A stretch of DNA of 64,000 nt, from assembly GCA_964291405.2 (NCBI GenBank), contig OZ219926.1:4576001-4640000 (forward strand). The letters are read 5' to 3'. Shown piece by piece: positions 1-64,000 of the stretch. This DNA is from Thermodesulfobacteriota bacterium. Lineage in GTDB: Bacteria; Desulfobacterota; Binatia; Bin18. A program made the translations under genes and the position numbers. The notes under the pieces are model-generated. The model was given only the letters and a program-made list of their open reading frames with translations. It did no database searches and was not told the origin of the DNA. Position 1 is the stretch's first letter; every line of letters starts with the position of its first letter.

Positions 1-342
<342 letters not shown>

Positions 343-361
343 TCTCCGCGCGGCATTCGTG

Positions 362-397
362 AGCAGCAGGAGGCGGATTCCCCCGCCTCCTGCTGCT
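362..397 (+). terminator. 15-bp perfect stem-loop after katG
   Basis: AGCAGCAGGAGGCGG-N6-CCGCCTCCTGCTGCT, 20 nt after the stop; weak U tract. Confidence 0.6.
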
Positions 398-534
398 TCC
401 TGCAGCGTCACCCTCGCCGATGCTACTCGGCCTCGACCGTCACGCGTTGTCCGGTGAATATCGAGTCAAACTGTATGGCCGGCACCGCCCCGGCCCAGGG
501 TTCTCCAGATAGCCAACGATGAGGCGCCTCTTCC

Positions 535-882
535 TCACGGCTGACCCGCTGTGATGGCACTGAGCGCGGCAGCCCGAGATTCATACACGGCAATCACTTG
601 GTCAAAGCCGCTGACGGTGATCACCCCACGGATATGGGTCGGGAGGGTACACACCCCAAACCGCTTCCCCGGTTCGTTGAACTTCCGGGCAATAATCAGC
701 CCGACCCGCAGGCCCGGGCTGCTAATGAAAGTCAGCTGCTCAAGGTCCAGGAGCAAGGCCGTGTCTCCCGGCTCAATACCGGATTCCAGGAGCTGATGAA
801 ATGCCTCGGCGGTGCTGCCGTCGATACGTCCGATGACCGTGGCAATCAACACTCCGTCTTGCCGTTCCCATTGAATATCCAT
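535..882 (-). CDS. STAS-domain anti-sigma factor antagonist (orphan RsbV/SpoIIAA-like)
   Basis: GRIDG, LLLDLEQLTFISSPGLR phospho-Ser motif, SGFD; 115 aa. Confidence 0.9.
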   Translation of the reverse strand: MDIQWERQDGVLIATVIGRIDGSTAEAFHQLLESGIEPGDTALLLDLEQLTFISSPGLRVGLIIARKFNEPGKRFGVCTLPTHIRGVITVSGFDQVIAVYESRAAALSAITAGQP

Positions 883-1027
883 TCCCTTCCCACGTTTTTT
901 CCAACGCCATATAGAGGAATATATTGGAATCGAACAGGCAAGATCTTAGAAAATGAAAACCCCTTAAAATACACTATATTAGTGGATTATTTGGGAAGGG
1001 ATGGGAACAGAATGGACTGGAGAAGTA

Positions 1028-1099
1028 TACCCCCGCCGGGAATCGAACCCAGACCCCAGGTTCCGGAGACCTGTGTGATATCCATTTCACCACGGGGGC
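1028..1099 (-). tRNA. tRNA-Arg(CCG)
   Basis: Reverse complement folds as a cloverleaf: acceptor GCCCCCG/CGGGGGT, D-stem GTGA/TCAC with GG-A20, anticodon arm CAGGT-CTCCGGA-ACCTG, T-loop TTCGATT; CCA not encoded. Confidence 0.95.
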
Positions 1100-1226
1100 A
1101 CGGCCGGTACAGTATCATATACCAGCGCAGAAGCAATGTTGTGGGGGAGGGGTGGCCCTATGCGCAGGGCAGGGAACGCGGCCGGCAGGTGGTCTCAGCG
1201 GTGGGTGCAATGGTTGAGGGAGGAGG

Positions 1227-1604
1227 CTACCGTTCCTCTCTCTCAATCGTCAACATGGCGTCGTCATCATACAGCCGGTTGTCAAGGTATAATTCGGGGT
1301 AGCGAGCCTGCGTTTCCAGACTCTCGTCCACTACACCGCTTACGGTTTCATCCGCGTCATTCTCGGTATCGCTGCCGGCCGCCAGATTACCTCCGTACAA
1401 CTCGGGATAGCGCATCCGGAGTTCCAGACTCTCGTCTACACTGTCGGTTATATTTTCTGCTTCTTCTTCGTCGCCACTCTCTAACCCGAAGTCTTCGCCA
1501 AAGAGCGAACCTGAAGAGTCCGGGCGAATAGAATAGAGGGACTGGGACAGTCCGTTCGACGCAAAGAAGAGCAGCAGGGTAAGCGTACTGATCAGTGTCT
1601 TCAT
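1227..1604 (-). CDS. exported, very acidic hypothetical protein with two VDESLExxxRYPELY repeats
   Basis: Start MKTLISTLTLLLFFAS (signal peptide) overlaps the upstream stop (ATGA) and follows GGAGG; repeat period 108 nt. Confidence 0.7.
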   Translation of the reverse strand: MKTLISTLTLLLFFASNGLSQSLYSIRPDSSGSLFGEDFGLESGDEEEAENITDSVDESLELRMRYPELYGGNLAAGSDTENDADETVSGVVDESLETQARYPELYLDNRLYDDDAMLTIEREER

Positions 1605-2113
1605 GTCAGAATCCTCCGTATGACATTCTGTCCAGGGCGAAGGGCGACTCGCACGGCGGATAACCGAGACGCGGACGTCTCGACCGCGGACGCTGGAGGT
1701 GCGTGGACGAGCAGGCAGCCCCTCAGCCGGACATGTACCTTTTTCCCGGCGCCATAGCCTTTGACAATAACGCGCTGGCCGGATTGGAGTTGTCGGAGGT
1801 CTGGAATCTGAGACCGATGAACCAGACACTCAACACCACTCAGGCGCGACGGGTCTCCTTGTAAAATAAGGGCGACCTGTCCTGAATCATCTTGTTCAAT
1901 ACGCGTGACCTGACCCGATACCTGGATGACCTTATCCCGATATTTTTTATCCGCGACCGTACGGTCGGTGCGAAAGGTTTGGTAGAGGAATGTGGCTGAG
2001 GTTCTGAACTCGGGTTTTTGTTCGAGCTCAACAGTTTGCTGGTCCGTCGTACGGAAAAACAAGACGATGATAAGGAAAAGAAGAGGAATCGCTATAAATC
2101 GCATACGTTTCAC
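1601..2113 (-). CDS. membrane-anchored OB-fold protein (tRNA_anti-like family)
   Basis: N-terminal TM, then SATFLYQTF...ADKKYRDKVIQVSGQV...LQSGQRVIVKG...LRGC pattern. Confidence 0.75.
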   Translation of the reverse strand: MKRMRFIAIPLLFLIIVLFFRTTDQQTVELEQKPEFRTSATFLYQTFRTDRTVADKKYRDKVIQVSGQVTRIEQDDSGQVALILQGDPSRLSGVECLVHRSQIPDLRQLQSGQRVIVKGYGAGKKVHVRLRGCLLVHAPPASAVETSASRLSAVRVALRPGQNVIRRILT

Positions 2114-2211
2114 TCAGGTCCTTCAAAAGTAAGACATTCCTGTCGGTTGGGTCAAGAGAGGCGGGGCGGCAGAGGAGAAGGGTATACCCCGAGAAGGGCT
2201 GGAGTGGTGTG

Positions 2212-2886
2212 TCAGCCTGCCGGCTCTGTTGCCATGAGTGTTTCAATGTCCTGGAGAAGCTGGACCACAGATTCCGTGCCATCGCCCCGATAATAGCCGC
2301 GGATGCGTCGCTGCGGGTCAATCAGCACGAAACGGTTGCTGTGCACAATAGGCTCGTGGGTTGTCAGGCGGGGATCGTTCGGTGCGAGGGCTTCCACGCC
2401 GAGCCGAAAGCCCTCGCGGATTAACGTATACATGGCCGTTCGGTCGCCGGTCAGGAATAGCCAACGCTGGTCGTCCGCGCGGTAGCGCCGCGCATAGACT
2501 TGCAGCACCTCGGGCGTATCCCGTTCCGGATCGACACTAAAAGAAAGAAAGCGGACCGGCTTGGGACGCAGGGTCGTTTGCAAGCGGGCCATCCGTTGGC
2601 TGAGGAGGGGACACCTGCCCGGACAGTGGGTGAAGATGAAGTTGGCTACCCATATGGACCCGGTCAGGTCGGTATGACCAAAGGGCTGTTGCGTTCGCTC
2701 GATCAGCGAAAAGGCCGGGACTTCTCCCAGGATGGGAAGTCGTCCAGGCAGGGCAGACTGAGAGGAATCTGAGAAGAGAGAAAAGACGCCATAGCCGACA
2801 ACAAAGGTAAGAACAAGACCCAGCGCACCCCAGATTATGCGCTGTGAGAGGGATTCTGGGGCGGCGCTTGAAAGTCTGTCCGGCAC
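2212..2886 (-). CDS. sco: SCO1/SenC copper chaperone
   Basis: FIFTHCPGRCP (CxxxC), SVDPERDTP, IVHSNRFVLID. Confidence 0.95.
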   Translation of the reverse strand: MPDRLSSAAPESLSQRIIWGALGLVLTFVVGYGVFSLFSDSSQSALPGRLPILGEVPAFSLIERTQQPFGHTDLTGSIWVANFIFTHCPGRCPLLSQRMARLQTTLRPKPVRFLSFSVDPERDTPEVLQVYARRYRADDQRWLFLTGDRTAMYTLIREGFRLGVEALAPNDPRLTTHEPIVHSNRFVLIDPQRRIRGYYRGDGTESVVQLLQDIETLMATEPAG

Positions 2887-2892
2887 CGTAGG

Positions 2893-3240
2893 CTAGTGGT
2901 CAGCCGGTTCGCTGACCGCAGCCGGCTCGGTTGGCGTGTACGTCCTGCTGGTCGAGGTCAGATCCGGCAGGAGCATGATGATGAGAAAGACGCAGATGGC
3001 CATGGGTGTCAGCGCAATCACGCTGAGCGTCGTGCGCTCAAAGCGCAGATGCATGAAATACAGTGCGACGAGAAGCGCCTTGGCAACCGCGAGGATGACC
3101 AGCAGAGAGCCAGCGGTGAGTTTGTCGGAAACCAGGGGGGGCACCATCAACTCAAGAATGGTCAAAACGGTGAGAAACACCATTATTGCGAGATAATTCG
3201 GTTCGGGGTGGTCAGCATGTGCGGCAGATTCGTTTGCCAT
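2893..3240 (-). CDS. ctaF: cytochrome c oxidase subunit IV (COX4_pro)
   Basis: Start MANESAAH after GGAAG; KALLVALYFMHLRFE motif, 3 TMs. Confidence 0.88.
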   Translation of the reverse strand: MANESAAHADHPEPNYLAIMVFLTVLTILELMVPPLVSDKLTAGSLLVILAVAKALLVALYFMHLRFERTTLSVIALTPMAICVFLIIMLLPDLTSTSRTYTPTEPAAVSEPADH

Positions 3241-3251
3241 CGTGTCTTCCT

Positions 3252-3881
3252 CTACAGCAGGTATACAAAAGTAAAAACCAGGATCCAGACCAGGTCTACG
3301 AAATGCCAGTAGAGGCCGACAATTTCCACCGGGCTGGAATTTTCGCCTAAGAACCTCCCATTCATGCCGGCAAAGAGCACGCACGTCAGATACACCACAC
3401 CGCCAAAGACATGGCAGCCGTGAAAGCCGGTCAGGATATAGAAGGTCGTGCCAAACAGCGGAGCGCCCCACGGGTTGCCACTCATGGTCATGCCGACATG
3501 GGTGAGGTGCGTCCATTCATAGGCCTGAAGTCCCAAAAATATGGTCCCGCCAACAATGGTCAGTAAGAGATATTTGCGGAAGTTCGGCAGGTCACTGTGC
3601 TTTGCCGCGGACAAGGCTTTGACCATGGTGAAGCTGCTGACAATGAGCAGAAAGGTCATAAACGCAGTGAGATTGATGCCCAGGGCTTCGATCGGGTTGG
3701 GCCAGTCCGGACTGCTGGCGCGCATGGCTCCATACCCGGCTAACAGGCCACCAAAAGACATGGCATCACCCGCCAGAAAGACCCACATGCCGAGTTTGCC
3801 CCAACTCTCCGGGGTGACGGGTGACTCTGCCGGCTGCTGAGCAGCGGAGTGGGCGTGAGAATCAACAACAGCTTCGCTCAA
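3252..3881 (-). CDS. ctaE: cytochrome c oxidase subunit III (copy 2)
   Basis: GKLGMWVFLAGD, FLGLQAYEW, FYILTGFHGCHV, GLYWHFVDLVW; TTG start in TTGA overlap after GGAGGAG. Confidence 0.93.
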   Translation of the reverse strand: MSEAVVDSHAHSAAQQPAESPVTPESWGKLGMWVFLAGDAMSFGGLLAGYGAMRASSPDWPNPIEALGINLTAFMTFLLIVSSFTMVKALSAAKHSDLPNFRKYLLLTIVGGTIFLGLQAYEWTHLTHVGMTMSGNPWGAPLFGTTFYILTGFHGCHVFGGVVYLTCVLFAGMNGRFLGENSSPVEIVGLYWHFVDLVWILVFTFVYLL

Positions 3882-4207
3882 GGTTGCTCCTCCTTTGGGG
3901 TCGATACTCCCCGAAGGGATGGTAGCGTCCCCTGTGCTCGATGTGAGCGATTCGTTTTCCAATAGCGGTAAAAAATCCAGCCGCCGATGGAGCCAAAAAC
4001 GACGAAAGGCATAGTCATCAGAAAAAAGGCACTGCGTAACATGCCTTGCGTCACCTGCTCATTCGCGCCGGATAAGAGAGTCTGACACATTGCGCAGCCT
4101 TGTGCTAGGGCCTCCTGAGGCGGGCCACTAACGTAGCAGGCCGCCAGAAAGGTCAGCGCTGAAATACCGAACAGGCGAGAGATACAAGAGGGAATTCGAG
4201 TGCGCAT
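3878..4207 (-). CDS. small membrane protein with AQGCAMC (CxxC) motif in cox operon
   Basis: Signal-like N-terminus, CAMC just after the predicted cleavage site, one further TM; coupled to neighbours. Confidence 0.75.
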   Translation of the reverse strand: MRTRIPSCISRLFGISALTFLAACYVSGPPQEALAQGCAMCQTLLSGANEQVTQGMLRSAFFLMTMPFVVFGSIGGWIFYRYWKTNRSHRAQGTLPSLRGVSTPKEEQP

Positions 4208-4216
4208 ATGCCACGT

Positions 4217-4897
4217 TTAATTCAAATACACCAGCGGGAAAAGGACGACCCAGACCGCGCCAACGTAATACCAATACATGCTACATATTTCGACACCGAT
4301 ATGCTGCTGCTGAGAGAATTTCCCGCGTCTGGCTTGCAACAGCACGATGCCGAGCCAGAGGACTGCGGCAAGGACATGCAGGCCGTGGCAGCCGATCAGT
4401 GTATAAAAGGTCGCGCCATACATACCGGTTGAAATGGTGAGTCCGTCGTGGACCAGTTGCACCCACTCAAAGCCTTGCACCCCAAGAAAAATGCTCCCCA
4501 GAAGTGCCGTAATCGCGAGCCAGCGTACGAACGGCTGCTGTTGGTCGGCTTGAATGCAGCGCATAGCCTTCCACATGGTGTAGCAGCTGAACAGCAGGAA
4601 AGCGGTATTCACCCAGGTGATACCCACGGGCAGGTATAAATGGCCTGATGGCCAAACCGGACTCCCAAAACGAAAGACTACGTAGGCGCCAATCAGTCCG
4701 GCAAAAAACATGGTCTCTGCCCCAATCAGCATCAGCATCCCCATACGGGCGTTACTGACCGGCGGTCGTGGGATACTGGGGGGAGGTGGGCCACCACCAT
4801 AGCCGGGAACGGCCACCAGCGCTTCCGTGGTTTCGTGGGTCGATGGTTGAGACGCCGGAAGTTCGGCTGCAACGGCTGATCCGCGTGGCATCGACAC
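4217..4897 (-). CDS. ctaE: cytochrome c oxidase subunit III (copy 1)
   Basis: GMLMLIGAETMFFAGL, FLGVQGFEW, FYTLIGCHGLHV, MYWYYV; start GTG 4897 or ATG 4891. Confidence 0.92.
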   Translation of the reverse strand: MSMPRGSAVAAELPASQPSTHETTEALVAVPGYGGGPPPPSIPRPPVSNARMGMLMLIGAETMFFAGLIGAYVVFRFGSPVWPSGHLYLPVGITWVNTAFLLFSCYTMWKAMRCIQADQQQPFVRWLAITALLGSIFLGVQGFEWVQLVHDGLTISTGMYGATFYTLIGCHGLHVLAAVLWLGIVLLQARRGKFSQQQHIGVEICSMYWYYVGAVWVVLFPLVYLN

Positions 4898-4916
4898 TGC
4901 CTCTCTCAGAAACAGG

Positions 4917-5033
4917 CTACGCAAAGATAATGAAACATGTTGCTGCAGCAGTGTACAGCACGATAAAGAACGCGATTTTCTTACCGAGTGAAGAATTTTC
5001 TTCCTGTCGCTCGGCGCGGGTTACTAATGGCAT
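4917..5033 (-). CDS. 38-aa single-TM peptide inside the cox operon (below ORF-track cutoff)
   Basis: Manual translation MPLVTRAERQEENSSLGKKIAFFIVLYTAAATCFIIFA*; fills the ctaB-ctaE gap. Confidence 0.55.
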   Translation of the reverse strand: MPLVTRAERQEENSSLGKKIAFFIVLYTAAATCFIIFA

Positions 5034-5065
5034 TGAGGTATCTCGTTTTTAGATCATGCTGAGGC

Positions 5066-5968
5066 TTATAGAGGCAGCTTATCGAGAGCCATGGCCGTCA
5101 GCAAGACTGGCAAATAGACGAGTGAGGCAAACATGAGCTGACGAGCTGAGTCGCGCGAACGCGTACGTGCCAGACGGATCCCATACCACAGAAACAGGCA
5201 ACCCAGCCCAAACGCGATAACAAAATAGCGCGGGCCGGCCATACCGACCAAGGTCGGAAGGAGGCCGACTGCTAACAGGGCCAGACAGTTGAGTACGACC
5301 TGACGGCCCGTACTTTTCCCATCCGGCTCAATCACGGGCAAAAGCTGGAAGCCGGCCCGGGTATAATCCTCTCGATACAGCCACGCAATGGCGAGCGAGT
5401 GGGGCATTTGCCACAAAAACATAATGGTGAACAAAATCCAGGCTTCGACCCCCAGCGTCTCATTGACTGCGGCCCAGCCAATGACTGGGGGAAGGGCGCC
5501 AGGGACGGCACCCACAATACCGCACAAGGAGGTTTTCTTCTTCAGCGGAGTGTAGGCGAACAAATAGCTGATAGTGATGAAGGCGGTAACCAGGGCGCTT
5601 AACGGATTCACCAGCAGCATGAGGTAGAGCAGGCCGATCATAGTCAAGGCTGCACCAAAGACCAAGGCATCCAGGGGTTGCAGCCTGCCGTCGGGCAACG
5701 GACGGGTTCTGGTCCGTTCCATCAGGGCGTCGGCCTCGCATTCCATGAGCTGGTTGAGTGCCAGGGTACCACCGCCAGCCAGGGCCGTCCCAATCAACGT
5801 ATGCAAGAGCAGCGTGTAATCGAGGACGAGCCAGGAGCCCAGATAAAAGCCCACGGTTGTCGTGACCAGGATCATACTGACCAGCCGTGGCTTGGTCAGC
5901 TCGACAAAGGCGGCTAGCCGCCGCAGGCGCGGCAGATCGCATGCAACTGTCTGTGTTTGCTGTATCAT
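5066..5968 (-). CDS. ctaB: protoheme IX farnesyltransferase (heme O synthase)
   Basis: ELTKPR, DALMERTRTRPLP, YTPLKK, FLWQMPH, YREDY. Confidence 0.97.
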   Translation of the reverse strand: MIQQTQTVACDLPRLRRLAAFVELTKPRLVSMILVTTTVGFYLGSWLVLDYTLLLHTLIGTALAGGGTLALNQLMECEADALMERTRTRPLPDGRLQPLDALVFGAALTMIGLLYLMLLVNPLSALVTAFITISYLFAYTPLKKKTSLCGIVGAVPGALPPVIGWAAVNETLGVEAWILFTIMFLWQMPHSLAIAWLYREDYTRAGFQLLPVIEPDGKSTGRQVVLNCLALLAVGLLPTLVGMAGPRYFVIAFGLGCLFLWYGIRLARTRSRDSARQLMFASLVYLPVLLTAMALDKLPL

Positions 5969-6894
5969 ACGGTGACCTGCTCCGAAAAAATGGGTGACAC
6001 TGCCTCCTCAGGACTGCGTCCGATGCGATAGGCCCGGAGGGTGAACCGGACACTAGTGACCAGCATGAATGCTCCGACGATGACGTGACTGGTTGCGAGG
6101 AGGACCGACTGAGGAGTCAAGGAGCCATGTGGAGCTATATATTTCATGACATAAGTAAAGAGACCCAGCCCGACCTGGAGGAGGAGAAGCCGACGCAATA
6201 GGATTCCTGAGCGCAGCAAAGGACGCTGGGTGGCGTGATATTGCTGGACATGGTCAACGAGGAGAAAGGTCACGATAAAGACCGTAATGGCTCCCAGGAT
6301 ATGAAGGTTCAGGCCGGTCCCGGTATGGCGGAAGAGTGCGCCCAGAATCAGTTGGCCGTAGATCAGGCTGACTGTGAGAAGACCGAGCTGCTGGACTTTT
6401 TTCGTGTCGCCTGAGGACGGCCCCGGCTGGTCTACCCGCCATTCCGCAGAAGTAAACAGGCTAATACTGGCAATGAGGGCAAAAAACGCCTGGGCCAGGC
6501 AGGCATGAATAATAGCGATTTTTTGCTCAATCAGCACCACGCGAAGGCCACCCAGGACACCTTGGAGTATCACCGCGACCAAGGCAATAAAACCCAGCCG
6601 GCGGAGCCACTGACGTTGCTCCGTGAGCCAGAGAACAACCGCCAGCACAACCGTGAGCAAGCCTACTGATGCACCCAACAGGCGATGGCTATGTTCGTAG
6701 AAGATCCCTCCCACCATCTTTGACCACGGGTATAAGAACATATTATGGCCAAAGGTCGTCGGCCAATCAGGCACAACCATGCCGACCTTGAGGCTGGTGA
6801 CCAGACCGCCAAAAAACAACAACGGGAGGGTCATTGCCGCTGTCAGGATGGCAATCCGATGGGACCAAACAGAATCGTGATCAAGAGCAGCCAA
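5965..6894 (-). CDS. ctaA: heme A synthase (COX15/CtaA)
   Basis: GGLVTS..VPDWP, YEHSHR, QGVLGG, IIHACLAQ, GALFRH; lacks the N-terminal Cys pair. Confidence 0.92.
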   Translation of the reverse strand: MAALDHDSVWSHRIAILTAAMTLPLLFFGGLVTSLKVGMVVPDWPTTFGHNMFLYPWSKMVGGIFYEHSHRLLGASVGLLTVVLAVVLWLTEQRQWLRRLGFIALVAVILQGVLGGLRVVLIEQKIAIIHACLAQAFFALIASISLFTSAEWRVDQPGPSSGDTKKVQQLGLLTVSLIYGQLILGALFRHTGTGLNLHILGAITVFIVTFLLVDHVQQYHATQRPLLRSGILLRRLLLLQVGLGLFTYVMKYIAPHGSLTPQSVLLATSHVIVGAFMLVTSVRFTLRAYRIGRSPEEAVSPIFSEQVTV

Positions 6895-6990
6895 GGCAGT
6901 CTCCTGTGCGAAAACACGAACGTGCGCCGTCGCTCAAACCCTGCTACCCTCCCGAGTCCGGCGGAAACGACCGGGCATTGAGCCAGGCGT

Positions 6991-7021
6991 ACGGCCTCAC
7001 ACTACGCTACTGTGAGGCCGT
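6991..7021 (-). promoter_or_regulatory. perfect 11-bp hairpin enclosing the cox1 stop codon
   Basis: ACGGCCTCACA-N9-TGTGAGGCCGT; no U tract. Confidence 0.5.
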
Positions 7022-8860
7022 GGCAGCTTCGGGTCCGAGTTTACGGTCCTGGGGCAACCAGTCTTCTTGGACCAGTGGCGAACTATATTCATACGGACCG
7101 CGATAGACCGTGGGCGTTGTCTCGAAGTTGCCGTGACCCGGAGGAGAGGGGGCAGTCCATTCGAGGGTGTTAGCCTCCCACGGGTTCTTATCCGCTTTTT
7201 TCCCGGCAATCAGGCTCCAAATAAAGTTCGCGAAAAAGATAAGCTGCGAGAGGCCCAGGCAGAAGGCACTCATGGTGATGAACACATTCCACCACTGCAT
7301 GTCGTGCAGAAATTCATACTGCAGGGGGTTATAGATACGCCGCATGTGGCCGCCCACACCCAGAAAATGCATGGGGAAAAAGGCACAGTTGAAGAAAATA
7401 TAGGTCAGAGCAAAATGCACTTTGCCCAAGGTCTCGTTCATCATCCGGCCAAATATTTTAGGGAACCAATAGTAGAGAGCGGCAAACATGCCAAAGATAA
7501 TGCCGGCTACCACATAGTGGAAGTGGGCAACAATAAAATAGGTATCGTGGATAAAGATATCGACCGGTGTCGAGGCCATGTAAATGCCGCTTAAGCCCCC
7601 AATCACAAAGTTGGAAACAAAGCCCAGGGCGAAGAGCATCGGACTGGTGAAACGGATATTGCCGCCCCAGAGGGTCCCCAGCCAGTTGAACGTCTTAATA
7701 GCGGAGGGAACGGCAATGACCATCGTGGTCAGCATGAAGGCGGTCCCCAGGACGGGATTCATACCGCTGACGAACATATGGTGCCCCCAGACGATCCAGG
7801 ACAGGAAGGCCAGGGCCATCATGGAAAAGGCCATGGCTTTATAGCCGAAGATCGGTTTGCGGGAAAAGGTGGACAGAATATCGGACGTGACACCCATGGC
7901 CGGCAGCACGAGAATATACACCTCGGGATGACCGAAGAACCAGAACAAATGCTGCCATAAGATGGGCTCGCCTCCACCGCCCGGCATAAAAAAGCTCGTT
8001 CCCATTGTCCGGTCAAAGAGCAGCATCCCCAGGGCGGCTGTGAGAACCGGCAGAGCGAGCAGCAGCAGAATGGCAGTGACAAACAACGACCAGATCACCA
8101 GCGGCATCCGGAACCAGGTCATGCCCGGCGCCCGCATATTCACGACTGTGGTGATGTAGTTGATCGCACCCATGAGGGAAGAAACACCCAAGATCAGCAG
8201 ACTGATAACCCACAGATCGGCGCCTGTATCGACCCCGCTCAGGGTTGGGTCTGCCGAGAGGGTGGCATACATGGTCCAGCCGCCGGCCGCGGCGCCCCCT
8301 TCTACAAAGAAGCTGTAAACGATCATAATTGTCGCTGGAACCGCCGTCCAAAAAGACAGCATATTCAGCACGGGAAAAGCCATGTCGCCGGCACCGATCA
8401 TCAGCGGAATGAGGTAATTCCCAAACCCGCCGACCATAAACGGCATCACGACAAAAAAGATCATAATCGTCGCGTGCATGGTAAAGACGGAGTTGTAGAA
8501 GGCGGGGTCCATATGGGCGCCAGCCACGGAGCCCAGTGATTTGGCAAAGTTTGCGCCTGGATAGGGGTCCACGTATTCGCTCAGGCCCTCGACTGCGCCG
8601 ACTGTGCTGTCCTCGTCCGCAGGATACATAAAGGGCTCAGAGATCCAACTGGTAAAAGGCACCGGGGTCTCCGGCCAGGCGAGTTCCCAGCGCATCATCA
8701 TGGCTAAGAGACCACCGACAATAAGCATGAGGATACTGGCGAACAGAAACTGGCGGCCAATCATCTTATGATCGGTTGAAAAAATATAGGTGCGAATAAA
8801 CCCGAGCTCATGATGCTCTGCGTGTGCGTCGTGGGCGGCAGCTGCTCCTGCTTCACTCAT
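7007..8860 (-). CDS. ctaD: cytochrome c oxidase subunit I, type A1
   Basis: STDHK, TMHATIMIFF, GDMAFP, FWFFGHPEVY, WGHHM, AHFHY; start MSEAG after AGGAG. Confidence 0.98.
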   Translation of the reverse strand: MSEAGAAAAHDAHAEHHELGFIRTYIFSTDHKMIGRQFLFASILMLIVGGLLAMMMRWELAWPETPVPFTSWISEPFMYPADEDSTVGAVEGLSEYVDPYPGANFAKSLGSVAGAHMDPAFYNSVFTMHATIMIFFVVMPFMVGGFGNYLIPLMIGAGDMAFPVLNMLSFWTAVPATIMIVYSFFVEGGAAAGGWTMYATLSADPTLSGVDTGADLWVISLLILGVSSLMGAINYITTVVNMRAPGMTWFRMPLVIWSLFVTAILLLLALPVLTAALGMLLFDRTMGTSFFMPGGGGEPILWQHLFWFFGHPEVYILVLPAMGVTSDILSTFSRKPIFGYKAMAFSMMALAFLSWIVWGHHMFVSGMNPVLGTAFMLTTMVIAVPSAIKTFNWLGTLWGGNIRFTSPMLFALGFVSNFVIGGLSGIYMASTPVDIFIHDTYFIVAHFHYVVAGIIFGMFAALYYWFPKIFGRMMNETLGKVHFALTYIFFNCAFFPMHFLGVGGHMRRIYNPLQYEFLHDMQWWNVFITMSAFCLGLSQLIFFANFIWSLIAGKKADKNPWEANTLEWTAPSPPGHGNFETTPTVYRGPYEYSSPLVQEDWLPQDRKLGPEAATASQ

Positions 8861-8923
8861 TGACTCTCTCCTGTTTTGATCCTGTCCGGATGCTGTGTCT
8901 GTGGTTCCACCATTCAGGGTCAA

Positions 8924-9760
8924 CTACTCAGTTGCTTCTTGAGCGACGCTGTCAGCCGCCCCTTCCGTCGCACTCATATCTTCTTCCGGTGGTGCAGCGG
9001 CTTCAGCCTCTGGCTCGGACATGGTTTCCTCGTCCATGGCTGCACCGCTCGCCAGGACTTCCTCGGTTGTTTCTGCCGCACTGGCGTCGCGACCGTTTGT
9101 TTCGGCAGGCGGCCAGCGCTCATCATACCAGGCCGCGTAGTCTTCCGGCGTATCGACGTAGAGCGTCCCTTTCATCCCCGAATGACCGAAGCCGCACAAC
9201 TCCGCACAGGGCGCCTCATAGATGCCAGCCTTATCCGCCTGGAACCAGGCTTCGATGAACCGGCCGGGCAGCATATCCTGCTTGAAGCGCAGGTGGGGCA
9301 TAAAGAGGCTGTGGATGACATCCTTGGAGCCCAAAAAGACGCGCACCGGCTTGCCCACCGGGACATGCATGTCATTGTCAACCTGATAGTCGTCGGCGGT
9401 TTCAAATTCTCCATCCGGCCCCGGATAGAGCACCTCCCAGTTGAACTGTTTCCCGGTGACGCGAATTTCTACGTCCGTTTCCGGAACGTTGAGCTTGACT
9501 TCCTCCCAGATGCTCTTGCTGGCGAGTCCCAAACCGATAAAGACCAGGGCGGGAATAATGGTCCAGAGGAGTTCCAGGCCGGAATGGCCATGCGTGTAGA
9601 CGGCGCGCCGGCTGTCGTCCCGTCGATACTGATAGAGGAAGATGATCATCAACGCCGTGACCAGGATAAAGGCGGCCGCGGTAATGTAATAAATAAAGTA
9701 GAAGAGCGCATCAATGCTTCCCCCGTATGGGGATACATCTTCCGGAAGCCATTGCATCAT
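8924..9760 (-). CDS. ctaC: cytochrome c oxidase subunit II (CuA), acidic tail, no fused cytochrome c
   Basis: LELLWTIIP, GKQFNW, DVIHS, CAELCGFGHSGM. Confidence 0.97.
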   Translation of the reverse strand: MMQWLPEDVSPYGGSIDALFYFIYYITAAAFILVTALMIIFLYQYRRDDSRRAVYTHGHSGLELLWTIIPALVFIGLGLASKSIWEEVKLNVPETDVEIRVTGKQFNWEVLYPGPDGEFETADDYQVDNDMHVPVGKPVRVFLGSKDVIHSLFMPHLRFKQDMLPGRFIEAWFQADKAGIYEAPCAELCGFGHSGMKGTLYVDTPEDYAAWYDERWPPAETNGRDASAAETTEEVLASGAAMDEETMSEPEAEAAAPPEEDMSATEGAADSVAQEATE

Positions 9761-9889
9761 AAGATTTCTTAGCCCCTTGTGTTGTGGAGAATTGTTCCTC
9801 TTTATACCGGAAAGCAGGGCTACCGCAAGGGGAGGGATGGTGGGCTGAATGCGTGTAAATGTAGGCGGAATATGACGTCCAGTGTCTCG

Positions 9890-9928
9890 GCGAGTCGGCT
9901 GTGAAAAGCCGGATCACAGCCGACTCGC
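9890..9928. promoter_or_regulatory. perfect 15-bp inverted repeat in the divergent cox/ferredoxin promoter region
   Basis: GCGAGTCGGCTGTGA-N9-TCACAGCCGACTCGC, with TTGACA at 9936-9941 just downstream. Confidence 0.55.
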
Positions 9929-9975
9929 TTCGATATTGACAACGACCCACGGACTCGATACTCCTCCTATCTATA

Positions 9976-10161
9976 ATGGTAAATAAAACAGGCTGGGATC
10001 AGTTTTTAGAAATCGTTCTGAAGCCCGACAACATCCCCATCGTGGGTTTGATGTTTTTGATCTTCTATTTTACCTGGCTGGCATTTCGCGAGGCGCGCAA
10101 AAACGATCAACTGATCGAAGAAGGCCGCGCCGACGAGATCTTGCGGGAGATGCAGAAGTAG
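9976..10161 (+). CDS. small membrane protein (KPDNIPIVG motif), resembles a segment of atypical bc-complex subunits
   Basis: 61 aa, one TM IPIVGLMFLIFYFTWLAF followed by ARKND; 13 bp from the next gene. Confidence 0.75.
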   Translation: MVNKTGWDQFLEIVLKPDNIPIVGLMFLIFYFTWLAFREARKNDQLIEEGRADEILREMQK

Positions 10162-10174
10162 GGAGGCGGACTGC

Positions 10175-10645
10175 ATGCCGTTTACTATCATCGCCGAGAA
10201 CTGTACGGGGTGCAGCGCGTGTGAACAGCGCTGTCCAACCAAAGCCATCAGTGGCGATCCCAAAAAAGCCTATCTGATTGAACCGACGATGTGCATCGAC
10301 TGCGGTGCGTGTGGGGTCATCTGCCCCGATGATGCCATCCTCGACACGTATGGCAATCTGACTCAGGTCCTCAAGCGGGTTGACCGCCCGATAGCCGTTG
10401 TCCATCAGGATAACTGCAACGGCTGCGGGGTGTGTATTGATGTCTGTCCTTTTGACTGCATCTCTCCCTCGGCCGACAACGGTCCGCAATACCTCGGTCG
10501 GGTGCAGGTCGAAGAGAAGACCTGTGTGGGCTGTAAGCTGTGTGAGGAGGTATGCGGTTGGGAAGGCATCTATATTATGCCGACCAGGGAAAAAGAGCCT
10601 TTCCTGACCTCGATTGGGGTCGAACTCGAAGAATCAACCGCATAG
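10175..10645 (+). CDS. 4x[4Fe-4S] polyferredoxin
   Basis: Four CxxCxxCxxxC motifs; GGAGG RBS. Confidence 0.93.
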   Translation: MPFTIIAENCTGCSACEQRCPTKAISGDPKKAYLIEPTMCIDCGACGVICPDDAILDTYGNLTQVLKRVDRPIAVVHQDNCNGCGVCIDVCPFDCISPSADNGPQYLGRVQVEEKTCVGCKLCEEVCGWEGIYIMPTREKEPFLTSIGVELEESTA

Positions 10646-10675
10646 CCGACCGTTTCACCCGTCGGCAGATATTTT

Positions 10676-11548
10676 TCAGATAATCTTGTTGAGCGGATAC
10701 TCGATAATGCCGACCGCTCCGTTTTGAATGAGCTGGGGAATCAGCTCACGGACAATCCCTTCGTCAATCACGCTTTCCACGGCGAACCACTCGGACTCAT
10801 ACAGGGGCGAGACGGTTGGGGCGGTCAGGCTCGGCAGCATTTTGACAATACGGTCAAGATGCTCCTTGGGCACGTTCATCTTGAGGCCGACTTTCGCTTC
10901 TGCGCTTAGGGCGCCCTTCAGCAGCAGGGCAATCTGGTTGATCTTCTCTCGCTTTTTCTCATCCTGCATGGCCCGTTTATTGGCAATAAGCTGCGGGTTG
11001 GAGCGAAACAGCTCGTGAATGATCTTGAGCCCGTGGGCACGAATGGTTGAGCCTGATTCGGTCACTTCAACAATGGCGTCAACCAGGCCATCGGCGGCCT
11101 TGGCCTCGGTCGCTCCCCAGGAAAATTCGACCTCGACCCGGATGCCCCGTTCGTCGAAATAGCGCTTGGTATAATGCACCAGCTCGGTCGCAATTCTTTT
11201 CCCGTTCAGATCGTTGATATCTCGAATGGGCGAGTCCTGAGGAATGGCGAGCACCCAGCGCGTCGGCTGAAAGCTGGCTTTGGAGTACACCAGGTCGATA
11301 ATGGGCTCGACATCGGAGTTGTTCTCCATGATCCAGTCTTTACCGGTGATCCCGGCATCCAGGGTCCCGGACTCGACATACCGTGCCATTTCCTGAGCCC
11401 GGACCAGCGCGCAGCGCAGGGTCGGGTCATCAATACTGGGGAAATAGCTACGCGAGCTGGTCGATACTTTCCAACCCGACTTTTTGAAGAGCTCAACCGT
11501 CGTTGCCTCCAGACTTCCTTTGGGAAGTCCAAGCCTCAAAATTTCCAT
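10676..11548 (-). CDS. hisG: ATP phosphoribosyltransferase, long form
   Basis: [48 protein letters not shown]; true start MEILRL. Confidence 0.97.
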
Positions 11549-11873
11549 ATCGTCTCTTTTACTAACCCTGTGGTGTTTGGATTTTTGTGTGGTGTGTGAC
11601 AGCCCGATACGTCCGCTCCGACGGATGGGGCCTGTCCCGGCCTGACGCAAGTCTGTTGGTTTCTTGCCCGCATCTCCTACCACAACGGACCGTCTGCCGC
11701 AAGTAAAGTGCTCCGCCGAGGGTGGCTGAAAAGCGGCTCGTTCCATTATTGGGCCAGGGGGGAGTGAGAAGCACCGCAATAGGCGTTCTCCTGTGTCTTT
11801 GCTACATATAGCGCGGCAACGAATGGAATATGTCTGAACCGCACCAAACGCGGCATAGCGGGAGATGATACTT

Positions 11874-12899
11874 ATGAAGCTGTCTGAGATTGCCGAACGC
11901 CTCCAGTGTGAACTGCACGGGAACACCGACCCGGTGATTGCCGACCTCAAGCCTATAGACGAGGCCGGTCCCCAAGACCTGACCTTTGTCAGCAATAAAA
12001 AATATTTTGCAAAATTACCGACAACACGAGCCGCGGCCGTTATTCTGTCGGTCGACGCTCCATCCGTGCCGCTGCCCTCGCTGCGTATCGACAGTCCCGA
12101 CCTTGCTGTCGCCCAGGTGCTGGGGTGGTTATATCCGCCGTATGAACCGCCTGAAGGCGTCCATCCCACGGCTGTTGTCTCTCCCTCTGCCCGCATCGGC
12201 GCGCATGCCTTCATTGGCCCCTATGCGGTGATTGGTGATGATGTCGTGATCGGCGCGCATGCGCGTATCTTCGCCCATGTGGTGATTTATCCCGAGGTGA
12301 ACATTGGTCATCACTTTACGGCCCATGCCGGGGCGATCGTGCGTGAACGCGTGGTGATCGGCAATCATGTGGTCCTGCAGAGCGGTGTGGTCGTTGGCGG
12401 AGACGGATTTGGCTATGTCCCGCTGCCCGACGGGTCGATTATGTCCAAGCCGCAGGCCGGTATCGTTGAGTTGCAGGACGAGGTCGAGCTGGGCGCCAAC
12501 ACGACGATTGATCGGGCCACCGTAGGGACAACGCGTGTACGGAAGGGAACCAAGATCGACAACCTGGTGCAAATCGGCCATGGCTCGGATGTTGGCGAGT
12601 ACGCTTTTATCTGTGCCCAGGCCGGCCTTGCCGGCAGTACGACGCTGGAGGACCGGGTCCAACTCGGCGGACAGGTTGGTGTGGCTGGTCATCTCACGGT
12701 TGGTAAGAATACGATGGTGGTGGCCCAGAGCGGCATTCCCAACGATGTCCCGGCGAATAGTGTCATCGGAGGCTATCCGGCGGTGAATGTCCTTTCCTGG
12801 AGACGGACTTCTGCTGCCCTGCCCAAGCTGCCGGAACTGCTACGCAGGGTCCGGAAACTGGAACAGGCGTTGGCCGCCTTACAGAAAGAAGCAGAATAA
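11874..12899 (+). CDS. lpxD: UDP-3-O-(3-hydroxyacyl)glucosamine N-acyltransferase
   Basis: LTFVSNKKY, hexapeptide repeats, [28 protein letters not shown]. Confidence 0.97.
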
Positions 12900-12901
12900 C
12901 G

Positions 12902-15133
12902 ATGTGGGAGAGCGATGGTCTGGCTACATCGGATGCAACGGCCACGGGCGACGTAGCGCAGCTCTGGTTGTTCACAGCAACGATATTTGTTGGCGCGACG
13001 CTCCTGTTCCTGGTTCAGCCGCTGTTCGCAAAAATGGTGTTGCCCCTGCTCGGAGGCTCACCGTCGGTCTGGAATACTGCCCTGGTGTTTTTTCAGGCCG
13101 TGCTGCTGGCCGGGTATGGATATGCGCATTGGCTTATGCGATGGCTCGGTCAGCGCAACCAGATCATTGTGCATGGCTGCGTGCTGGCTATGGCGGCTCT
13201 TGTGCTGCCCATTGGCGTCGCTTCAGGCTGGCGACCCCACGCCGGGACGCCACCGGCAGTGTGGCTGCTAGGTCTTCTCACCGTCTCGGTCGGCGCACCA
13301 TTCTTTGCCGTTTCCGCAACCGCACCGCTGATCCAGCGGTGGTTTGCGCGTACCGGCCATCCGCATGCGCACGATCCCTATTTTCTCTATAGCGCGAGTA
13401 ATCTTGGCAGCGTACTCGCCCTGTTGGCGTTTCCGTTTGTCTTGGAACCCACGCTCAGCAGCAATGATCAGAGTATTGTCTGGAGTATTGGTTTCGGGGT
13501 CTTGACGGTGTGCATCATTGGTTGTGGCGTCTTGGTGTGGCGACGTACCGACGCGGCGAGCATCTCGCCTTGGCCGCATGCAACGGCGCGCCCGAACTGG
13601 CGTCAGCGCGCGACCTGGATGGTCTATGCTGCGGTGCCCTCCGCTCTCTTGCTTGGTGTCACCACCCATATTAGTACGGACATCGCTGCTGCCCCGCTGC
13701 TGTGGGTGGTACCACTGACGCTCTATCTGCTCACGTTCGCTATTGCCTTTGCCCGGCATCCGTTGATCCCGCATTGGCTTGCGGTACGGGCCATGCCTCT
13801 GGCGTTGATGGTCCTGGTAGCGCTCTTCGTTTGGCGTGAACCTATCGGCGTTTTCCTGCCGCTGCACCTGCTGGTGTTCTTCGTCATCGCGCTCATGTGC
13901 CACGGCGAGCTCGTGCGTCATCGTCCTGACGTGGAATCTCTGACCGAATTCTATCTGTTTCTCTCACTCGGCGGTGTCATGGGCGGTGCGTTTGTTGCCT
14001 TATGCGCGCCAGTGCTGTTCAACACCGTCTTCGAGTATCCGCTGAGCCTGACGCTGGCCGCAGCGCTATTACCCAGTGCAACCCCGCGGGCCAACCGCGC
14101 CGATGTCATCTTGGCGCTGGTGATACTGGCCGTGTTGGTTGGCGGGAAAATAGTGGCCAGTGGTCTTGGCTGGCAGCCCCACACGTTCGTGGTCCCCAGT
14201 ATATGCGCGGTTTTCGCGCTGGTCGCCTTCGCCCGCCAAACACGCCCGTTCGGCTTTGCGCTGTGCGTTGGTGTACTTTTGGTCAGTAGCGCGTACGCCC
14301 TGACGAGCAGCGAGGTTCTGTGGCGGGGGCGTAGCTTCTTTGGCGTCTACCGTATCTCCGAGTCTGGTGACCCGACTAACCGTAGTCTGGTCCACGGCAC
14401 GACCAATCATGGCGGCCAACTGATGGCGGCTAACGGGGATGTTAGCCCGACCGCCTATTACACGTCTTCGAGTCCGGTCACTGAGGTGCTGGTCACCGTG
14501 CAAGCGCGCAGTGTCGGGCAGCGTGTCGGCGTGGTCGGTCTGGGGAGTGGCGCGCTGGCCTGCTACCGTCGCGCTGGCGACACGTGGCGTTTTTTCGAGA
14601 TCGACCCGCTGATGGTCTGGATAGCGGTCGAGAGTGGCTACTTCGACCTGATGACCCGCTGTGCCGAGTCCGTATCCGAGTCCGTGCCTGTCGTGCTCGG
14701 CGATGCACGCCTGACCCTGACTGAGGAACCCGACGGGCGCTTGGACGTGCTGGTTATTGACGCATTCTCATCCGATGCAATCCCGATACACCTGCTGACT
14801 CGTGAAGCCGTCGCGCTGTATATGGACAAGCTTGCTGCGGATGGCGTCCTGGTAACGCATATATCGAACCGTTTTCTTAATCTGACCCCGGTGCTCGCCG
14901 GCATTGTTGAGGAACTGGGCTATGCGGCGCTGCGGGGTAGCAGCGGTAAGATTGACCGTGAGATCGACCCTGCGGGAACGAAGTCAGTCTGGGTGCTGAT
15001 CGCTCGTGACCAAGCGACGATCGATGCGCTTGCGCTGGGCGAGATGTGGGGGCCGCTCGAAACGCCGACGGACGGACGGGTGTGGAGCGACGATTTCTCC
15101 AACCTGCTCGAAGTCATTCGCTGGACCGGTTGA
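12902..15133 (+). CDS. fused membrane (MFS-like)/spermidine synthase-like SAM-binding protein
   Basis: LLFLVQP, LGGSPSVW, LYSASNLGS, CHGEL, HGTTNHG, GLGSG, FEIDP, DAFSSDAIPIHLLTREA, WSDDFSNL. Confidence 0.9.
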   Translation: MWESDGLATSDATATGDVAQLWLFTATIFVGATLLFLVQPLFAKMVLPLLGGSPSVWNTALVFFQAVLLAGYGYAHWLMRWLGQRNQIIVHGCVLAMAALVLPIGVASGWRPHAGTPPAVWLLGLLTVSVGAPFFAVSATAPLIQRWFARTGHPHAHDPYFLYSASNLGSVLALLAFPFVLEPTLSSNDQSIVWSIGFGVLTVCIIGCGVLVWRRTDAASISPWPHATARPNWRQRATWMVYAAVPSALLLGVTTHISTDIAAAPLLWVVPLTLYLLTFAIAFARHPLIPHWLAVRAMPLALMVLVALFVWREPIGVFLPLHLLVFFVIALMCHGELVRHRPDVESLTEFYLFLSLGGVMGGAFVALCAPVLFNTVFEYPLSLTLAAALLPSATPRANRADVILALVILAVLVGGKIVASGLGWQPHTFVVPSICAVFALVAFARQTRPFGFALCVGVLLVSSAYALTSSEVLWRGRSFFGVYRISESGDPTNRSLVHGTTNHGGQLMAANGDVSPTAYYTSSSPVTEVLVTVQARSVGQRVGVVGLGSGALACYRRAGDTWRFFEIDPLMVWIAVESGYFDLMTRCAESVSESVPVVLGDARLTLTEEPDGRLDVLVIDAFSSDAIPIHLLTREAVALYMDKLAADGVLVTHISNRFLNLTPVLAGIVEELGYAALRGSSGKIDREIDPAGTKSVWVLIARDQATIDALALGEMWGPLETPTDGRVWSDDFSNLLEVIRWTG

Positions 15134-15149
15134 CGTGGCGGACAGGAGA

Positions 15150-16067
15150 TCAGGGCCGTTTCGTGACGTCGATGCCAATCCCGCCTAACATGACCGGGCT
15201 GCCCCAGGGGTCAACGATAGGAAATTTGCTCACCAGCCATTCCTGCGGACCGTCAGGGTAGGGAACCGTCTCTGTCAGTTGTTCGCTCTGTCCGTTGGTG
15301 AGGACACGCTGATCGTTTGCTCGAACCTGTTCCGCCACGTCGGGCGGAAAAAGGTCGAAGTCAGTCTGGCCGAGCCAGGTGAGGGTCTTGTCCGAGAGCA
15401 GGGTCTTCCACAGATTCACCAAAGTCTCATTCGCGTACAAATAGTGCCCCTCCAGGTCTTTGATAAAGGCGACGCCGGGCAAGTGGTGGAGGAACAGAGA
15501 CAGACGTTCTTCCGTTTGCTGGAGCGTTTCTTCGATATGTTTGCGCTCCGTAATGTCCAGGGTTGCGCCATCAATACGGGTCGGCTGGCCATCCGGTCTG
15601 ACGCGGGCCCGCGCCCGCGAACGGAGCCACTTAATGCTGCCGTCTTGCGTGACGATGCGAAATTCATATTCGGTTGTTTGTTCGGGGGGGAGGGATTGGA
15701 GGGTCTGTGTCACCTTCGCTAAGTCATCCGGATGAATATACTGTTGGAGCGGATTGGGTTTACCGATAAGTGTCTTGGTGGCGTACCCGGTGATCCGGGT
15801 AAAACTCTCAGTCAGCCAGTCCAGGATGAAGCGGTCTTGGTCATTGACGCGAAAGGAGAACGCATAATCAAAGGCCGATTCGTTAATGACCCGCTGTCGT
15901 GCTTCACTCTCGCGTAAGGCGGCCTCCGTCTGTTGGTGTTCGGTTTCAATCGCTTCGAGCTGCGCCACCCGATTGCGCAGGGCGGATATTTCCTGCTCAA
16001 GCGCGGCTCTGGGTTTTCTCGCCGTGCTCATGCTCTTCGTCTTACTCTCTTTGCTCGTCCTGCCCAT
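15150..16067 (-). pseudogene. tandem PAS/PAC sensor lacking any output domain (probably truncated)
   Basis: Coiled coil, ALRESE, IHPDD, DGSIKWL, DITERK, second PAS ending GIGIDVTKRP-stop. Confidence 0.65.
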
Positions 16068-16187
16068 CGTATTCAGAGTCCGCTTTTTCGTCAGGCTGGG
16101 CTCACCCTCCTCTCCCTATAGACCAATCCATCTAGTGAAGTAAAGAAAAACTCCACCGGGCCTCAAGGGACGAGAAGAAAAGCAGCA

Positions 16188-16211
16188 GAGTCAGCGGAAA
16201 ATCGCTGACTC
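16188..16211 (-). terminator. probable terminator after the CBS gene
   Basis: GAGTCAGCG-N6-CGCTGACTC, followed on the minus strand by TGCTGCTTTTC. Confidence 0.5.
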
Positions 16212-16251
16212 GCTAGACTGCAGCCTAGATATCTGGAAAAGAGCGCCTCGG

Positions 16252-16830
16252 TCAGGCACCCTCCCGCTGGCCTGGATGCAGCAGGTTGGGCCGCGGCGGG
16301 AGGGTCAGAACTTCCTCGGAAAAGAACTCGGCGAGATATTGAACGATATGCTTGACGGATAACAGCCCGACCGGCTGCCCATCATCATCAACAAGCGGCA
16401 GCCGCCGGAATGCGCCCTCTCCCATGAGGTTGAGGGCAAAGGCAATGGGCGCATCAACGACGAGAGTTTCCGGGTCAGGTGTCATGACACTCTCGACCAG
16501 GGTCTGATTCAGGTCCAGTCGAGGCCCGATCACACGGTTCAACAGGTCCCGTTCTGTAAAGATGCCGATAATGGCCTGTTCTTGTCGGACGAGTACACAG
16601 CCAATTTTGTTCTCTCGCATCTGGGCAATGGCATCTGAGACCGTTGTCTTTGGATCAACAATCACCAACGGGACATACGGCAGCCTGCTGATCGGCTCGT
16701 TCAGCAGGCTCTCATCCAGCCGCTTGCTCGGTTCGGAGAGGCGCTCCGTTATAGTCTGCTCTTCCTCTACGAGGCCCTCGCCGGGGTAGGCGTCCGTATC
16801 GACTTGGTGTGAGGCTTTTACCTGTGCCAT
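16252..16830 (-). CDS. CBS-pair protein
   Basis: IGCVLV, GIFTERD, VMTPDP, FRRLPLVD, GLLS. Confidence 0.92.
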   Translation of the reverse strand: MAQVKASHQVDTDAYPGEGLVEEEQTITERLSEPSKRLDESLLNEPISRLPYVPLVIVDPKTTVSDAIAQMRENKIGCVLVRQEQAIIGIFTERDLLNRVIGPRLDLNQTLVESVMTPDPETLVVDAPIAFALNLMGEGAFRRLPLVDDDGQPVGLLSVKHIVQYLAEFFSEEVLTLPPRPNLLHPGQREGA

Positions 16831-16930
16831 AAGTTTCCCTCCTCGACATGAGAATGTCTCAGGCATTCCTTAGCACCGAGTTAGAGATAAATACAAGAAA
16901 AAATGGAGGTACCTCCGGTTGCCCTGTTCT

Positions 16931-16965
16931 CCTCACCCCAGCCCTCTCCCCCAAGGGAAGAGGGC
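16931..16965. repeat. REP-like element (CCCTCACCCCAGCCCTCTCCC..GGGAGAGG class)
   Basis: CCTCACCCCAGCCCTCTCCCCCAAGGGAAGAGGGC just after the phaC stop. Confidence 0.6.
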
Positions 16966-16972
16966 GTAATTC

Positions 16973-18058
16973 TTAATGGCCAACGGCTTCATCCCGTTCT
17001 CGCAACCAGGAGACGACCTGGGGCCAGAGTTTTTTCTGCGCACCCGAACTGACGGCGGCGCCGATATGACCAGTCGGGAACACGATCGTGCCGGCGTCCG
17101 GGCTGCCGACCAGGTCCTCCAACGGCAGGCTGGATTTGGGATGAACAACATCGTCGTGTTCACCGATCACGTTGAGGACAGGACAGGTGATGTCTTTGAG
17201 GTTGGCCCGGCGCGACCCGACCTGCATCCGGTTTTTCATAATCAGGTTGTGGCGTGAGATATCACCGGCCATCTCTTTAAAGATTTGACCGGCCATGGGC
17301 ACATCACTATTCATCCAGTGCTCGAAGAGCTCGAACATCTCCGCGTAGCCCTTCTGATCCTTGCTTCGATACAGGCCGACATATTTGTCCAGGGCGTGGT
17401 GGACTGGCGCCATGGCGTCGAAGTTGGCCTTCATAAACCACGCCGGACAGTTGCCGTACACACTGGTGACGAGGTCTATGGTCTGCGGTGAGATTTTGCT
17501 CATCAACTGCTGGCTGGGGAGATCCTGCACGCTCATGTCGAGGGGCAGGGTAAAATCGATCAGGTTTTTGATCTGCTGCGGAAAGAGGGCCGTATACAGC
17601 GTGGTCAGCAGCCCGCCAAAGCAATAGCCGAGGAGCGAGACCTGGTCGCTGCCGTCCCGTTCTTGGATCGCGCGCACCGCGTTGCCGAGGTCGCCATTCA
17701 CATAGGCGTCAAAGCCGCGCCAACTATCCGCCCGCGTCGGCGGAATCCAGTCGATGAAATACACGTCTACGCCGTGTTTGGTCAACGTTTCGACCACGCT
17801 CCGACCCGGCAACAGATCGAGGATGAACGGGCGTTTTATCAGGGAATAGACCAGCAGTAACGGCGTGCGCAGCCGTTGCCCTTGGGCCGGATAGTGTCGC
17901 AGGCGTACCTTGCCACCCTCGTAGACCACCGTATAGGGCGTGGTCGGCGGTGGATCTTCATCAACGGGATACTCATCCATGAAACCGCGCCGCCAGCCTT
18001 CGAGGGACCGGACCGCCCCTTCCATCCAATATTGTGAGACCTCAGTAAATACTGACAT
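16973..18058 (-). CDS. phaC: class III-type polyhydroxyalkanoate synthase catalytic subunit
   Basis: PLLLVYSLIKRPFILDL, LLGYCFGG lipase box (Cys), EHDDVV (Asp), TGHIG (His). Confidence 0.88.
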   Translation of the reverse strand: MSVFTEVSQYWMEGAVRSLEGWRRGFMDEYPVDEDPPPTTPYTVVYEGGKVRLRHYPAQGQRLRTPLLLVYSLIKRPFILDLLPGRSVVETLTKHGVDVYFIDWIPPTRADSWRGFDAYVNGDLGNAVRAIQERDGSDQVSLLGYCFGGLLTTLYTALFPQQIKNLIDFTLPLDMSVQDLPSQQLMSKISPQTIDLVTSVYGNCPAWFMKANFDAMAPVHHALDKYVGLYRSKDQKGYAEMFELFEHWMNSDVPMAGQIFKEMAGDISRHNLIMKNRMQVGSRRANLKDITCPVLNVIGEHDDVVHPKSSLPLEDLVGSPDAGTIVFPTGHIGAAVSSGAQKKLWPQVVSWLRERDEAVGH

Positions 18059-18146
18059 GACGACCTCCTCAGACCGAGAGTATGACTGTGCTTATTTCAA
18101 CTTTCCCCACGATACGCTGTCCGATGAAGGGTGCAAAGAAAACACC

Positions 18147-18213
18147 TGTCACCTATGTGACGGAAGCCTGTCTTTCTTGTGGACTATGTCGAATTTCTGT
18201 CACCTGGGTAACA
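18147..18213. promoter_or_regulatory. two palindromic TGTCAC-N4-GTRAC sites upstream of phaC
   Basis: TGTCACCTATGTGACG (18147-18162) and TGTCACCTGGGTAACA (18198-18213). Confidence 0.55.
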
Positions 18214-18444
18214 GTTTCTGGCTCAACACCTGCCTTCTTAATGAGAGAGTGAGCAAGATGTGGGCCGAAACTCAGAAATGTCTGAACGGACCGAAAAGAC
18301 TGGATTTTTAGTCTCAGAGTCGGGAACAGGCAGCGCGGCTGCATAAAAACTCAGCACTGCCTGCTGATCTGGAAACGTGTTGCCCAGAAGGAGCCCAGTG
18401 ACATCACACTGGGCTGTCCCTGTTTTGAAGGCCTGACGGTCTTA

Positions 18445-18924
18445 TTATGGAGCGAACTTATACGACTCCAGGGGAGAGTAGTCCATGCCGAGGATGACCC
18501 ATTTCCCGTCGAGCTTGGTATAGGTGAAGATATAGCGACCGTGCGCATAGGTCATCTTGCCGCCTTGGGGTGTCGCGGCGAGCTGGTAGTGGCCCCAAGC
18601 CAGGGCGGTGGTCCCGACAATGCGGAACTGTGGTGTGACCGGGGAGAGTTCGGCTTCTTCATACTGGCCAAAATATGCCTGAACGGCTTTTTGAAAATCA
18701 GCCCTGCCCTGGACCGGAAACGGAGAGAAAATACCGTACAGAACAACATCATCGTGGACAGTCGCGACCGCGGCGTCCAGCTCTCGATTGTTGAGCGCGT
18801 CAATTTGCGTAGTGAAAGCCGATTTGAGCGCGTCCATGTCCTCATCAGCCTTCACGCTCGAAGAAAAGCAGAGGATGGTCAGGAGTAGTGAAAAAAGGCC
18901 GGCCCGTGCACAATACTTCAACAT
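18445..18924 (-). CDS. exported NTF2/SnoaL-like (DUF4440-type) protein
   Basis: Signal peptide; VHDDVVLY, ALAWGHY, GRYIFTYTKLDGKWVI. Confidence 0.8.
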   Translation of the reverse strand: MLKYCARAGLFSLLLTILCFSSSVKADEDMDALKSAFTTQIDALNNRELDAAVATVHDDVVLYGIFSPFPVQGRADFQKAVQAYFGQYEEAELSPVTPQFRIVGTTALAWGHYQLAATPQGGKMTYAHGRYIFTYTKLDGKWVILGMDYSPLESYKFAP

Positions 18925-19031
18925 TCGCTCTATCCCTCCACACACGATGATACCGCTGCAATATCACTTTGTCTCATGACAAAAAAGGTCGGGCGCGTCT
19001 TACCCAGTTCTCAACCCCCAACTCCTACCCC

Positions 19032-20468
19032 CTAGCTTCCTTCCTTTGCCTGTGTTGCGGCCAGCAATTCATCAAAAGAGTCCCGCAGACAGGCAGCGTA
19101 TGACCACGGATCGGAGACGAGACTGGGGTCAACCGTTCCGCCGATAACGAGAGTCTGGTGATAGCTGACAATGGCATTGAAGAGTCCGATGCCGGCCGAC
19201 AACAGGCCAATCGGCCGGAGGGCGAGCAGTTCGTGTCCCGCCAGGTAGAGTGGGGTTTGCGGCCCTGGAACGTTGGTTGTTACTGTATTTAACATCAGAT
19301 TTGCTGCTGGCAGTTGTCCGGCGATGATTTGCCACACCGGCGGGATCCAACCAAAACGATTCAGGAGATCATACAGGAAACCGGCCTGGTTCTGTTTTTT
19401 GATCTGATCGACAGCCGCCCGCTGCGCGGCGTAGCGTTTGAGCGGGTCCTGCTCATCAATGAAGAGTGGGGCGAGCAGCATGGAAACCCGATTGCCCAAG
19501 CTGCCCTGTTCATCTTCCTGCCGCATGTTGACCGGACACATGGTCCGCAGCGCTCTCTTGGCCGTAGAGTACTGCTGGGCACGCAGATACTTTCCCAGTC
19601 CACCGGCGATGATGGTCAGGACGACGTCATTGACGGTGCCCCCCAAGCTAGCCCGGACCGAACGGATATCGGTGAAAGGAAAATCGACCCAGACAAACTG
19701 TCGTGACGATGACAATGCCTTATTGAAAGGCGTTGTCGGGAGCGGCTGGGACAGGCTGGGCAGCGTTTGCATGAAGGAGAGCAGGGCCTGTGAGGACCCC
19801 TGAAGAGTCTGCGCCGCCTGTGACGGCCGGAGCCATTGGACGCTATCGGTCCAGCTTCGGATAGTCTCAGTCAGCCGGTCGTTGAGGGCATCCCGCAATT
19901 GGCTGGTCATATCCGGCAGGGGCTGTGGCTGCCACGGCTGGGGCGGAGACGAGGGTGCAGAGGATTGTGGTGAGCTGTCATGCGTGATCGTCATCAGGTC
20001 AACTCCAGACACGCCATCGACCATGGCATGGTGGACTTTCCAGATAATGGGCGTCGTCCCATCCGCCCGGCCACGCAGGATGATCATCTTCCACAGGGGA
20101 TGGGCGCGGTCGAGTGGCGGCGCGTATATCGTGCCCCCAAATTCAGACAACACCCGGTCGTCTCCGGGCGCGGGCAGGTCCACCTCCTCGATGTGCCGCT
20201 CGATGTTAAACGTAGGGTCATCCTGCCAGGTGGGGTGCGCAATCCGCAAAGGCGGAAACATGACTTTCTGGCGATAGCGCGGCAGGAGGTGGAGTCGTTC
20301 CTGGAGGACCTGGACCAACTCGGCTCTGGAAATATGGCCGTCGTAGATGAAGCATGAGCCCACGTGCAGGGGTTCGTTGGACTTTTCAAAATACAAAAAG
20401 GCCGCATCTGCCGCGCTTAAACGCTGGCTGCGGGGCTGCTGGGTTGGTGCTGCTGCGGGGCTGCTCAT
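19032..20468 (-). CDS. wax ester synthase/diacylglycerol acyltransferase
   Basis: RLSAADAAFLYFE, PLHVG, PLDRAHPLW, KVHHAMVDGVSG, GTVNDVV, LGNRVS, TNVPGP. Confidence 0.96.
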   Translation of the reverse strand: MSSPAAAPTQQPRSQRLSAADAAFLYFEKSNEPLHVGSCFIYDGHISRAELVQVLQERLHLLPRYRQKVMFPPLRIAHPTWQDDPTFNIERHIEEVDLPAPGDDRVLSEFGGTIYAPPLDRAHPLWKMIILRGRADGTTPIIWKVHHAMVDGVSGVDLMTITHDSSPQSSAPSSPPQPWQPQPLPDMTSQLRDALNDRLTETIRSWTDSVQWLRPSQAAQTLQGSSQALLSFMQTLPSLSQPLPTTPFNKALSSSRQFVWVDFPFTDIRSVRASLGGTVNDVVLTIIAGGLGKYLRAQQYSTAKRALRTMCPVNMRQEDEQGSLGNRVSMLLAPLFIDEQDPLKRYAAQRAAVDQIKKQNQAGFLYDLLNRFGWIPPVWQIIAGQLPAANLMLNTVTTNVPGPQTPLYLAGHELLALRPIGLLSAGIGLFNAIVSYHQTLVIGGTVDPSLVSDPWSYAACLRDSFDELLAATQAKEGS

Positions 20469-20492
20469 TGTCTTCTCCTCATTGCCCTGAGA

Positions 20493-23252
20493 TCAGCGGC
20501 CAAACAGGGCGTCGAGCCCCTTTTGGAGCAATTGTTCTTCCAGGCCGGGTGCCTTGTCTGGCTGTTCGGATGTCGTGCGGTCGGAGCTGTCTGCTTGCTG
20601 CGCGGTACGATCCTGCTGCTTTTTCTTTGCAGGGCGTAGCGTATCCAGAATTTTTTCCTGGACCACATCTTGTAGGGCTCTGGTCGCCGCGCGTTGGATA
20701 AGGGTGCCGATCTGCCGCGCGTCCAAGGTCGGGCGAACGGCGGGAAAAACACCGGCCAGAGCAAATGGAATTTCCACGCGGTCCTCAGCGTCCGCAATGT
20801 ATCGCAGTTCCTTGGTCACTCGCATGAGGTCAGATGAGAGGGCTTGAGAAAGGGTCAGGGAAGCGGTCGCATCGACCTGTTGTTCAAAATCCATCCAGCC
20901 TTCTGCCCGTGTTCGAAAGTCACGCGCGGCAATACGGAGACGGTCGAGCTTGATTTTTCCATTACCGAGCGAGAACTGACCGACAAACTCATCAAACTCG
21001 GTATGAGGGGAGGCGAAGATTTTCGGATATTTCTCCCGGAGTTGTTGTGGCAGGACGAGCGATAAGCCCGGAACGCCGGTCAGGCCGGACAGGACGCCTT
21101 CGGCCAGATTGAACTCTCGTAGCGCCCCGTCCGTAATTTCAGCTTTTCCCTGTCCGTGCAGAGCCGGCTTGAGGGCATCCCAGGTGTGGCCGCTCCCCGA
21201 GATCGTGAAGTCGAGCGCAGCCGTTCCCTGGACCGGCGGGTCTGTCTGAGAAAGTGCCGAGCGAAAGAATTCCGTGAGATTGACGGCATCTACCTGAGCA
21301 GTAATGGCCATGCGCGGCAACTCCGCTCCAAAGTCATACTGCCCGTTGCCATCAAGCGTGCCCTCAAAGGCGTGCAACTTGAAACTGTCGATCTTGGCGA
21401 CTTGGTCGGCGACCGAGGAATCAAGCTGTAGGTCGGTATAGTGCACCTGGGCAACGCGGCCCTGTTTTGAGGACAGTTGACCTGCATGGCGGAGGTCGTC
21501 GCCTTGTAGCCAGACCCGGCCTGTGGCGGACACCGATTCGAGCAGGTCCTCTGAGGCTTGGGGTTGAAGGTCTGCCAGTCTCAGTACTGGTGCGTGCAAC
21601 TCATAGGCGGCTTTCAGTGGTTGAAACTGTTCAACCTGAGCCTCAAGCTGAAGTGCCGATTCTCCAATGCGGGCCGTCGTCTTGGTCAGCTCAGCCCCCC
21701 GACCCGTCAAGGTGATTGCTGCCTGAATATCCGTCAGCGGCTTTGCCAACTGTTCTGGAGTGGCGCTTCCATCTTGGAGGCTCAACGTTCCTGTGAGTTT
21801 GGGGAATTGTTCCGTTGTCAGCGGCCCGGCGACCTGCAAATGCGTCTCGAAGGTGCCTGCCGCGCCATAGTCCCGGAGGAGGGGCAGAAGGTCATGCAGC
21901 TCTGCCAGTTCGACCTGATTCGAGTCCACAGCCAGGTCAAGGGTAGGGGCGTCGAAGCCAACATTTCCGCTAACCGTCAGGGTCAGCGTATGTAGATTGA
22001 GCCTGAGTTCCTGGAAGGCGGCGGTCTGTGGTGTCAGTCGCGTCTGGGTCGAGAGAGTGAAGACGCTCCCGGGCGGCTTGTTGAAGAATTCGCCAAAGCG
22101 GAGTGCGCTGTCAGTTGCCTCGACCTGACCAGTCAGCGCCAGATTGGTGGGCATGCCGCTCGCCTGGACCGTTACGGAAACAGGGCCCTCAACGCTGAGG
22201 TCTGGGGGCAGGTATTCGCTTACAGGACCAAACTGTCGGACGCGCTCAAGGGCGAGCGGTCCCAGCGTCACGGTGGCGTCTAGGGTGCTCTCGGCGAGCG
22301 GGTCCGAGACCTCTGCACCAATCGGACCGAAACTGCCTGTGACCTGGAGATTAGGATCGCCGGAATCGAAGATTGCCGCCCGCAGGTCCATATTGGAGAG
22401 GTACAGGGCACCGACACGACCGGACACATCGGTTTTCAGACTGAGCGGGCCGGAAATACCCAGCCCTGATGGGATGTGTTGAGCAATATCCGGCAGGGCC
22501 TGTTGCAGGGTGTTCACGTCGAGTTGACTGATCGTTACGCCACCTTCAAGCGGAATGGTATGGGGATGCTCCAACTCTTGGCCGACCGGCCCGGCCTGCA
22601 CGTCTAGGCTGATATTCTGCTGGTCTGAGAGGACGGCCGCGTCAAGTTCGAGACGAACCGGTTCGTCAAGACTCACATCGTGCGCCCGCAGGTCGAGCTG
22701 GGTCACCCGAAAATCCGTCCCGGCCTGTTGGTCCATATAGCGGACATCTCCATTTTGGATATCGAGGAAGGCGACTAGGAGTAGCAGGGGAGGGGCGGCT
22801 GTTTCGTCACTCCCCTGCAACGTTTCTTGCGGCGTTTCTTGCGGTGTGCTCGCCGTTGCGGTCTGGCTCAGACTGGTGAAGTTGAACTGTCCCTGTTCAT
22901 CGCGAATGAGCTGAATCTGCGGGCTGTGGAGGATCAGACGGCTGACCTGGATTTCCTGAGATAAGAGCGGCCACAGCGCGACATTTACCTGAAGGTCGTC
23001 GGCCCGGACAAAGGCGTCAGCCGAAAAGGTCGGATCGTCGGCAATGCGGAACTGGGTCAGGCGCGCGCCTATCCCGCCCCACACGGTCACACCGATTTCC
23101 TGGACCTCAACCTCTCGACCGAGCGTCTGCTCGACTTGGTGCAGAATCCGGTTTTTATTGCTGGCAATCAGGTTGTTGAGGTTGATGAGGGCAAAGGCGA
23201 GCAGGCCGACTGCAATAAGAAGAACTGCGCCAATAATCAACAGCGTGCGCAT
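20493..23252 (-). CDS. AsmA-family (bridge-like lipid transfer) protein
   Basis: N-terminal TM, EQTLGREV, VALWPLL, LHSPQIQLIRDEQGQFNF, long beta-rich body, IPFALAG. Confidence 0.88.
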   Translation of the reverse strand: MRTLLIIGAVLLIAVGLLAFALINLNNLIASNKNRILHQVEQTLGREVEVQEIGVTVWGGIGARLTQFRIADDPTFSADAFVRADDLQVNVALWPLLSQEIQVSRLILHSPQIQLIRDEQGQFNFTSLSQTATASTPQETPQETLQGSDETAAPPLLLLVAFLDIQNGDVRYMDQQAGTDFRVTQLDLRAHDVSLDEPVRLELDAAVLSDQQNISLDVQAGPVGQELEHPHTIPLEGGVTISQLDVNTLQQALPDIAQHIPSGLGISGPLSLKTDVSGRVGALYLSNMDLRAAIFDSGDPNLQVTGSFGPIGAEVSDPLAESTLDATVTLGPLALERVRQFGPVSEYLPPDLSVEGPVSVTVQASGMPTNLALTGQVEATDSALRFGEFFNKPPGSVFTLSTQTRLTPQTAAFQELRLNLHTLTLTVSGNVGFDAPTLDLAVDSNQVELAELHDLLPLLRDYGAAGTFETHLQVAGPLTTEQFPKLTGTLSLQDGSATPEQLAKPLTDIQAAITLTGRGAELTKTTARIGESALQLEAQVEQFQPLKAAYELHAPVLRLADLQPQASEDLLESVSATGRVWLQGDDLRHAGQLSSKQGRVAQVHYTDLQLDSSVADQVAKIDSFKLHAFEGTLDGNGQYDFGAELPRMAITAQVDAVNLTEFFRSALSQTDPPVQGTAALDFTISGSGHTWDALKPALHGQGKAEITDGALREFNLAEGVLSGLTGVPGLSLVLPQQLREKYPKIFASPHTEFDEFVGQFSLGNGKIKLDRLRIAARDFRTRAEGWMDFEQQVDATASLTLSQALSSDLMRVTKELRYIADAEDRVEIPFALAGVFPAVRPTLDARQIGTLIQRAATRALQDVVQEKILDTLRPAKKKQQDRTAQQADSSDRTTSEQPDKAPGLEEQLLQKGLDALFGR

Positions 23253-23274
23253 TGCACTATACTCCTCATCAAAC

Positions 23275-23988
23275 CTATACGATGTCCAGAAGTTCGGGAA
23301 CGCGGCGGATCACATGCCGGGGAGGAGCCGGACTGTCCGGTGGGTCAGTATCCGGCCGCGACCAGATCAGAACCGAACGCATCCCCGCCTTATTGGCGCC
23401 AGCAATATCCTGCTGGAGGGAATCCCCGACAAAATATGCCTGATCCGGCGCACAGCCGGCTTGGGCAAGGGCGTGTGAAAAAATGGCCGGGTCCGGCTTA
23501 CAGGATTGGGCGTCTTCACTGCTGAGGAAGGAATCAAAGCAGGGGCCGAGTTGGGAGAGTTGCAGCAGGTGCGAAAACTGGTCGTTGTCGGCATTGCTGA
23601 CAATGCCAAGATGGAGGCTCCGCCGGCGTAACGCGGCCAAGGTCTCAGTGACCCCGTCCCGCAGTTGAAAGTCCTGCTCCCGGCGTTGGTGTTGAGCGAC
23701 CCGGTAGCGGGTGAGCTGTTCTTGGGTGAAGGTTGTCCCAAACTGGGCTGCGGTGGCCTGCAAGGCGTCCTGGAACATATCGCGGTGAAGATAATAGGGG
23801 CGGGGCAGGTATTGGTAAAACACATTTTTCAGAGCGGCCCGGTAGGCTCGTCGAATGTCCTGTGAGGCTGCCGTAATTCCCGCCGCCTGGGCCAGCTCGA
23901 TTAAGCAGGCGCGTTCTCCCGGTGCGGTTGTTTCATAGTCAAACAGGGTCCCGCCAAAATCAAAGAAAACTGCTCGTGTGTCTGCCAT
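23275..23988 (-). CDS. HAD-family hydrolase
   Basis: FFDFGGTL, IVSN, KPDPAIF, VGDSLQQDIAGA. Confidence 0.92.
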   Translation of the reverse strand: MADTRAVFFDFGGTLFDYETTAPGERACLIELAQAAGITAASQDIRRAYRAALKNVFYQYLPRPYYLHRDMFQDALQATAAQFGTTFTQEQLTRYRVAQHQRREQDFQLRDGVTETLAALRRRSLHLGIVSNADNDQFSHLLQLSQLGPCFDSFLSSEDAQSCKPDPAIFSHALAQAGCAPDQAYFVGDSLQQDIAGANKAGMRSVLIWSRPDTDPPDSPAPPRHVIRRVPELLDIV

Positions 23989-24114
23989 ACCGTGCCCTGA
24001 TGCTCTTCACTTCTGCGCCAGGAGAGTAGAGAGGCCACGGAGGCGTGTCAAGCAAAGCCGCGGGAGACGACAGGATTGGGGGCCACAGCGCGTTCTGCCC
24101 TTGCAGGACGATTG

Positions 24115-24146
24115 ATTGAGTAATACTCTTACTAGTAATACTCAAT
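24115..24146. promoter_or_regulatory. palindromic vapBC operator
   Basis: ATTGAGTAATACT-N6-AGTAATACTCAAT (1 mismatch), AT-rich, 19 nt before the antitoxin ATG. Confidence 0.7.
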
Positions 24147-24165
24147 GGCCGGTGGGGGGGATAGT

Positions 24166-24393
24166 ATGAAAGTTACGGTGAAGGGTCAGGTGACCATTCC
24201 GATACAGATTCGGGAAAAACTCGGCATTACGCCTAACAGCGAGGTGGACTTTGTTGAGGAAGACGGGCGGGTATACATCAAAAGAAAACTCTCACCCATT
24301 CCACCCATCAGTCGTTTTCATCGGTTCCGTGGGGCAGCAACCGTCAAAATGACAACGGACGAAATTCTCGCGTTGACCAGAGGCGAGGAATGA
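24166..24393 (+). CDS. vapB: AbrB/MazE-type antitoxin
   Basis: MKVTVKGQVTIPIQIREKLGI...MTTDEILALTRG. Confidence 0.92.
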   Translation: MKVTVKGQVTIPIQIREKLGITPNSEVDFVEEDGRVYIKRKLSPIPPISRFHRFRGAATVKMTTDEILALTRGEE

Positions 24394-24809
24394 CCCCCTT
24401 TCTCGTGGACTCCAATATTCTCCTGGATATTTTTGAGGACGACGCGCACTGGGCGGACTGGTCGGAAACAACCTTGCATCAGTATGCAACGTCACACACC
24501 CCGGCGATAAATCCGATCATCTACGCCGAGGTATCCGTCGGTTTCGCCCGCATTGAGGAACTGGAATCGGTCTTGTCTGGCTGCGAAATCCATGTGATTG
24601 CCATACCCAAAGAAGCCCTCTTTCTGGCCGGGAAAGCGTTTCTCGCTTACAAGAAGAGAGGCGGGGCAAAAAGCTCGGTCCTATCCGACTTTTTCATTGG
24701 TGCGCATGCCGCGGTGAGTGGATTATCGTTGATGACGCGGGATGCGTCCCGATATCAGTCCTATTTCCCCAGTGTGCAACTGATCACCCCCACGGCTCGT
24801 TCGAGCTGA
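24390..24809 (+). CDS. vapC: PIN-domain toxin
   Basis: LVDSNILLD, IIYAEVS, SDFFIGAHA, MTRD; ATGA overlap with the antitoxin. Confidence 0.94.
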   Translation: MTPFLVDSNILLDIFEDDAHWADWSETTLHQYATSHTPAINPIIYAEVSVGFARIEELESVLSGCEIHVIAIPKEALFLAGKAFLAYKKRGGAKSSVLSDFFIGAHAAVSGLSLMTRDASRYQSYFPSVQLITPTARSS

Positions 24810-24860
24810 CAGAAGGCCGGCGAAGGCACTATCGAGCAGGACGAAGATATATGCAGGCTC

Positions 24861-25859
24861 CTATATCCGCAGGACCGCCGCTCCGTTGAGCTGTCCGTTT
24901 TTCATGCGCCTTAATGCGCTGTTCGCCTGTGCCAGTGGGTATTCTTCGGTCTCGGTATGGAGCGGGATGCTGTGGGCCAGGTGGAGCAGGTTCTGCCCGT
25001 CCTGGCGGGTGTTGGCCGTGATGCTGCAAATGGTGCGCTCATAGAAGAGGGTATCGGCATAATCGAGCGGCGGAATCTGGGTCATATGGACGCCGGCCAA
25101 GGCCAGGGTTCCGCCCCGGTCCAGCGCTGCCAGGGCAGGGGGGACCAGGCTGCCGGCTGGGGCAAAGATAATCGCGGCATGAAGCTTCTCCGGCATAGGA
25201 TCGGTGATCTCCCCAACCCAGGTGGCGCCTAAGCGGATGGCGAGGTCGCGGTGTGTCTGACCGCGCGTCACCACATAGACCTCGCAATCCCAATGGCGGG
25301 CAATCTGGATGACAATATGGGCGGACCCCCCAAAGCCGTACAAACCCAGGCGCTGTTTGGGTTGGACACCACACCGCTGCAAGGCGCGGTAGCCGATAAT
25401 TCCCGCACACAGAAACGGGGCCGCCTCCACGGAGGAGAGCGCAGCGGGCAGAGGGTAGACAAATGCCTCAGGGGCGACAACATATTCGGCATAGCCGCCA
25501 TGTTTGGTATAGCCGGTAAATTGCGGCTGTTGGCATAGATTTTCATCTCCGCGCCGGCAGTAGGCACACTGCGTACAGGCGGCGTAGAGCCAGGCTACGC
25601 CGACCCGGTCGCCTTCCCTGAGATGCCGTACGCCAGCTCCGCGGCGGATCACGCTGCCGATGATTTCATGGCCGGGGATGAGGGGACTGCGCTGGGCCGG
25701 CAGGTCGCCTTCGGCAACATGCAGGTCGGTCCGACACACCCCGCATACCTCAACACGGATAAGGACTTCGCCCTGGGCCGGCCGGGGAGTCGGCAGGTCC
25801 AGCGAGTGGAGCGGGTGGGTCTCGATCGGTCCGGGAGCAACAACGGCCATGGCGTGCAT
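24861..25859 (-). CDS. zinc-dependent alcohol dehydrogenase family protein
   Basis: CGVCRTDLH, PGHE, CxxCxxC(x7)C, GLYGFG. Confidence 0.95.
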   Translation of the reverse strand: MHAMAVVAPGPIETHPLHSLDLPTPRPAQGEVLIRVEVCGVCRTDLHVAEGDLPAQRSPLIPGHEIIGSVIRRGAGVRHLREGDRVGVAWLYAACTQCAYCRRGDENLCQQPQFTGYTKHGGYAEYVVAPEAFVYPLPAALSSVEAAPFLCAGIIGYRALQRCGVQPKQRLGLYGFGGSAHIVIQIARHWDCEVYVVTRGQTHRDLAIRLGATWVGEITDPMPEKLHAAIIFAPAGSLVPPALAALDRGGTLALAGVHMTQIPPLDYADTLFYERTICSITANTRQDGQNLLHLAHSIPLHTETEEYPLAQANSALRRMKNGQLNGAAVLRI

Positions 25860-25869
25860 CGGGTTCCCC

Positions 25870-25896
25870 GTAGGGGCAATTCATGAATTGCCCCTA
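25870..25896. repeat. GTAG-type REP palindrome
   Basis: GTAGGGGCAATTCATGAATTGCCCCTA, perfect 26-bp palindrome with GTAG foot. Confidence 0.75.
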
Positions 25897-25952
25897 TCCA
25901 GTCGATGGGGTCAATACCACGAAGGGCTGTGCGGGGCCACTGCGAATCGTCC

Positions 25953-27254
25953 CTATGCGGTCGGAGTCAGCCGAAAATACCGAAAACCACCACCGCCTTT
26001 CCAGTTGAGATGTTTACTGACGCCGGTCTGATCCGTTCCATCGATAACGGCTCGGAGGCGGGGCAGGATATGCGTATTGCACTGGGGGCCATTTTCAATC
26101 AGAAGCCACTGGCGGCCCATCTTGTGGGCCACCGCGCCGGTGGTCCCGGACCCGGCGTAGGCATCCAAAACCCAGTCGCCGGGCTGAGTAGTCATGCCGA
26201 TAATCCGTTTGAGCAGCGCTTCCGGTTTCTTGCCCTTGATAAAGGTCACGCCTCCTTCCTCCCCCAGGCTGGTGGTTTTGATATCAGCCCAGAAGTCGCC
26301 TGGATGAAGAGTGAGATAGTCATCGGCAAATAATAGTCGCATGCGGGGCTGGGCGCTGTGCATATTGTAGTGGGCCGTAACGATATAGAGCCGGCGTTGG
26401 ACGGTTTCGACGCTGAACGCTCCCGTTTGCGGGGGAAGGGTCGCCCGTTTCTGGTCCGCGCGCTGTTTTGCCGTGGCACTGGTCGAGCAGGTTCGGACGA
26501 TGCGCCAGGCATTCTCAGCCAGCCATTCCGGCGTTGGATGGGAGCGGCCCTCACGCTGACAGACAGTGGTCACGGGTTCCAGGGAGAAGGGCCGACAGAT
26601 CATATCGGCCCGCTGAATATCGTCTGCGGTCCGGTCCGGATTGGCCAGAATCGCTTTGAGCCTGCGGATGGCCTGCCGAGAAGCCTGGCAGACGGCCCAG
26701 CGATACTCAGGGTCCCAGGTAGCTTTGGCGATGCGTTCGGGATGCAGATTGCGAATGCCTGACTTGCCGACCAGGATGATGTACTCCTTGAGCCGCGGCA
26801 AATTGCCCTGCGTAATGACGTGTACCATCTTAAAGCCGGTTGGCTCGGCCATTTTGACACAGATCGTCTTCAGGTTCTGCTCGCCCATCATATCGGCCAG
26901 CAGGAGATAGAGGCGAGCAAATTCATTGTCATCGATCTGGATGGCGAGAAATCCATCCTCGCGCAGCAAGGCCCACAGAAGTTCGAGACGGGGCCTGAGC
27001 GCTTCGAGCCATTGGTAGTGGTCGCTCCCATCCGGGTAGAGCGGGATAGCATTGCCGGTGTTGTAGGGCGGATCGAGATATACGCATTGGATGCTGTTGG
27101 CATACTCTTTCGACAATGCCTTCAGTACGGGCAAGTTATCGCCAAAAATAATCCGATTACCGAAAAAGGTAGGCCCAAGCGGCAAGGTGGGCGCAGTCCA
27201 GGCCAGGGAGATGTCTTCAACCAGGCGAAACGTGCTGTCAATGGATGTGGCCAT
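25953..27254 (-). CDS. orphan adenine DNA methyltransferase (type III Mod-like, beta class), C-terminally short
   Basis: IFGDNL, YLDPPYNTG, QIDDNE, KKPEALLKRII, VLDAYAGSGTTGAVAHKMGR, ends at WKGGGGFRYFRL. Confidence 0.85.
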   Translation of the reverse strand: MATSIDSTFRLVEDISLAWTAPTLPLGPTFFGNRIIFGDNLPVLKALSKEYANSIQCVYLDPPYNTGNAIPLYPDGSDHYQWLEALRPRLELLWALLREDGFLAIQIDDNEFARLYLLLADMMGEQNLKTICVKMAEPTGFKMVHVITQGNLPRLKEYIILVGKSGIRNLHPERIAKATWDPEYRWAVCQASRQAIRRLKAILANPDRTADDIQRADMICRPFSLEPVTTVCQREGRSHPTPEWLAENAWRIVRTCSTSATAKQRADQKRATLPPQTGAFSVETVQRRLYIVTAHYNMHSAQPRMRLLFADDYLTLHPGDFWADIKTTSLGEEGGVTFIKGKKPEALLKRIIGMTTQPGDWVLDAYAGSGTTGAVAHKMGRQWLLIENGPQCNTHILPRLRAVIDGTDQTGVSKHLNWKGGGGFRYFRLTPTA

Positions 27255-27352
27255 AGGCGCTATGCGTGCTCTCCAGTCCATACCGCTTTGTGTAGGCAGT
27301 AGACAACCGGCGCCGAACAACGAGGACGGGAGGGCAACCGAAAGGAGGTCTT

Positions 27353-27425
27353 TTGGGTCTGTTGAGTCATTGGGTCTGTTGAGTCTTGACCCCAAGGACC
27401 CTAAATCAACGGACTCAACGAACAC
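27353..27425. repeat. degenerate 8-9-mer tandem/inverted repeat patch
   Basis: TTGGGTCTGTTGAGTC x2, then inverse units GACCCCAAG, GACCCTAAA, GACTCAACG. Confidence 0.65.
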
Positions 27426-27441
27426 ATGCAGTGGGAGGAGT

Positions 27442-29847
27442 TTACTCCAGGGCAAACGTCCGGGTCTCTCCCGGCCTGAGTTCGGAGACCTGTCCTGCGA
27501 TGCCAATACGAGCCGGTGGATGCCAACCGGAGTCAAACGTCACGGACAGGGTCTGTTGCGTCGCGCTGACGGAGAACCAGTTGCCGCGGTATTGAAAGCG
27601 AAAGGCGAGGCCGGAGGACAGGACCTCAGGCAGACAGGGTCGAAACCAGACGGTATCTCCCCGTGTTTCCATGCCCATATAACAGCGCTGGATCAGGTCG
27701 ATGGTGCCGGCCATCACGCCGGCGTGAATCCCCTCTGCTGTCGTGCCGCCCTGAGTATCGTTGATGTCGCTTTCCAGGGCCTCAAGAAAGAGCTGCCACG
27801 AGCGCTGGGGGTCGATACGGGCCAAAACCCAGGCATGGACGACCCGGCTCAAGGTCGAGCCGTGCGAGGTTCGCTGAAAATAGTAGTCGATGGTCGCGCG
27901 AAGCGTGGCATGGTCCAGGGGGTAACCGAGCTGCCCGAGGAGGCGAATCACTTCATCCTCTGGGAGCAGATACAGCAACATGAGGGCGTCGGCCTGCTTG
28001 GTGACTTGATAGCGGTCCGGGCTGTCGTTCTCTGCCTCAAGAATGCGGTCGAGCCGATGAATGTTACCGTATTTTTCCCGATAGCCGTCCCAGTCAAACT
28101 CGCGCAAGGTTTCAAAACCCTCAAACTGGCTCAGAATACCGTCACCGTGGAAGACCACACGCATCTTCCTGGTGAGGTCTGCCCAGCGTCCAAGGGTCCG
28201 CTCACTCAACTCCAGTTGTGATCGGAGGAGCTTGCTTCTCTCCGTCGGCAGGAGGGCTAGGACATCGAGGGCGCGCTGGAGGGTCCAGACCGCCATGACG
28301 TTGGTATAGGCGTTGTTGTTCAGACCGGGCGTCTCGGAGTCAGGATAGCTTTCGTGGTATTCGTCCGGTCCCATCACGCCACGGATTTCATAGCGGTCGA
28401 GCCCTGGGTTGTAGGTTGCGGCGCTGGCCCAGAAACGGGCAATATCCACTATCATCTCCGCGCCATAGAGCGATAAAAAGTCGGTATCCAAGGTCGCCTG
28501 GTAGTACTGCCAGACATTATAGGCAATAGCGATGTTCACGTGTCGTTGCAGCGCACTATGGTCGGGAATCCACCGCCCTGAACTGGGATTGAGATGGACG
28601 ACCTGACTTTCTTCGCGCCCGTCGCTGCCACTCTGCCAGGGATACATCGCGCCTTGGTACCCGGCCTGACGCGCGGCTATCCGCGCCTGGGGAAGGCGAC
28701 GGTAGCGATAGAGTAACAGGGCGCGGGTCAGCTCGGGCAGGCGGAAGGTGAAGAAAGGAAAGATAAACAGCTCATCCCAGAAAATATGCCCCCGATAGGC
28801 CTCACCGTGGAGGCCGCGCGCCGGGATACTGACATCGAGCTCGCGGGTATGAGCTGACACGGTTTGGAGCAGATGGAAGGCGTGCAGGCGTAATATGCGC
28901 TGTATCCGTGGCTGCTTGGCGACGACACTGTCGCACAGCTCCCAGGCACGCTGCCACGCCTGCGCATGTTGCCCCACGAGGGGCGTAAACCGCTCGGCGT
29001 GACGGATAGCCTGTTTCGCAGCCAAGCGGCACTCGCTCACTGCCGGGTCACGAGAGGTGAAGAGAGCTGCGATTTTCTCAACGGTGACGGTTTCTCCCGG
29101 AGCGACAGTGACCGCCATGTCCTGAGCGACATAGCCGGGCGCTGTCTGGGTCGTGCACTCAAGGGTGACACCTGTTGCCTGCCGGAAAAGCTGAGTCCGG
29201 GCGGCTTGCGCGATGGTGAGCTGGGACTGATTGGTACGGACCACAAGCGCTATCCCATCCTCGCCGATCGGCTGGCTGAGGAGGGCGTCCAGATGGTCGC
29301 TACGTAACTGTTGGTAGCGCTTCACCCCGGCATTGCGTACCCGTCCGTCCAGCGCGGAGCGAATCTGCAGCCTACCCGTCCAGTTCCCGGGAGTCAGGCT
29401 GAGGCTGATGCCCGCAAGGTGAGGGTCAGCCTGACTGACAAAACGCCGATAGCACAGGCGGGTCTCTCGGCCCTGTGGGTCACGAACGTGCAGCGTCCGC
29501 GTCAGGATGCCCTGTTTGAGGTCGAGCTCCCGTGTCCAGGTCAAAATTTCGTAGGCGTTCGGATGAAACCACTCTCCATCTTCTGGCCGAAAGGTCAGGC
29601 CGAGCCAGTTCGGGAGATTCACGAAATCTTCATTTTCAAGAGGGCGTCCAGCTATTTCTGTTTTCCGGCGATTATAGCCGCCAGCGAGATAGGTGCCCGG
29701 ATAGTGGACGGCATCAGCCGGGGTCTCTTCTGCCGATCCCCTGGTGGCAAAATAGCCGTTGCCGAGCGTACACAAGGTCTCCCGCAGACGCTCCTGCTTC
29801 GGGTCGAAGCCATCGAATCGGACTATCCAGTCAGTCTGTTCGGCCAT
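27442..29847 (-). CDS. glycoside hydrolase family 65 (trehalose/trehalose-6-P phosphorylase-like)
   Basis: LGNGYFATRG, ARGLHGEAYRGHIFWDE, YPWQSG, VMGPDEYH, KQAD, TSHGSTLS. Confidence 0.95.
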   Translation of the reverse strand: MAEQTDWIVRFDGFDPKQERLRETLCTLGNGYFATRGSAEETPADAVHYPGTYLAGGYNRRKTEIAGRPLENEDFVNLPNWLGLTFRPEDGEWFHPNAYEILTWTRELDLKQGILTRTLHVRDPQGRETRLCYRRFVSQADPHLAGISLSLTPGNWTGRLQIRSALDGRVRNAGVKRYQQLRSDHLDALLSQPIGEDGIALVVRTNQSQLTIAQAARTQLFRQATGVTLECTTQTAPGYVAQDMAVTVAPGETVTVEKIAALFTSRDPAVSECRLAAKQAIRHAERFTPLVGQHAQAWQRAWELCDSVVAKQPRIQRILRLHAFHLLQTVSAHTRELDVSIPARGLHGEAYRGHIFWDELFIFPFFTFRLPELTRALLLYRYRRLPQARIAARQAGYQGAMYPWQSGSDGREESQVVHLNPSSGRWIPDHSALQRHVNIAIAYNVWQYYQATLDTDFLSLYGAEMIVDIARFWASAATYNPGLDRYEIRGVMGPDEYHESYPDSETPGLNNNAYTNVMAVWTLQRALDVLALLPTERSKLLRSQLELSERTLGRWADLTRKMRVVFHGDGILSQFEGFETLREFDWDGYREKYGNIHRLDRILEAENDSPDRYQVTKQADALMLLYLLPEDEVIRLLGQLGYPLDHATLRATIDYYFQRTSHGSTLSRVVHAWVLARIDPQRSWQLFLEALESDINDTQGGTTAEGIHAGVMAGTIDLIQRCYMGMETRGDTVWFRPCLPEVLSSGLAFRFQYRGNWFSVSATQQTLSVTFDSGWHPPARIGIAGQVSELRPGETRTFALE

Positions 29848-29863
29848 GATCGGTCATGGGTCG

Positions 29864-31429
29864 TTATGCGGACAACGACGCGGCGAGGCTTTGGAGCAGG
29901 GTCTGGACCTGAGCGGGATGCTGAAGCGCATAGCGAGCCGCCGTCCGGCGCGGAGTATCGGCTACGACTATGGTAAGACCGCGTCCGGCCAAGGTGTAGA
30001 ACGCATCCTCATCGGTGATGTCATCGCCGATATAGATTGGGACGATGCCCGGGATACGGAGGGAGAGGGTGTCAAGCAGCCACAGGACGGCCTTGCCTTT
30101 GTGCCAATCGAGTCGTGGCTGAAGCTCGAAGACTTTTTTCCCCAGACCCTTACGGAGTTGCGAGTGATCCTTCAGTACTGCATCGACTAGCGTCTCAAGA
30201 TGTCCGACTTGTTCGGGCGCAACATTCCGAAAATGGACCGCGATGGTGAACTTCTTCCGCTCGACAAGTGCGCCAGGGATTGGGCTGAGCTGTTGGTGTA
30301 GGTGGGTTTCGACTGCATCAAGCAGCGGCAGAAATGCGAGTCCTTCGGCGTGCTGCATGCGCACTTGGTCAGGACCCGCAATGTCAAAGCCATGACTCCC
30401 GGCATAGTAGACGGATTCGAGTTGAACCAGGGTCTGAATGTCGGCACGGTCCCGGCCACTCACTATGGCAACCGGACACCGTTCGGCCAGCGTAGCAATG
30501 GTCTGTCGCATGTCAGACGCCAAGGTGGCGAGTTCGGGGCGGCTGACAATAGGGGTCAGCGTGCCATCGTAATCGAGAAAAACCACCGGCCGCTTCTCTT
30601 CCATACTATGGATGAAGGCCGGCAGATGGTCGAGGACAGACGGAAGGTTCAAGACGTTCCGGATACGTGGTTGCTCCGGAGTATCGTTGACCTGTACGTC
30701 CCCCAGGTCGGTCACAACCGCATCGGCTCCGTGCTGTTCCAGAGCGGCCTGATTGTCCTGTCTGGCAACGCCCAGAACCAGACCGAATCCGCCTCTATGC
30801 CCGGCCTCAACCCCTGAATTGGCATCCTCGACAATGGCCGCGCGCCCCGGCCTGACGTTCAGGCGCCGAGCTGCCTCCAGATAGGTATCCGGAGCCGGCT
30901 TGCCCGGCAGCTTATGGGCCGCACTCTCAACCCCATCGACACGAGTATCAAACAGGTTGGTCAGCCCGGCTTGCTCCAGCACGATTTTACAGTTCTTACT
31001 CGACGAAACGATTGCTATTTTGAGCCCTTTTTGGCGAAGCGCTTTGATAAGGACGATAGTCGATTCAAAGACCTCGACGCCTTTTTCTGCTAGACAGGCC
31101 AGGAAAGTGGAATTTTTCTTGTTTCCCAGCCCACAGACCGTTTCACGTGTACTATCGTCGTCCGGATCGCCATACGGGAGCGTAATGTCCCGTGCCGCAA
31201 GAAAGCTGGCCACGCCGTCATAGCGTTGTTTGCCGTCCACATACTGCAAATAGTCGGTCTCGGCGTCAAACGGCACAAACGGGGTGCGGTGTCTTTGCGC
31301 GAAACGGCTAAGGAACTCATCAAAGAGCGCCTTCCAGGCAACCGTATGTAGTTTTTCTGTTTGCGTCACCACTCCATCAAGGTCGAACAGAACCGCGTCA
31401 AAGTCTGTGGTTGAGATCGTAACCGGCAT
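29864..31429 (-). CDS. otsB: beta-phosphoglucomutase-like HAD fused to trehalose-6-phosphate phosphatase
   Basis: N-domain FDLDGVVT/SSSKN/GKPAPD/VEDA; C-domain FLDYDGTLTPIV, SGRD, YAGSHG, WHKGKAV, GDDITDEDAF. Confidence 0.93.
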   Translation of the reverse strand: MPVTISTTDFDAVLFDLDGVVTQTEKLHTVAWKALFDEFLSRFAQRHRTPFVPFDAETDYLQYVDGKQRYDGVASFLAARDITLPYGDPDDDSTRETVCGLGNKKNSTFLACLAEKGVEVFESTIVLIKALRQKGLKIAIVSSSKNCKIVLEQAGLTNLFDTRVDGVESAAHKLPGKPAPDTYLEAARRLNVRPGRAAIVEDANSGVEAGHRGGFGLVLGVARQDNQAALEQHGADAVVTDLGDVQVNDTPEQPRIRNVLNLPSVLDHLPAFIHSMEEKRPVVFLDYDGTLTPIVSRPELATLASDMRQTIATLAERCPVAIVSGRDRADIQTLVQLESVYYAGSHGFDIAGPDQVRMQHAEGLAFLPLLDAVETHLHQQLSPIPGALVERKKFTIAVHFRNVAPEQVGHLETLVDAVLKDHSQLRKGLGKKVFELQPRLDWHKGKAVLWLLDTLSLRIPGIVPIYIGDDITDEDAFYTLAGRGLTIVVADTPRRTAARYALQHPAQVQTLLQSLAASLSA

Positions 31430-31490
31430 GGCTGAAATCTGCGTGGGATGTTATGCGGGGTCTGCGGCTCGTGTGGGGTCCGCCGCGGGC

Positions 31491-32138
31491 CTATGAAGGG
31501 GAGCGGGTGGCGGCCATTTGTCTGAGTTTCGCCTGGAGCTTCCGCACCAACTCTTCATAGGAGCTCTTCCCGATAATACGATAAAATTGCGTGCGAAAAT
31601 TTCGGACCATACTAATATTCTCTACGACAACGTCATAGATGAGCCATTGCCCGTCGACCTGGTGCAGACGGTAATTGATCGAAAAATGCTTATTCTGAGA
31701 GGGAACGAAAATACGGGTGTTGACTTCGGCAAAATTCCCGTCAATCGTCTCCTGATCGTATAAAAACTCCACTTGATCCAAATATTTTTCAGCCTGCTTG
31801 TCAAAGGTTTCCCCATAGGATTTTTCGATGAGCTCGGTAAAAATTTCGATGAATTCTTCGCGCTGCTCCTCTGTTCGGTCACGCCAGTACACACCGAGGG
31901 TCCGCCGGGCAACCTCTCGTCTGTCAAACAAGGGTCGAACAATTTCGCTGACTTGCTTGATGCGTTTCTCTCGGAGGTGAGGGCCTCGATTCTCTGGAGC
32001 CTTGAGAACCAGGACAACTCGGTTGGTGGTGGAACGAACGGCTTCCAGCGGGGAGTCTGTTGTCAGCCCCCGTATCGGCAGGAAAAAGAGTGTGAGGCCA
32101 CCAAGTGTCAGCAGGAAGAGAAGTCGTGGCAGTTTCAT
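31491..32138 (-). CDS. mlaC: MlaC/Ttg2D periplasmic lipid shuttle
   Basis: RRTLGVYW, WLIYDVVVENISMVRNFRTQF. Confidence 0.92.
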   Translation of the reverse strand: MKLPRLLFLLTLGGLTLFFLPIRGLTTDSPLEAVRSTTNRVVLVLKAPENRGPHLREKRIKQVSEIVRPLFDRREVARRTLGVYWRDRTEEQREEFIEIFTELIEKSYGETFDKQAEKYLDQVEFLYDQETIDGNFAEVNTRIFVPSQNKHFSINYRLHQVDGQWLIYDVVVENISMVRNFRTQFYRIIGKSSYEELVRKLQAKLRQMAATRSPS

Positions 32139-32149
32139 GGACCGGATCC

Positions 32150-32899
32150 CTATTGCTCCGATAGCGCTTCCTGAACAATCCGTTCGCGTTGTTGGAGGTA
32201 GCCATCTTGAACGGCGCCGTACAAATCAACAGAAAATCGGTCAACATTCTCAAAAAGTTCAAGATTGAGCGAGCGGAAGTTAACCGCGTTGCCCATTAGC
32301 CAGCCACCCCGCGCTGCGATGGTCTCTGGATATGTCGGTAAGAGGTAGTTCATGGGTTGCATGGCGCCGTCAACACTGAGACCAACCGTATCTCGAACGG
32401 TTGAGGGGCCAAAGAAGGGCAAGACCAGATACGGGCCGGGGGAGATGCCGTACTGCGCTAGCGTCTGTCCGAAATCAGCGTGGCTGGCTTCCAAGCCAAA
32501 CCAACTGTCCGCTACATCAAAAAACCCAAGGCCGCCGAGGGTAGTATTGATGACGAAGCGACCGACCTCCTTGCCGGCTCCGACCAATTTCATTTGCAGG
32601 AGTTTATTGCCGAGCCGTGGGGCAATGTTGATGTTGTAAAAGAAGCGTCCCACCCCTTGCCGGGCACCGAGCGGAAGGATGGCGGCATAGCCGGTGGCAA
32701 CTGGGTGCAGAATGTACTCGTCCAGCTTGAGGTTAAAGCTGAGCATTGCCTGATTAAAGGGTTCAAATGGATCGGCGATGGGTTGGGGGGCTACCTCGTC
32801 CTGTTCCGCGCTCCCCATTTGCGCCTGGGCCTCGGTCAGAGAGAATCCAGACTGGACTATCCCCACTATGCTTACTGCCACTACCAGTTTTTTCAGCAT
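32150..32899 (-). CDS. mlaA: MlaA/VacJ family protein
   Basis: DPFEPFN, RFVINTTLG, DFGQTL, GPYLVLPFFGPSTVRD; no lipobox Cys visible. Confidence 0.93.
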   Translation of the reverse strand: MLKKLVVAVSIVGIVQSGFSLTEAQAQMGSAEQDEVAPQPIADPFEPFNQAMLSFNLKLDEYILHPVATGYAAILPLGARQGVGRFFYNINIAPRLGNKLLQMKLVGAGKEVGRFVINTTLGGLGFFDVADSWFGLEASHADFGQTLAQYGISPGPYLVLPFFGPSTVRDTVGLSVDGAMQPMNYLLPTYPETIAARGGWLMGNAVNFRSLNLELFENVDRFSVDLYGAVQDGYLQQRERIVQEALSEQ

Positions 32900-32917
32900 C
32901 CTCCCCCCCTTATAGGC

Positions 32918-33454
32918 TCACGAGGGCTCATCAAGACCGAGTGACCACAGATCCGTACCCTCCTCGCCGTTCTGGCGATCCGGACCGTTTCCCGTTGTCT
33001 GCTCCGGAGCCTGATTGTTCCCTACATTGCCGAAAATGAATTCTCCTATTAATTGTTGAATGTCGACCGGCTCCGCTGTCTTGTCAATAGTCCCTCCGGG
33101 CGCAATGGTGGCGGAGGAATAGCCCGGCGTGATGACGATATAGCGTTCGCCAATGAGGCCCTTGGTCTTGATTGCCGCCTGTGTGTCCTCCTGTAAGGCA
33201 ATATCGTTCCGAATTTTCAGGGTGACGCGGGCTTTGTATTTGGCCAACCGAACGCGTTCGACCCTGCCTATTTCCACTCCTGCGAGTTCGATCACCGCTC
33301 CGTCCTGCAGTCCGCCTGCCGTGATAAAATCAGCATACACGGAATAGCTGTCAGAGCCCAGCTCAACCTGGCCGAGCTGCAGGGAAAGGTACCCCAGAAA
33401 GCCGCATACGCCAAGCAAAAGCGTGCCAACAAACAGTTCTGCGTCAGCCTTCAT
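32918..33454 (-). CDS. mlaD: MlaD MCE-domain protein
   Basis: GGLQDGA.IELAGVEIGRV, IKTKGLIGERYI. Confidence 0.95.
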   Translation of the reverse strand: MKADAELFVGTLLLGVCGFLGYLSLQLGQVELGSDSYSVYADFITAGGLQDGAVIELAGVEIGRVERVRLAKYKARVTLKIRNDIALQEDTQAAIKTKGLIGERYIVITPGYSSATIAPGGTIDKTAEPVDIQQLIGEFIFGNVGNNQAPEQTTGNGPDRQNGEEGTDLWSLGLDEPS

Positions 33455-33472
33455 ACGCCCCTAACTCGGATT

Positions 33473-34219
33473 TTAGTACACCTCGATGGGGCCTTCGAGC
33501 TGGCCGCTCATAAACTGCCGAACGATCGGATTGTTTGACGCCTGCAGGGCGCTGGGCGAGCCAGACTCAACAATCACCCCTCCATGTAGCATAGCGATAT
33601 GGGTGGCCAGAGAAAAGACCGCTGGGATCTCGTGGCTGACGATAATCGCGGTAAAGCCGAGCAACTGATGGAGGTCAAGAATAAGGCGATGAATGGCATT
33701 GACCCGGATTGGATCAAGGCCAGTTGTCGGCTCGTCAAATAAGAGGATCTCGGGATCGGAGACGAGCGAGCGGGCCAGGGCCGCACGTTTGCGCATCCCG
33801 CCCGACAACTCGGAAGGGAATTTGGCGTCCACACCGGCGAGTCCGACTTGGAAAAGGCGTTCGTGGACTTTGTCCCGAATTTCGGCTTCGCTTTTTCGGG
33901 TTTTTTCACGCAGGGGAAAGGCGACGTTGTCATACACGGACATGGAATCGAACAGCGCCCCGCCCTGAAAGAGCATGCCAAATCGATTCCGAACCCGATT
34001 AAGGGCTCGTCGTCCCAAGCTGGTAATCTCTGTATCGTCTATCCAAACCTGTCCGGAATCGGGACGCATTAAGCCGATCAGATGCTTGAGTAAGCAGCTT
34101 TTCCCGGCTCCGCTGACCCCGACTACGACGTACACCGCTCGGTCGGGGATATCGAGATTCACCCCGGTCAAGACCTGTTGGTTGCCAAAGGATTTACAGA
34201 CATTAACGAGGCGGATCAT
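33473..34219 (-). CDS. mlaF: MlaF ABC ATPase
   Basis: GVSGAGKS, FQGGALFDSM, ELSGGMRKRAALAR, DEPTTGLDP. Confidence 0.95.
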   Translation of the reverse strand: MIRLVNVCKSFGNQQVLTGVNLDIPDRAVYVVVGVSGAGKSCLLKHLIGLMRPDSGQVWIDDTEITSLGRRALNRVRNRFGMLFQGGALFDSMSVYDNVAFPLREKTRKSEAEIRDKVHERLFQVGLAGVDAKFPSELSGGMRKRAALARSLVSDPEILLFDEPTTGLDPIRVNAIHRLILDLHQLLGFTAIIVSHEIPAVFSLATHIAMLHGGVIVESGSPSALQASNNPIVRQFMSGQLEGPIEVY

Positions 34220-34249
34220 GCGGCAACGCTCGATGCTGGCTTCATACGA

Positions 34250-35020
34250 CTACACGAGGACAGAACCAATGAAATAATCCCACACCAGGATCAAAACCGC
34301 ACACATCACAACGGACTGCGTTGTCGCGTGACTGACCCCCTCGGCCCCATGCGCGGCATAGAATCCCTTAAAACAGCTGACCCAGGCAACAATCACTCCG
34401 AACGAAAGCGATTTATACACACCCATCCAAATATCGCTGGAATCCGCCGCGCTGCTCATCTGCGTAAAATATGCCCCCGAACTGCCGCCCAGCAACTCAA
34501 CGCCGACAATATAGCCGCCGTAAATGCCAACCGTCACAAAAACGCTGTTCAAAAGGGGGAAGGTAATACAGGCCGCCAGAAAAATTGGGACCACTAAATA
34601 CTTGATGGGGTTGAGGGCCATGACTTCGAGCGCGTCTATTTGCTCGGTAATGCGCATAATCCCGAGTTCGGCGGTCAGAGCCGAGCCTGCGCGGGCCGTA
34701 ATCATCAGCGCAGACAGGACCGGGCCAAGCTCGCGAATCAGACTCAGTCCGACCATAGGACCCAGCGCCTCCTCGCCACCAAAGCGCCGCAGGGCAATAT
34801 ATCCCTGCAGGGCCACGACCATGCCCGTAAAGGCTCCGGTAAAGACGATGAGCAAGAGAGAGCGGCTACCGATGAAGTAAATCCGGCGGACAAGCTGACC
34901 GCCTTGCAGAGGTGGGCGAAAGATATCGATCAGAGTTGTGCCAAGAAAGACCCCCATGCGACCCATTTCGCGCAGGGTGCCGAGGGTCAGACGCCCACAC
35001 GAGCGGACAAAGCGGAGCAC
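34250..35020 (-). CDS. mlaE: MlaE permease
   Basis: IRELGPVL, RAGSALTAELGIMRITEQIDALEVM; GTG start after AGGAAGAGGA. Confidence 0.95.
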   Translation of the reverse strand: MLRFVRSCGRLTLGTLREMGRMGVFLGTTLIDIFRPPLQGGQLVRRIYFIGSRSLLLIVFTGAFTGMVVALQGYIALRRFGGEEALGPMVGLSLIRELGPVLSALMITARAGSALTAELGIMRITEQIDALEVMALNPIKYLVVPIFLAACITFPLLNSVFVTVGIYGGYIVGVELLGGSSGAYFTQMSSAADSSDIWMGVYKSLSFGVIVAWVSCFKGFYAAHGAEGVSHATTQSVVMCAVLILVWDYFIGSVLV

Positions 35021-35266
35021 TCCTCTTCCTTTCTCATGATAGTCTGGAGACTGACGGCATGCGGTGTGTAATGAGCGGGTCTGCCAAGATCGCGTTGGGA
35101 CTGAAGCCTCTCTAACGATGTCACGTCCCCTACCATAGGCGCGCTGTTGACTCAAGAGAGTCTCGCGCTCGGGGAGGGGCGAAAAGGGGGCGGCGGTCCT
35201 CTTGTCAGATGGACCAAAAGAGGGATATGCTTCTTCTAATTGTCTACAGTACGTGGAGGAAACACT

Positions 35267-36406
35267 ATGGCAAACGCTGTTGGCGTATCACCTGTGGAAG
35301 AACCCCCGCTACGGGTTGTTGAAGACAGTGCTGTTGCTGAGAAAGAATCGCCAAAAAAGCAGTGGAAAAAATTGCGCGAGATCTTGGCCCGCCACCATGG
35401 AGAAAAAATCCTCATCATTCTGGTGGGTTACCCTGATCCTGATAATATCGCTTCCGGTCTGGCGCATCAGTTTTTGGCCAAAGAGTTCGACATCGAAGCT
35501 ACGCTGCTGTGCTTTCATGAGGTCAGCCACCATGAAAACCGGGCGTTGGTGAAGCGCCTTGAGATCGACTTACAACTCTATGACGAGGAATTCGACCTCA
35601 CGCCGTATTCTGCCTACGCGCTGGTCGATACCCAAAATCCGGAGACGCCTATTTCGGATAAGCTTGGCGGCAAGACCCTCCTCTCCTTTATCGATCACCA
35701 CCGTCGTCTGGGGACTCCGCTGGCTGAATTTGTCGATATCCGGGAGGACGCGGCCTCGACTTGTGCCATCTATACCGAATATTTACGGGCGCAATATCCC
35801 GAGGGTCTGAACCCTGGCGAGACTGACCAAGTGCGGCTAGCCACCGCGCTCATGCACGGCATTCGTTCTGATACTATGGCGCTGATTGAGGCCAGTCGAT
35901 TGGAATTTGAGGCCGCGGCGTATTTGTGGCCGTGTGTGGATCAGCCCCTTCTCAAGGCGATTTCGGAGAAATCTTTGCCGCCGATTGTCATGGATATGAT
36001 TCAAAAAGCCCTGGAGCGGAAGCAGGTGTTTGATTCCTTTGTGTTTACCGATGTGGGATTTGTGCGGGGCGAACACCGCGATGGCATCCCCCAGGTAGCG
36101 GAATTCTTGCTCCAGCGAGAAGGTACAGACACCGTCCTCGTTTTCGGCATCGTGGATGGCAAGACGGTTGATGGCTCGCTCCGTACCCGGAGCGATACCG
36201 TGAACCCTGATGCGTTTTTGAAAAAGCTTTTTGGCGTGGATGAAGACAGAAAGTCGTACTATGGGGGTGGGAACGTCAAGGATAAGGGTGGCTTTCAAAT
36301 CCCGCTCGGCTTCCTGGCACAATCGCCCAATAGGGACATGCTCTACGAAATGACCTGTAGTGTCGTGCAGGAACGCTTCTTCCAGGCACTCGGCATTAAA
36401 GAATAA
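35267..36406 (+). CDS. DHH-family phosphoesterase
   Basis: YPDPDN, LVDTQ, IDHH, GIRSDT, GSLRT, YGGG. Confidence 0.88.
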   Translation: MANAVGVSPVEEPPLRVVEDSAVAEKESPKKQWKKLREILARHHGEKILIILVGYPDPDNIASGLAHQFLAKEFDIEATLLCFHEVSHHENRALVKRLEIDLQLYDEEFDLTPYSAYALVDTQNPETPISDKLGGKTLLSFIDHHRRLGTPLAEFVDIREDAASTCAIYTEYLRAQYPEGLNPGETDQVRLATALMHGIRSDTMALIEASRLEFEAAAYLWPCVDQPLLKAISEKSLPPIVMDMIQKALERKQVFDSFVFTDVGFVRGEHRDGIPQVAEFLLQREGTDTVLVFGIVDGKTVDGSLRTRSDTVNPDAFLKKLFGVDEDRKSYYGGGNVKDKGGFQIPLGFLAQSPNRDMLYEMTCSVVQERFFQALGIKE

Positions 36407-36577
36407 ACCGGTGACATCAGCTTGGTGCATCGTCCCTCAAGGCAATGAGCCCAGGCCACCGGGAGGGACGCGGCATCTTCAGGAGAGGTTCCGCCAGCGC
36501 ACCTCCCCTGAAGATGTACGCTACGAGCCAATCCGGCCACGCAGAATGTGACGCAGAGTGAAAGACAGGAGACCATC

Positions 36578-38530
<1,953 letters not shown>

Positions 38531-38552
38531 GCCCAAGGGTGAGACGGATCAC

Positions 38553-39971
38553 ATGGCCCTGCGTTTTCACAACACCCTGACGGGTAAAACCGAGGAGTTT
38601 GTCCCGCTCAGGTCTGGCGAAGCCCGTATGTATGTGTGTGGAGTCACGGTCTACGACCGTTCCCATATCGGTCATGCACGGGCCCTGGTCGCCTTTGATG
38701 TCATCTATCGTTATCTCAAGTTCTCCGGCTATGAGGTGACCTTTGTCCGCAATTTTACGGACGTGGATGACAAGATTATCAACCGCGCCAACGAGCGAGG
38801 CATTTCTGCCGAAGAGCTGACCGACACCTATATTCAGGATTTCAATAACGATATGCAGGCGCTGCGTTGTTTGCCGCCCACGCATGAACCCCGGGCCACC
38901 CAACACATCCCGGCCATGCTCACTCTTATCCAGGAGCTCGAAGCCAAACAACTCGCCTATGCGGTGGATGGGGACGTGTATTATGCGGTGGACCGGTTTG
39001 CCGCATACGGCAAGCTGGCCCACCGCCGGTTGGAAGACATGGCGGCTGGGGCGCGCATAGAAGTGGACACGCGCAAGCGCCATCCCATGGACTTTGCCCT
39101 GTGGAAGTCCAGCAAGCCCGGAGAGCCGGCCTGGGACAGCCCCTGGGGCAAAGGCAGGCCTGGCTGGCATATCGAGTGCTCGGCCATGAGTAGTAAATAT
39201 CTGGGCCAGCCCTTCGACATTCACGGCGGCGGCGCCGATCTGATTTTTCCTCATCATGAAAACGAGATCGCCCAGTCCGAAGGGGCCAAGGGCTGTGCCC
39301 TGGCCCGCTACTGGCTGCATAACGGTATGGTGACCGTTGAGCAGGAAAAGATGTCGAAATCATTAGGGAATTTCCTGACCATCGAGGCCGCGCTGAGCAA
39401 AGTCTCCACACCGGAAGTCTTGCGTCAGGTCTTGCTCTCGTCCCACTATCGAATGGCGCTTGATTTCTCGACCCAAAAACTGGCAGAGGCGGAAAAGGGA
39501 CTGGCGCGTATCTATGAAACGCTCGCCCGCGCCGACGAAGCGATTGGTGACGGTACAGTGGACGTAACCGATGACTCTCCCCTCATCCTCCAGTTCCGGG
39601 AGGCAATGGACGATGACTGCAATACGCCCCGCGCCCTTGGTGTGGTCTTTGACGGTGTGCGCGAGATCAACCGCTCATTGGATGCCGGCCAGATCACGGA
39701 GGCCGCAATACTCCGATCTGAAATCGCAAAAATGGGAGGGGTTCTCGGCCTGCTTCAGGAGTCCCCTGCACAATTTTTAGAGCATCAAAAGCAGACTGGC
39801 CTGGCCGAAGCCAGCCTCACGCCTGAGGCCATTGAGGCCCTGATAGCCGAGCGGGCTGCCGCGCGGAAAGAGAAGAATTTTCAGCGTGCGGACGAAATTC
39901 GTGCGCAGCTTGCCGAGCAAGGCGTTCTGCTCAAAGACGGTCCGACGGGGACGACGTGGACGGTGAAGTAA
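38553..39971 (+). CDS. cysS: cysteine--tRNA ligase
   Basis: MYVCGVTVYD, HIGH, GRPGWHIECS, FPHHENE, KMSKS. Confidence 0.98.
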   Translation: MALRFHNTLTGKTEEFVPLRSGEARMYVCGVTVYDRSHIGHARALVAFDVIYRYLKFSGYEVTFVRNFTDVDDKIINRANERGISAEELTDTYIQDFNNDMQALRCLPPTHEPRATQHIPAMLTLIQELEAKQLAYAVDGDVYYAVDRFAAYGKLAHRRLEDMAAGARIEVDTRKRHPMDFALWKSSKPGEPAWDSPWGKGRPGWHIECSAMSSKYLGQPFDIHGGGADLIFPHHENEIAQSEGAKGCALARYWLHNGMVTVEQEKMSKSLGNFLTIEAALSKVSTPEVLRQVLLSSHYRMALDFSTQKLAEAEKGLARIYETLARADEAIGDGTVDVTDDSPLILQFREAMDDDCNTPRALGVVFDGVREINRSLDAGQITEAAILRSEIAKMGGVLGLLQESPAQFLEHQKQTGLAEASLTPEAIEALIAERAAARKEKNFQRADEIRAQLAEQGVLLKDGPTGTTWTVK

Positions 39972-40071
39972 GGACCGCTGAGGGCCATGCCGGGCCCGAC
40001 ACGCGGTGAGTCCACATTAACCATCGTCCAAAGATGTTCCTTCTCCCAGGCCAGCTCGGACCGGTGCAAAG

Positions 40072-40887
40072 GTGAGACCCATTGGTTTTGCGCTCACGGT
40101 GCTCGCGCTCATCCTGCTACCCGCGGGATGTGACCAGAATGGTGCGCCCAGCCAGGAGAAGCCGGCGGTCGTGGTGTTTGCCGCCGCCAGCCTGCACGAT
40201 GTTGTCCGGGACATTGGCACACGCTTTTCTGAGGCACACCAGGTTGACTTGATCTATAATTTTGCCGGGTCCAATACCCTCGCGCAGCAGCTTCGTGCCG
40301 CTCCGGCAGCGGATGTTTTTTTGTCGGCGAACCTGTACTGGGTCGATGTACTCGAAAGGGCGGGGATAATCCTGCCTGGATCGCGCCGCAATTTTCTGTC
40401 AAATCGTCTGGTGCTCATCAGTCGAAAGGATGCGGATTTTCAGTTATCCGCGCCCGGCATGCTGCCCGTATTCGCATTCACCTTCCTGGCTCTGGCTGAC
40501 CCTGAGGCGGTGCCCGCCGGACGCTATGCCAAGACCTTCTTGCAGGCTGTCGAAACGGCAGACCGCTCGGTCTGGGAAGCCGTCAAAGATAAGATCGTTC
40601 CTACTGCCGATGTCCGGGCGGTTCTCGGCCTGGTGGAGTCTGATCCCAACATCATTGGCATTGTGTACCGAACGGATGCCATGAGTTCAGACCGGGTGCG
40701 GATCGTGTATGAGGTTCCACCCAGTCTGCACCAACCGATCGTTTACTGTGCCGCGGCCCTCAAGAATCGCCCCCGGCCGGCACTCACCGCCCAATTTCTC
40801 GATTTTTTACGTAGCCCCGAAGCCCGCGCAATTTACAACACGCAGGGGTTTGTTGTAGACGAAGGAGGAACTCGTCCGCTGTCGTGA
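40072..40887 (+). CDS. modA: molybdate ABC transporter substrate-binding lipoprotein
   Basis: LPAGC lipobox, FAAASL, FAGSNTL, DVFLSAN, VPAGRYA. Confidence 0.95.
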   Translation: MRPIGFALTVLALILLPAGCDQNGAPSQEKPAVVVFAAASLHDVVRDIGTRFSEAHQVDLIYNFAGSNTLAQQLRAAPAADVFLSANLYWVDVLERAGIILPGSRRNFLSNRLVLISRKDADFQLSAPGMLPVFAFTFLALADPEAVPAGRYAKTFLQAVETADRSVWEAVKDKIVPTADVRAVLGLVESDPNIIGIVYRTDAMSSDRVRIVYEVPPSLHQPIVYCAAALKNRPRPALTAQFLDFLRSPEARAIYNTQGFVVDEGGTRPLS

Positions 40888-40892
40888 CTGCC

Positions 40893-41579
40893 ATGAGTCC
40901 CGAAGTATTATCGGTTATCCTGCTGACGCTCCAAGTCGCAACCGTATCAACCCTGATCGTGCTGCTGCCGGCCACGGTCCTGGGATATGTCCTGGCCCGA
41001 TACGAATTCCCCGGCAAGAACGTTCTGTCTGCGCTGGTTGGCTTACCACTCGTTCTGCCGCCCACCGCGGTCGGCTTTCTCTTGTTACGGATGTTTGCGG
41101 TCGATGGACCCTTAGGGCGAGAGACGCTCGGGTTTGATTTGAATATATTGCTAACCTGGAAAGGGGCGGTGATTGCGACGGCGACCATGTCCCTCCCACT
41201 TGTTGCACGGACGGCAAAGGCAACGTTTGAAGGCATCAATCCTCGGCTTGAATTAATGGCCCATACCTTAGGGCATGGCCGGCTGGCCACTTTTTTTCAG
41301 TACAGCCTGCCCATGGCCCGGCGCGGCTTGCTGGGGGCCGTCATTCTTGGTTTTACGCGCGCCATGGGTGAGTTCGGCGCCACGGTCACCATTGCCGGTA
41401 ATATTCCAGGCCACACGCAAACGATAGCTTCTGCTATTTTCAGTGCCCAGCAGGTCGGCGCGCAAGCCCGAGCCGACTTTTTCATGTTGGTTGCCATCGT
41501 GTTGGGCTTCCTGGCCATTCTGAGTGCTGAACTACTGGGCCACAGCCGCACACTCCCCAGTCTGGCCCGTCCACAATGA
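40893..41579 (+). CDS. modB: molybdate ABC transporter permease
   Basis: LPLVLPPTAVGF, RAMGEFGAT, GNIPG. Confidence 0.96.
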   Translation: MSPEVLSVILLTLQVATVSTLIVLLPATVLGYVLARYEFPGKNVLSALVGLPLVLPPTAVGFLLLRMFAVDGPLGRETLGFDLNILLTWKGAVIATATMSLPLVARTAKATFEGINPRLELMAHTLGHGRLATFFQYSLPMARRGLLGAVILGFTRAMGEFGATVTIAGNIPGHTQTIASAIFSAQQVGAQARADFFMLVAIVLGFLAILSAELLGHSRTLPSLARPQ

Positions 41580-41634
41580 CTAGCGTCCCGCCTACCCACG
41601 ACAGTCTACAGAGCGGTTCGCCTTAGAGCTAGCC

Positions 41635-42756
41635 TTGACCGTGCAGGTCCGCCTCCCGCTAGACCGTTTTGAGCTGAATATAGATTTGCATACCGAAAAA
41701 CACGTGACCGGGATTTTCGGTGTCTCCGGGGCGGGCAAAACCAGCCTGCTGGAAACGATCTGTGGCGTCCGGCGCCAGGCGCGAGGCGTTATTACGCTGG
41801 GGTCAGAGACGTGGCTGGATAGCGATCGAGGGGTGTGTGTCAAGCCGTCGCAGCGCCATATTGGGTATGTCCCCCAGGACGGTTTGCTCTTCCCGCACAA
41901 GGACGTTCGGCACAATCTGCTCGCTGGTAGGAAACGCGGCGTGCGGCGGGGTCACCCTGTCCAGCAGACGTTTGAAACCGTGTCCCACATCCTCGAACTT
42001 GGCCCGCTCCTCGAACGCGGCGTGCATGCCTTGTCTGGTGGCGAACGGCAACGTGTTGCCCTCGGACGCGCCCTGTGTTCCGGTCCGCGCTTGCTCCTGC
42101 TCGACGAGCCGTTTGCCTCATTGGACGTTGCCCTGAGACGAAAACTCCTGCCCTTTCTCAGGCGGGTACGGGCGGAATTTCAGATTCCTATGCTGTTTGT
42201 GTCTCACGACCCGCTCGAAGTACAGGCCCTGTGTGACGATCTGATTGTGCTCAAAGATGGTACGATTCTCTCGCACGGCGACCCACGCGCAGTGCTGACC
42301 GCCTCTCATATTTTCCCCTTGGCCGAACAACACGGCTTCGAGAATATTCTGCCCTGCTACGCGGTGGAGGGAGGTGGCAGTACAGGTCAGGTGCGCTTGG
42401 GCGAAGGAGGAGACGCTGAACGAGCCCCGGTCGAGTTGGTAACGCTCCGCTCCGAGGCACAACCGGGAGAGGCTCTGCTAGCCGGTATTCCCGCGCACGA
42501 TATTATGTTGGCCACCCAGCGGCCAGAGGGGCTCTCCGCCCGCAACGTTTTGCCCGCCCGTATTACCCAACTCCGTTCCGTCGGTCATGTTGAGTTGGCA
42601 ACGGCCGAGCTCAGCTCCGACCTTCCTCCACTGACCGTTGAGGTGACTGAGAAGTCGTTTGTTGAGCTAGGTCTGCGGGTTGGGAGCGAGGTCTTCCTGG
42701 TGATTAAGGCAACCTCGTGTCGATTGTACCGCACGGGAGAAAGTCGTAGGGTATAA
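41635..42756 (+). CDS. modC: molybdate ABC transporter ATPase with TOBE domain
   Basis: GVSGAGKT, LSGGERQRVALGRAL, GLSARNVL. Confidence 0.95.
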   Translation: MTVQVRLPLDRFELNIDLHTEKHVTGIFGVSGAGKTSLLETICGVRRQARGVITLGSETWLDSDRGVCVKPSQRHIGYVPQDGLLFPHKDVRHNLLAGRKRGVRRGHPVQQTFETVSHILELGPLLERGVHALSGGERQRVALGRALCSGPRLLLLDEPFASLDVALRRKLLPFLRRVRAEFQIPMLFVSHDPLEVQALCDDLIVLKDGTILSHGDPRAVLTASHIFPLAEQHGFENILPCYAVEGGGSTGQVRLGEGGDAERAPVELVTLRSEAQPGEALLAGIPAHDIMLATQRPEGLSARNVLPARITQLRSVGHVELATAELSSDLPPLTVEVTEKSFVELGLRVGSEVFLVIKATSCRLYRTGESRRV

Positions 42757-42855
42757 GCTCTTTCCGAAAGGGGAGAATGCCCTCTTTCCCCTCGGCGGCC
42801 GGACTTGCGCTTTCATGGGCTGCGACATAGGTTTGGGGCCCGATTTTCTCACAAC

Positions 42856-42929
42856 GCGCCCGTAGCTCAATTGGATAGAGCACCGGGCTTCGAACCCGTA
42901 GGTTGGGTGTTCGAGTCACCCCGGGCGCG
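42856..42929 (+). tRNA. tRNA-Arg(UCG)
   Basis: GCGCCCG/CGGGCGC acceptor, GCTC/GAGC D-stem with GG-A20, loop CT-TCG-AA, T arm GGGTG-TTCGAGT-CACCC; followed by CCT, not CCA. Confidence 0.95.
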
Positions 42930-42975
42930 CCTTTTGGAAGAGATCCCTTGTCCTTCCCACACAAGAGAGCCGGGC

Positions 42976-43938
42976 TTGAAAATTCTGAAAATTGCTTTGG
43001 GGTTCGCGCTTAGCCTTGGTTGTGGCTATCTGGCCGTGCGTGACGTGGTGTGGGCCGAAGTCGTGCAAGCTTTCCGCTTCGTAGACCTCGGCCTCCTCAT
43101 CCTTTCGACTCTCTGGCTCAGTCTTGTTTTTCTCGTGCGGGCGTATCGCTGGCAGTTGCTCCTTGCGCCCGTTGCTTCTGTGTCCGTTTCGGTCTTCTTC
43201 TCGGCAACGCTCATCGGGTTTATGGGCAATAATATTCTTCCGTTACGGGCCGGAGAATTGTTGCGGTTGTACGCTCTGGCTCGTTTAGGGCCGGTCTCCA
43301 TGAGCCACGCCCTGGCAACCGGAACCCTGGATCGTGTGTTTGACATGCTGCTCATAAGTCTGCTCCTCGGTATCGGCCTCCCTCTCATTCCTGGTCTGGA
43401 GGGATATACTGCAACAAATGCGCTGTTTCTGGGTCTCATCCTTATTCTGCTCGGATCAGCTTGGTTTCTGGTTCGAGGGGATAATCCGAGGTGGGTGCGA
43501 AGAGTGCCGCAGCGGATACGACCCAGGGTCGAAGAATTCCTGGACAGTCTCCAGGTTCTACGCAGTGGTGCACTCTTCTTGAAGACCCTGGCCCTCTCGA
43601 CGGCGATATGGGGCGGCATGGTAATCTATTTTTGGCTATTATTGTACGCCTGCGCCTTTTCTCTGCCAATTGAAGCGGCGCTCGTCGTTATGCTGCTGCT
43701 GGCTGTGGGTGTTGCGCTACCGGCTGCGCCGGGTTTTGTTGGCGTCTTTCAATATGCCGTGGTACTCGCCTTGTCTTTCTTCTCCGTACCTAAGGAAGAA
43801 GCGCTCAGTTTCTCCATTGTCTCCCACCTTGCCGTGTACGTGCCTGTTACACTAGGTGGTCTCTTCCTTCTGCTGCGCTCCGGCTTATCGCTCTGGCCGT
43901 CTCAATTCGCGTTTGCAAAAAACGAACGAGCGAACTGA
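42976..43938 (+). CDS. lysylphosphatidylglycerol synthase TM-region / flippase-like protein (UPF0104)
   Basis: RAYRWQLLL, GFMGNNILPLRAGE, DRVFD, PAAPGFVGVF; TTG start after the tRNA. Confidence 0.88.
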   Translation: MKILKIALGFALSLGCGYLAVRDVVWAEVVQAFRFVDLGLLILSTLWLSLVFLVRAYRWQLLLAPVASVSVSVFFSATLIGFMGNNILPLRAGELLRLYALARLGPVSMSHALATGTLDRVFDMLLISLLLGIGLPLIPGLEGYTATNALFLGLILILLGSAWFLVRGDNPRWVRRVPQRIRPRVEEFLDSLQVLRSGALFLKTLALSTAIWGGMVIYFWLLLYACAFSLPIEAALVVMLLLAVGVALPAAPGFVGVFQYAVVLALSFFSVPKEEALSFSIVSHLAVYVPVTLGGLFLLLRSGLSLWPSQFAFAKNERAN

Positions 43939-43956
43939 AGAATTTTCGCCGCTACC

Positions 43957-45360
43957 ATGCCTGACCGCCGCCTTTCCTCCTGGCTGACTGTTCTCGGTGT
44001 GCTCTCGCTGGTTCTCTATGCCACCATCGCCTGGTTGAGCCAGTCGTTCAGCTATGGTCACGGGCACCAGGACCGGCCGATCTTGAGCTTTGTGGGAGTG
44101 TACGGTGTTGCGTTTATTGTCTATGCCGTAGCGATCTGGCGGGTCAAACGACAGGCTGCCGAGTCTGGACCACTCGCGCTGGTGTTGATCTTTGCCGCTC
44201 TCTTTCGGCTTGTCCTCCTCTTTTCCGAGCCCATTCAGGAGGACGACTTCTATCGTTATCTGTGGGATGGCAAGGTGGTTGCCAGCGGCCTGAATCCCTA
44301 CCGTTTCACTCCACGAGAGGTACAAACGGACAACGGAAGAGAAGGATCGCTCCAACCCTACCGAGAGTTGACAGAAACGGATGCGCACTTTGCCCGGCTC
44401 TTGTCGCGAATAAATCACCCGGACGTGCCGACCCTCTACCCCCCGGTTGCGCAAGCCGTGTTCGGTCTGGCTGCCCTGATTGCACCGGGCAGCTTACTCG
44501 CCTTACGTCTCATCTTCTTCTGCTTTGACCTGGCAGTATGTCTCGTCATTGTCCGATTATTATGCCACCTGGGGAGTTCCCCGCTGTGGGTGCTGGTTTA
44601 CGCCTGGTCACCGCTGGTCATCAAAGAAACGATTAACTCGTCGCACTATGATGTCGTGCCGACCTTTCTGTTGGTGCTGGCCTTGCTGGCGGTTATCACC
44701 GGGCGGCTGTCGGCCGGGTTTCTCAGCCTAGGCGGAGCCATATTGGGAAAGGTCTTTCCTGTTGTCTTGCTACCCCTTTTTGCCTGGCAAGCCTGGCGGC
44801 GTTACGGGCTTGGAAGAGCGTGCGGCGGACTCGCGCTGACCGGTCTGGTGATCACTGGCGGCTATGCCCCATTCGCGGCTGCTGGGAGCGGGCTGTGGCT
44901 GGGGTCTGTCACCTTTGCCGAACACTGGCAAACCAACAGCTTTATCTTCCCCTTATTACATCAGATGACCGCCGACCGCTGGCTGGTGAACGGCATTGTA
45001 GCGGGCTGTCTGATAGGAGCGGTGTGTGTTGCTTTACGCTGGAATAGTAAGGGGAATGACGTCAGGTTCTTACATGGATGTTTCTTTGTGATGGGGGCAT
45101 TGCTCCTACTCAGCCCGGTCGGCAATCCGTGGTATTTTATGTGGGTGATGCCATTTGTCTGCCTCTTTCCGCGTGCTTCCTGGCTACTCTTGTCCGGCCT
45201 CTTAGGGCTATACTACACTGCTTTTTACTTTCTCTATCATGGCGAGCCGGAAATGTTTCGCTGGGTAGTCTGGATTGAATATCTGCCTTTTTACGCTGTA
45301 CTGGCCTGGGAAGCATGGCGGACGAGAGGGGGAGACCCGCGCTGGCATGAAAAGCCATAG
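43957..45360 (+). CDS. GT-C membrane glycosyltransferase (GT87/DUF2029-like)
   Basis: EDDFYRYLWDG, NPY, INHP, TLYPP, YAWSPLVIKE, SHYD, NPWY. Confidence 0.85.
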   Translation: MPDRRLSSWLTVLGVLSLVLYATIAWLSQSFSYGHGHQDRPILSFVGVYGVAFIVYAVAIWRVKRQAAESGPLALVLIFAALFRLVLLFSEPIQEDDFYRYLWDGKVVASGLNPYRFTPREVQTDNGREGSLQPYRELTETDAHFARLLSRINHPDVPTLYPPVAQAVFGLAALIAPGSLLALRLIFFCFDLAVCLVIVRLLCHLGSSPLWVLVYAWSPLVIKETINSSHYDVVPTFLLVLALLAVITGRLSAGFLSLGGAILGKVFPVVLLPLFAWQAWRRYGLGRACGGLALTGLVITGGYAPFAAAGSGLWLGSVTFAEHWQTNSFIFPLLHQMTADRWLVNGIVAGCLIGAVCVALRWNSKGNDVRFLHGCFFVMGALLLLSPVGNPWYFMWVMPFVCLFPRASWLLLSGLLGLYYTAFYFLYHGEPEMFRWVVWIEYLPFYAVLAWEAWRTRGGDPRWHEKP

Positions 45361-46060
45361 TGTAGCCTGGAAATTTTACGCTGCCTGCCTGAGCGTCGTT
45401 TGCTTCTTGGGAGACAATGTGTCGCTTGCCCGGGCACGTCAGCCGGCAACGATGGCGACGCCGCTTGTTATTTCTTCGGAGTCGAAACAGGTCACCCTCT
45501 ATGGGGTCATCTATCCTAGCCGCTTTAATCGGGCTGAGGGAGACGAGGCGCACTACCATCTGTTGACCTGGAAGGATGGCCACTCCAAGAACGCGCTCAT
45601 TGAAACACCGGTGGATGATCTCGCCTTTCACGACGCTTTGATCAAAATTGGTGGCCAACCGGGTAATACGCTGTCGATGAAGGCATGGACGCAGCGGACC
45701 GACCCGGACAATCCTGCCTCGCAGCAGAAGGCCAGGGGCAGCCGCTTTGCCGTTTTTCTCTCCTGGCAGGACGAGCCCAAGCGCCTCCCGATCCACCACA
45801 TTTTCCGTTTGTCTCCTTCGGACCCCCAGCCTCCGGCCTGGAGTTTCGAAGGCAATCGGGACCGCTGGTTTAATCATGTGCCGTTTGCCCTGCGGCCGGG
45901 CTGCCTGGTGTGTTTATACAGTTGCCCGAGCGGCAAGCTCAGCAACAGCAGGTTGAGTATCGCCGACTATATGACCCAGCCAAGGCGGTTTCAGATAGAT
46001 GCGGAGAAATTGCCGCCTGATAATACCCCCGTGCAGGTTACCTTCGATCTGCTGCCGTAA
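45347..46060 (+). CDS. exported YdjY-like protein with GCxxCxxSC motif
   Basis: Signal peptide, YHLLTWKDG, ALIET, GGQPGN, GCLVCLYSCPSGKLSN. Confidence 0.7.
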   Translation: MKSHSVAWKFYAACLSVVCFLGDNVSLARARQPATMATPLVISSESKQVTLYGVIYPSRFNRAEGDEAHYHLLTWKDGHSKNALIETPVDDLAFHDALIKIGGQPGNTLSMKAWTQRTDPDNPASQQKARGSRFAVFLSWQDEPKRLPIHHIFRLSPSDPQPPAWSFEGNRDRWFNHVPFALRPGCLVCLYSCPSGKLSNSRLSIADYMTQPRRFQIDAEKLPPDNTPVQVTFDLLP

Positions 46061-46063
46061 GCT

Positions 46064-46774
46064 ATGAACAGAGAGCTCCCGGAACAGCCGCGGATTGCGG
46101 TGGTTATTCCTGCCCTCAACGAAGAGGCATCCCTGCCCAAGGTATTTGGAGACTTGCCGTGGGAGCGGCTCGCAGAAGTCGTGGTTGTAGACAACGGGTC
46201 ATCCGACCGGACTGTAGCGGTGGCCCAAGCGCATGGGGCGACCGTTCTCAGTGAACCGCGTCGCGGCTATGGCTGGGCCTGTCTGGCGGGTATTGAGTAT
46301 CTGAAGGACAAACAACCCGATATCCTCGTTTTTCTCGATGGCGATTACAGCGATTATCCTGACGAACTCAGCGACGTTGTGCGGCCCATTCTTGAGGAAG
46401 GATATGATATGGTGATCGGCTCCCGGCCGCAGCGAGCCGGAACGGGAGCGTTGCTCTCTCATGCGCGGTGGGGCAATGCGCTAGCAACGTGGCTCATCCG
46501 CCTCCTGTACGGGTTTAGCTATACGGATCTTGGGCCGTTTCGCGCTATCCGCTTTCCGAAACTCCTGGCCATCGATATGCAAGATAAAACCTATGGCTGG
46601 ACAGTCGAAATGCAGATTAAGGCTATCCGCCACGGGCTCCGCATCACTGAGGTGTCGGTTCGCTATCGTCAGCGGATTGGTACCTCAAAAGTGAGCGGGA
46701 CGATCAAAGGGACCATATTAGCTGGGTGGAAAATCCTCTGGACGGTCTTTCGATACGCGAGGCGAGCCGCATGA
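46064..46774 (+). CDS. GT2 glycosyltransferase (polyprenol-phosphate sugar synthase-like)
   Basis: VIPALNEE, VDNGSSD, GYG.AC, FLDGDYSD, TDLGPFRAI, YGWTVEMQ, SKVSG. Confidence 0.93.
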   Translation: MNRELPEQPRIAVVIPALNEEASLPKVFGDLPWERLAEVVVVDNGSSDRTVAVAQAHGATVLSEPRRGYGWACLAGIEYLKDKQPDILVFLDGDYSDYPDELSDVVRPILEEGYDMVIGSRPQRAGTGALLSHARWGNALATWLIRLLYGFSYTDLGPFRAIRFPKLLAIDMQDKTYGWTVEMQIKAIRHGLRITEVSVRYRQRIGTSKVSGTIKGTILAGWKILWTVFRYARRAA

Positions 46775-47088
46775 CAGACACCACAATGGAATGGAATGTA
46801 GCCTTTTCCCCGGACGAGGTCATCTCTCGCCTCGAAAACCTGTTTCGTCAGTATGACTATACGTATACCCAGGAAGACAGAGACGCGGACCGGTATTACC
46901 GGATGTCCCTCGGCCAGGGAACGCTTGAGCTGGTTATGCATCCGCTCGAACCGAAGCGTAGCCCGTTCAGCCCCACGCTTCTTATCCAGCGCACGCTTCT
47001 GCGTATTTCGTATAAAAATGTCGCTGGAGCGGACCAGGCACGCTTTAAGCACCAACTGACCATGGCTTTTCTGCGGGTAGGGGGTTGA
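46771..47088 (+). CDS. hypothetical 105-aa protein ending in ...FLRVGG
   Basis: ATGA overlap upstream and TGATG overlap downstream; C-terminal diglycine. Confidence 0.75.
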   Translation: MTDTTMEWNVAFSPDEVISRLENLFRQYDYTYTQEDRDADRYYRMSLGQGTLELVMHPLEPKRSPFSPTLLIQRTLLRISYKNVAGADQARFKHQLTMAFLRVGG

Positions 47089-47765
47089 TGCACGTCAGCG
47101 TTATCATCCCGACACTGAACGAGGCTGGAACCATTGAGCGGACGCTCAGCCGAGTTCGACAGGCGAGTGCCTGCGAGATCATTGTTGTGGATGGCGGCAG
47201 TGAGGATGGTACGGCGGAGTGCGCGCGCCCATACGTTGACCGGATCGTGGTCGCGCCGCGTGGTCGCGCCCGTCAGATGAATGCCGGAGCCCGAGCAGCA
47301 AGCGGGGGAGCCCTGCTCTTTCTCCATGCGGATACCATCCCTCCAGAACAGTTTTCTGAGCTGGTCGCGAATGCTCTGGCCGACCCTGAGGTTGTGGGCG
47401 GCCGGTTTGACGTCCATGTGGACGCTCCGGGCTGGCCCTTCCGGGTGATCGGTAGCCTGATGAATATTCGTTCCCGTCTGACCGGTATTGCCACCGGCGA
47501 TCAGGGGATTTTCGTTCGTCGTGAAGTGTTTGAAACAACTGGCGGCTATCCGGAGTGGGATATCATGGAAGACCTGGAATTCAGCTGTCGGCTTAAACGG
47601 GCAGGAAAGATCGCCTGCCTACGGGCACGGGTGAAAACCTCCGCCCGCCGCTGGCAGAAGCACGGCGTCACAAAAACCATTCTGCTCATGTGGGGGCTGC
47701 GGCTATGCCATTTCTTTGGCGTTTCGCCGTCCGCACTCAAAACATTTTATGCGGATACGCGCTAA
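47088..47765 (+). CDS. TIGR04283-like GT2 glycosyltransferase (rSAM/selenodomain, arsenosugar-associated family)
   Basis: IIPTLNE, DGGSED, RGRARQMNAGA, FLHADT, TGDQGIF, IMED, TSARRW. Confidence 0.9.
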   Translation: MHVSVIIPTLNEAGTIERTLSRVRQASACEIIVVDGGSEDGTAECARPYVDRIVVAPRGRARQMNAGARAASGGALLFLHADTIPPEQFSELVANALADPEVVGGRFDVHVDAPGWPFRVIGSLMNIRSRLTGIATGDQGIFVRREVFETTGGYPEWDIMEDLEFSCRLKRAGKIACLRARVKTSARRWQKHGVTKTILLMWGLRLCHFFGVSPSALKTFYADTR

Positions 47766-47837
47766 GGGCGGAGAAAAAGGGGCAGATCTTGCCGCGCCCC
47801 TCCTCTGTATAGGCCCGTGATCTGTTCCAGCGATGGG

Positions 47838-48761
47838 CTACTGTACCGACCCTTCGTAAATCCCCATCACGGTGTCCAGGAATTTGTGCGCGTCTTCTTT
47901 TATGCGCTGAAAGGAGTTCCGACCAATAATCGATCCAAACCCGCCGCCGTCACGAATCGCGCGGACTTCGTCGAAGAATTCCTCATCGCCTTTGGCCGCA
48001 CCGCCCGAGAAGATGACAATCCGTTTGTTGTTGAACGCACTCTGTACGACGTGGCGGACACGTTCGGCCGGCGTTTCAATGGGTACGTGATGTTTCTGAT
48101 ACGCCTTTTGCGCCTCGGATAATTCAATATGACTGCTGGGCAGCTTGACCTTAATGATATGCGCCCCCATCTGGGCGGCAATCTGCGCGGCATAGGCCAC
48201 GACATCAATCGCCGTCTCCCCAGCCTTACTCAGGTCCGAGCCGCGCGGGTAGGACCACACGACGACCGCCAGCCCCTTGGACTTGGCCTCTTTAGTGATT
48301 TCCCGCAGTTGTTCGTACATGGTCTGGGCCGCGGATGAGCCCGGATAGATCGTAAACCCAACTGCGGCACAGCCGAGCCGGAGCGCGTCGTCAACGCTGC
48401 TCGTGACCGCCGACAGGGGGTCTTTTTCATCGTGCAGTACGTCGTGATTGTTGAGCTTGAGGATAAGGGGAACCCGGTCGAGGAAAGTATCGGCTCCAGC
48501 TTCGAGAAAGCCCAGCGGGGCGGCATAAGCATTACAGCCGGCGTCAATGGCAAGCTGGAAGTGGTAGTCCGGGTCGTAGCCTGAGGGATTCGGTGCAAAG
48601 CTCCGAGCCGGCCCGTGCTCAAAGCCCTGGTCAACCGGCAGGATGACCAGCTTTCCGGTGCCGCCGAGGCGGCCATGGTTGAGTAAGCGGGCGATATTCG
48701 TCCGCGAGCCAGGATTGTCACCATCATACCAACTCAGAATTTCTTGTACGCGCTCCGTCAT
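47838..48761 (-). CDS. fbaB: class I fructose-bisphosphate aldolase
   Basis: ILPVDQGFEHGP, GFTIYPGS, WSYPRG, HIIKVK Schiff-base Lys, IIGRNSFQ. Confidence 0.96.
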   Translation of the reverse strand: MTERVQEILSWYDGDNPGSRTNIARLLNHGRLGGTGKLVILPVDQGFEHGPARSFAPNPSGYDPDYHFQLAIDAGCNAYAAPLGFLEAGADTFLDRVPLILKLNNHDVLHDEKDPLSAVTSSVDDALRLGCAAVGFTIYPGSSAAQTMYEQLREITKEAKSKGLAVVVWSYPRGSDLSKAGETAIDVVAYAAQIAAQMGAHIIKVKLPSSHIELSEAQKAYQKHHVPIETPAERVRHVVQSAFNNKRIVIFSGGAAKGDEEFFDEVRAIRDGGGFGSIIGRNSFQRIKEDAHKFLDTVMGIYEGSVQ

Positions 48762-48807
48762 GGTCCTACCTCCTCACGTGCGTTCTTGAGATACATATCA
48801 GTGCCGT

Positions 48808-49803
48808 TTATGCATAAAAAGACTCTGCCGTTTCCACATCCTCGGCGCTGCCAATGAAGAGGGGGGTACGCTGGTGCAGAGCCTCGGGAACAAGGTCCAG
48901 GATCGGCCGCCGACCGTTACTGGCCCGGCCGCCGGCTTGTTCGATGACCAAGGCCATAGGCGCGGCCTCGTACATCAGCCGTAGCTTGCCGTTCGTGTTC
49001 TTGGGGTCGGCTGGATAGATAAAGATGCCGCCTTTCAGCAAGGTGCGGTGGAAATCCGCGACAAAGGAACCGACGTAGCGCCCGGAGTAGGGCCGTCCGG
49101 AGGCTTTGTCTTTCTGTTGCACGTATTCGACGTAGTGTCGCGTTTCGGGAAACCAGTCGTTGCGGCGGCCTTCGTTGATGCTATACGTCGAGCCACGGCG
49201 CGGAATATGAATATTCTCGTGCGACAGAAAAAAATCGCCAATACCGGGGTCAAGGGTAAAACCGTGCACGCCCGCGCCCGCGGTATAGACCAGCATGGTA
49301 TTGGGACCATACAACGCATAGCCGGCTGCAACCTGGTCTCTGCCCTTGAGGTGGAGCGCCTTTTTTAAGGTTTCACCGCTACCCGCCGGACGACGGTGTA
49401 TGGAGAAAATGGAGCCAATTGTGACATCGACGTCGATATTGGACGAGCCGTCCAGCGGATCGACAAAGACAACATACTTCCCCTTGTCGGCATTCCCCAG
49501 GATCTGGGCTGGCTGGTCCATCTCTTCGGACACCATGTCCGACACGAGTTCGCCGTAGGCAAACGATTCGAGGAAGGCGTCATTCGAGATTTCGTCTAAT
49601 TTCTGAACGATTTCGCCCTGGATGTTGATCTCGTCTTTTGCCCCGAGCGCCCCGGTCAGCCCGGCAACCCTCAGCCGTCGGGAGATTCTCTTTGCGGCCA
49701 GCGCAATTTGGGACAAGAGAATGGAGAATTCTCCAGTTGCCCCTGGATGTTGCTGTTGTTGCATGAGAATATGACGGGTTAACGTGATCCTCTCGTCGGA
49801 CAT
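48808..49803 (-). CDS. fbp: class 1 fructose-1,6-bisphosphatase
   Basis: VSEE, DPLDGSSNID, RYVGSFVADFHR, GKLRLMYE. Confidence 0.97.
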   Translation of the reverse strand: MSDERITLTRHILMQQQQHPGATGEFSILLSQIALAAKRISRRLRVAGLTGALGAKDEINIQGEIVQKLDEISNDAFLESFAYGELVSDMVSEEMDQPAQILGNADKGKYVVFVDPLDGSSNIDVDVTIGSIFSIHRRPAGSGETLKKALHLKGRDQVAAGYALYGPNTMLVYTAGAGVHGFTLDPGIGDFFLSHENIHIPRRGSTYSINEGRRNDWFPETRHYVEYVQQKDKASGRPYSGRYVGSFVADFHRTLLKGGIFIYPADPKNTNGKLRLMYEAAPMALVIEQAGGRASNGRRPILDLVPEALHQRTPLFIGSAEDVETAESFYA

Positions 49804-50087
49804 ACCATCCTCCTTACGCAGCTATTCTTCATATTACACGACCCGGTTTTCTTTCCTATCACAGGAAAGCAGGGAGCGCCAAAGCGGGTGCTGTCCTGCG
49901 CGTACAGGAGAGCGCGGCGCTCTAAATTATAGGCGAGTCAAAGACTGGTGAGACGTGTTCCAAGCGCTCTGCCGCGGGTGTTTGCTCTTGCCAAAACTCC
50001 GCCCGCGCAAGACTGAAAACGAGGGCTGCGCCAACGAGATAGACCAGGGAGAGCCATGCATGCCTGGCGCCCATATCAGTGTGCACT

Positions 50088-50909
50088 TCACTGCAAAAAC
50101 CGCGTGACGACCTCTGCCGTGTGTTGCGGCTGTTCAAGCCAGAGGGCATGCGCGGCGTCCGCAACCCGGACAAGCTCGGCCTCGGGTAAGCCGGCCTGAT
50201 ACACATCGGCTACCGCGGTTGGCACAAGCCGATCTCCCGCAGCGGAGACAAGAAGCGTCGGAGTTGTGACGCGGTAGAGACGGTCTTTCAGGCGAGGGTT
50301 GTAGAGCGACGGGGGGGTCCAGCCGATACGGGCCGAGACCATCTGCGCCTTATAGAATAAAAACTGGGACTCGGGTGACATGTCATCCGGGATAGCTCCC
50401 ATGGCCAATTCCGAATTCTGGTCAGAAAAGATCAACTCCCGGACTTCATGGTTGCCGCCTTCCGCCTTGGGTGTCACGGCATAGAAGAAATTGCCGATTC
50501 GGGCTTCCGGCGTAGAGATGCCGAGCGGGTTAACGAGCACGAGTTTGTGTAAGCGGTGCGCATGCCGGGTTGCCAGTTCGGTTGCGACCCAGCCACCTAG
50601 GGCCGTGCCGACCAGGTGTACGGTGTCCAGTTTCAAGGCATCCAGCACATCGAGGCAGAAGAAGACCATGTCCTCAACCGTCTCTAACTCGTCATAGCCC
50701 TCGGTCTCCGCATAGCCGGGTAGGGCGGGTGCGTAGATGGTAAACGACTGCGCGAGAGCTTCGTGAAAAGTGGTTAGCCCACTGTCGGCCGGGAGGCTAT
50801 GCAGGTCCGCAACCAGGCCGTGCAGATAGAGTAGGGGAGGGCCAGAACCGTCTTGCAGGAGGTGGACTTTCTGGTTGCGGATGGTCAAGGTTTCTGAGCG
50901 GAGTGTCAT
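50088..50909 (-). CDS. alpha/beta hydrolase fold protein with Ser-to-Ala at the nucleophile elbow
   Basis: PLLYLHG, LPGY, LVGTALGGW (GxAxG instead of GxSxG), GDRLVP, AAHAL. Confidence 0.88.
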   Translation of the reverse strand: MTLRSETLTIRNQKVHLLQDGSGPPLLYLHGLVADLHSLPADSGLTTFHEALAQSFTIYAPALPGYAETEGYDELETVEDMVFFCLDVLDALKLDTVHLVGTALGGWVATELATRHAHRLHKLVLVNPLGISTPEARIGNFFYAVTPKAEGGNHEVRELIFSDQNSELAMGAIPDDMSPESQFLFYKAQMVSARIGWTPPSLYNPRLKDRLYRVTTPTLLVSAAGDRLVPTAVADVYQAGLPEAELVRVADAAHALWLEQPQHTAEVVTRFLQ

Positions 50910-50993
50910 AGTAAGGTGTCCTGTCAGTCTGGATCGTGCACGTGCAAGACAAGAGGAGCCGGAAGGCTGGAGCAACCGGTCTCGCTATCTTGT

Positions 50994-52235
50994 TCAGGCC
51001 GAAGCCGGAGCGGGCTGGGCGTCCAGTGCAGGGGCAGGCTCAAACTCTGCTCCGACGTGTCTGCGCACATAGGGAAAGACTTCGCCGGCCAGCAGTTCCA
51101 TATTCTTGCGGGTCAGATGATCGGGTAGGCTGCCGAACTGCGGTAGGGCAAGAATATGTCCGACCTTGAACTCCGCTACGTATTTGAGGAGTTGTTCCCG
51201 TACCGTCTGCGGACTGCCAATCAGGACCGAGCCGCCCGCTTCGATATCATCCCAATTCTTGGCATGGCCGAGTTGCCAGTTGCTCTCCGAGGCATGGCCG
51301 CTGCCCGGATCGTTGAGTTCCTGGAGACGCTGGAGCGATCGGAGCGAGGTGTAGCCCGGAGGCATCCAGGTTCGGCCCTTACCGGCAAAGCCTTTGAGCA
51401 GCTTGTCAATGAAATACCAGATATGTTCTTCCGCTTCTTCTCGTGCCTTCTGGTCGGTTTCCGCCACATACATGGGAACCAGCCAGCCCAGCATTTCCGG
51501 GTGATAGGGAGACGAGCCAACCCGCGCCACGGTCTCTTGAAAGAAGGCCGCATTCCGACGAAAAGCCTCAACGTGCGAGTAGGTCAGGGCCGCATAAATA
51601 AGCCCTTTCTGGGCGACGAACTCCATGGTTTCAATACTACCCACCCCGGGAATCCACACGGGCGGGTGCGGGGACTGTACGGGTCGTGGCCAGGTGTTGA
51701 CGTATTGGAGCGGAAAATGTTTGCCCTCCCAGGAGAACGGGCCTGGGTCGGTCCAGGCTTTGAGAATGAGCTCGGTGGCTTCGCGGAAGCGTTCTCGGGC
51801 ATAGGTCGGATTCTTGCTGTACGAATAGTACTCGGGGCCACCGCCGACGACAAAGCCGCAGTCAAATCTCCCCCGGAACATATTGTCGAGCATGGCAAAT
51901 TCTTCGGCGACTTTGAGCGGGACATCGTAGAGCGGCAGGCCGTTGCCCAGCACCATGACACGGGCCTGTGTGATCCGCTGTGACAGCGCGGCGGCGATCA
52001 AATTGGGCGAAGGCATAATACCATAGGCATTCTGGTGATGCTCATTGATGACCACCCCGTCGAAGCCCAGCGTATCGGCATAGGCGAGCTGATCGATATA
52101 CTGATGATAGACCTCCGGGCCACGCTCGGGGTCAAACAGGCTGTTTGAACACGTGACCCAAGCCGTGTCGTATTGCTCGGTAAAATTCTCGGGCAGATGT
52201 GGCCACGGCATGAGATGAAACATCCAGAATTTCAT
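50994..52235 (-). CDS. LLM-class (luciferase-like) flavin/deazaflavin-dependent oxidoreductase
   Basis: LGFDGVVINEHH, MPSPNL, VAEEFAMLD, ERFREA, WPRPVQSPHPPVWIPG, IGSPQTVRE. Confidence 0.95.
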   Translation of the reverse strand: MKFWMFHLMPWPHLPENFTEQYDTAWVTCSNSLFDPERGPEVYHQYIDQLAYADTLGFDGVVINEHHQNAYGIMPSPNLIAAALSQRITQARVMVLGNGLPLYDVPLKVAEEFAMLDNMFRGRFDCGFVVGGGPEYYSYSKNPTYARERFREATELILKAWTDPGPFSWEGKHFPLQYVNTWPRPVQSPHPPVWIPGVGSIETMEFVAQKGLIYAALTYSHVEAFRRNAAFFQETVARVGSSPYHPEMLGWLVPMYVAETDQKAREEAEEHIWYFIDKLLKGFAGKGRTWMPPGYTSLRSLQRLQELNDPGSGHASESNWQLGHAKNWDDIEAGGSVLIGSPQTVREQLLKYVAEFKVGHILALPQFGSLPDHLTRKNMELLAGEVFPYVRRHVGAEFEPAPALDAQPAPASA

Positions 52236-52336
52236 AGGCTTTCCCTTTGCGCAGTGAGTATCCGCCTCTGACTACCACAGATAGTCGCAGGAGCGCAAAG
52301 GCGGGCGCAGGGCGGAGCACCAGCGGGAAGAGCGGG

Positions 52337-54625
52337 TCACCCTACTTCGGCGGGTGTTTCGTGGTCCGTATCCTGGGGTGGTTCGAGCGGGAGGATCACC
52401 CGCATCTCGGTGAAGACGCCCACCTCGGTGTCGAGATGGATGGAACCACCGTGGCGGGTGAGGATGTCTGTGATGAGCGACAGGCCAAGCCCGGTCCCCT
52501 CGCCCGGCTTCTTCGTGGTCACGAAGGGTTCGAAGATCCGTTCGCGCAGTTCTTCCGGAATACCGGGGCCGTTGTCGCGGATGTCGAACTCGGCGTGATC
52601 CTCCAGACGACGGCTGGCGATACGCAGTTCCGGCGCAAAGCCCCCGTCCGAGTTTAGGCGTTTTTCATCGAGGGCCTGGCAGGCATTCGTGACAAGGTTG
52701 AGGAACACCCGGCCGATATCTTGGGGAACAACTTCGAGCAGGCCCATTGCCGGGTCGAGGTCTTGCGTCAGCGTCATATTGAAGTCCGAATTATGGGCGC
52801 GCACCGCGTGATAAGAGAGGTCTACGTATTGCTTCAACAGGGCGTTGACATCGGTCTCCCGCCAATTCCCCGGCCCGCTGCGGGAGTGTTCGAGCATGCT
52901 CCGCACAATGCCGTCGGCGCGTTGGCTATGCTCCTTGACCTTCTGGAGGTTCAGCCTGAGGTCGGAGAGGATAGGGGTGATTTCTTCAGACAGCTCGACC
53001 TCTCCCGTTTTCGCCTCCTCCATGACTTCCTCGATCTCATCAACCAACTCGACGGACACCTCGGAGAAGTTGCTCACAAAGTTGAGCGGATTCTTGATTT
53101 CATGGGCCACCCCGGCTGTGAGTTGGCCGAGCGAGGCGAGTTTTTGCTCGGCGACAATCTGTTCCTGCGCCTGCTCGAGATGTTCCAAGGTCTGTTCAAG
53201 GGTGTGATTCTTCGCGTCCAGCTCTTCAGCCAGCTTCTCGACCAGGTTCAACCGCTGCACTTCCAGGGCGTAGCGTCGAAACACTTCCAGGGCGTTGGCC
53301 ATATCCGTCACTTCGTCATTGCCCTTCACCTCAACCGGCACTTCCAGGTCGCCGCCGGCCATGGAGCGCATGGCTGTGGCTAGCCCGACCAGGCGGCGGA
53401 TCATATAGCGTCCCACAAATAACCAGCCGAGGAGGAGGGCGCCCGAGATGCTCAGGACGTTGAGGACTCCGAGGATCAACCGCCCGGTCTGGGCCGCAGA
53501 CTGGGCAGCGTTGCTGGATTCGACCGCCTCAGCGTTGATCTCGGTAACCAAGGTGTTCACCTCGGTCAGGAGCAGGGCGGAAGCCTCGCGGCCTTTTGCC
53601 AGCGCTGCCTGCTCCTGCTCCAGGCGCAGCAGGGTTTCTTCGCGCAGGGGGATGATCCCGGTATCGACCACCGCACTGGCCAGCGAGGGAAGGGCTTCTT
53701 CGCGCAAGGGGGCGCTCCCTTCATTAGTCTCCCCCATCTGGGCTAGGCGCTCCAGGTCGGTCCCAAGCAGGCTGTCAGGGGTCCGCGCCGACAGCCGCTC
53801 ATAGGCGCGCCGGAAGTTCTGCACAGTACTGCGGAAGCGCTCGCGGAGGGGCGGAAGCAGGCCCCGGTCAGACAGGACCAAGGCATTGCTCAACAGGAGC
53901 ACGGCGAGGTTGGCCTGGTGGTTCAGGCTCGTCAGGTCTCGGGAGTAGGCGAGTTCGGTTTCGGAGGCGCGCTCATTGATCGGGCTCGGCTGGTCTTGTA
54001 GGCGGCGCAGCCCTTCCACCAGATAGAATTCCTGGTCGTCGATCAGGGTCACGATGTGTTGTTCGATGCGTCGGTTCGTCTCGGCGAGTTCCAGATTGAG
54101 TCCTTCCAGCGTCTGGGAGATGACAAGGCGGCGGGCGGCCGACTGTTGGATGAGTTCCAGGTGGATACTCAGTTCGGCGAGGTGGTCTTCGATCAGCCGG
54201 GTCCGCTCACCAAAGGCGGTCTGGGAGGAGAGTTCCTGGATGAGAGTGCTGAGGGCAGACTGTTCTCTGGCCAACTCTTCGGCCACTGTCCCGTGCTCCT
54301 GGAGCGAAGAGGCAGCAATGAGGCGGAGGGCGCCGTTCACCACAACCGAACTCTGGCGCGCCGCGTCGACCGCACTACTCAGGTTGGGGATGCTGGATTC
54401 TGTCAGCCGAGAGCCATACTGGACGATCTGGTGAAAGGAGAAATAGGCCACCAAGCTGGCACTCAGGGTCAGCAGGACGCCGCCCAGCAGACCGGTATAG
54501 AGTTGTGGCCCGATCCCGAGACGGAACCTGTGTCCCTTTTCTGGTTCCGCTCCCTCTGACGAGGGAGAAGGGCGTAGGGCGAGGGCTTTTCCAGGGGCGG
54601 TGACGGGGCGGTCGTCGTGGCTCAT
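52337..54625 (-). CDS. membrane sensor histidine kinase (helical TorS-like periplasmic domain, HAMP, HisKA, HATPase)
   Basis: 2 TMs, MAGGDL...DEVTDMANALEVFR, KLASLGQLTAGVAHEIKNPLNF, NLVTNA, DNGPGI, GTGLGL. Confidence 0.95.
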   Translation of the reverse strand: MSHDDRPVTAPGKALALRPSPSSEGAEPEKGHRFRLGIGPQLYTGLLGGVLLTLSASLVAYFSFHQIVQYGSRLTESSIPNLSSAVDAARQSSVVVNGALRLIAASSLQEHGTVAEELAREQSALSTLIQELSSQTAFGERTRLIEDHLAELSIHLELIQQSAARRLVISQTLEGLNLELAETNRRIEQHIVTLIDDQEFYLVEGLRRLQDQPSPINERASETELAYSRDLTSLNHQANLAVLLLSNALVLSDRGLLPPLRERFRSTVQNFRRAYERLSARTPDSLLGTDLERLAQMGETNEGSAPLREEALPSLASAVVDTGIIPLREETLLRLEQEQAALAKGREASALLLTEVNTLVTEINAEAVESSNAAQSAAQTGRLILGVLNVLSISGALLLGWLFVGRYMIRRLVGLATAMRSMAGGDLEVPVEVKGNDEVTDMANALEVFRRYALEVQRLNLVEKLAEELDAKNHTLEQTLEHLEQAQEQIVAEQKLASLGQLTAGVAHEIKNPLNFVSNFSEVSVELVDEIEEVMEEAKTGEVELSEEITPILSDLRLNLQKVKEHSQRADGIVRSMLEHSRSGPGNWRETDVNALLKQYVDLSYHAVRAHNSDFNMTLTQDLDPAMGLLEVVPQDIGRVFLNLVTNACQALDEKRLNSDGGFAPELRIASRRLEDHAEFDIRDNGPGIPEELRERIFEPFVTTKKPGEGTGLGLSLITDILTRHGGSIHLDTEVGVFTEMRVILPLEPPQDTDHETPAEVG

Positions 54626-55791
54626 TGCGACACCATTTTCTGGACTGGCTGAAAGCGTCCCTGACTATCAATGATGGTCAGGTAGACCTGGTCGGAGCCC
54701 TGATTGTCGGCCGGACCATAGCGCAGCAGGAAGCCGTCGAGGTCGATGGTCTCAGCCATCCGTAGCGCGTCCAGAAATCCTGCTCGGGTCGGGTTGGGTC
54801 CGGCCAGACGGAGGCCCTCTGCCACGAGGCGACCCGCTAAATACCCTTCCAGTGATACGAAGCCCGGTGGACTCTCCGGGTCCACCGCGGCCAGGGCTTG
54901 CTGATAGTGCGCGACAACCGGGAGGCTGACGTCGGTGGGGAAGGGAACAACCTGGGTGACATAGACCCCAGCCCCGTCAGAACCGAGTTCTCTCGCCAAA
55001 GCAGAACTCCCCACAAAGGAAATATTGATGAAATACGGGTTGAAGTCGAGCCGCCTCGCCCAGCGGATCAGGGCGGCTGCGGGTCTGTAGGCCCCGATGA
55101 TGACAATCGCCTCGGGCCGGGAGCGGCGCAGATCGAGCAGCGCGACTTTGACTGCCTCGGTGTTGCGCGGATAGTCCGCTTCCGCGACGAGGGGCAGGTT
55201 AAGACGGGCAACGGCGCGGCGTACGCCCGTTAGCCCGGCGCGTCCATAAGAATCGTTCTGGTAGAGAATACCGATCCGCTGCACACCCAGGTCGGCGGTC
55301 AGACGGGCTACCATCTCCTCGGTTTCCTGGTAGTACGAGGCCCGCATATTGAGCACATTGGGCCGGAGCTGGGCATCGCGCAGGAACTCCGCCCCGGTAA
55401 AGGGCGCGAGATAGGGCACACCGGCCTCGGTGGCAATCGGCTGGGCGGCCAGAGATGTCGGAGTCCCAACCGCACCAACCAGGGCGAAGACGTTGCGCTG
55501 GATGAGTTCACGGGTGTTGGCGATGGCCGCTTCGGGCTCATAGGCATCGTCCAGGGAATCCAGGACGAGGCGCTGGCCGTGTATCCCACCCTGCTGGTTG
55601 ATCGTCTCGAAGGCGGCCAACAGGCCGACGCGCATTCCTTGGCCCAGGGCGCGGGCCGGGCCGCTCAGGGCTGCGGACTGGCCGAAGACCAACTCTTCGG
55701 CGCCGACGGGCTGCATGGACTGCAACATCACGCCGGCCCAGGCAACGAGACCCAGGGTGGCGCGAAAAAGGGCGGGGATAGAGCGCATCAT
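54622..55791 (-). CDS. periplasmic LivJ-like (branched-chain amino acid type) solute-binding protein, no transporter adjacent
   Basis: Signal peptide, GQSAALSGP, LDDAYEP, GAVGTP, RASY, YQNDSYG, SLEGY. Confidence 0.93.
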   Translation of the reverse strand: MMRSIPALFRATLGLVAWAGVMLQSMQPVGAEELVFGQSAALSGPARALGQGMRVGLLAAFETINQQGGIHGQRLVLDSLDDAYEPEAAIANTRELIQRNVFALVGAVGTPTSLAAQPIATEAGVPYLAPFTGAEFLRDAQLRPNVLNMRASYYQETEEMVARLTADLGVQRIGILYQNDSYGRAGLTGVRRAVARLNLPLVAEADYPRNTEAVKVALLDLRRSRPEAIVIIGAYRPAAALIRWARRLDFNPYFINISFVGSSALARELGSDGAGVYVTQVVPFPTDVSLPVVAHYQQALAAVDPESPPGFVSLEGYLAGRLVAEGLRLAGPNPTRAGFLDALRMAETIDLDGFLLRYGPADNQGSDQVYLTIIDSQGRFQPVQKMVSQ

Positions 55792-56978
55792 GTCCCGTCG
55801 ACAGTGGAGGAAGAAAGCAGGGCGCCGAAGCGCATGGCGACACAGGTAATATCATCCGATTGCGGCGCATCTCCGGCAAAGGCCTGCACTTCATCGACGA
55901 TCGTGGTCACAATATCACGGGCAGGTACCTGCCCAAGGCTGGCAAGTTTTGCATCGAGGCGCTCCTCGCCAAACTCCTCATCATTGACGTTCTGGGCCTC
56001 GGTAATGCCATCCGTGTACAGGAAAAGGGTATCCCCAGGGGCAAGCCGAACCTCGCCGTTGTGATATTCGTGTTCAGGGGCGATCCCGAGGACCAGATTC
56101 TCCGTGGTTGGTAGCACCTCGACCCGGGAATCGCTCCGTACCAAACGGGGCGGGTTATGACCACCGTTGCTGTAACGGAAGCTTCCGTCCCGCAGATCAA
56201 ACACCCCATAGAAAAGGGTAATGAAAATACAGGTTTCGTTGTCCTCGGCCAGCAGATCATTCACGAGGCCCAGACAGTCAGCGGGTGACGGGGAATCTCT
56301 GGCCGTTCCTTTGAGGAGGGTCCGCGTCATGAGGGTAAACAGCGCCGCCGGAATCCCCTTGCCTGAGACATCCGCGATGACCAGACCGAGCAGTTCATTG
56401 CTCAGGGGAAAAAAATCGTAGAAGTCCCCGCCGACCTCCCGGGCCGGGATCATGAGTGCCTGGACATCGTGGGTCTCGCTGCTCGGGACCTCCTTGGGCA
56501 GGGCGGACATTTGCACCTGCTGGGCCACATCGAGTTCCCGCTTGAGGACGACGAGCCGGTCCCGTGCCTCCTGGGCGGTTTCTAGGGCGCGGATATGGCT
56601 GAGCGTCTTTTCAATCGTGATGTCGAGATCGTCAAAATTGATCGGCTTAGTCACAAAATCGAAGGCGCCCCGGTTCATGGCGGTGCGGATGTTCTCCATG
56701 TCACCGTAGGCGGAAACGATGACGGCCTGGACGTCGGGTTTGGTGTCTTCGAGTTTGCTCAGTAGCGCAAGCCCGTCCATCACGGGCATGTTGATATCCG
56801 AGAGCACCAGGTGAATGTCCGGGTTCTCGGCGAGCTTTTCGAGCGCTTCCTGGCCATTCCGGGCAAAGACGAAATCGAATTCGCCTTTGCGGATACGACG
56901 GCGGAATTTCTGACGGATAAGCAACTCAAGGTCTTCTTCGTCGTCTACCACAAGGAGTCGGACGGGTGATGTTGTCAA
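55788..56978 (-). CDS. response-regulator receiver fused to PP2C/SpoIIE phosphatase (RsbU/RsbY-like)
   Basis: LVVDDE, SDINMPVMDG, DFVTKP; VGGDFYD, ADVSGKG, GHNPP, YTDGITEA, SDDIT. Confidence 0.96.
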   Translation of the reverse strand: MTTSPVRLLVVDDEEDLELLIRQKFRRRIRKGEFDFVFARNGQEALEKLAENPDIHLVLSDINMPVMDGLALLSKLEDTKPDVQAVIVSAYGDMENIRTAMNRGAFDFVTKPINFDDLDITIEKTLSHIRALETAQEARDRLVVLKRELDVAQQVQMSALPKEVPSSETHDVQALMIPAREVGGDFYDFFPLSNELLGLVIADVSGKGIPAALFTLMTRTLLKGTARDSPSPADCLGLVNDLLAEDNETCIFITLFYGVFDLRDGSFRYSNGGHNPPRLVRSDSRVEVLPTTENLVLGIAPEHEYHNGEVRLAPGDTLFLYTDGITEAQNVNDEEFGEERLDAKLASLGQVPARDIVTTIVDEVQAFAGDAPQSDDITCVAMRFGALLSSSTVDGT

Positions 56979-57007
56979 GGTCTGGTCCCTCTCTTCGGAG
57001 TCGGTGT

Positions 57008-57358
57008 CTACAAGGCCGCCAGCGCTTCGCTCCGGCTCTGACAGATCGTTAGGATGTTGGTGAATCCGCTGATCTCAAAGACATGGGCGATGTGTTCGGC
57101 CAGCCCGCAGAACAGGGCTTTTCCCCCTTCCGCCTGCATCCGTCGGGCCGTCACCAGAAGCACGCGTAAGCCAGCACTACTGATGTAGTTCAGGTCCTCA
57201 AAATCGAAGACGAGTGTCTTCTCGCCCGCATCGAGCTGTTCCCGAACAGCGCTTTCTAGCACCCCCACATTGCTCCCGTCCACTCGTCCCACCGGGCAGA
57301 CGATAACGGCCTTTTCACTGCGTTCGGTTTGCACGGACAGCGCACTTTCATTCGTCAT
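57008..57358 (-). CDS. STAS anti-sigma factor antagonist (RsbV-like)
   Basis: GRVDG, FDFEDLNYISSAGLRVLL, FEISGF. Confidence 0.94.
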   Translation of the reverse strand: MTNESALSVQTERSEKAVIVCPVGRVDGSNVGVLESAVREQLDAGEKTLVFDFEDLNYISSAGLRVLLVTARRMQAEGGKALFCGLAEHIAHVFEISGFTNILTICQSRSEALAAL

Positions 57359-57839
57359 TGGTTTGCCCTCCAATCATGCTTTTCAGGGTAATACGATTGC
57401 GCCCGTCAATGCGCTCATAGGTGCTACTGTCGGTCAGATTTTTTACAAAAAAGATACCGAGCCCGCCGATGGGACGATCCGCAAGTCCCATATCGGTATC
57501 CGGCTCTGGAGCCTCCTCAAACGGGTTATACGCCGCACCGTTGTCCTCGAGTTGAGCCACAACGGTGTCTTGGTCAACGAATAGGCGGAGTCGAAGCTCC
57601 GGTTCGGCGAGATCGGGCAGGGCATAGCACACGCTGTTCGTTACCAGTTCGTCCAGAACGAGGTTCAGGCGACCCTGAAAGTCCCGACTGAGCGCGTGGG
57701 CAGCCCCGAATTCCCGGAGAGTCTGGGCGAGCATGGGAAGGGCGGACAGGTCCGAGGCGAGGGAGATATCAATGCTTGGTTGGGGTTCGCGGGACGACAT
57801 CGGTTTCACCATGATACGCGCGGTGCGTCCGCCGGACAT
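57348..57839 (-). CDS. anti-sigma factor Ser/Thr kinase (RsbW-like)
   Basis: LVLDELVTNSVCYA, EDNGAAYNP, RPIGGLGIFFVK; start abuts the alpha-E stop (or 57812). Confidence 0.93.
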   Translation of the reverse strand: MSGGRTARIMVKPMSSREPQPSIDISLASDLSALPMLAQTLREFGAAHALSRDFQGRLNLVLDELVTNSVCYALPDLAEPELRLRLFVDQDTVVAQLEDNGAAYNPFEEAPEPDTDMGLADRPIGGLGIFFVKNLTDSSTYERIDGRNRITLKSMIGGQTNDE

Positions 57840-58823
57840 TCAGGAAGCAGCCTGCGCTTCGGTTGGATAATAGACATAGGTCCGCTCGAGGGCCTCGTGA
57901 AAATTCCGACATAATATAACGAGATCGGCAAGGTCATACCAGCCTCCTCCACCATCCGTCAGATTAATCATGTGGTGGGAGAGGGCCGAATCCAGACGCC
58001 CGACGATTTCATAGGGCTCCGCCGGTAGGCGTCCACGGACCGGTGGGTCAATCGCCTCCAGGCTCGTCCGGAGCCGATTGACGGCGAAACGCAGTGAATA
58101 GGACAACTCGGCGTCGTACACCAGAAAGCTCAGCACCTTGTCTCTCCCGATCTGGGCACCGTGGAGTTGGCAGTAGGCTTCAAAGGCATTGCAGTCCCGA
58201 AGGAGGCCCGCCCAGTCACTATCCTCCTCGGCCGTGTCCCTGACGTTTGCACAATGCGACTCAAGGAGGGAGCCGACGAGTTGCGCCCGCTCGATGAAGC
58301 GGCCGACGCGCATAAAGTGCCAACCTGCGTCCCGGCGCATGGAACTCGCGCACACGCCGTCGAAGAGTTGTACCGTCTCGACAATGTCGCGGTACAGCAT
58401 AACGGGCTCCCTGGACCAGATGTCCACCAAGTTGGTGTCTCGTAAGCGCAGGTAGGCGCGGTTGAGGCTCGACCAAATCCCGTTGCTGATGGCGTCGCGT
58501 ACCTGGCGGGCGTTTTCCCGAGCCGCGGTCAGGCCGAAGATAATAGAGGCGGGATTGGTGGTATCGAAGGTCAGATAGTCGGTCAGGGTATAGCCGTCGG
58601 CGAAAAAGAAATCGTCCTCGTCCTCCGGGCCGCCGTAGATATCGGCGCCTGGAGGACGCGCATCAAGACTGCTGAAGAGCCGTCGCCAGCCATTGGCGAT
58701 CTCATGGACCGGGCTGGAGGGGAGGTGTTCGAGCTGTAACTCCAGGAGACGCGCGGTGTGTTCCACTCGTTCCAAGTAGCGGTTCATCCAGTAGAGAGAA
58801 TCTGCGACACGGGCGAGTATCAC
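57840..58823 (-). CDS. alpha-E domain protein (DUF403)
   Basis: LARVADSLYWMNRYLERVEHTARLL, ARENARQVR, GWHFMRVGRFIERA; both ER motifs present. Confidence 0.95.
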   Translation of the reverse strand: MILARVADSLYWMNRYLERVEHTARLLELQLEHLPSSPVHEIANGWRRLFSSLDARPPGADIYGGPEDEDDFFFADGYTLTDYLTFDTTNPASIIFGLTAARENARQVRDAISNGIWSSLNRAYLRLRDTNLVDIWSREPVMLYRDIVETVQLFDGVCASSMRRDAGWHFMRVGRFIERAQLVGSLLESHCANVRDTAEEDSDWAGLLRDCNAFEAYCQLHGAQIGRDKVLSFLVYDAELSYSLRFAVNRLRTSLEAIDPPVRGRLPAEPYEIVGRLDSALSHHMINLTDGGGGWYDLADLVILCRNFHEALERTYVYYPTEAQAAS

Positions 58824-60319
58824 GGCACATCCTCCTCAATGATCCAGGCGTCTTTGGAGCCGCCTCCTTGACTTGAATTCACCACCAGGCTGCCCTTGCG
58901 CAAAGCGACCCGGCACAGCCCGCCGGGCACGATCCGGGTCTCCTCCCCGTGTAGTACGAAGGGTCTGAGGTCAACGTGGCGCGCCTCAAGTCGTCCGTCG
59001 ATAAGGCACGGGGCACGCGATAAGTCTAGGACGGGCTGAGAGATATAATTCTCGGGCCGATCCCGGAGTGTGGCGGCAAATGCTTCCCGCTCTTCCTGGC
59101 TGGCGTGCGGTCCCACCAACATGCCGTACCCGCCAGACTCGCCCACCGCCTTGACCACCAGATTTTCAAGATGCTCAAGCGTGTAGGCCAGCCCCTCGGG
59201 TTCTCGGCAGAGAAAGGTTTCGACGTTGTCGAGAATCGGCTCCTGGTCGAGGTAATAGCGGATCATGCGGGGCACATACGAATACACTGCCTTATCGTCC
59301 GCAACGCCTGTGCCGGGTGCGTTGGCCAGCGCGAGGTTTCCGGCCCGATAGACCTCAAACAGACCCGGAACGCCTAGACGGGAATCCGGGCGGAAGGCTT
59401 TGGGGTCGATAAAGTCATCGTCGAGTCGCCGATAGAGAACGTCTACGGGACGCAACCCCTGGACCGTGCGCATATATAGCTGTGTCCCTCGCACGAGCAG
59501 GTCGTCGCCCGTGACGAGTTCAATGCCCATTTCTCGTGCCAGAAAGGCATGTTCGTAGTAGGCCGAGTTATACACACCGGGTGTCAGCAGGGCGATGCTC
59601 GGCTCTTCTCCCTTTCGAGGCGAGAGGGAGCGCAGGACACGCAGGAGTTCCTGGCCGTAGTGGTCGACCGCCCGGACGTGGTAGCGGCGAAAAACCCGCG
59701 GAAAGGAGCGCCGGATCGCCTCCCGGCAGGCGAGCATATACGACACCCCGGAAGGCACCCGGAGATTGTCCTCTAGCACCATGAAGCCGTCTGCGGTCCG
59801 TACGATGTCACTCCCGCACACCGACACATAGGCTCCGAGCGGCACCTGGACCCCCTCCATCTCGGGGCGGTAGTTCGGACAGCCCTGCACTAGGTCGCGC
59901 GGTATAGTACCGTCGCCAAGGATGTGCCCTTTGCCGTAGACATCGGCGAGAAAGAGGTTCAGCGCCTGGACACGCTGAATGAGTCCCCGCTCGATATGCT
60001 CCCACTCTCGGGCGAGCACGAGGCGGGGGACGCAATCGATGGGGATGACCCGCTCGATAGACTCCTCGTCCCCGTACACGGTGAAGGTGATACCCTCGTG
60101 GAGAAATGAGCGGGTCACGCGCTCCTGAAGTCGCGTAACCTCCTCCTGGGACATCCGCTCCATTTCGTTGATAAGGAACCGGTAGTGAGCACGGGGTTGC
60201 TCTTCGGACTCAAAGGTCTCGTCGAAAAACTGAGCGTCAAGCTCGTAGTGCCCAAAGAGCGAGGGTGCAGGGTCGCCGTCTCGACTGTGCCGCGCTTCAG
60301 GCAAGTCACGCGAAGTCAT
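58820..60319 (-). CDS. circularly permuted type 2 ATP-grasp protein (putative peptide/glutamate ligase)
   Basis: GITFTVY, GLIQRV.ALN.FL.DVY, VLEDNLRVPSGVSY, NSAYYEH, YRRLDDDFIDP, NAPGTGVADDK, VVNSSQGGGSKD. Confidence 0.96.
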   Translation of the reverse strand: MTSRDLPEARHSRDGDPAPSLFGHYELDAQFFDETFESEEQPRAHYRFLINEMERMSQEEVTRLQERVTRSFLHEGITFTVYGDEESIERVIPIDCVPRLVLAREWEHIERGLIQRVQALNLFLADVYGKGHILGDGTIPRDLVQGCPNYRPEMEGVQVPLGAYVSVCGSDIVRTADGFMVLEDNLRVPSGVSYMLACREAIRRSFPRVFRRYHVRAVDHYGQELLRVLRSLSPRKGEEPSIALLTPGVYNSAYYEHAFLAREMGIELVTGDDLLVRGTQLYMRTVQGLRPVDVLYRRLDDDFIDPKAFRPDSRLGVPGLFEVYRAGNLALANAPGTGVADDKAVYSYVPRMIRYYLDQEPILDNVETFLCREPEGLAYTLEHLENLVVKAVGESGGYGMLVGPHASQEEREAFAATLRDRPENYISQPVLDLSRAPCLIDGRLEARHVDLRPFVLHGEETRIVPGGLCRVALRKGSLVVNSSQGGGSKDAWIIEEDVP

Positions 60320-60398
60320 GGTGATAATGCCACCCTTTCCGCCATAGTTGGCCAGATAGTCGGGATTATCGTCAAGTTCGACCGAGCGATCAGGATAG

Positions 60399-60427
60399 AT
60401 ACTAACACCCGACCTCTCAGTCTACAA
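60399..60427 (-). promoter_or_regulatory. candidate sigma70 extended -10 promoter for the ATP-grasp operon
   Basis: TTGTAG-N17-TAGTAT with TGn before -10 and an A-tract upstream. Confidence 0.45.
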
Positions 60428-60489
60428 CTTTTTTTCTGATGACCCTGGCCGCTCTCCATCCGGGGGCAGGGAACAGCGTGTGACCGCTG

Positions 60490-61242
60490 CTAGCGAAACA
60501 GATCGGCGTCCGCCGGGCGTTTCAGGGATTCGCTCCCAACGTCGGCTGGTTTGAAGCGATAGCCGCGTATCAGAACGGCGGGCATGGCGGCACTCTTTTC
60601 CATCAGCAGGCCCGCGGCCGCAGCGAGTTCGTCAGCCACGGCAATGACGGTATGATGCAGTTCGCGGCCCTGAAGGTCTTCCTCGCCGCGCTGATCGTCG
60701 AGCGGGTCAAGGCCGGAAACGCCGAGCGCGAATTCGACCAGGCCGTCGCGCCACGGCCGGCCAAACGTGTCGGTAATAATGACGCCAATAGCGATGTGAC
60801 GCTGCCGCTCAATAGTCAGCCGCAGATGCCGAGCCGAAGCGTCCGGGTCTTTAGGCAGGAGAATGACGACATCGTCGGCAATGGTATTGGAGGCGTCAAC
60901 GCCGGAGTTGGCACACACCCAGCCGTGTTTACTCTCGGTGATGACCACGCCGTTTTTCATGCGGACAATCCGACTGCTCTCGGTCAGTACGACCTCGACT
61001 ATGCGCGGGTCTTTCTCCCACATGTCCGCAATTTGTATGGCAAACGGCGACGGGGTGACGGTCCGCAGGTCAACGACTGCGCCTTCGGCTTTGGAGACAA
61101 TCTTTTGGCAGAGGACCAAAATGTCTCCATCCTTGAGGCCGACTTTGGCGTCATCAATGGCTTTGAGCAGAATGGCGGGCAGGTCATCACCGGGCTTGAT
61201 CTGAGGAACACCAGGAATGGGGATAATGGCAATCGTACTCAT
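60490..61242 (-). CDS. cofE: coenzyme F420-0:gamma-glutamyl ligase (single domain)
   Basis: PGDDL, QKIVSKAEG, CANSGVDASN, LLPKDPDASA, TDTFGRPWRDG, AVADELA. Confidence 0.96.
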   Translation of the reverse strand: MSTIAIIPIPGVPQIKPGDDLPAILLKAIDDAKVGLKDGDILVLCQKIVSKAEGAVVDLRTVTPSPFAIQIADMWEKDPRIVEVVLTESSRIVRMKNGVVITESKHGWVCANSGVDASNTIADDVVILLPKDPDASARHLRLTIERQRHIAIGVIITDTFGRPWRDGLVEFALGVSGLDPLDDQRGEEDLQGRELHHTVIAVADELAAAAGLLMEKSAAMPAVLIRGYRFKPADVGSESLKRPADADLFR

Positions 61243-61270
61243 GAAAAATCCTCAAGGTCCTCCGCGTGAC

Positions 61271-62251
61271 TCATGATAGAGCTTTGGGGCGTTTCTGATG
61301 GGCAAATTCAATAACCGTTCGGGCTAGCGCAATCGACTTGTCCATATCGCTCATGACGGTATCGGTGACAATAACAGCCAGCCCCATTTTTTCCAGGCGT
61401 TCGCGCGGTGTTGGGTCGTGTTCCACATCCTGCTGGTCGAGGATAAAGGTGTCCACAAAATCTTGATATAGCTTGGCGACCCCAACCGACGAGACTTCGA
61501 TGTCTAGGCCTTCAAGCATCCGGTCGGCTGGCCCTTTAATGGGCTTGCCTGCGACCAGGGGACTGATTGCGACCACGGGAGTAGTGGTCTCTCGAAGGGC
61601 CTCGCGCACACCGGGTAAGGAAAGAATGGGACCAATACTGACAATGGGATTGCTCGGCGGGAGGATAACCAGATCGGCGCCGCGAATGGCCTCGACGACT
61701 CCGGGTGAGGCCTGGGCCGTTTCAACGCCGCTGAATTCCACCTTTGAGACCTGCCCCTCACTGCGCTGTTTCACGAAATATTCCTGAAAGGGCAGGGGGC
61801 CCGCCTCGGTATGCACAACGGTCCGAACGCGCTCATTGCTCATCGGCAGCACGGTGGCTTCAATGCCCCACTTGTGAGTAATGGCCGTAGTCACCTGGCT
61901 GAGGGTCTGCCCCTGGCGCAGCGCTTGGGTTCGAAACAGGTGGGTTGCAAGATCGGCATCACCCAGGCCAAACCAGGTATCGGCATAATAGCGCCCGAGC
62001 GCCTCAAGGCAGCGATGGGTTTCCTGGGGTAAGCCCCAGCCTTTTTCAGAGTCAACGGCATTGGCCAGAGTATAAGTGACCGTGTCCAGGTCAGGAGAAA
62101 CCGACAGGCCAAAGAATTCTTCGTCGTCGCCGGTATTGACGATCACACTCAGGTTTGTCTCCGGCACCACCCGCACGACCCCGCGCAGGAATCGCGCGGC
62201 GCCCACACCGCCGGCCAGGGCGGTGATGCGTAAGGAGGTCAGGCTAGACAC
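61271..62251 (-). CDS. cofD: 2-phospho-L-lactate/PEP transferase
   Basis: LAGGVGAARFL, VNTGDD, SPDLDTV, WFGLGDAD, FQEYFV, PSNPIVSIGPIL, GPAD. Confidence 0.97.
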   Translation of the reverse strand: MSSLTSLRITALAGGVGAARFLRGVVRVVPETNLSVIVNTGDDEEFFGLSVSPDLDTVTYTLANAVDSEKGWGLPQETHRCLEALGRYYADTWFGLGDADLATHLFRTQALRQGQTLSQVTTAITHKWGIEATVLPMSNERVRTVVHTEAGPLPFQEYFVKQRSEGQVSKVEFSGVETAQASPGVVEAIRGADLVILPPSNPIVSIGPILSLPGVREALRETTTPVVAISPLVAGKPIKGPADRMLEGLDIEVSSVGVAKLYQDFVDTFILDQQDVEHDPTPRERLEKMGLAVIVTDTVMSDMDKSIALARTVIEFAHQKRPKALS

Positions 62252-62286
62252 GGTCGAACGGGCGGAGTTGTCCCTCCGCTGTCAGA

Positions 62287-63573
62287 TTAGTGAGCGGTTT
62301 CTTGTTTGTCCCGCTCGAATGGGTGAACGTAACGGAACTGGTCCGAGGCAGCGAGCTTCCGATAGGAGCCGAATTGCTCGTCGGCATTCTCAACCATATC
62401 CAAAGGACTGACTTTGTCGTCCGTTCCGTTAAAAACTGTCCGCAGCTTATAGGTAGTTGAACGCTCGGCCGGGGTGCGTCCCACGTCGCGGATCAGACGC
62501 CGCAACTCTTTGGGCGGAACCAACTGGCCGTACTGCGCACCGGCTGAGGTCGAAATGCTCTCGTTGATGAGCGTTCCTCCAAGATCGTTCGCGCCCACCG
62601 TCAGCAAGTGTTGTGACAGCTTGGGACCCTCTTTGACCCAGGAGGACTGAATATTACGGAAGGTGGGACCCAGCATCAGCCGGGCAACCGCGTGCATCTT
62701 AATGACCTCTACACCGGTTGCGCCCTGGCGGACGCCTTTGACGAGTTTGCGCTGATACATGGGCGCTTCCTGGTGGATGAGTGACAGCGGTACAAACTCG
62801 GTAAACCCGCCGGTCTCCTTTTGAATGTCGCGCAGCAAGTTCATATGTTTGACCCAATGTTCTTGTGTCTCGATATGGCCATACATAATGGTTGAGGTGG
62901 TCGGGATACCGAGGCTGTGGGCCGAGGTAATGACCTCGATCCACTGTTTGGTCGAAATACGCCCAGGGGCGATGATATCGCGGATGTCCTGGTCCAGAAT
63001 TTCCGCTGAGGTGCCGGGCAGGGTATCTAAACCCGCGTTTTTGAGCTCTCGCACATACTCGAGAATGGAGACCCCCGAGCGGAGCGAGCCGTACAAGACT
63101 TCTTCGGGCGAAAACGCGTGGATGTGGAGGTCCGGGAAGGCCTTTTTCACGGCTCGGGTCAGATCGATATAGAGGCTGCCGTTCATCTTGGGTGGCAGGC
63201 CGGCCTGCATGCAGACTTCGGTTGCGCCCATGTCAACTGCTTCTTGGGCTCGCCGAACGATCTCCTCTTCGGGAAGGAAATAGCCTTCTTCCTCGCGGTA
63301 CTCCCGGCTGAACGCGCAGAACGTGCAGTGTTTAATGCACACATTGGTGAAGTTGATATTCCGGTTGACGACATAGGTCACCACCTCACCGACCTGGCGG
63401 CGACGCATTTCGTCGGCGACCAGACAGACGGCGTGAAAATCGATGCCATTGGTCTGGCAGAGCTGGAGGCCGTCTTTCCAGGAGAGTTCTTCCTCTTCCA
63501 AGGCGCGATGAAGAATCGTGCGAATCTGCGGATCAATGTGATTGAGAATGCCGGCAATGTAATCGGTTGCCAC
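62287..63573 (-). CDS. cofH: FO synthase subunit CofH (radical SAM)
   Basis: VTYVVNRNINFTNVCIKHCTFCAF, HAFSPEE, PGTSAEILD, NIQSSWVK, NDLGGTLINESIS. Confidence 0.96.
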   Translation of the reverse strand: MATDYIAGILNHIDPQIRTILHRALEEEELSWKDGLQLCQTNGIDFHAVCLVADEMRRRQVGEVVTYVVNRNINFTNVCIKHCTFCAFSREYREEEGYFLPEEEIVRRAQEAVDMGATEVCMQAGLPPKMNGSLYIDLTRAVKKAFPDLHIHAFSPEEVLYGSLRSGVSILEYVRELKNAGLDTLPGTSAEILDQDIRDIIAPGRISTKQWIEVITSAHSLGIPTTSTIMYGHIETQEHWVKHMNLLRDIQKETGGFTEFVPLSLIHQEAPMYQRKLVKGVRQGATGVEVIKMHAVARLMLGPTFRNIQSSWVKEGPKLSQHLLTVGANDLGGTLINESISTSAGAQYGQLVPPKELRRLIRDVGRTPAERSTTYKLRTVFNGTDDKVSPLDMVENADEQFGSYRKLAASDQFRYVHPFERDKQETAH

Positions 63574-63624
63574 GGCTAGGTCTCCTTACGCTCAAAAATT
63601 GTTGTTTGTCCTCAGGTACGAAAA

Positions 63625-64000
63625 TCAGGCCGTCACTTCGGCCTGCAGCTCGCGTGTACGCGGCTGTAAGGCCGGCAAGAGGAAGCCTGGACGGTCTATA
63701 TACTCTTCGTAAATGGCCAGCCGCTCCCGCAAGGTAAAGCCGGCGTCCGCGCATGTTTTCGCGAGCAATTTAAGATGCGGCCAAGCTGCCTCTGGATTGA
63801 CGTAATCTATCGAAACCGGTGAGATCCCGCCCCAGTCGTTAATCCCTGAACGCAGCAGCAGCCGGTGGTCGTGCGGACTGAGATTGGGCGGCGCCTGCAC
63901 ATTCATTAGTCCTCCCAAGAGCAGTCGCGCAACGGCAACCGTTCGGGCCATTTCATAACTTTCCGGCTCTGGGGCATCGGCCATTCTGGTATTCGGCTTG
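63625..64000 (-). CDS. cofG: FO synthase subunit CofG, C-terminal part (runs off window end)
   Basis: AVARLL, NVQAPPNL, GINDWGGISP, DYVNPE.AWP, LRERLAIY. Confidence 0.94.
   Translation of the reverse strand, partial: KPNTRMADAPEPESYEMARTVAVARLLLGGLMNVQAPPNLSPHDHRLLLRSGINDWGGISPVSIDYVNPEAAWPHLKLLAKTCADAGFTLRERLAIYEEYIDRPGFLLPALQPRTRELQAEVTA

What the first reader, a model, noticed from the sequence alone, without database searches (positions are those of the whole stretch)
52337..60319. Seven-gene operon linking a CP-ATP-grasp/alpha-E peptide-ligase module to a sensor-driven partner switch
Seen: seven co-oriented genes with overlapping or near-abutting junctions (largest gap 29 bp): CP-ATP-grasp, alpha-E, RsbW-like kinase, STAS, REC-PP2C, LivJ-like binding protein, histidine kinase. 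Catalytic motifs look intact. Established: CP-ATP-grasp plus alpha-E normally sit with a transglutaminase-like protein and often the Anbu proteasome-like peptidase, as a predicted peptide-tagging system, and Rsb-type switches normally control a sigma factor. Neither transglutaminase/Anbu nor a sigma factor is in this operon. Inference: an external amino acid or amide is sensed by the binding protein and kinase, passed to the PP2C/STAS/kinase switch, and the output (or the modification target) is the ligase module rather than a sigma factor. I do not know of this architecture being described.
Basis: partly seen in the sequence, partly recalled or inferred. Interest (0 to 1): 0.85.

Follow-up and report, generated by a model that had tools for sequence, protein, structure and literature searches.

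The report
Nitrogen-linked partner switch fused to peptide-ligase operon
A seven-gene operon in an uncultured Binatia bacterium joins a little-understood peptide-ligase pair to a sensor-driven phosphorylation switch, and relatives of this switch recur beside ammonium-uptake and glutamine-synthesis genes, which suggests an undescribed way of controlling nitrogen acquisition.

Summary
Seven minus-strand genes (52337-60319) encode CP-ATP-grasp, alpha-E, an RsbW-like kinase, STAS, REC-PP2C, a LivJ-like binding protein and a TorS-like histidine kinase, with tight junctions.

The juxtaposition is not unique. 32 of 78 alpha-E loci carry all seven genes in the same order, under Binatota, Tectimicrobiota and Gammaproteobacteria labels and with unrelated flanks. 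Their ATP-grasps form one clade, whose nearest relatives have a transglutaminase after alpha-E.

The same switch also occurs divergent from, or convergent with, ATP-grasp/alpha-E(/transglutaminase/GlnA/Amt) operons, or with an ammonium transporter alone. None of these loci contains glnK.

No sigma gene lies in any locus. 0 of 6 genomes searched has a SigB/F/G-class sigma above the family cut-off.

Best reading: a nitrogen-status partner switch acting on nitrogen-acquisition proteins, here the ligase pair. That output is inferred, not shown; one complex prediction gave no answer. RNA-library contigs bridge the alpha-E/kinase junction, which is weak support for co-transcription.

No description was found in print. 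I rate it a new variant of known kinds.

The parts
58820..60319 (-). Circularly permuted ATP-grasp amidoligase (499 aa), first gene of the operon
   Evidence: PF14403 E 1.6e-159 over the full profile. 3n6x 'putative glutathionylspermidine synthase' E 3.3e-160. It belongs to a supported clade of cassette-linked ATP-grasps (SH-aLRT 99).
57840..58823 (-). Alpha-E protein (327 aa); overlaps the ATP-grasp stop by 4 nt
   Evidence: PF04168 E 4.5e-67. The ER motifs are invariant. No solved relative by sequence or by fold (model pLDDT 72.4). Fusions to ATP-grasp and to transglutaminase exist elsewhere.
57348..57839 (-). RsbW-like serine kinase (HATPase_c_2, 163 aa by longest ORF; true start possibly Met10 or Met14)
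   Evidence: PF13581 E 1.1e-17. Weak NCBIfam matches to RsbA/RsbW, below cut-off. ATP-binding residues are invariant in 22 orthologues.
57008..57373 (-). Single-domain STAS phosphoprotein (121 aa; true start probably Met6)
   Evidence: PF01740 E 9.4e-17 and TIGR00377 69 bits, above cut-off. The conserved YISSAGLR serine is present in all arrangement types.
55788..56978 (-). Response-regulator receiver fused to a PP2C (SpoIIE-type) phosphatase (396 aa)
   Evidence: PF00072 + PF07228. It is the only SpoIIE match in the genome. Best NCBIfam match is Pseudomonas-type RssB, below cut-off.
54622..55791 (-). Secreted LivJ-like (Peripla_BP_6) ligand-binding protein (389 aa)
   Evidence: PF13458 E 5.3e-58. 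Hydrophobic N-terminal segment at residues 5-23. 4kv7 E 2.4e-70. No ABC permease or ATPase genes are adjacent.
52337..54625 (-). Membrane sensor histidine kinase (762 aa): TM1, ~315-aa periplasmic TorS-like part, TM2, HAMP, HisKA, HATPase_c
   Evidence: Pfam. TM segments at 42-64 and 380-405. TIGR02956 TorS positions 14-431 match residues 50-482, E 2.7e-37, below the family cut-off.
60399..60427 (-). Candidate promoter (TTGTAG, 17 nt, TAGTAT) in the 170-nt gap after cofE; low confidence
   Evidence: Read from the sequence and conserved in four same-genus loci. It falls below the threshold of the promoter scan. An RNA-library contig of a ~92%-identical relative ends 45 nt, plus 25 unaligned nt, upstream of the ATG. 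No sigma-54-like site lies in the last 160 nt in any of the 18 loci.

Best explanation
The seven genes form one horizontally shared operon. It is a sub-lineage of the CP-ATP-grasp/alpha-E ligase system in which the usual transglutaminase gene after alpha-E has been replaced by a dedicated signalling chain.

Proposed flow. A periplasmic LivJ-like protein binds a nitrogen compound (amino acid, amide or similar; inferred). It docks on the TorS-like periplasmic part of the histidine kinase (inferred by analogy with TorT/TorS). The kinase phosphorylates the receiver of the REC-PP2C phosphatase (inferred from invariable adjacency). The phosphatase removes the phosphate that the RsbW-like kinase puts on the conserved serine of the STAS protein (inferred from family knowledge; motifs shown intact).

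The switch is dedicated to nitrogen acquisition. Its relatives sit next to the ligase pair, a glnK-less ammonium transporter, glutamine synthetase and transglutaminase (shown by gene neighbourhoods).

The most likely output is protein-protein control rather than release of a sigma factor. Unphosphorylated STAS, or alternatively the freed kinase, would bind the ATP-grasp/alpha-E ligase here, and Amt in sister arrangements, and so turn it on or off. I lean towards STAS as the effector because STAS is the component that stays with the targets when the genes are rearranged. This last step is inference.
For: Conservation. All seven genes are in the same order in 32 of 78 alpha-E loci: 23 Binatia/Binatota, 5 Entotheonella/Tectimicrobiota and 4 Gammaproteobacteria/Pseudomonadales by record title. 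No eighth gene is shared by all flanks. Junctions are tight: alpha-E>kinase is at most 35 nt in 30 of 32, and ATP-grasp>alpha-E and kinase>STAS in 32 of 32.

Phylogeny. Cassette ATP-grasps form one clade (SH-aLRT 99). Of the four nearest outgroup loci, L040, L042 and L044 have a transglutaminase beside alpha-E and L041 does not. 29 of the 44 non-cassette loci have a transglutaminase, against 0 of 34 cassette-type loci.

Other arrangements of the same switch:
- Divergent from ATP-grasp/alpha-E in two same-genus genomes that lack the seven-gene form (L095, L115).
- Convergent with ATP-grasp-alpha-E-transglutaminase-GlnA-Amt in another Binatia family. Of 18 loci, 13 have alpha-E, 17 Amt and 16 GlnA.
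- Followed by Amt on the same strand in 4 of 4 gammaproteobacterial cassettes.
- With Amt but no ligase (L120), and as an amt-STAS pair (L096, L098).
- With a HAMP-PP2C membrane phosphatase in place of binding protein, HK and REC, yet still beside Amt (L193) or ATP-grasp-alpha-E-Amt (L137).
- The remaining more distant RsbW/STAS loci of 6 kb or more (about 33 of 42) show none of these neighbours.

No PII/glnK. None was found by tblastn in any of these loci.

L020. This locus keeps ATP-grasp, alpha-E and an intact STAS but has lost the kinase, PP2C, binding protein and HK. The same chromosome carries a second switch elsewhere (L096).

Sigma factors. No sigma gene lies in any locus. No SigB/F/G-family match above cut-off was found in 6 of 6 genomes. 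This is the only PP2C of the genome.

Independent link of the ligase system to nitrogen. The canonical DUF404/407-DUF403-transglutaminase cluster is 6- to 9.4-fold down in a B. cenocepacia ntrC mutant (PMC5491218, passages read). Anbu itself is reported up in nitrogen-limited P. putida (PMC5666114, passage read). In this genome the canonical copies lie between glnK-amt and a nirB-like gene.

RNA. In an RNA-Seq metatranscriptome a 1980-nt contig (~91% identical) covers 56249-58227, running from PP2C through STAS and the kinase into alpha-E.
Against: No direct evidence exists for any protein contact or for the direction of control.

The association may have arisen once. ATP-grasps of all three main arrangements fall in one clade, together with two Dehalococcoidia loci that lack the switch. 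The arrangements are therefore not independent replicates.

The switch occurs without a ligase nearby: L094, L096, L098, L119, L120 and 4 type-C loci. The ligase cannot be its only partner.

Convergent or divergent placement next to target operons is also what a transcriptional regulator would show.

Sigma factors of other classes were not excluded. Two sigma-70-family matches below the SigB/F/G cut-off exist in this genome.

Five of the 32 loci have truncated genes, either frameshifts or assembly errors.

The RNA contigs come from assemblies of RNA libraries that can contain DNA, and a contig across genes does not prove one transcript.

The STAS-as-effector lean rests on three loci.
Confidence: 0.5

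Rival explanations
1. Transcriptional output. The RsbW-like kinase is an anti-sigma factor, or sequesters another transcription regulator encoded elsewhere. The switch would then control transcription of nitrogen-acquisition operons, including its own operon, as sigma-B controls rsbV-rsbW-sigB.
For: This is the textbook role of HATPase_c_2/STAS/PP2C sets (established knowledge). In types B and C the switch sits beside, but not within, the ligase/glnA/amt operons, as regulators often do. The genome has sigma-70-family genes that match the SigB/F/G model below its cut-off.
Against: No sigma or DNA-binding gene is conserved in any of the ~60 switch loci examined. 0 of 6 genomes has a SigB/F/G-class sigma above cut-off. 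The cassette crosses three phylum labels without carrying a sigma gene. The promoters upstream look sigma-70-like and differ between lineages.
Confidence: 0.27
2. The ligase acts on the switch. ATP-grasp/alpha-E would add an amino acid or peptide to STAS, the kinase or the phosphatase (as RimK does to S6), giving the switch a second, metabolic input instead of being its output.
For: The family was proposed as a protein- or peptide-modifying ligase (Iyer et al. 2009, as cited in PMC6376114 and PMC5666114, passages read). The loss of transglutaminase coincides with the gain of the switch genes. L020 keeps the ligase together with STAS.
Against: No acidic or otherwise conserved C-terminal tail is shared by STAS or kinase orthologues across phyla. 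The switch works beside Amt without any ligase in several loci.
Confidence: 0.1
3. Two unrelated modules that merely travel together: a ligase pair of unknown role, and a sensory partner switch with a target elsewhere. The adjacency would be inherited from one ancestral accident.
For: All linked ATP-grasps belong to one clade, so one event could explain the linkage. The complex prediction gave no support (this is not evidence either way).
Against: The linkage survives three gene orders and replacement of the input module. Start/stop overlaps are kept in 30-32 of 32 loci. The unit has moved between phylum labels with unrelated flanks.
Confidence: 0.08

Closest known systems
CP-ATP-grasp / alpha-E / transglutaminase (/Anbu) operon (Iyer et al. 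2009; the Anbu operon of Yersinia and Pseudomonas)
   Same: The first two genes are the same, in the same order and with overlapping junctions. Both have a link to nitrogen: the canonical operon is NtrC/sigma-54 dependent in B. cenocepacia.
   Different: There is no transglutaminase and no Anbu. Their place after alpha-E is taken by five signalling genes. The alpha-E is strongly diverged, 33-39% identical to the alpha-E of the sister arrangements, whereas the ATP-grasp is 63-71% identical. Upstream sequences look sigma-70-like, not sigma-54-like.
Bacillus cereus RsbK-RsbY-RsbV-RsbW-sigma B pathway (recalled, not checked in a call)
   Same: A histidine kinase feeds a REC-PP2C phosphatase, which acts on a STAS/RsbW pair.
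   Different: Here the kinase is not a hybrid and has a periplasmic TorS-like part with a separate binding protein. No sigma B-type gene is in the operon or, above cut-off, in the genome.
Partner switches with non-sigma outputs: Pseudomonas HptB-HsbR-HsbA and RssB/RssC (PMC6482189, listing and abstract only), Vibrio SypE-SypA (PMC3610818, PMC10120452, abstracts only), Synechocystis IcfG cluster (recalled)
   Same: A phospho-STAS protein acts as a switchable binding partner. The REC-PP2C resembles Pseudomonas RssB (below cut-off).
   Different: Those systems control flagella, biofilm, RpoS or carbon use. None is reported next to an ATP-grasp/alpha-E pair, Amt or GlnA (searches).
TorT/TorS periplasmic binding protein plus sensor kinase
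   Same: A separate secreted binding protein is encoded directly upstream of a kinase whose long periplasmic part matches TorS.
   Different: The binding protein is of the LivJ type (Peripla_BP_6), not the TorT type. The kinase has no receiver or Hpt domains. The match to TorS is below the family cut-off.
GlnK (PII)-AmtB control of ammonium uptake (recalled)
   Same: A small signal protein encoded with amt: amt-STAS pairs in L096 and L098, and Amt beside the switch in most sister loci.
   Different: The small protein is a STAS phosphoprotein, not PII. No glnK is present in these loci. Binding to Amt is untested.

Membership tests
CP-ATP-grasp/alpha-E/transglutaminase(/Anbu) system | Circularly permuted ATP-grasp ligase | tested here: met
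   PF14403 531 bits over the full profile; 3n6x E 3.3e-160
CP-ATP-grasp/alpha-E/transglutaminase(/Anbu) system | Alpha-E gene directly downstream | tested here: met
   PF04168 227 bits, 4-nt overlap
CP-ATP-grasp/alpha-E/transglutaminase(/Anbu) system | Transglutaminase-like gene in the operon | tested here: not met
   No Transglut_core in the seven genes or their flanks. No tblastn hit in the 64-kb window or in any of the 34 cassette-type loci. The only copy in the genome is at C3:1.748 Mb, with a fused paralogue.
CP-ATP-grasp/alpha-E/transglutaminase(/Anbu) system | Anbu proteasome-like peptidase (present in many, not all) | tested here: not met
   No proteasome-family match in the 15 genes scanned. 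The rest of the genome was not searched for it.
Rsb/SpoIIA-type partner-switching system | HATPase_c_2 serine kinase with intact ATP-binding boxes | tested here: met
   PF13581; E64, N68, D99 and GGLG invariant in 22 rows
Rsb/SpoIIA-type partner-switching system | Single-domain STAS antagonist with phosphorylatable serine | tested here: met
   TIGR00377 above cut-off; YISSAGLR conserved. Phosphorylation itself is not testable here.
Rsb/SpoIIA-type partner-switching system | PP2C phosphatase | tested here: met
   PF07228 181 bits; the metal-binding Asp motifs were read in the sequence
Rsb/SpoIIA-type partner-switching system | Cognate sigma factor as target, usually co-encoded | tested here: not met
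   None in the operon, in 64 kb of window genes scanned near it, or in ~60 related loci. TIGR02980 had no match above cut-off in 6 of 6 genomes. Other sigma classes were not excluded.
RsbK/RsbY-type (two-component-fed) partner switch | REC-PP2C phosphatase fed by a histidine kinase | tested here: inconclusive
   REC-PP2C and an HK lie in one operon in every type A, B and C locus. Phosphotransfer is not testable. The HK is not a hybrid, unlike RsbK (recalled).
TorT/TorS-type binding-protein-assisted sensor kinase | TorS-like periplasmic sensor part | tested here: inconclusive
   TIGR02956 E 2.7e-37 over residues 50-482, but 128 bits against a cut-off of 676. No PDB sequence match for the periplasmic part.
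TorT/TorS-type binding-protein-assisted sensor kinase | TorT-family binding protein | tested here: not met
   The binding protein is Peripla_BP_6/LivJ-like

The most novel reading that the evidence does not exclude
The STAS/RsbW pair is the core of a phosphorylation-based, PII-independent nitrogen control pathway. A periplasmic nitrogen-compound sensor sets the phosphorylation state of a small STAS protein. That protein then directly gates a glnK-less ammonium transporter and switches an ATP-grasp/alpha-E amidoligase, and perhaps glutamine synthetase. This would run parallel to the GlnK/NtrBC paradigm. It would also give the enigmatic ATP-grasp/alpha-E system its first defined regulatory partner, and the whole unit would be spread as a mobile cassette among uncultured marine lineages.
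Probability: 0.25. Interest if true: 0.85.

Novelty: new variant of a known kind. Interest (0 to 1): 0.7.

Why it matters
The CP-ATP-grasp/alpha-E(/transglutaminase/Anbu) system is widespread, is induced by nitrogen limitation, and has had no known substrate, product or regulator for more than fifteen years. A lineage in which it is wired to a dedicated sensor and partner switch offers testable handles: candidate binding partners (STAS, kinase), a candidate signal (the ligand of the binding protein) and a physiological frame (Amt, GlnA).

It would also add a metabolic, non-sigma output to partner switching, and a possible PII-independent way of controlling ammonium uptake.

The cassette is shared by Binatota, Tectimicrobiota and Gammaproteobacteria MAGs. 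Near-identical pieces occur in RNA libraries labelled sponge metagenome, so it may matter for nitrogen exchange in such communities.

Tried and rejected
Complex prediction of alpha-E (A1) with the RsbW-like kinase (A2) scored 0.00 and 0.01 against a mark of 0.32. The verdict was 'no answer' and the controls were not run. This is not evidence for or against binding. Other pairs (STAS or kinase with ATP-grasp, alpha-E or Amt) could not be tried because the cap is one job.

Alpha-E structure. The AF2 model from 22 rows has pLDDT 72.4 and is all-helical. Foldseek against PDB gave 0 matches at E <= 0.001 and a best TM-score of 0.31. PDB sequence search gave 0 matches. The HK periplasmic part also gave 0 matches at E <= 1.

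Rosetta-stone search for longer proteins with alpha-E returned 6 proteins: 4 ATP-grasp-alpha-E fusions and 2 alpha-E-transglutaminase fusions. None carried STAS or HATPase_c_2. The tool notes that this is weak evidence.

Riboswitch or RNA element. Rfam gave 0 matches in window 51900-60700 at E <= 1 and 0 at gathering score in 7 related loci.

Defence-system idea. It was prompted by restriction-modification genes inserted upstream in relatives. PADLOC gave 0 matches for all seven proteins, so I rejected it.

F420 link. cofH, cofD and cofE lie upstream and a luciferase-like monooxygenase lies downstream. This synteny is confined to the own genus and is broken by insertions there, so I rejected it as functional context.

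Sigma-54 promoter. No site lies in the last 160 nt before the ATG in any of 18 loci; four loci had weak far-upstream matches with up to 3 mismatches.

The promoter/terminator scan was near chance: 4 promoters against 3.0 +/- 1.8 expected, and 13 terminators against 7.5 +/- 3.4.

The phylum-wide search with REC-PP2C at E <= 1e-20 hit 201 of 401 genomes. These were mostly generic PP2C domains, so the search was uninformative. I replaced it with the class search at 1e-90, which hit 64 of 401.

Parts of the stretch without RNA-contig cover, and the small word shares of runs X1-X4, are not used as evidence of absence or of habitat.

Literature. The first search was swamped by 'alpha-enolase' and similar terms. 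Iyer et al. 2009 (PMC3268129) is not held. I therefore could not check whether that paper's neighbourhood figures or supplements already show this architecture.

Full report
WHAT IS THERE. The region 52337-60319 holds seven ORFs, all on the minus strand. In the order of transcription they are:
- a circularly permuted ATP-grasp (58820-60319);
- alpha-E (57840-58823);
- a small HATPase_c_2 kinase of the RsbW type (57348-57839);
- a single-domain STAS protein (57008-57373);
- a receiver-PP2C phosphatase (55788-56978);
- a Peripla_BP_6 binding protein (54622-55791);
- a HAMP-HisKA-HATPase_c histidine kinase (52337-54625).

Every Pfam assignment is above its cut-off. Junctions are -4, 0, -26, +29, -4 and -4 nt. 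The catalytic or binding motifs of each protein are present and conserved among orthologues. The binding protein has a signal-peptide-like N-terminus. The kinase has two membrane segments enclosing about 315 residues that match the sensor part of TorS, though below the family cut-off. The arrangement therefore resembles a binding-protein-assisted sensor.

Upstream on the same strand lie cofH, cofD and cofE. Downstream lie a luciferase-like monooxygenase, a hydrolase, FBPase and an aldolase. The closest records are titled Candidatus Binatia MAGs.

IT IS NOT UNIQUE. A scan of one genome per species with the alpha-E protein returned 78 loci. tblastn with the window's proteins found all seven genes in the same order and strand in 32 of them:
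- 23 are titled Binatia/Binatota, 5 Entotheonella/Tectimicrobiota and 4 Gammaproteobacteria/Pseudomonadales;
- all seven genes are full length in 27, and the other 5 have truncations that may be frameshifts or assembly errors;
- one further locus (L019) ends at a contig edge after the phosphatase;
- one (L020) has only ATP-grasp, alpha-E and STAS;
- 44 have ATP-grasp and alpha-E alone.

Outside the own genus the flanks are unrelated: nitrile hydratase, RNase II, a TonB receptor, restriction-modification genes. The conserved unit is therefore exactly these seven genes. Junctions stay tight: alpha-E>kinase is at most 35 nt in 30 of 32 loci.

In a maximum-likelihood tree of 72 ATP-grasps the cassette-linked ones form one clade (SH-aLRT 99). 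I left out nine near-identical Binatia rows and rows under 430 aa. The four gammaproteobacterial rows are sister to the rest. The genome's two other ATP-grasps fall elsewhere.

Of the four nearest outgroup loci (Dehalococcoidia, Rhizomicrobium, Chloroflexia), three have a transglutaminase next to alpha-E and L041 does not. So do 29 of the 44 non-cassette loci. None of the 34 cassette-type loci has one. The signalling genes thus occupy the place of the transglutaminase.

THE GENOME'S OTHER COPIES. The genome holds two more ATP-grasp/alpha-E sets at C3:1.746-1.753 Mb. One is a fusion followed by a transglutaminase. The other is a pair followed by a 192-aa protein of no family. Both lie about 8 kb from glnK-amt and next to a nirB-like gene. 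The cassette is therefore an extra, specialised copy and not a remnant of the only one. The cassette's PP2C is the only SpoIIE-type phosphatase in the genome.

THE SAME SWITCH IN OTHER ARRANGEMENTS. A search of 401 genomes of the class with the REC-PP2C (E <= 1e-90) hit 64: 21 of 27 in the own genus, 8 of 8 in a sister genus and 26 of 27 in one other family. I fetched 24 of these 64 loci, choosing the ones that were not close orthologues.

In the other family, 18 loci carry kinase-STAS-PP2C-binding protein-HK in the cassette's internal order. These are convergent with an operon ATP-grasp-alpha-E-transglutaminase-glutamine synthetase-ammonium transporter. Alpha-E is present in 13 of 18, Amt in 17 and GlnA in 16; one locus has none of them.

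Two genomes of the own genus that lack the seven-gene form have PP2C-kinase-binding protein-HK divergent from ATP-grasp-alpha-E, with STAS on the far side (L095, L115). Two further loci of this type have no ligase nearby but have an amt-STAS gene pair (L096, L098). L096 lies on the same chromosome as L020, the locus that kept ligase plus STAS only.

All 4 gammaproteobacterial cassettes are followed by Amt on the same strand.

A metagenome scan with the kinase alignment added the following:
- one more cassette (L117);
- two convergent forms (L124, L126);
- a switch followed by Amt without a ligase (L120);
- a switch alone (L119);
- two loci in which a HAMP-PP2C membrane phosphatase replaces binding protein, HK and REC, while the kinase/STAS genes still face Amt (L193) or ATP-grasp-alpha-E-Amt (L137).

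The remaining loci of 6 kb or more, about 33 of 42 and with kinases 33-47% identical, have none of these neighbours. They serve as a rough background.

No PII/glnK gene was found by tblastn in any switch locus. In the own genome the Amt most like the switch-linked ones (73% identity) also has no glnK or STAS beside it.

A FastTree of 45 ATP-grasps puts all three main arrangements in one clade, together with two Dehalococcoidia loci that lack the switch. The association may therefore be ancestral and repeatedly rearranged rather than repeatedly invented.

WHAT THE OUTPUT IS NOT SHOWN TO BE. No sigma factor or DNA-binding regulator is conserved in any locus. The SigB/F/G family model has no match above cut-off in the own genome or in five other switch-bearing genomes, while it passes in B. 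subtilis among the controls. Other sigma classes remain possible.

I do not use it as evidence. Alpha-E has no solved relative by sequence or fold. Natural fusions join alpha-E to ATP-grasp or to transglutaminase only.

EXPRESSION. Four RNA-library runs hold parts of the stretch. When laid on it, two runs labelled sponge metagenome give near-identical pieces over STAS and the kinase (56930-57424 and 57123-57552, 2 differences each). One marine RNA-Seq run gives contigs of a ~91%-identical relative:
- one of 1980 nt runs from within the phosphatase gene through STAS and the kinase into alpha-E (56249-58227);
- one crosses the alpha-E/ATP-grasp junction;
- one ends 45 nt, plus 25 unaligned nt, upstream of the ATP-grasp start, near a candidate TTGTAG-17-TAGTAT promoter conserved in the genus.

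These are assembled contigs from libraries that may contain DNA. They give weak support for co-transcription and cannot show a single transcript.

HOW IT MOST LIKELY WORKS. Four things are shown: the parts, their conservation as a unit, their monophyly, and the recurrent neighbourhood of the kinase/STAS pair with Amt, GlnA and ATP-grasp/alpha-E(/transglutaminase).

From established family knowledge, the kinase phosphorylates the STAS serine and the PP2C removes the phosphate. The receiver makes the phosphatase depend on the histidine kinase. The ligand-loaded binding protein modulates that kinase.

From the literature, the canonical ligase operon belongs to the NtrC/sigma-54 nitrogen-limitation regulon in B. 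cenocepacia (PMC5491218, passages), and Anbu itself is reported up in nitrogen-limited P. putida (PMC5666114, passage). Its biochemical role is unproven; only ATP hydrolysis by the ATP-grasp has been shown (PMC6376114, abstract and passages).

The remainder is inference. The switch reports external nitrogen-compound supply and acts at the protein level on nitrogen-acquisition proteins: in this operon the ligase pair, in sister loci also a glnK-less Amt. I lean towards STAS as the component that touches the targets, for three reasons. It is paired with amt in L096 and L098. It alone is retained with the ligase in L020. It is separated from the kinase operon in the divergent type. This rests on few loci.

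The main rival is a transcriptional output through a sigma factor or regulator encoded elsewhere. A second rival is that the ligase modifies a switch protein.

COMPARISON AND NOVELTY. Each part belongs to a known family. The ligase half fails one defining feature of the canonical system (transglutaminase). The switch half fails one defining feature of Rsb systems (a cognate sigma factor). It therefore works like both but is a full member of neither.

Full-text searches found no paper combining partner switching or STAS with ATP-grasp (0 papers). None treated Anbu together with ATP-grasp after 2017 (0 papers). Judged from titles and abstract starts only, none of the listed papers links STAS or partner switching with ammonium transport in bacteria in this sense. 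The founding paper on the family was not available to me, so prior mention in its figures or supplements cannot be excluded.

I rate it a new variant of known kinds, of good interest. It gives an orphan, widespread ligase system a sensor, a switch and a physiological frame that can be tested directly.

Noticed in passing
window 535-882 (-): A second single-domain STAS gene (PF01740, E 2.4e-12), 34% identical to the cassette's STAS. No kinase or phosphatase lies beside it, and an SCO1/SenC gene lies at 2212-2886. The genome has five small STAS genes but only one PP2C and two small HATPase_c_2 kinases.
   Followed up: partly
window 60490-63573 (-) and 50994-52235 (-): The F420 biosynthesis genes cofH, cofD and cofE lie directly upstream, and a luciferase-like (possibly F420-dependent) monooxygenase lies directly downstream. 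The synteny holds only within the genus. In relatives (L007, L011, L016, L018, L020) type I or type ISP restriction-modification genes are inserted between cofE and the cassette, so this spot is variable.
   Followed up: partly
own genome C3:1735851-1755684 (L085 covers 1742000-1760000): A nitrogen neighbourhood: glnK-amt, a fused ATP-grasp-alpha-E (847 aa) plus transglutaminase, a divergent ATP-grasp + alpha-E + a 192-aa protein with no Pfam or NCBIfam match, and then a nirB-like nitrite/sulfite reductase.
   Followed up: partly
L023, L028, L031, L039 (about 1.2 kb upstream of the cassette): A ~360-440-aa ORF with nitrile hydratase alpha plus beta-N domains lies directly upstream of the cassette in a distant Binatia group. 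Only the L023 member was scanned in Pfam. It could hint at amides or nitriles as the nitrogen source sensed.
   Followed up: no
L119:15585-17312 (-): A DraG-like ADP-ribosylglycohydrolase (PF03747) is convergent with the histidine kinase of a switch that has neither ligase nor Amt nearby. DraG-type enzymes are tied to nitrogen control in other bacteria (recalled). This is a single locus.
   Followed up: no
L034, L037, L038 (upstream, divergent) and L020:12123-14765 (-): A TonB-dependent receptor of one protein cluster lies beside the cassette in three gammaproteobacterial loci and beside the reduced locus L020.
   Followed up: no
L041:11199-12413 (+): In one Dehalococcoidia outgroup locus, alpha-E is followed by ribosomal protein S6 and SSB instead of a transglutaminase. 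This is curious because S6 is the substrate of the ATP-grasp ligase RimK (recalled). It is probably the ordinary rpsF-ssb operon.
   Followed up: no
upstream of the ATP-grasp start in L023, L024, L025, L028, L039 and window 60320-60332: A TTGACA-17-GATACC-like promoter ends only ~6 nt before the ATG in distant Binatia loci, and a TGnCATTAT extended -10 lies 4 nt before the ATG in the window. This could mean leaderless transcripts. The RNA contig that extends further upstream argues for at least one more distal start.
   Followed up: no
own genome C3:2652120-2652545 (L086:6121-6546, -): The only other small HATPase_c_2 kinase of the genome (33% identical) lies between a rhodanese-domain gene and an AAA_21 ATPase gene, without STAS or PP2C neighbours.
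   Followed up: partly
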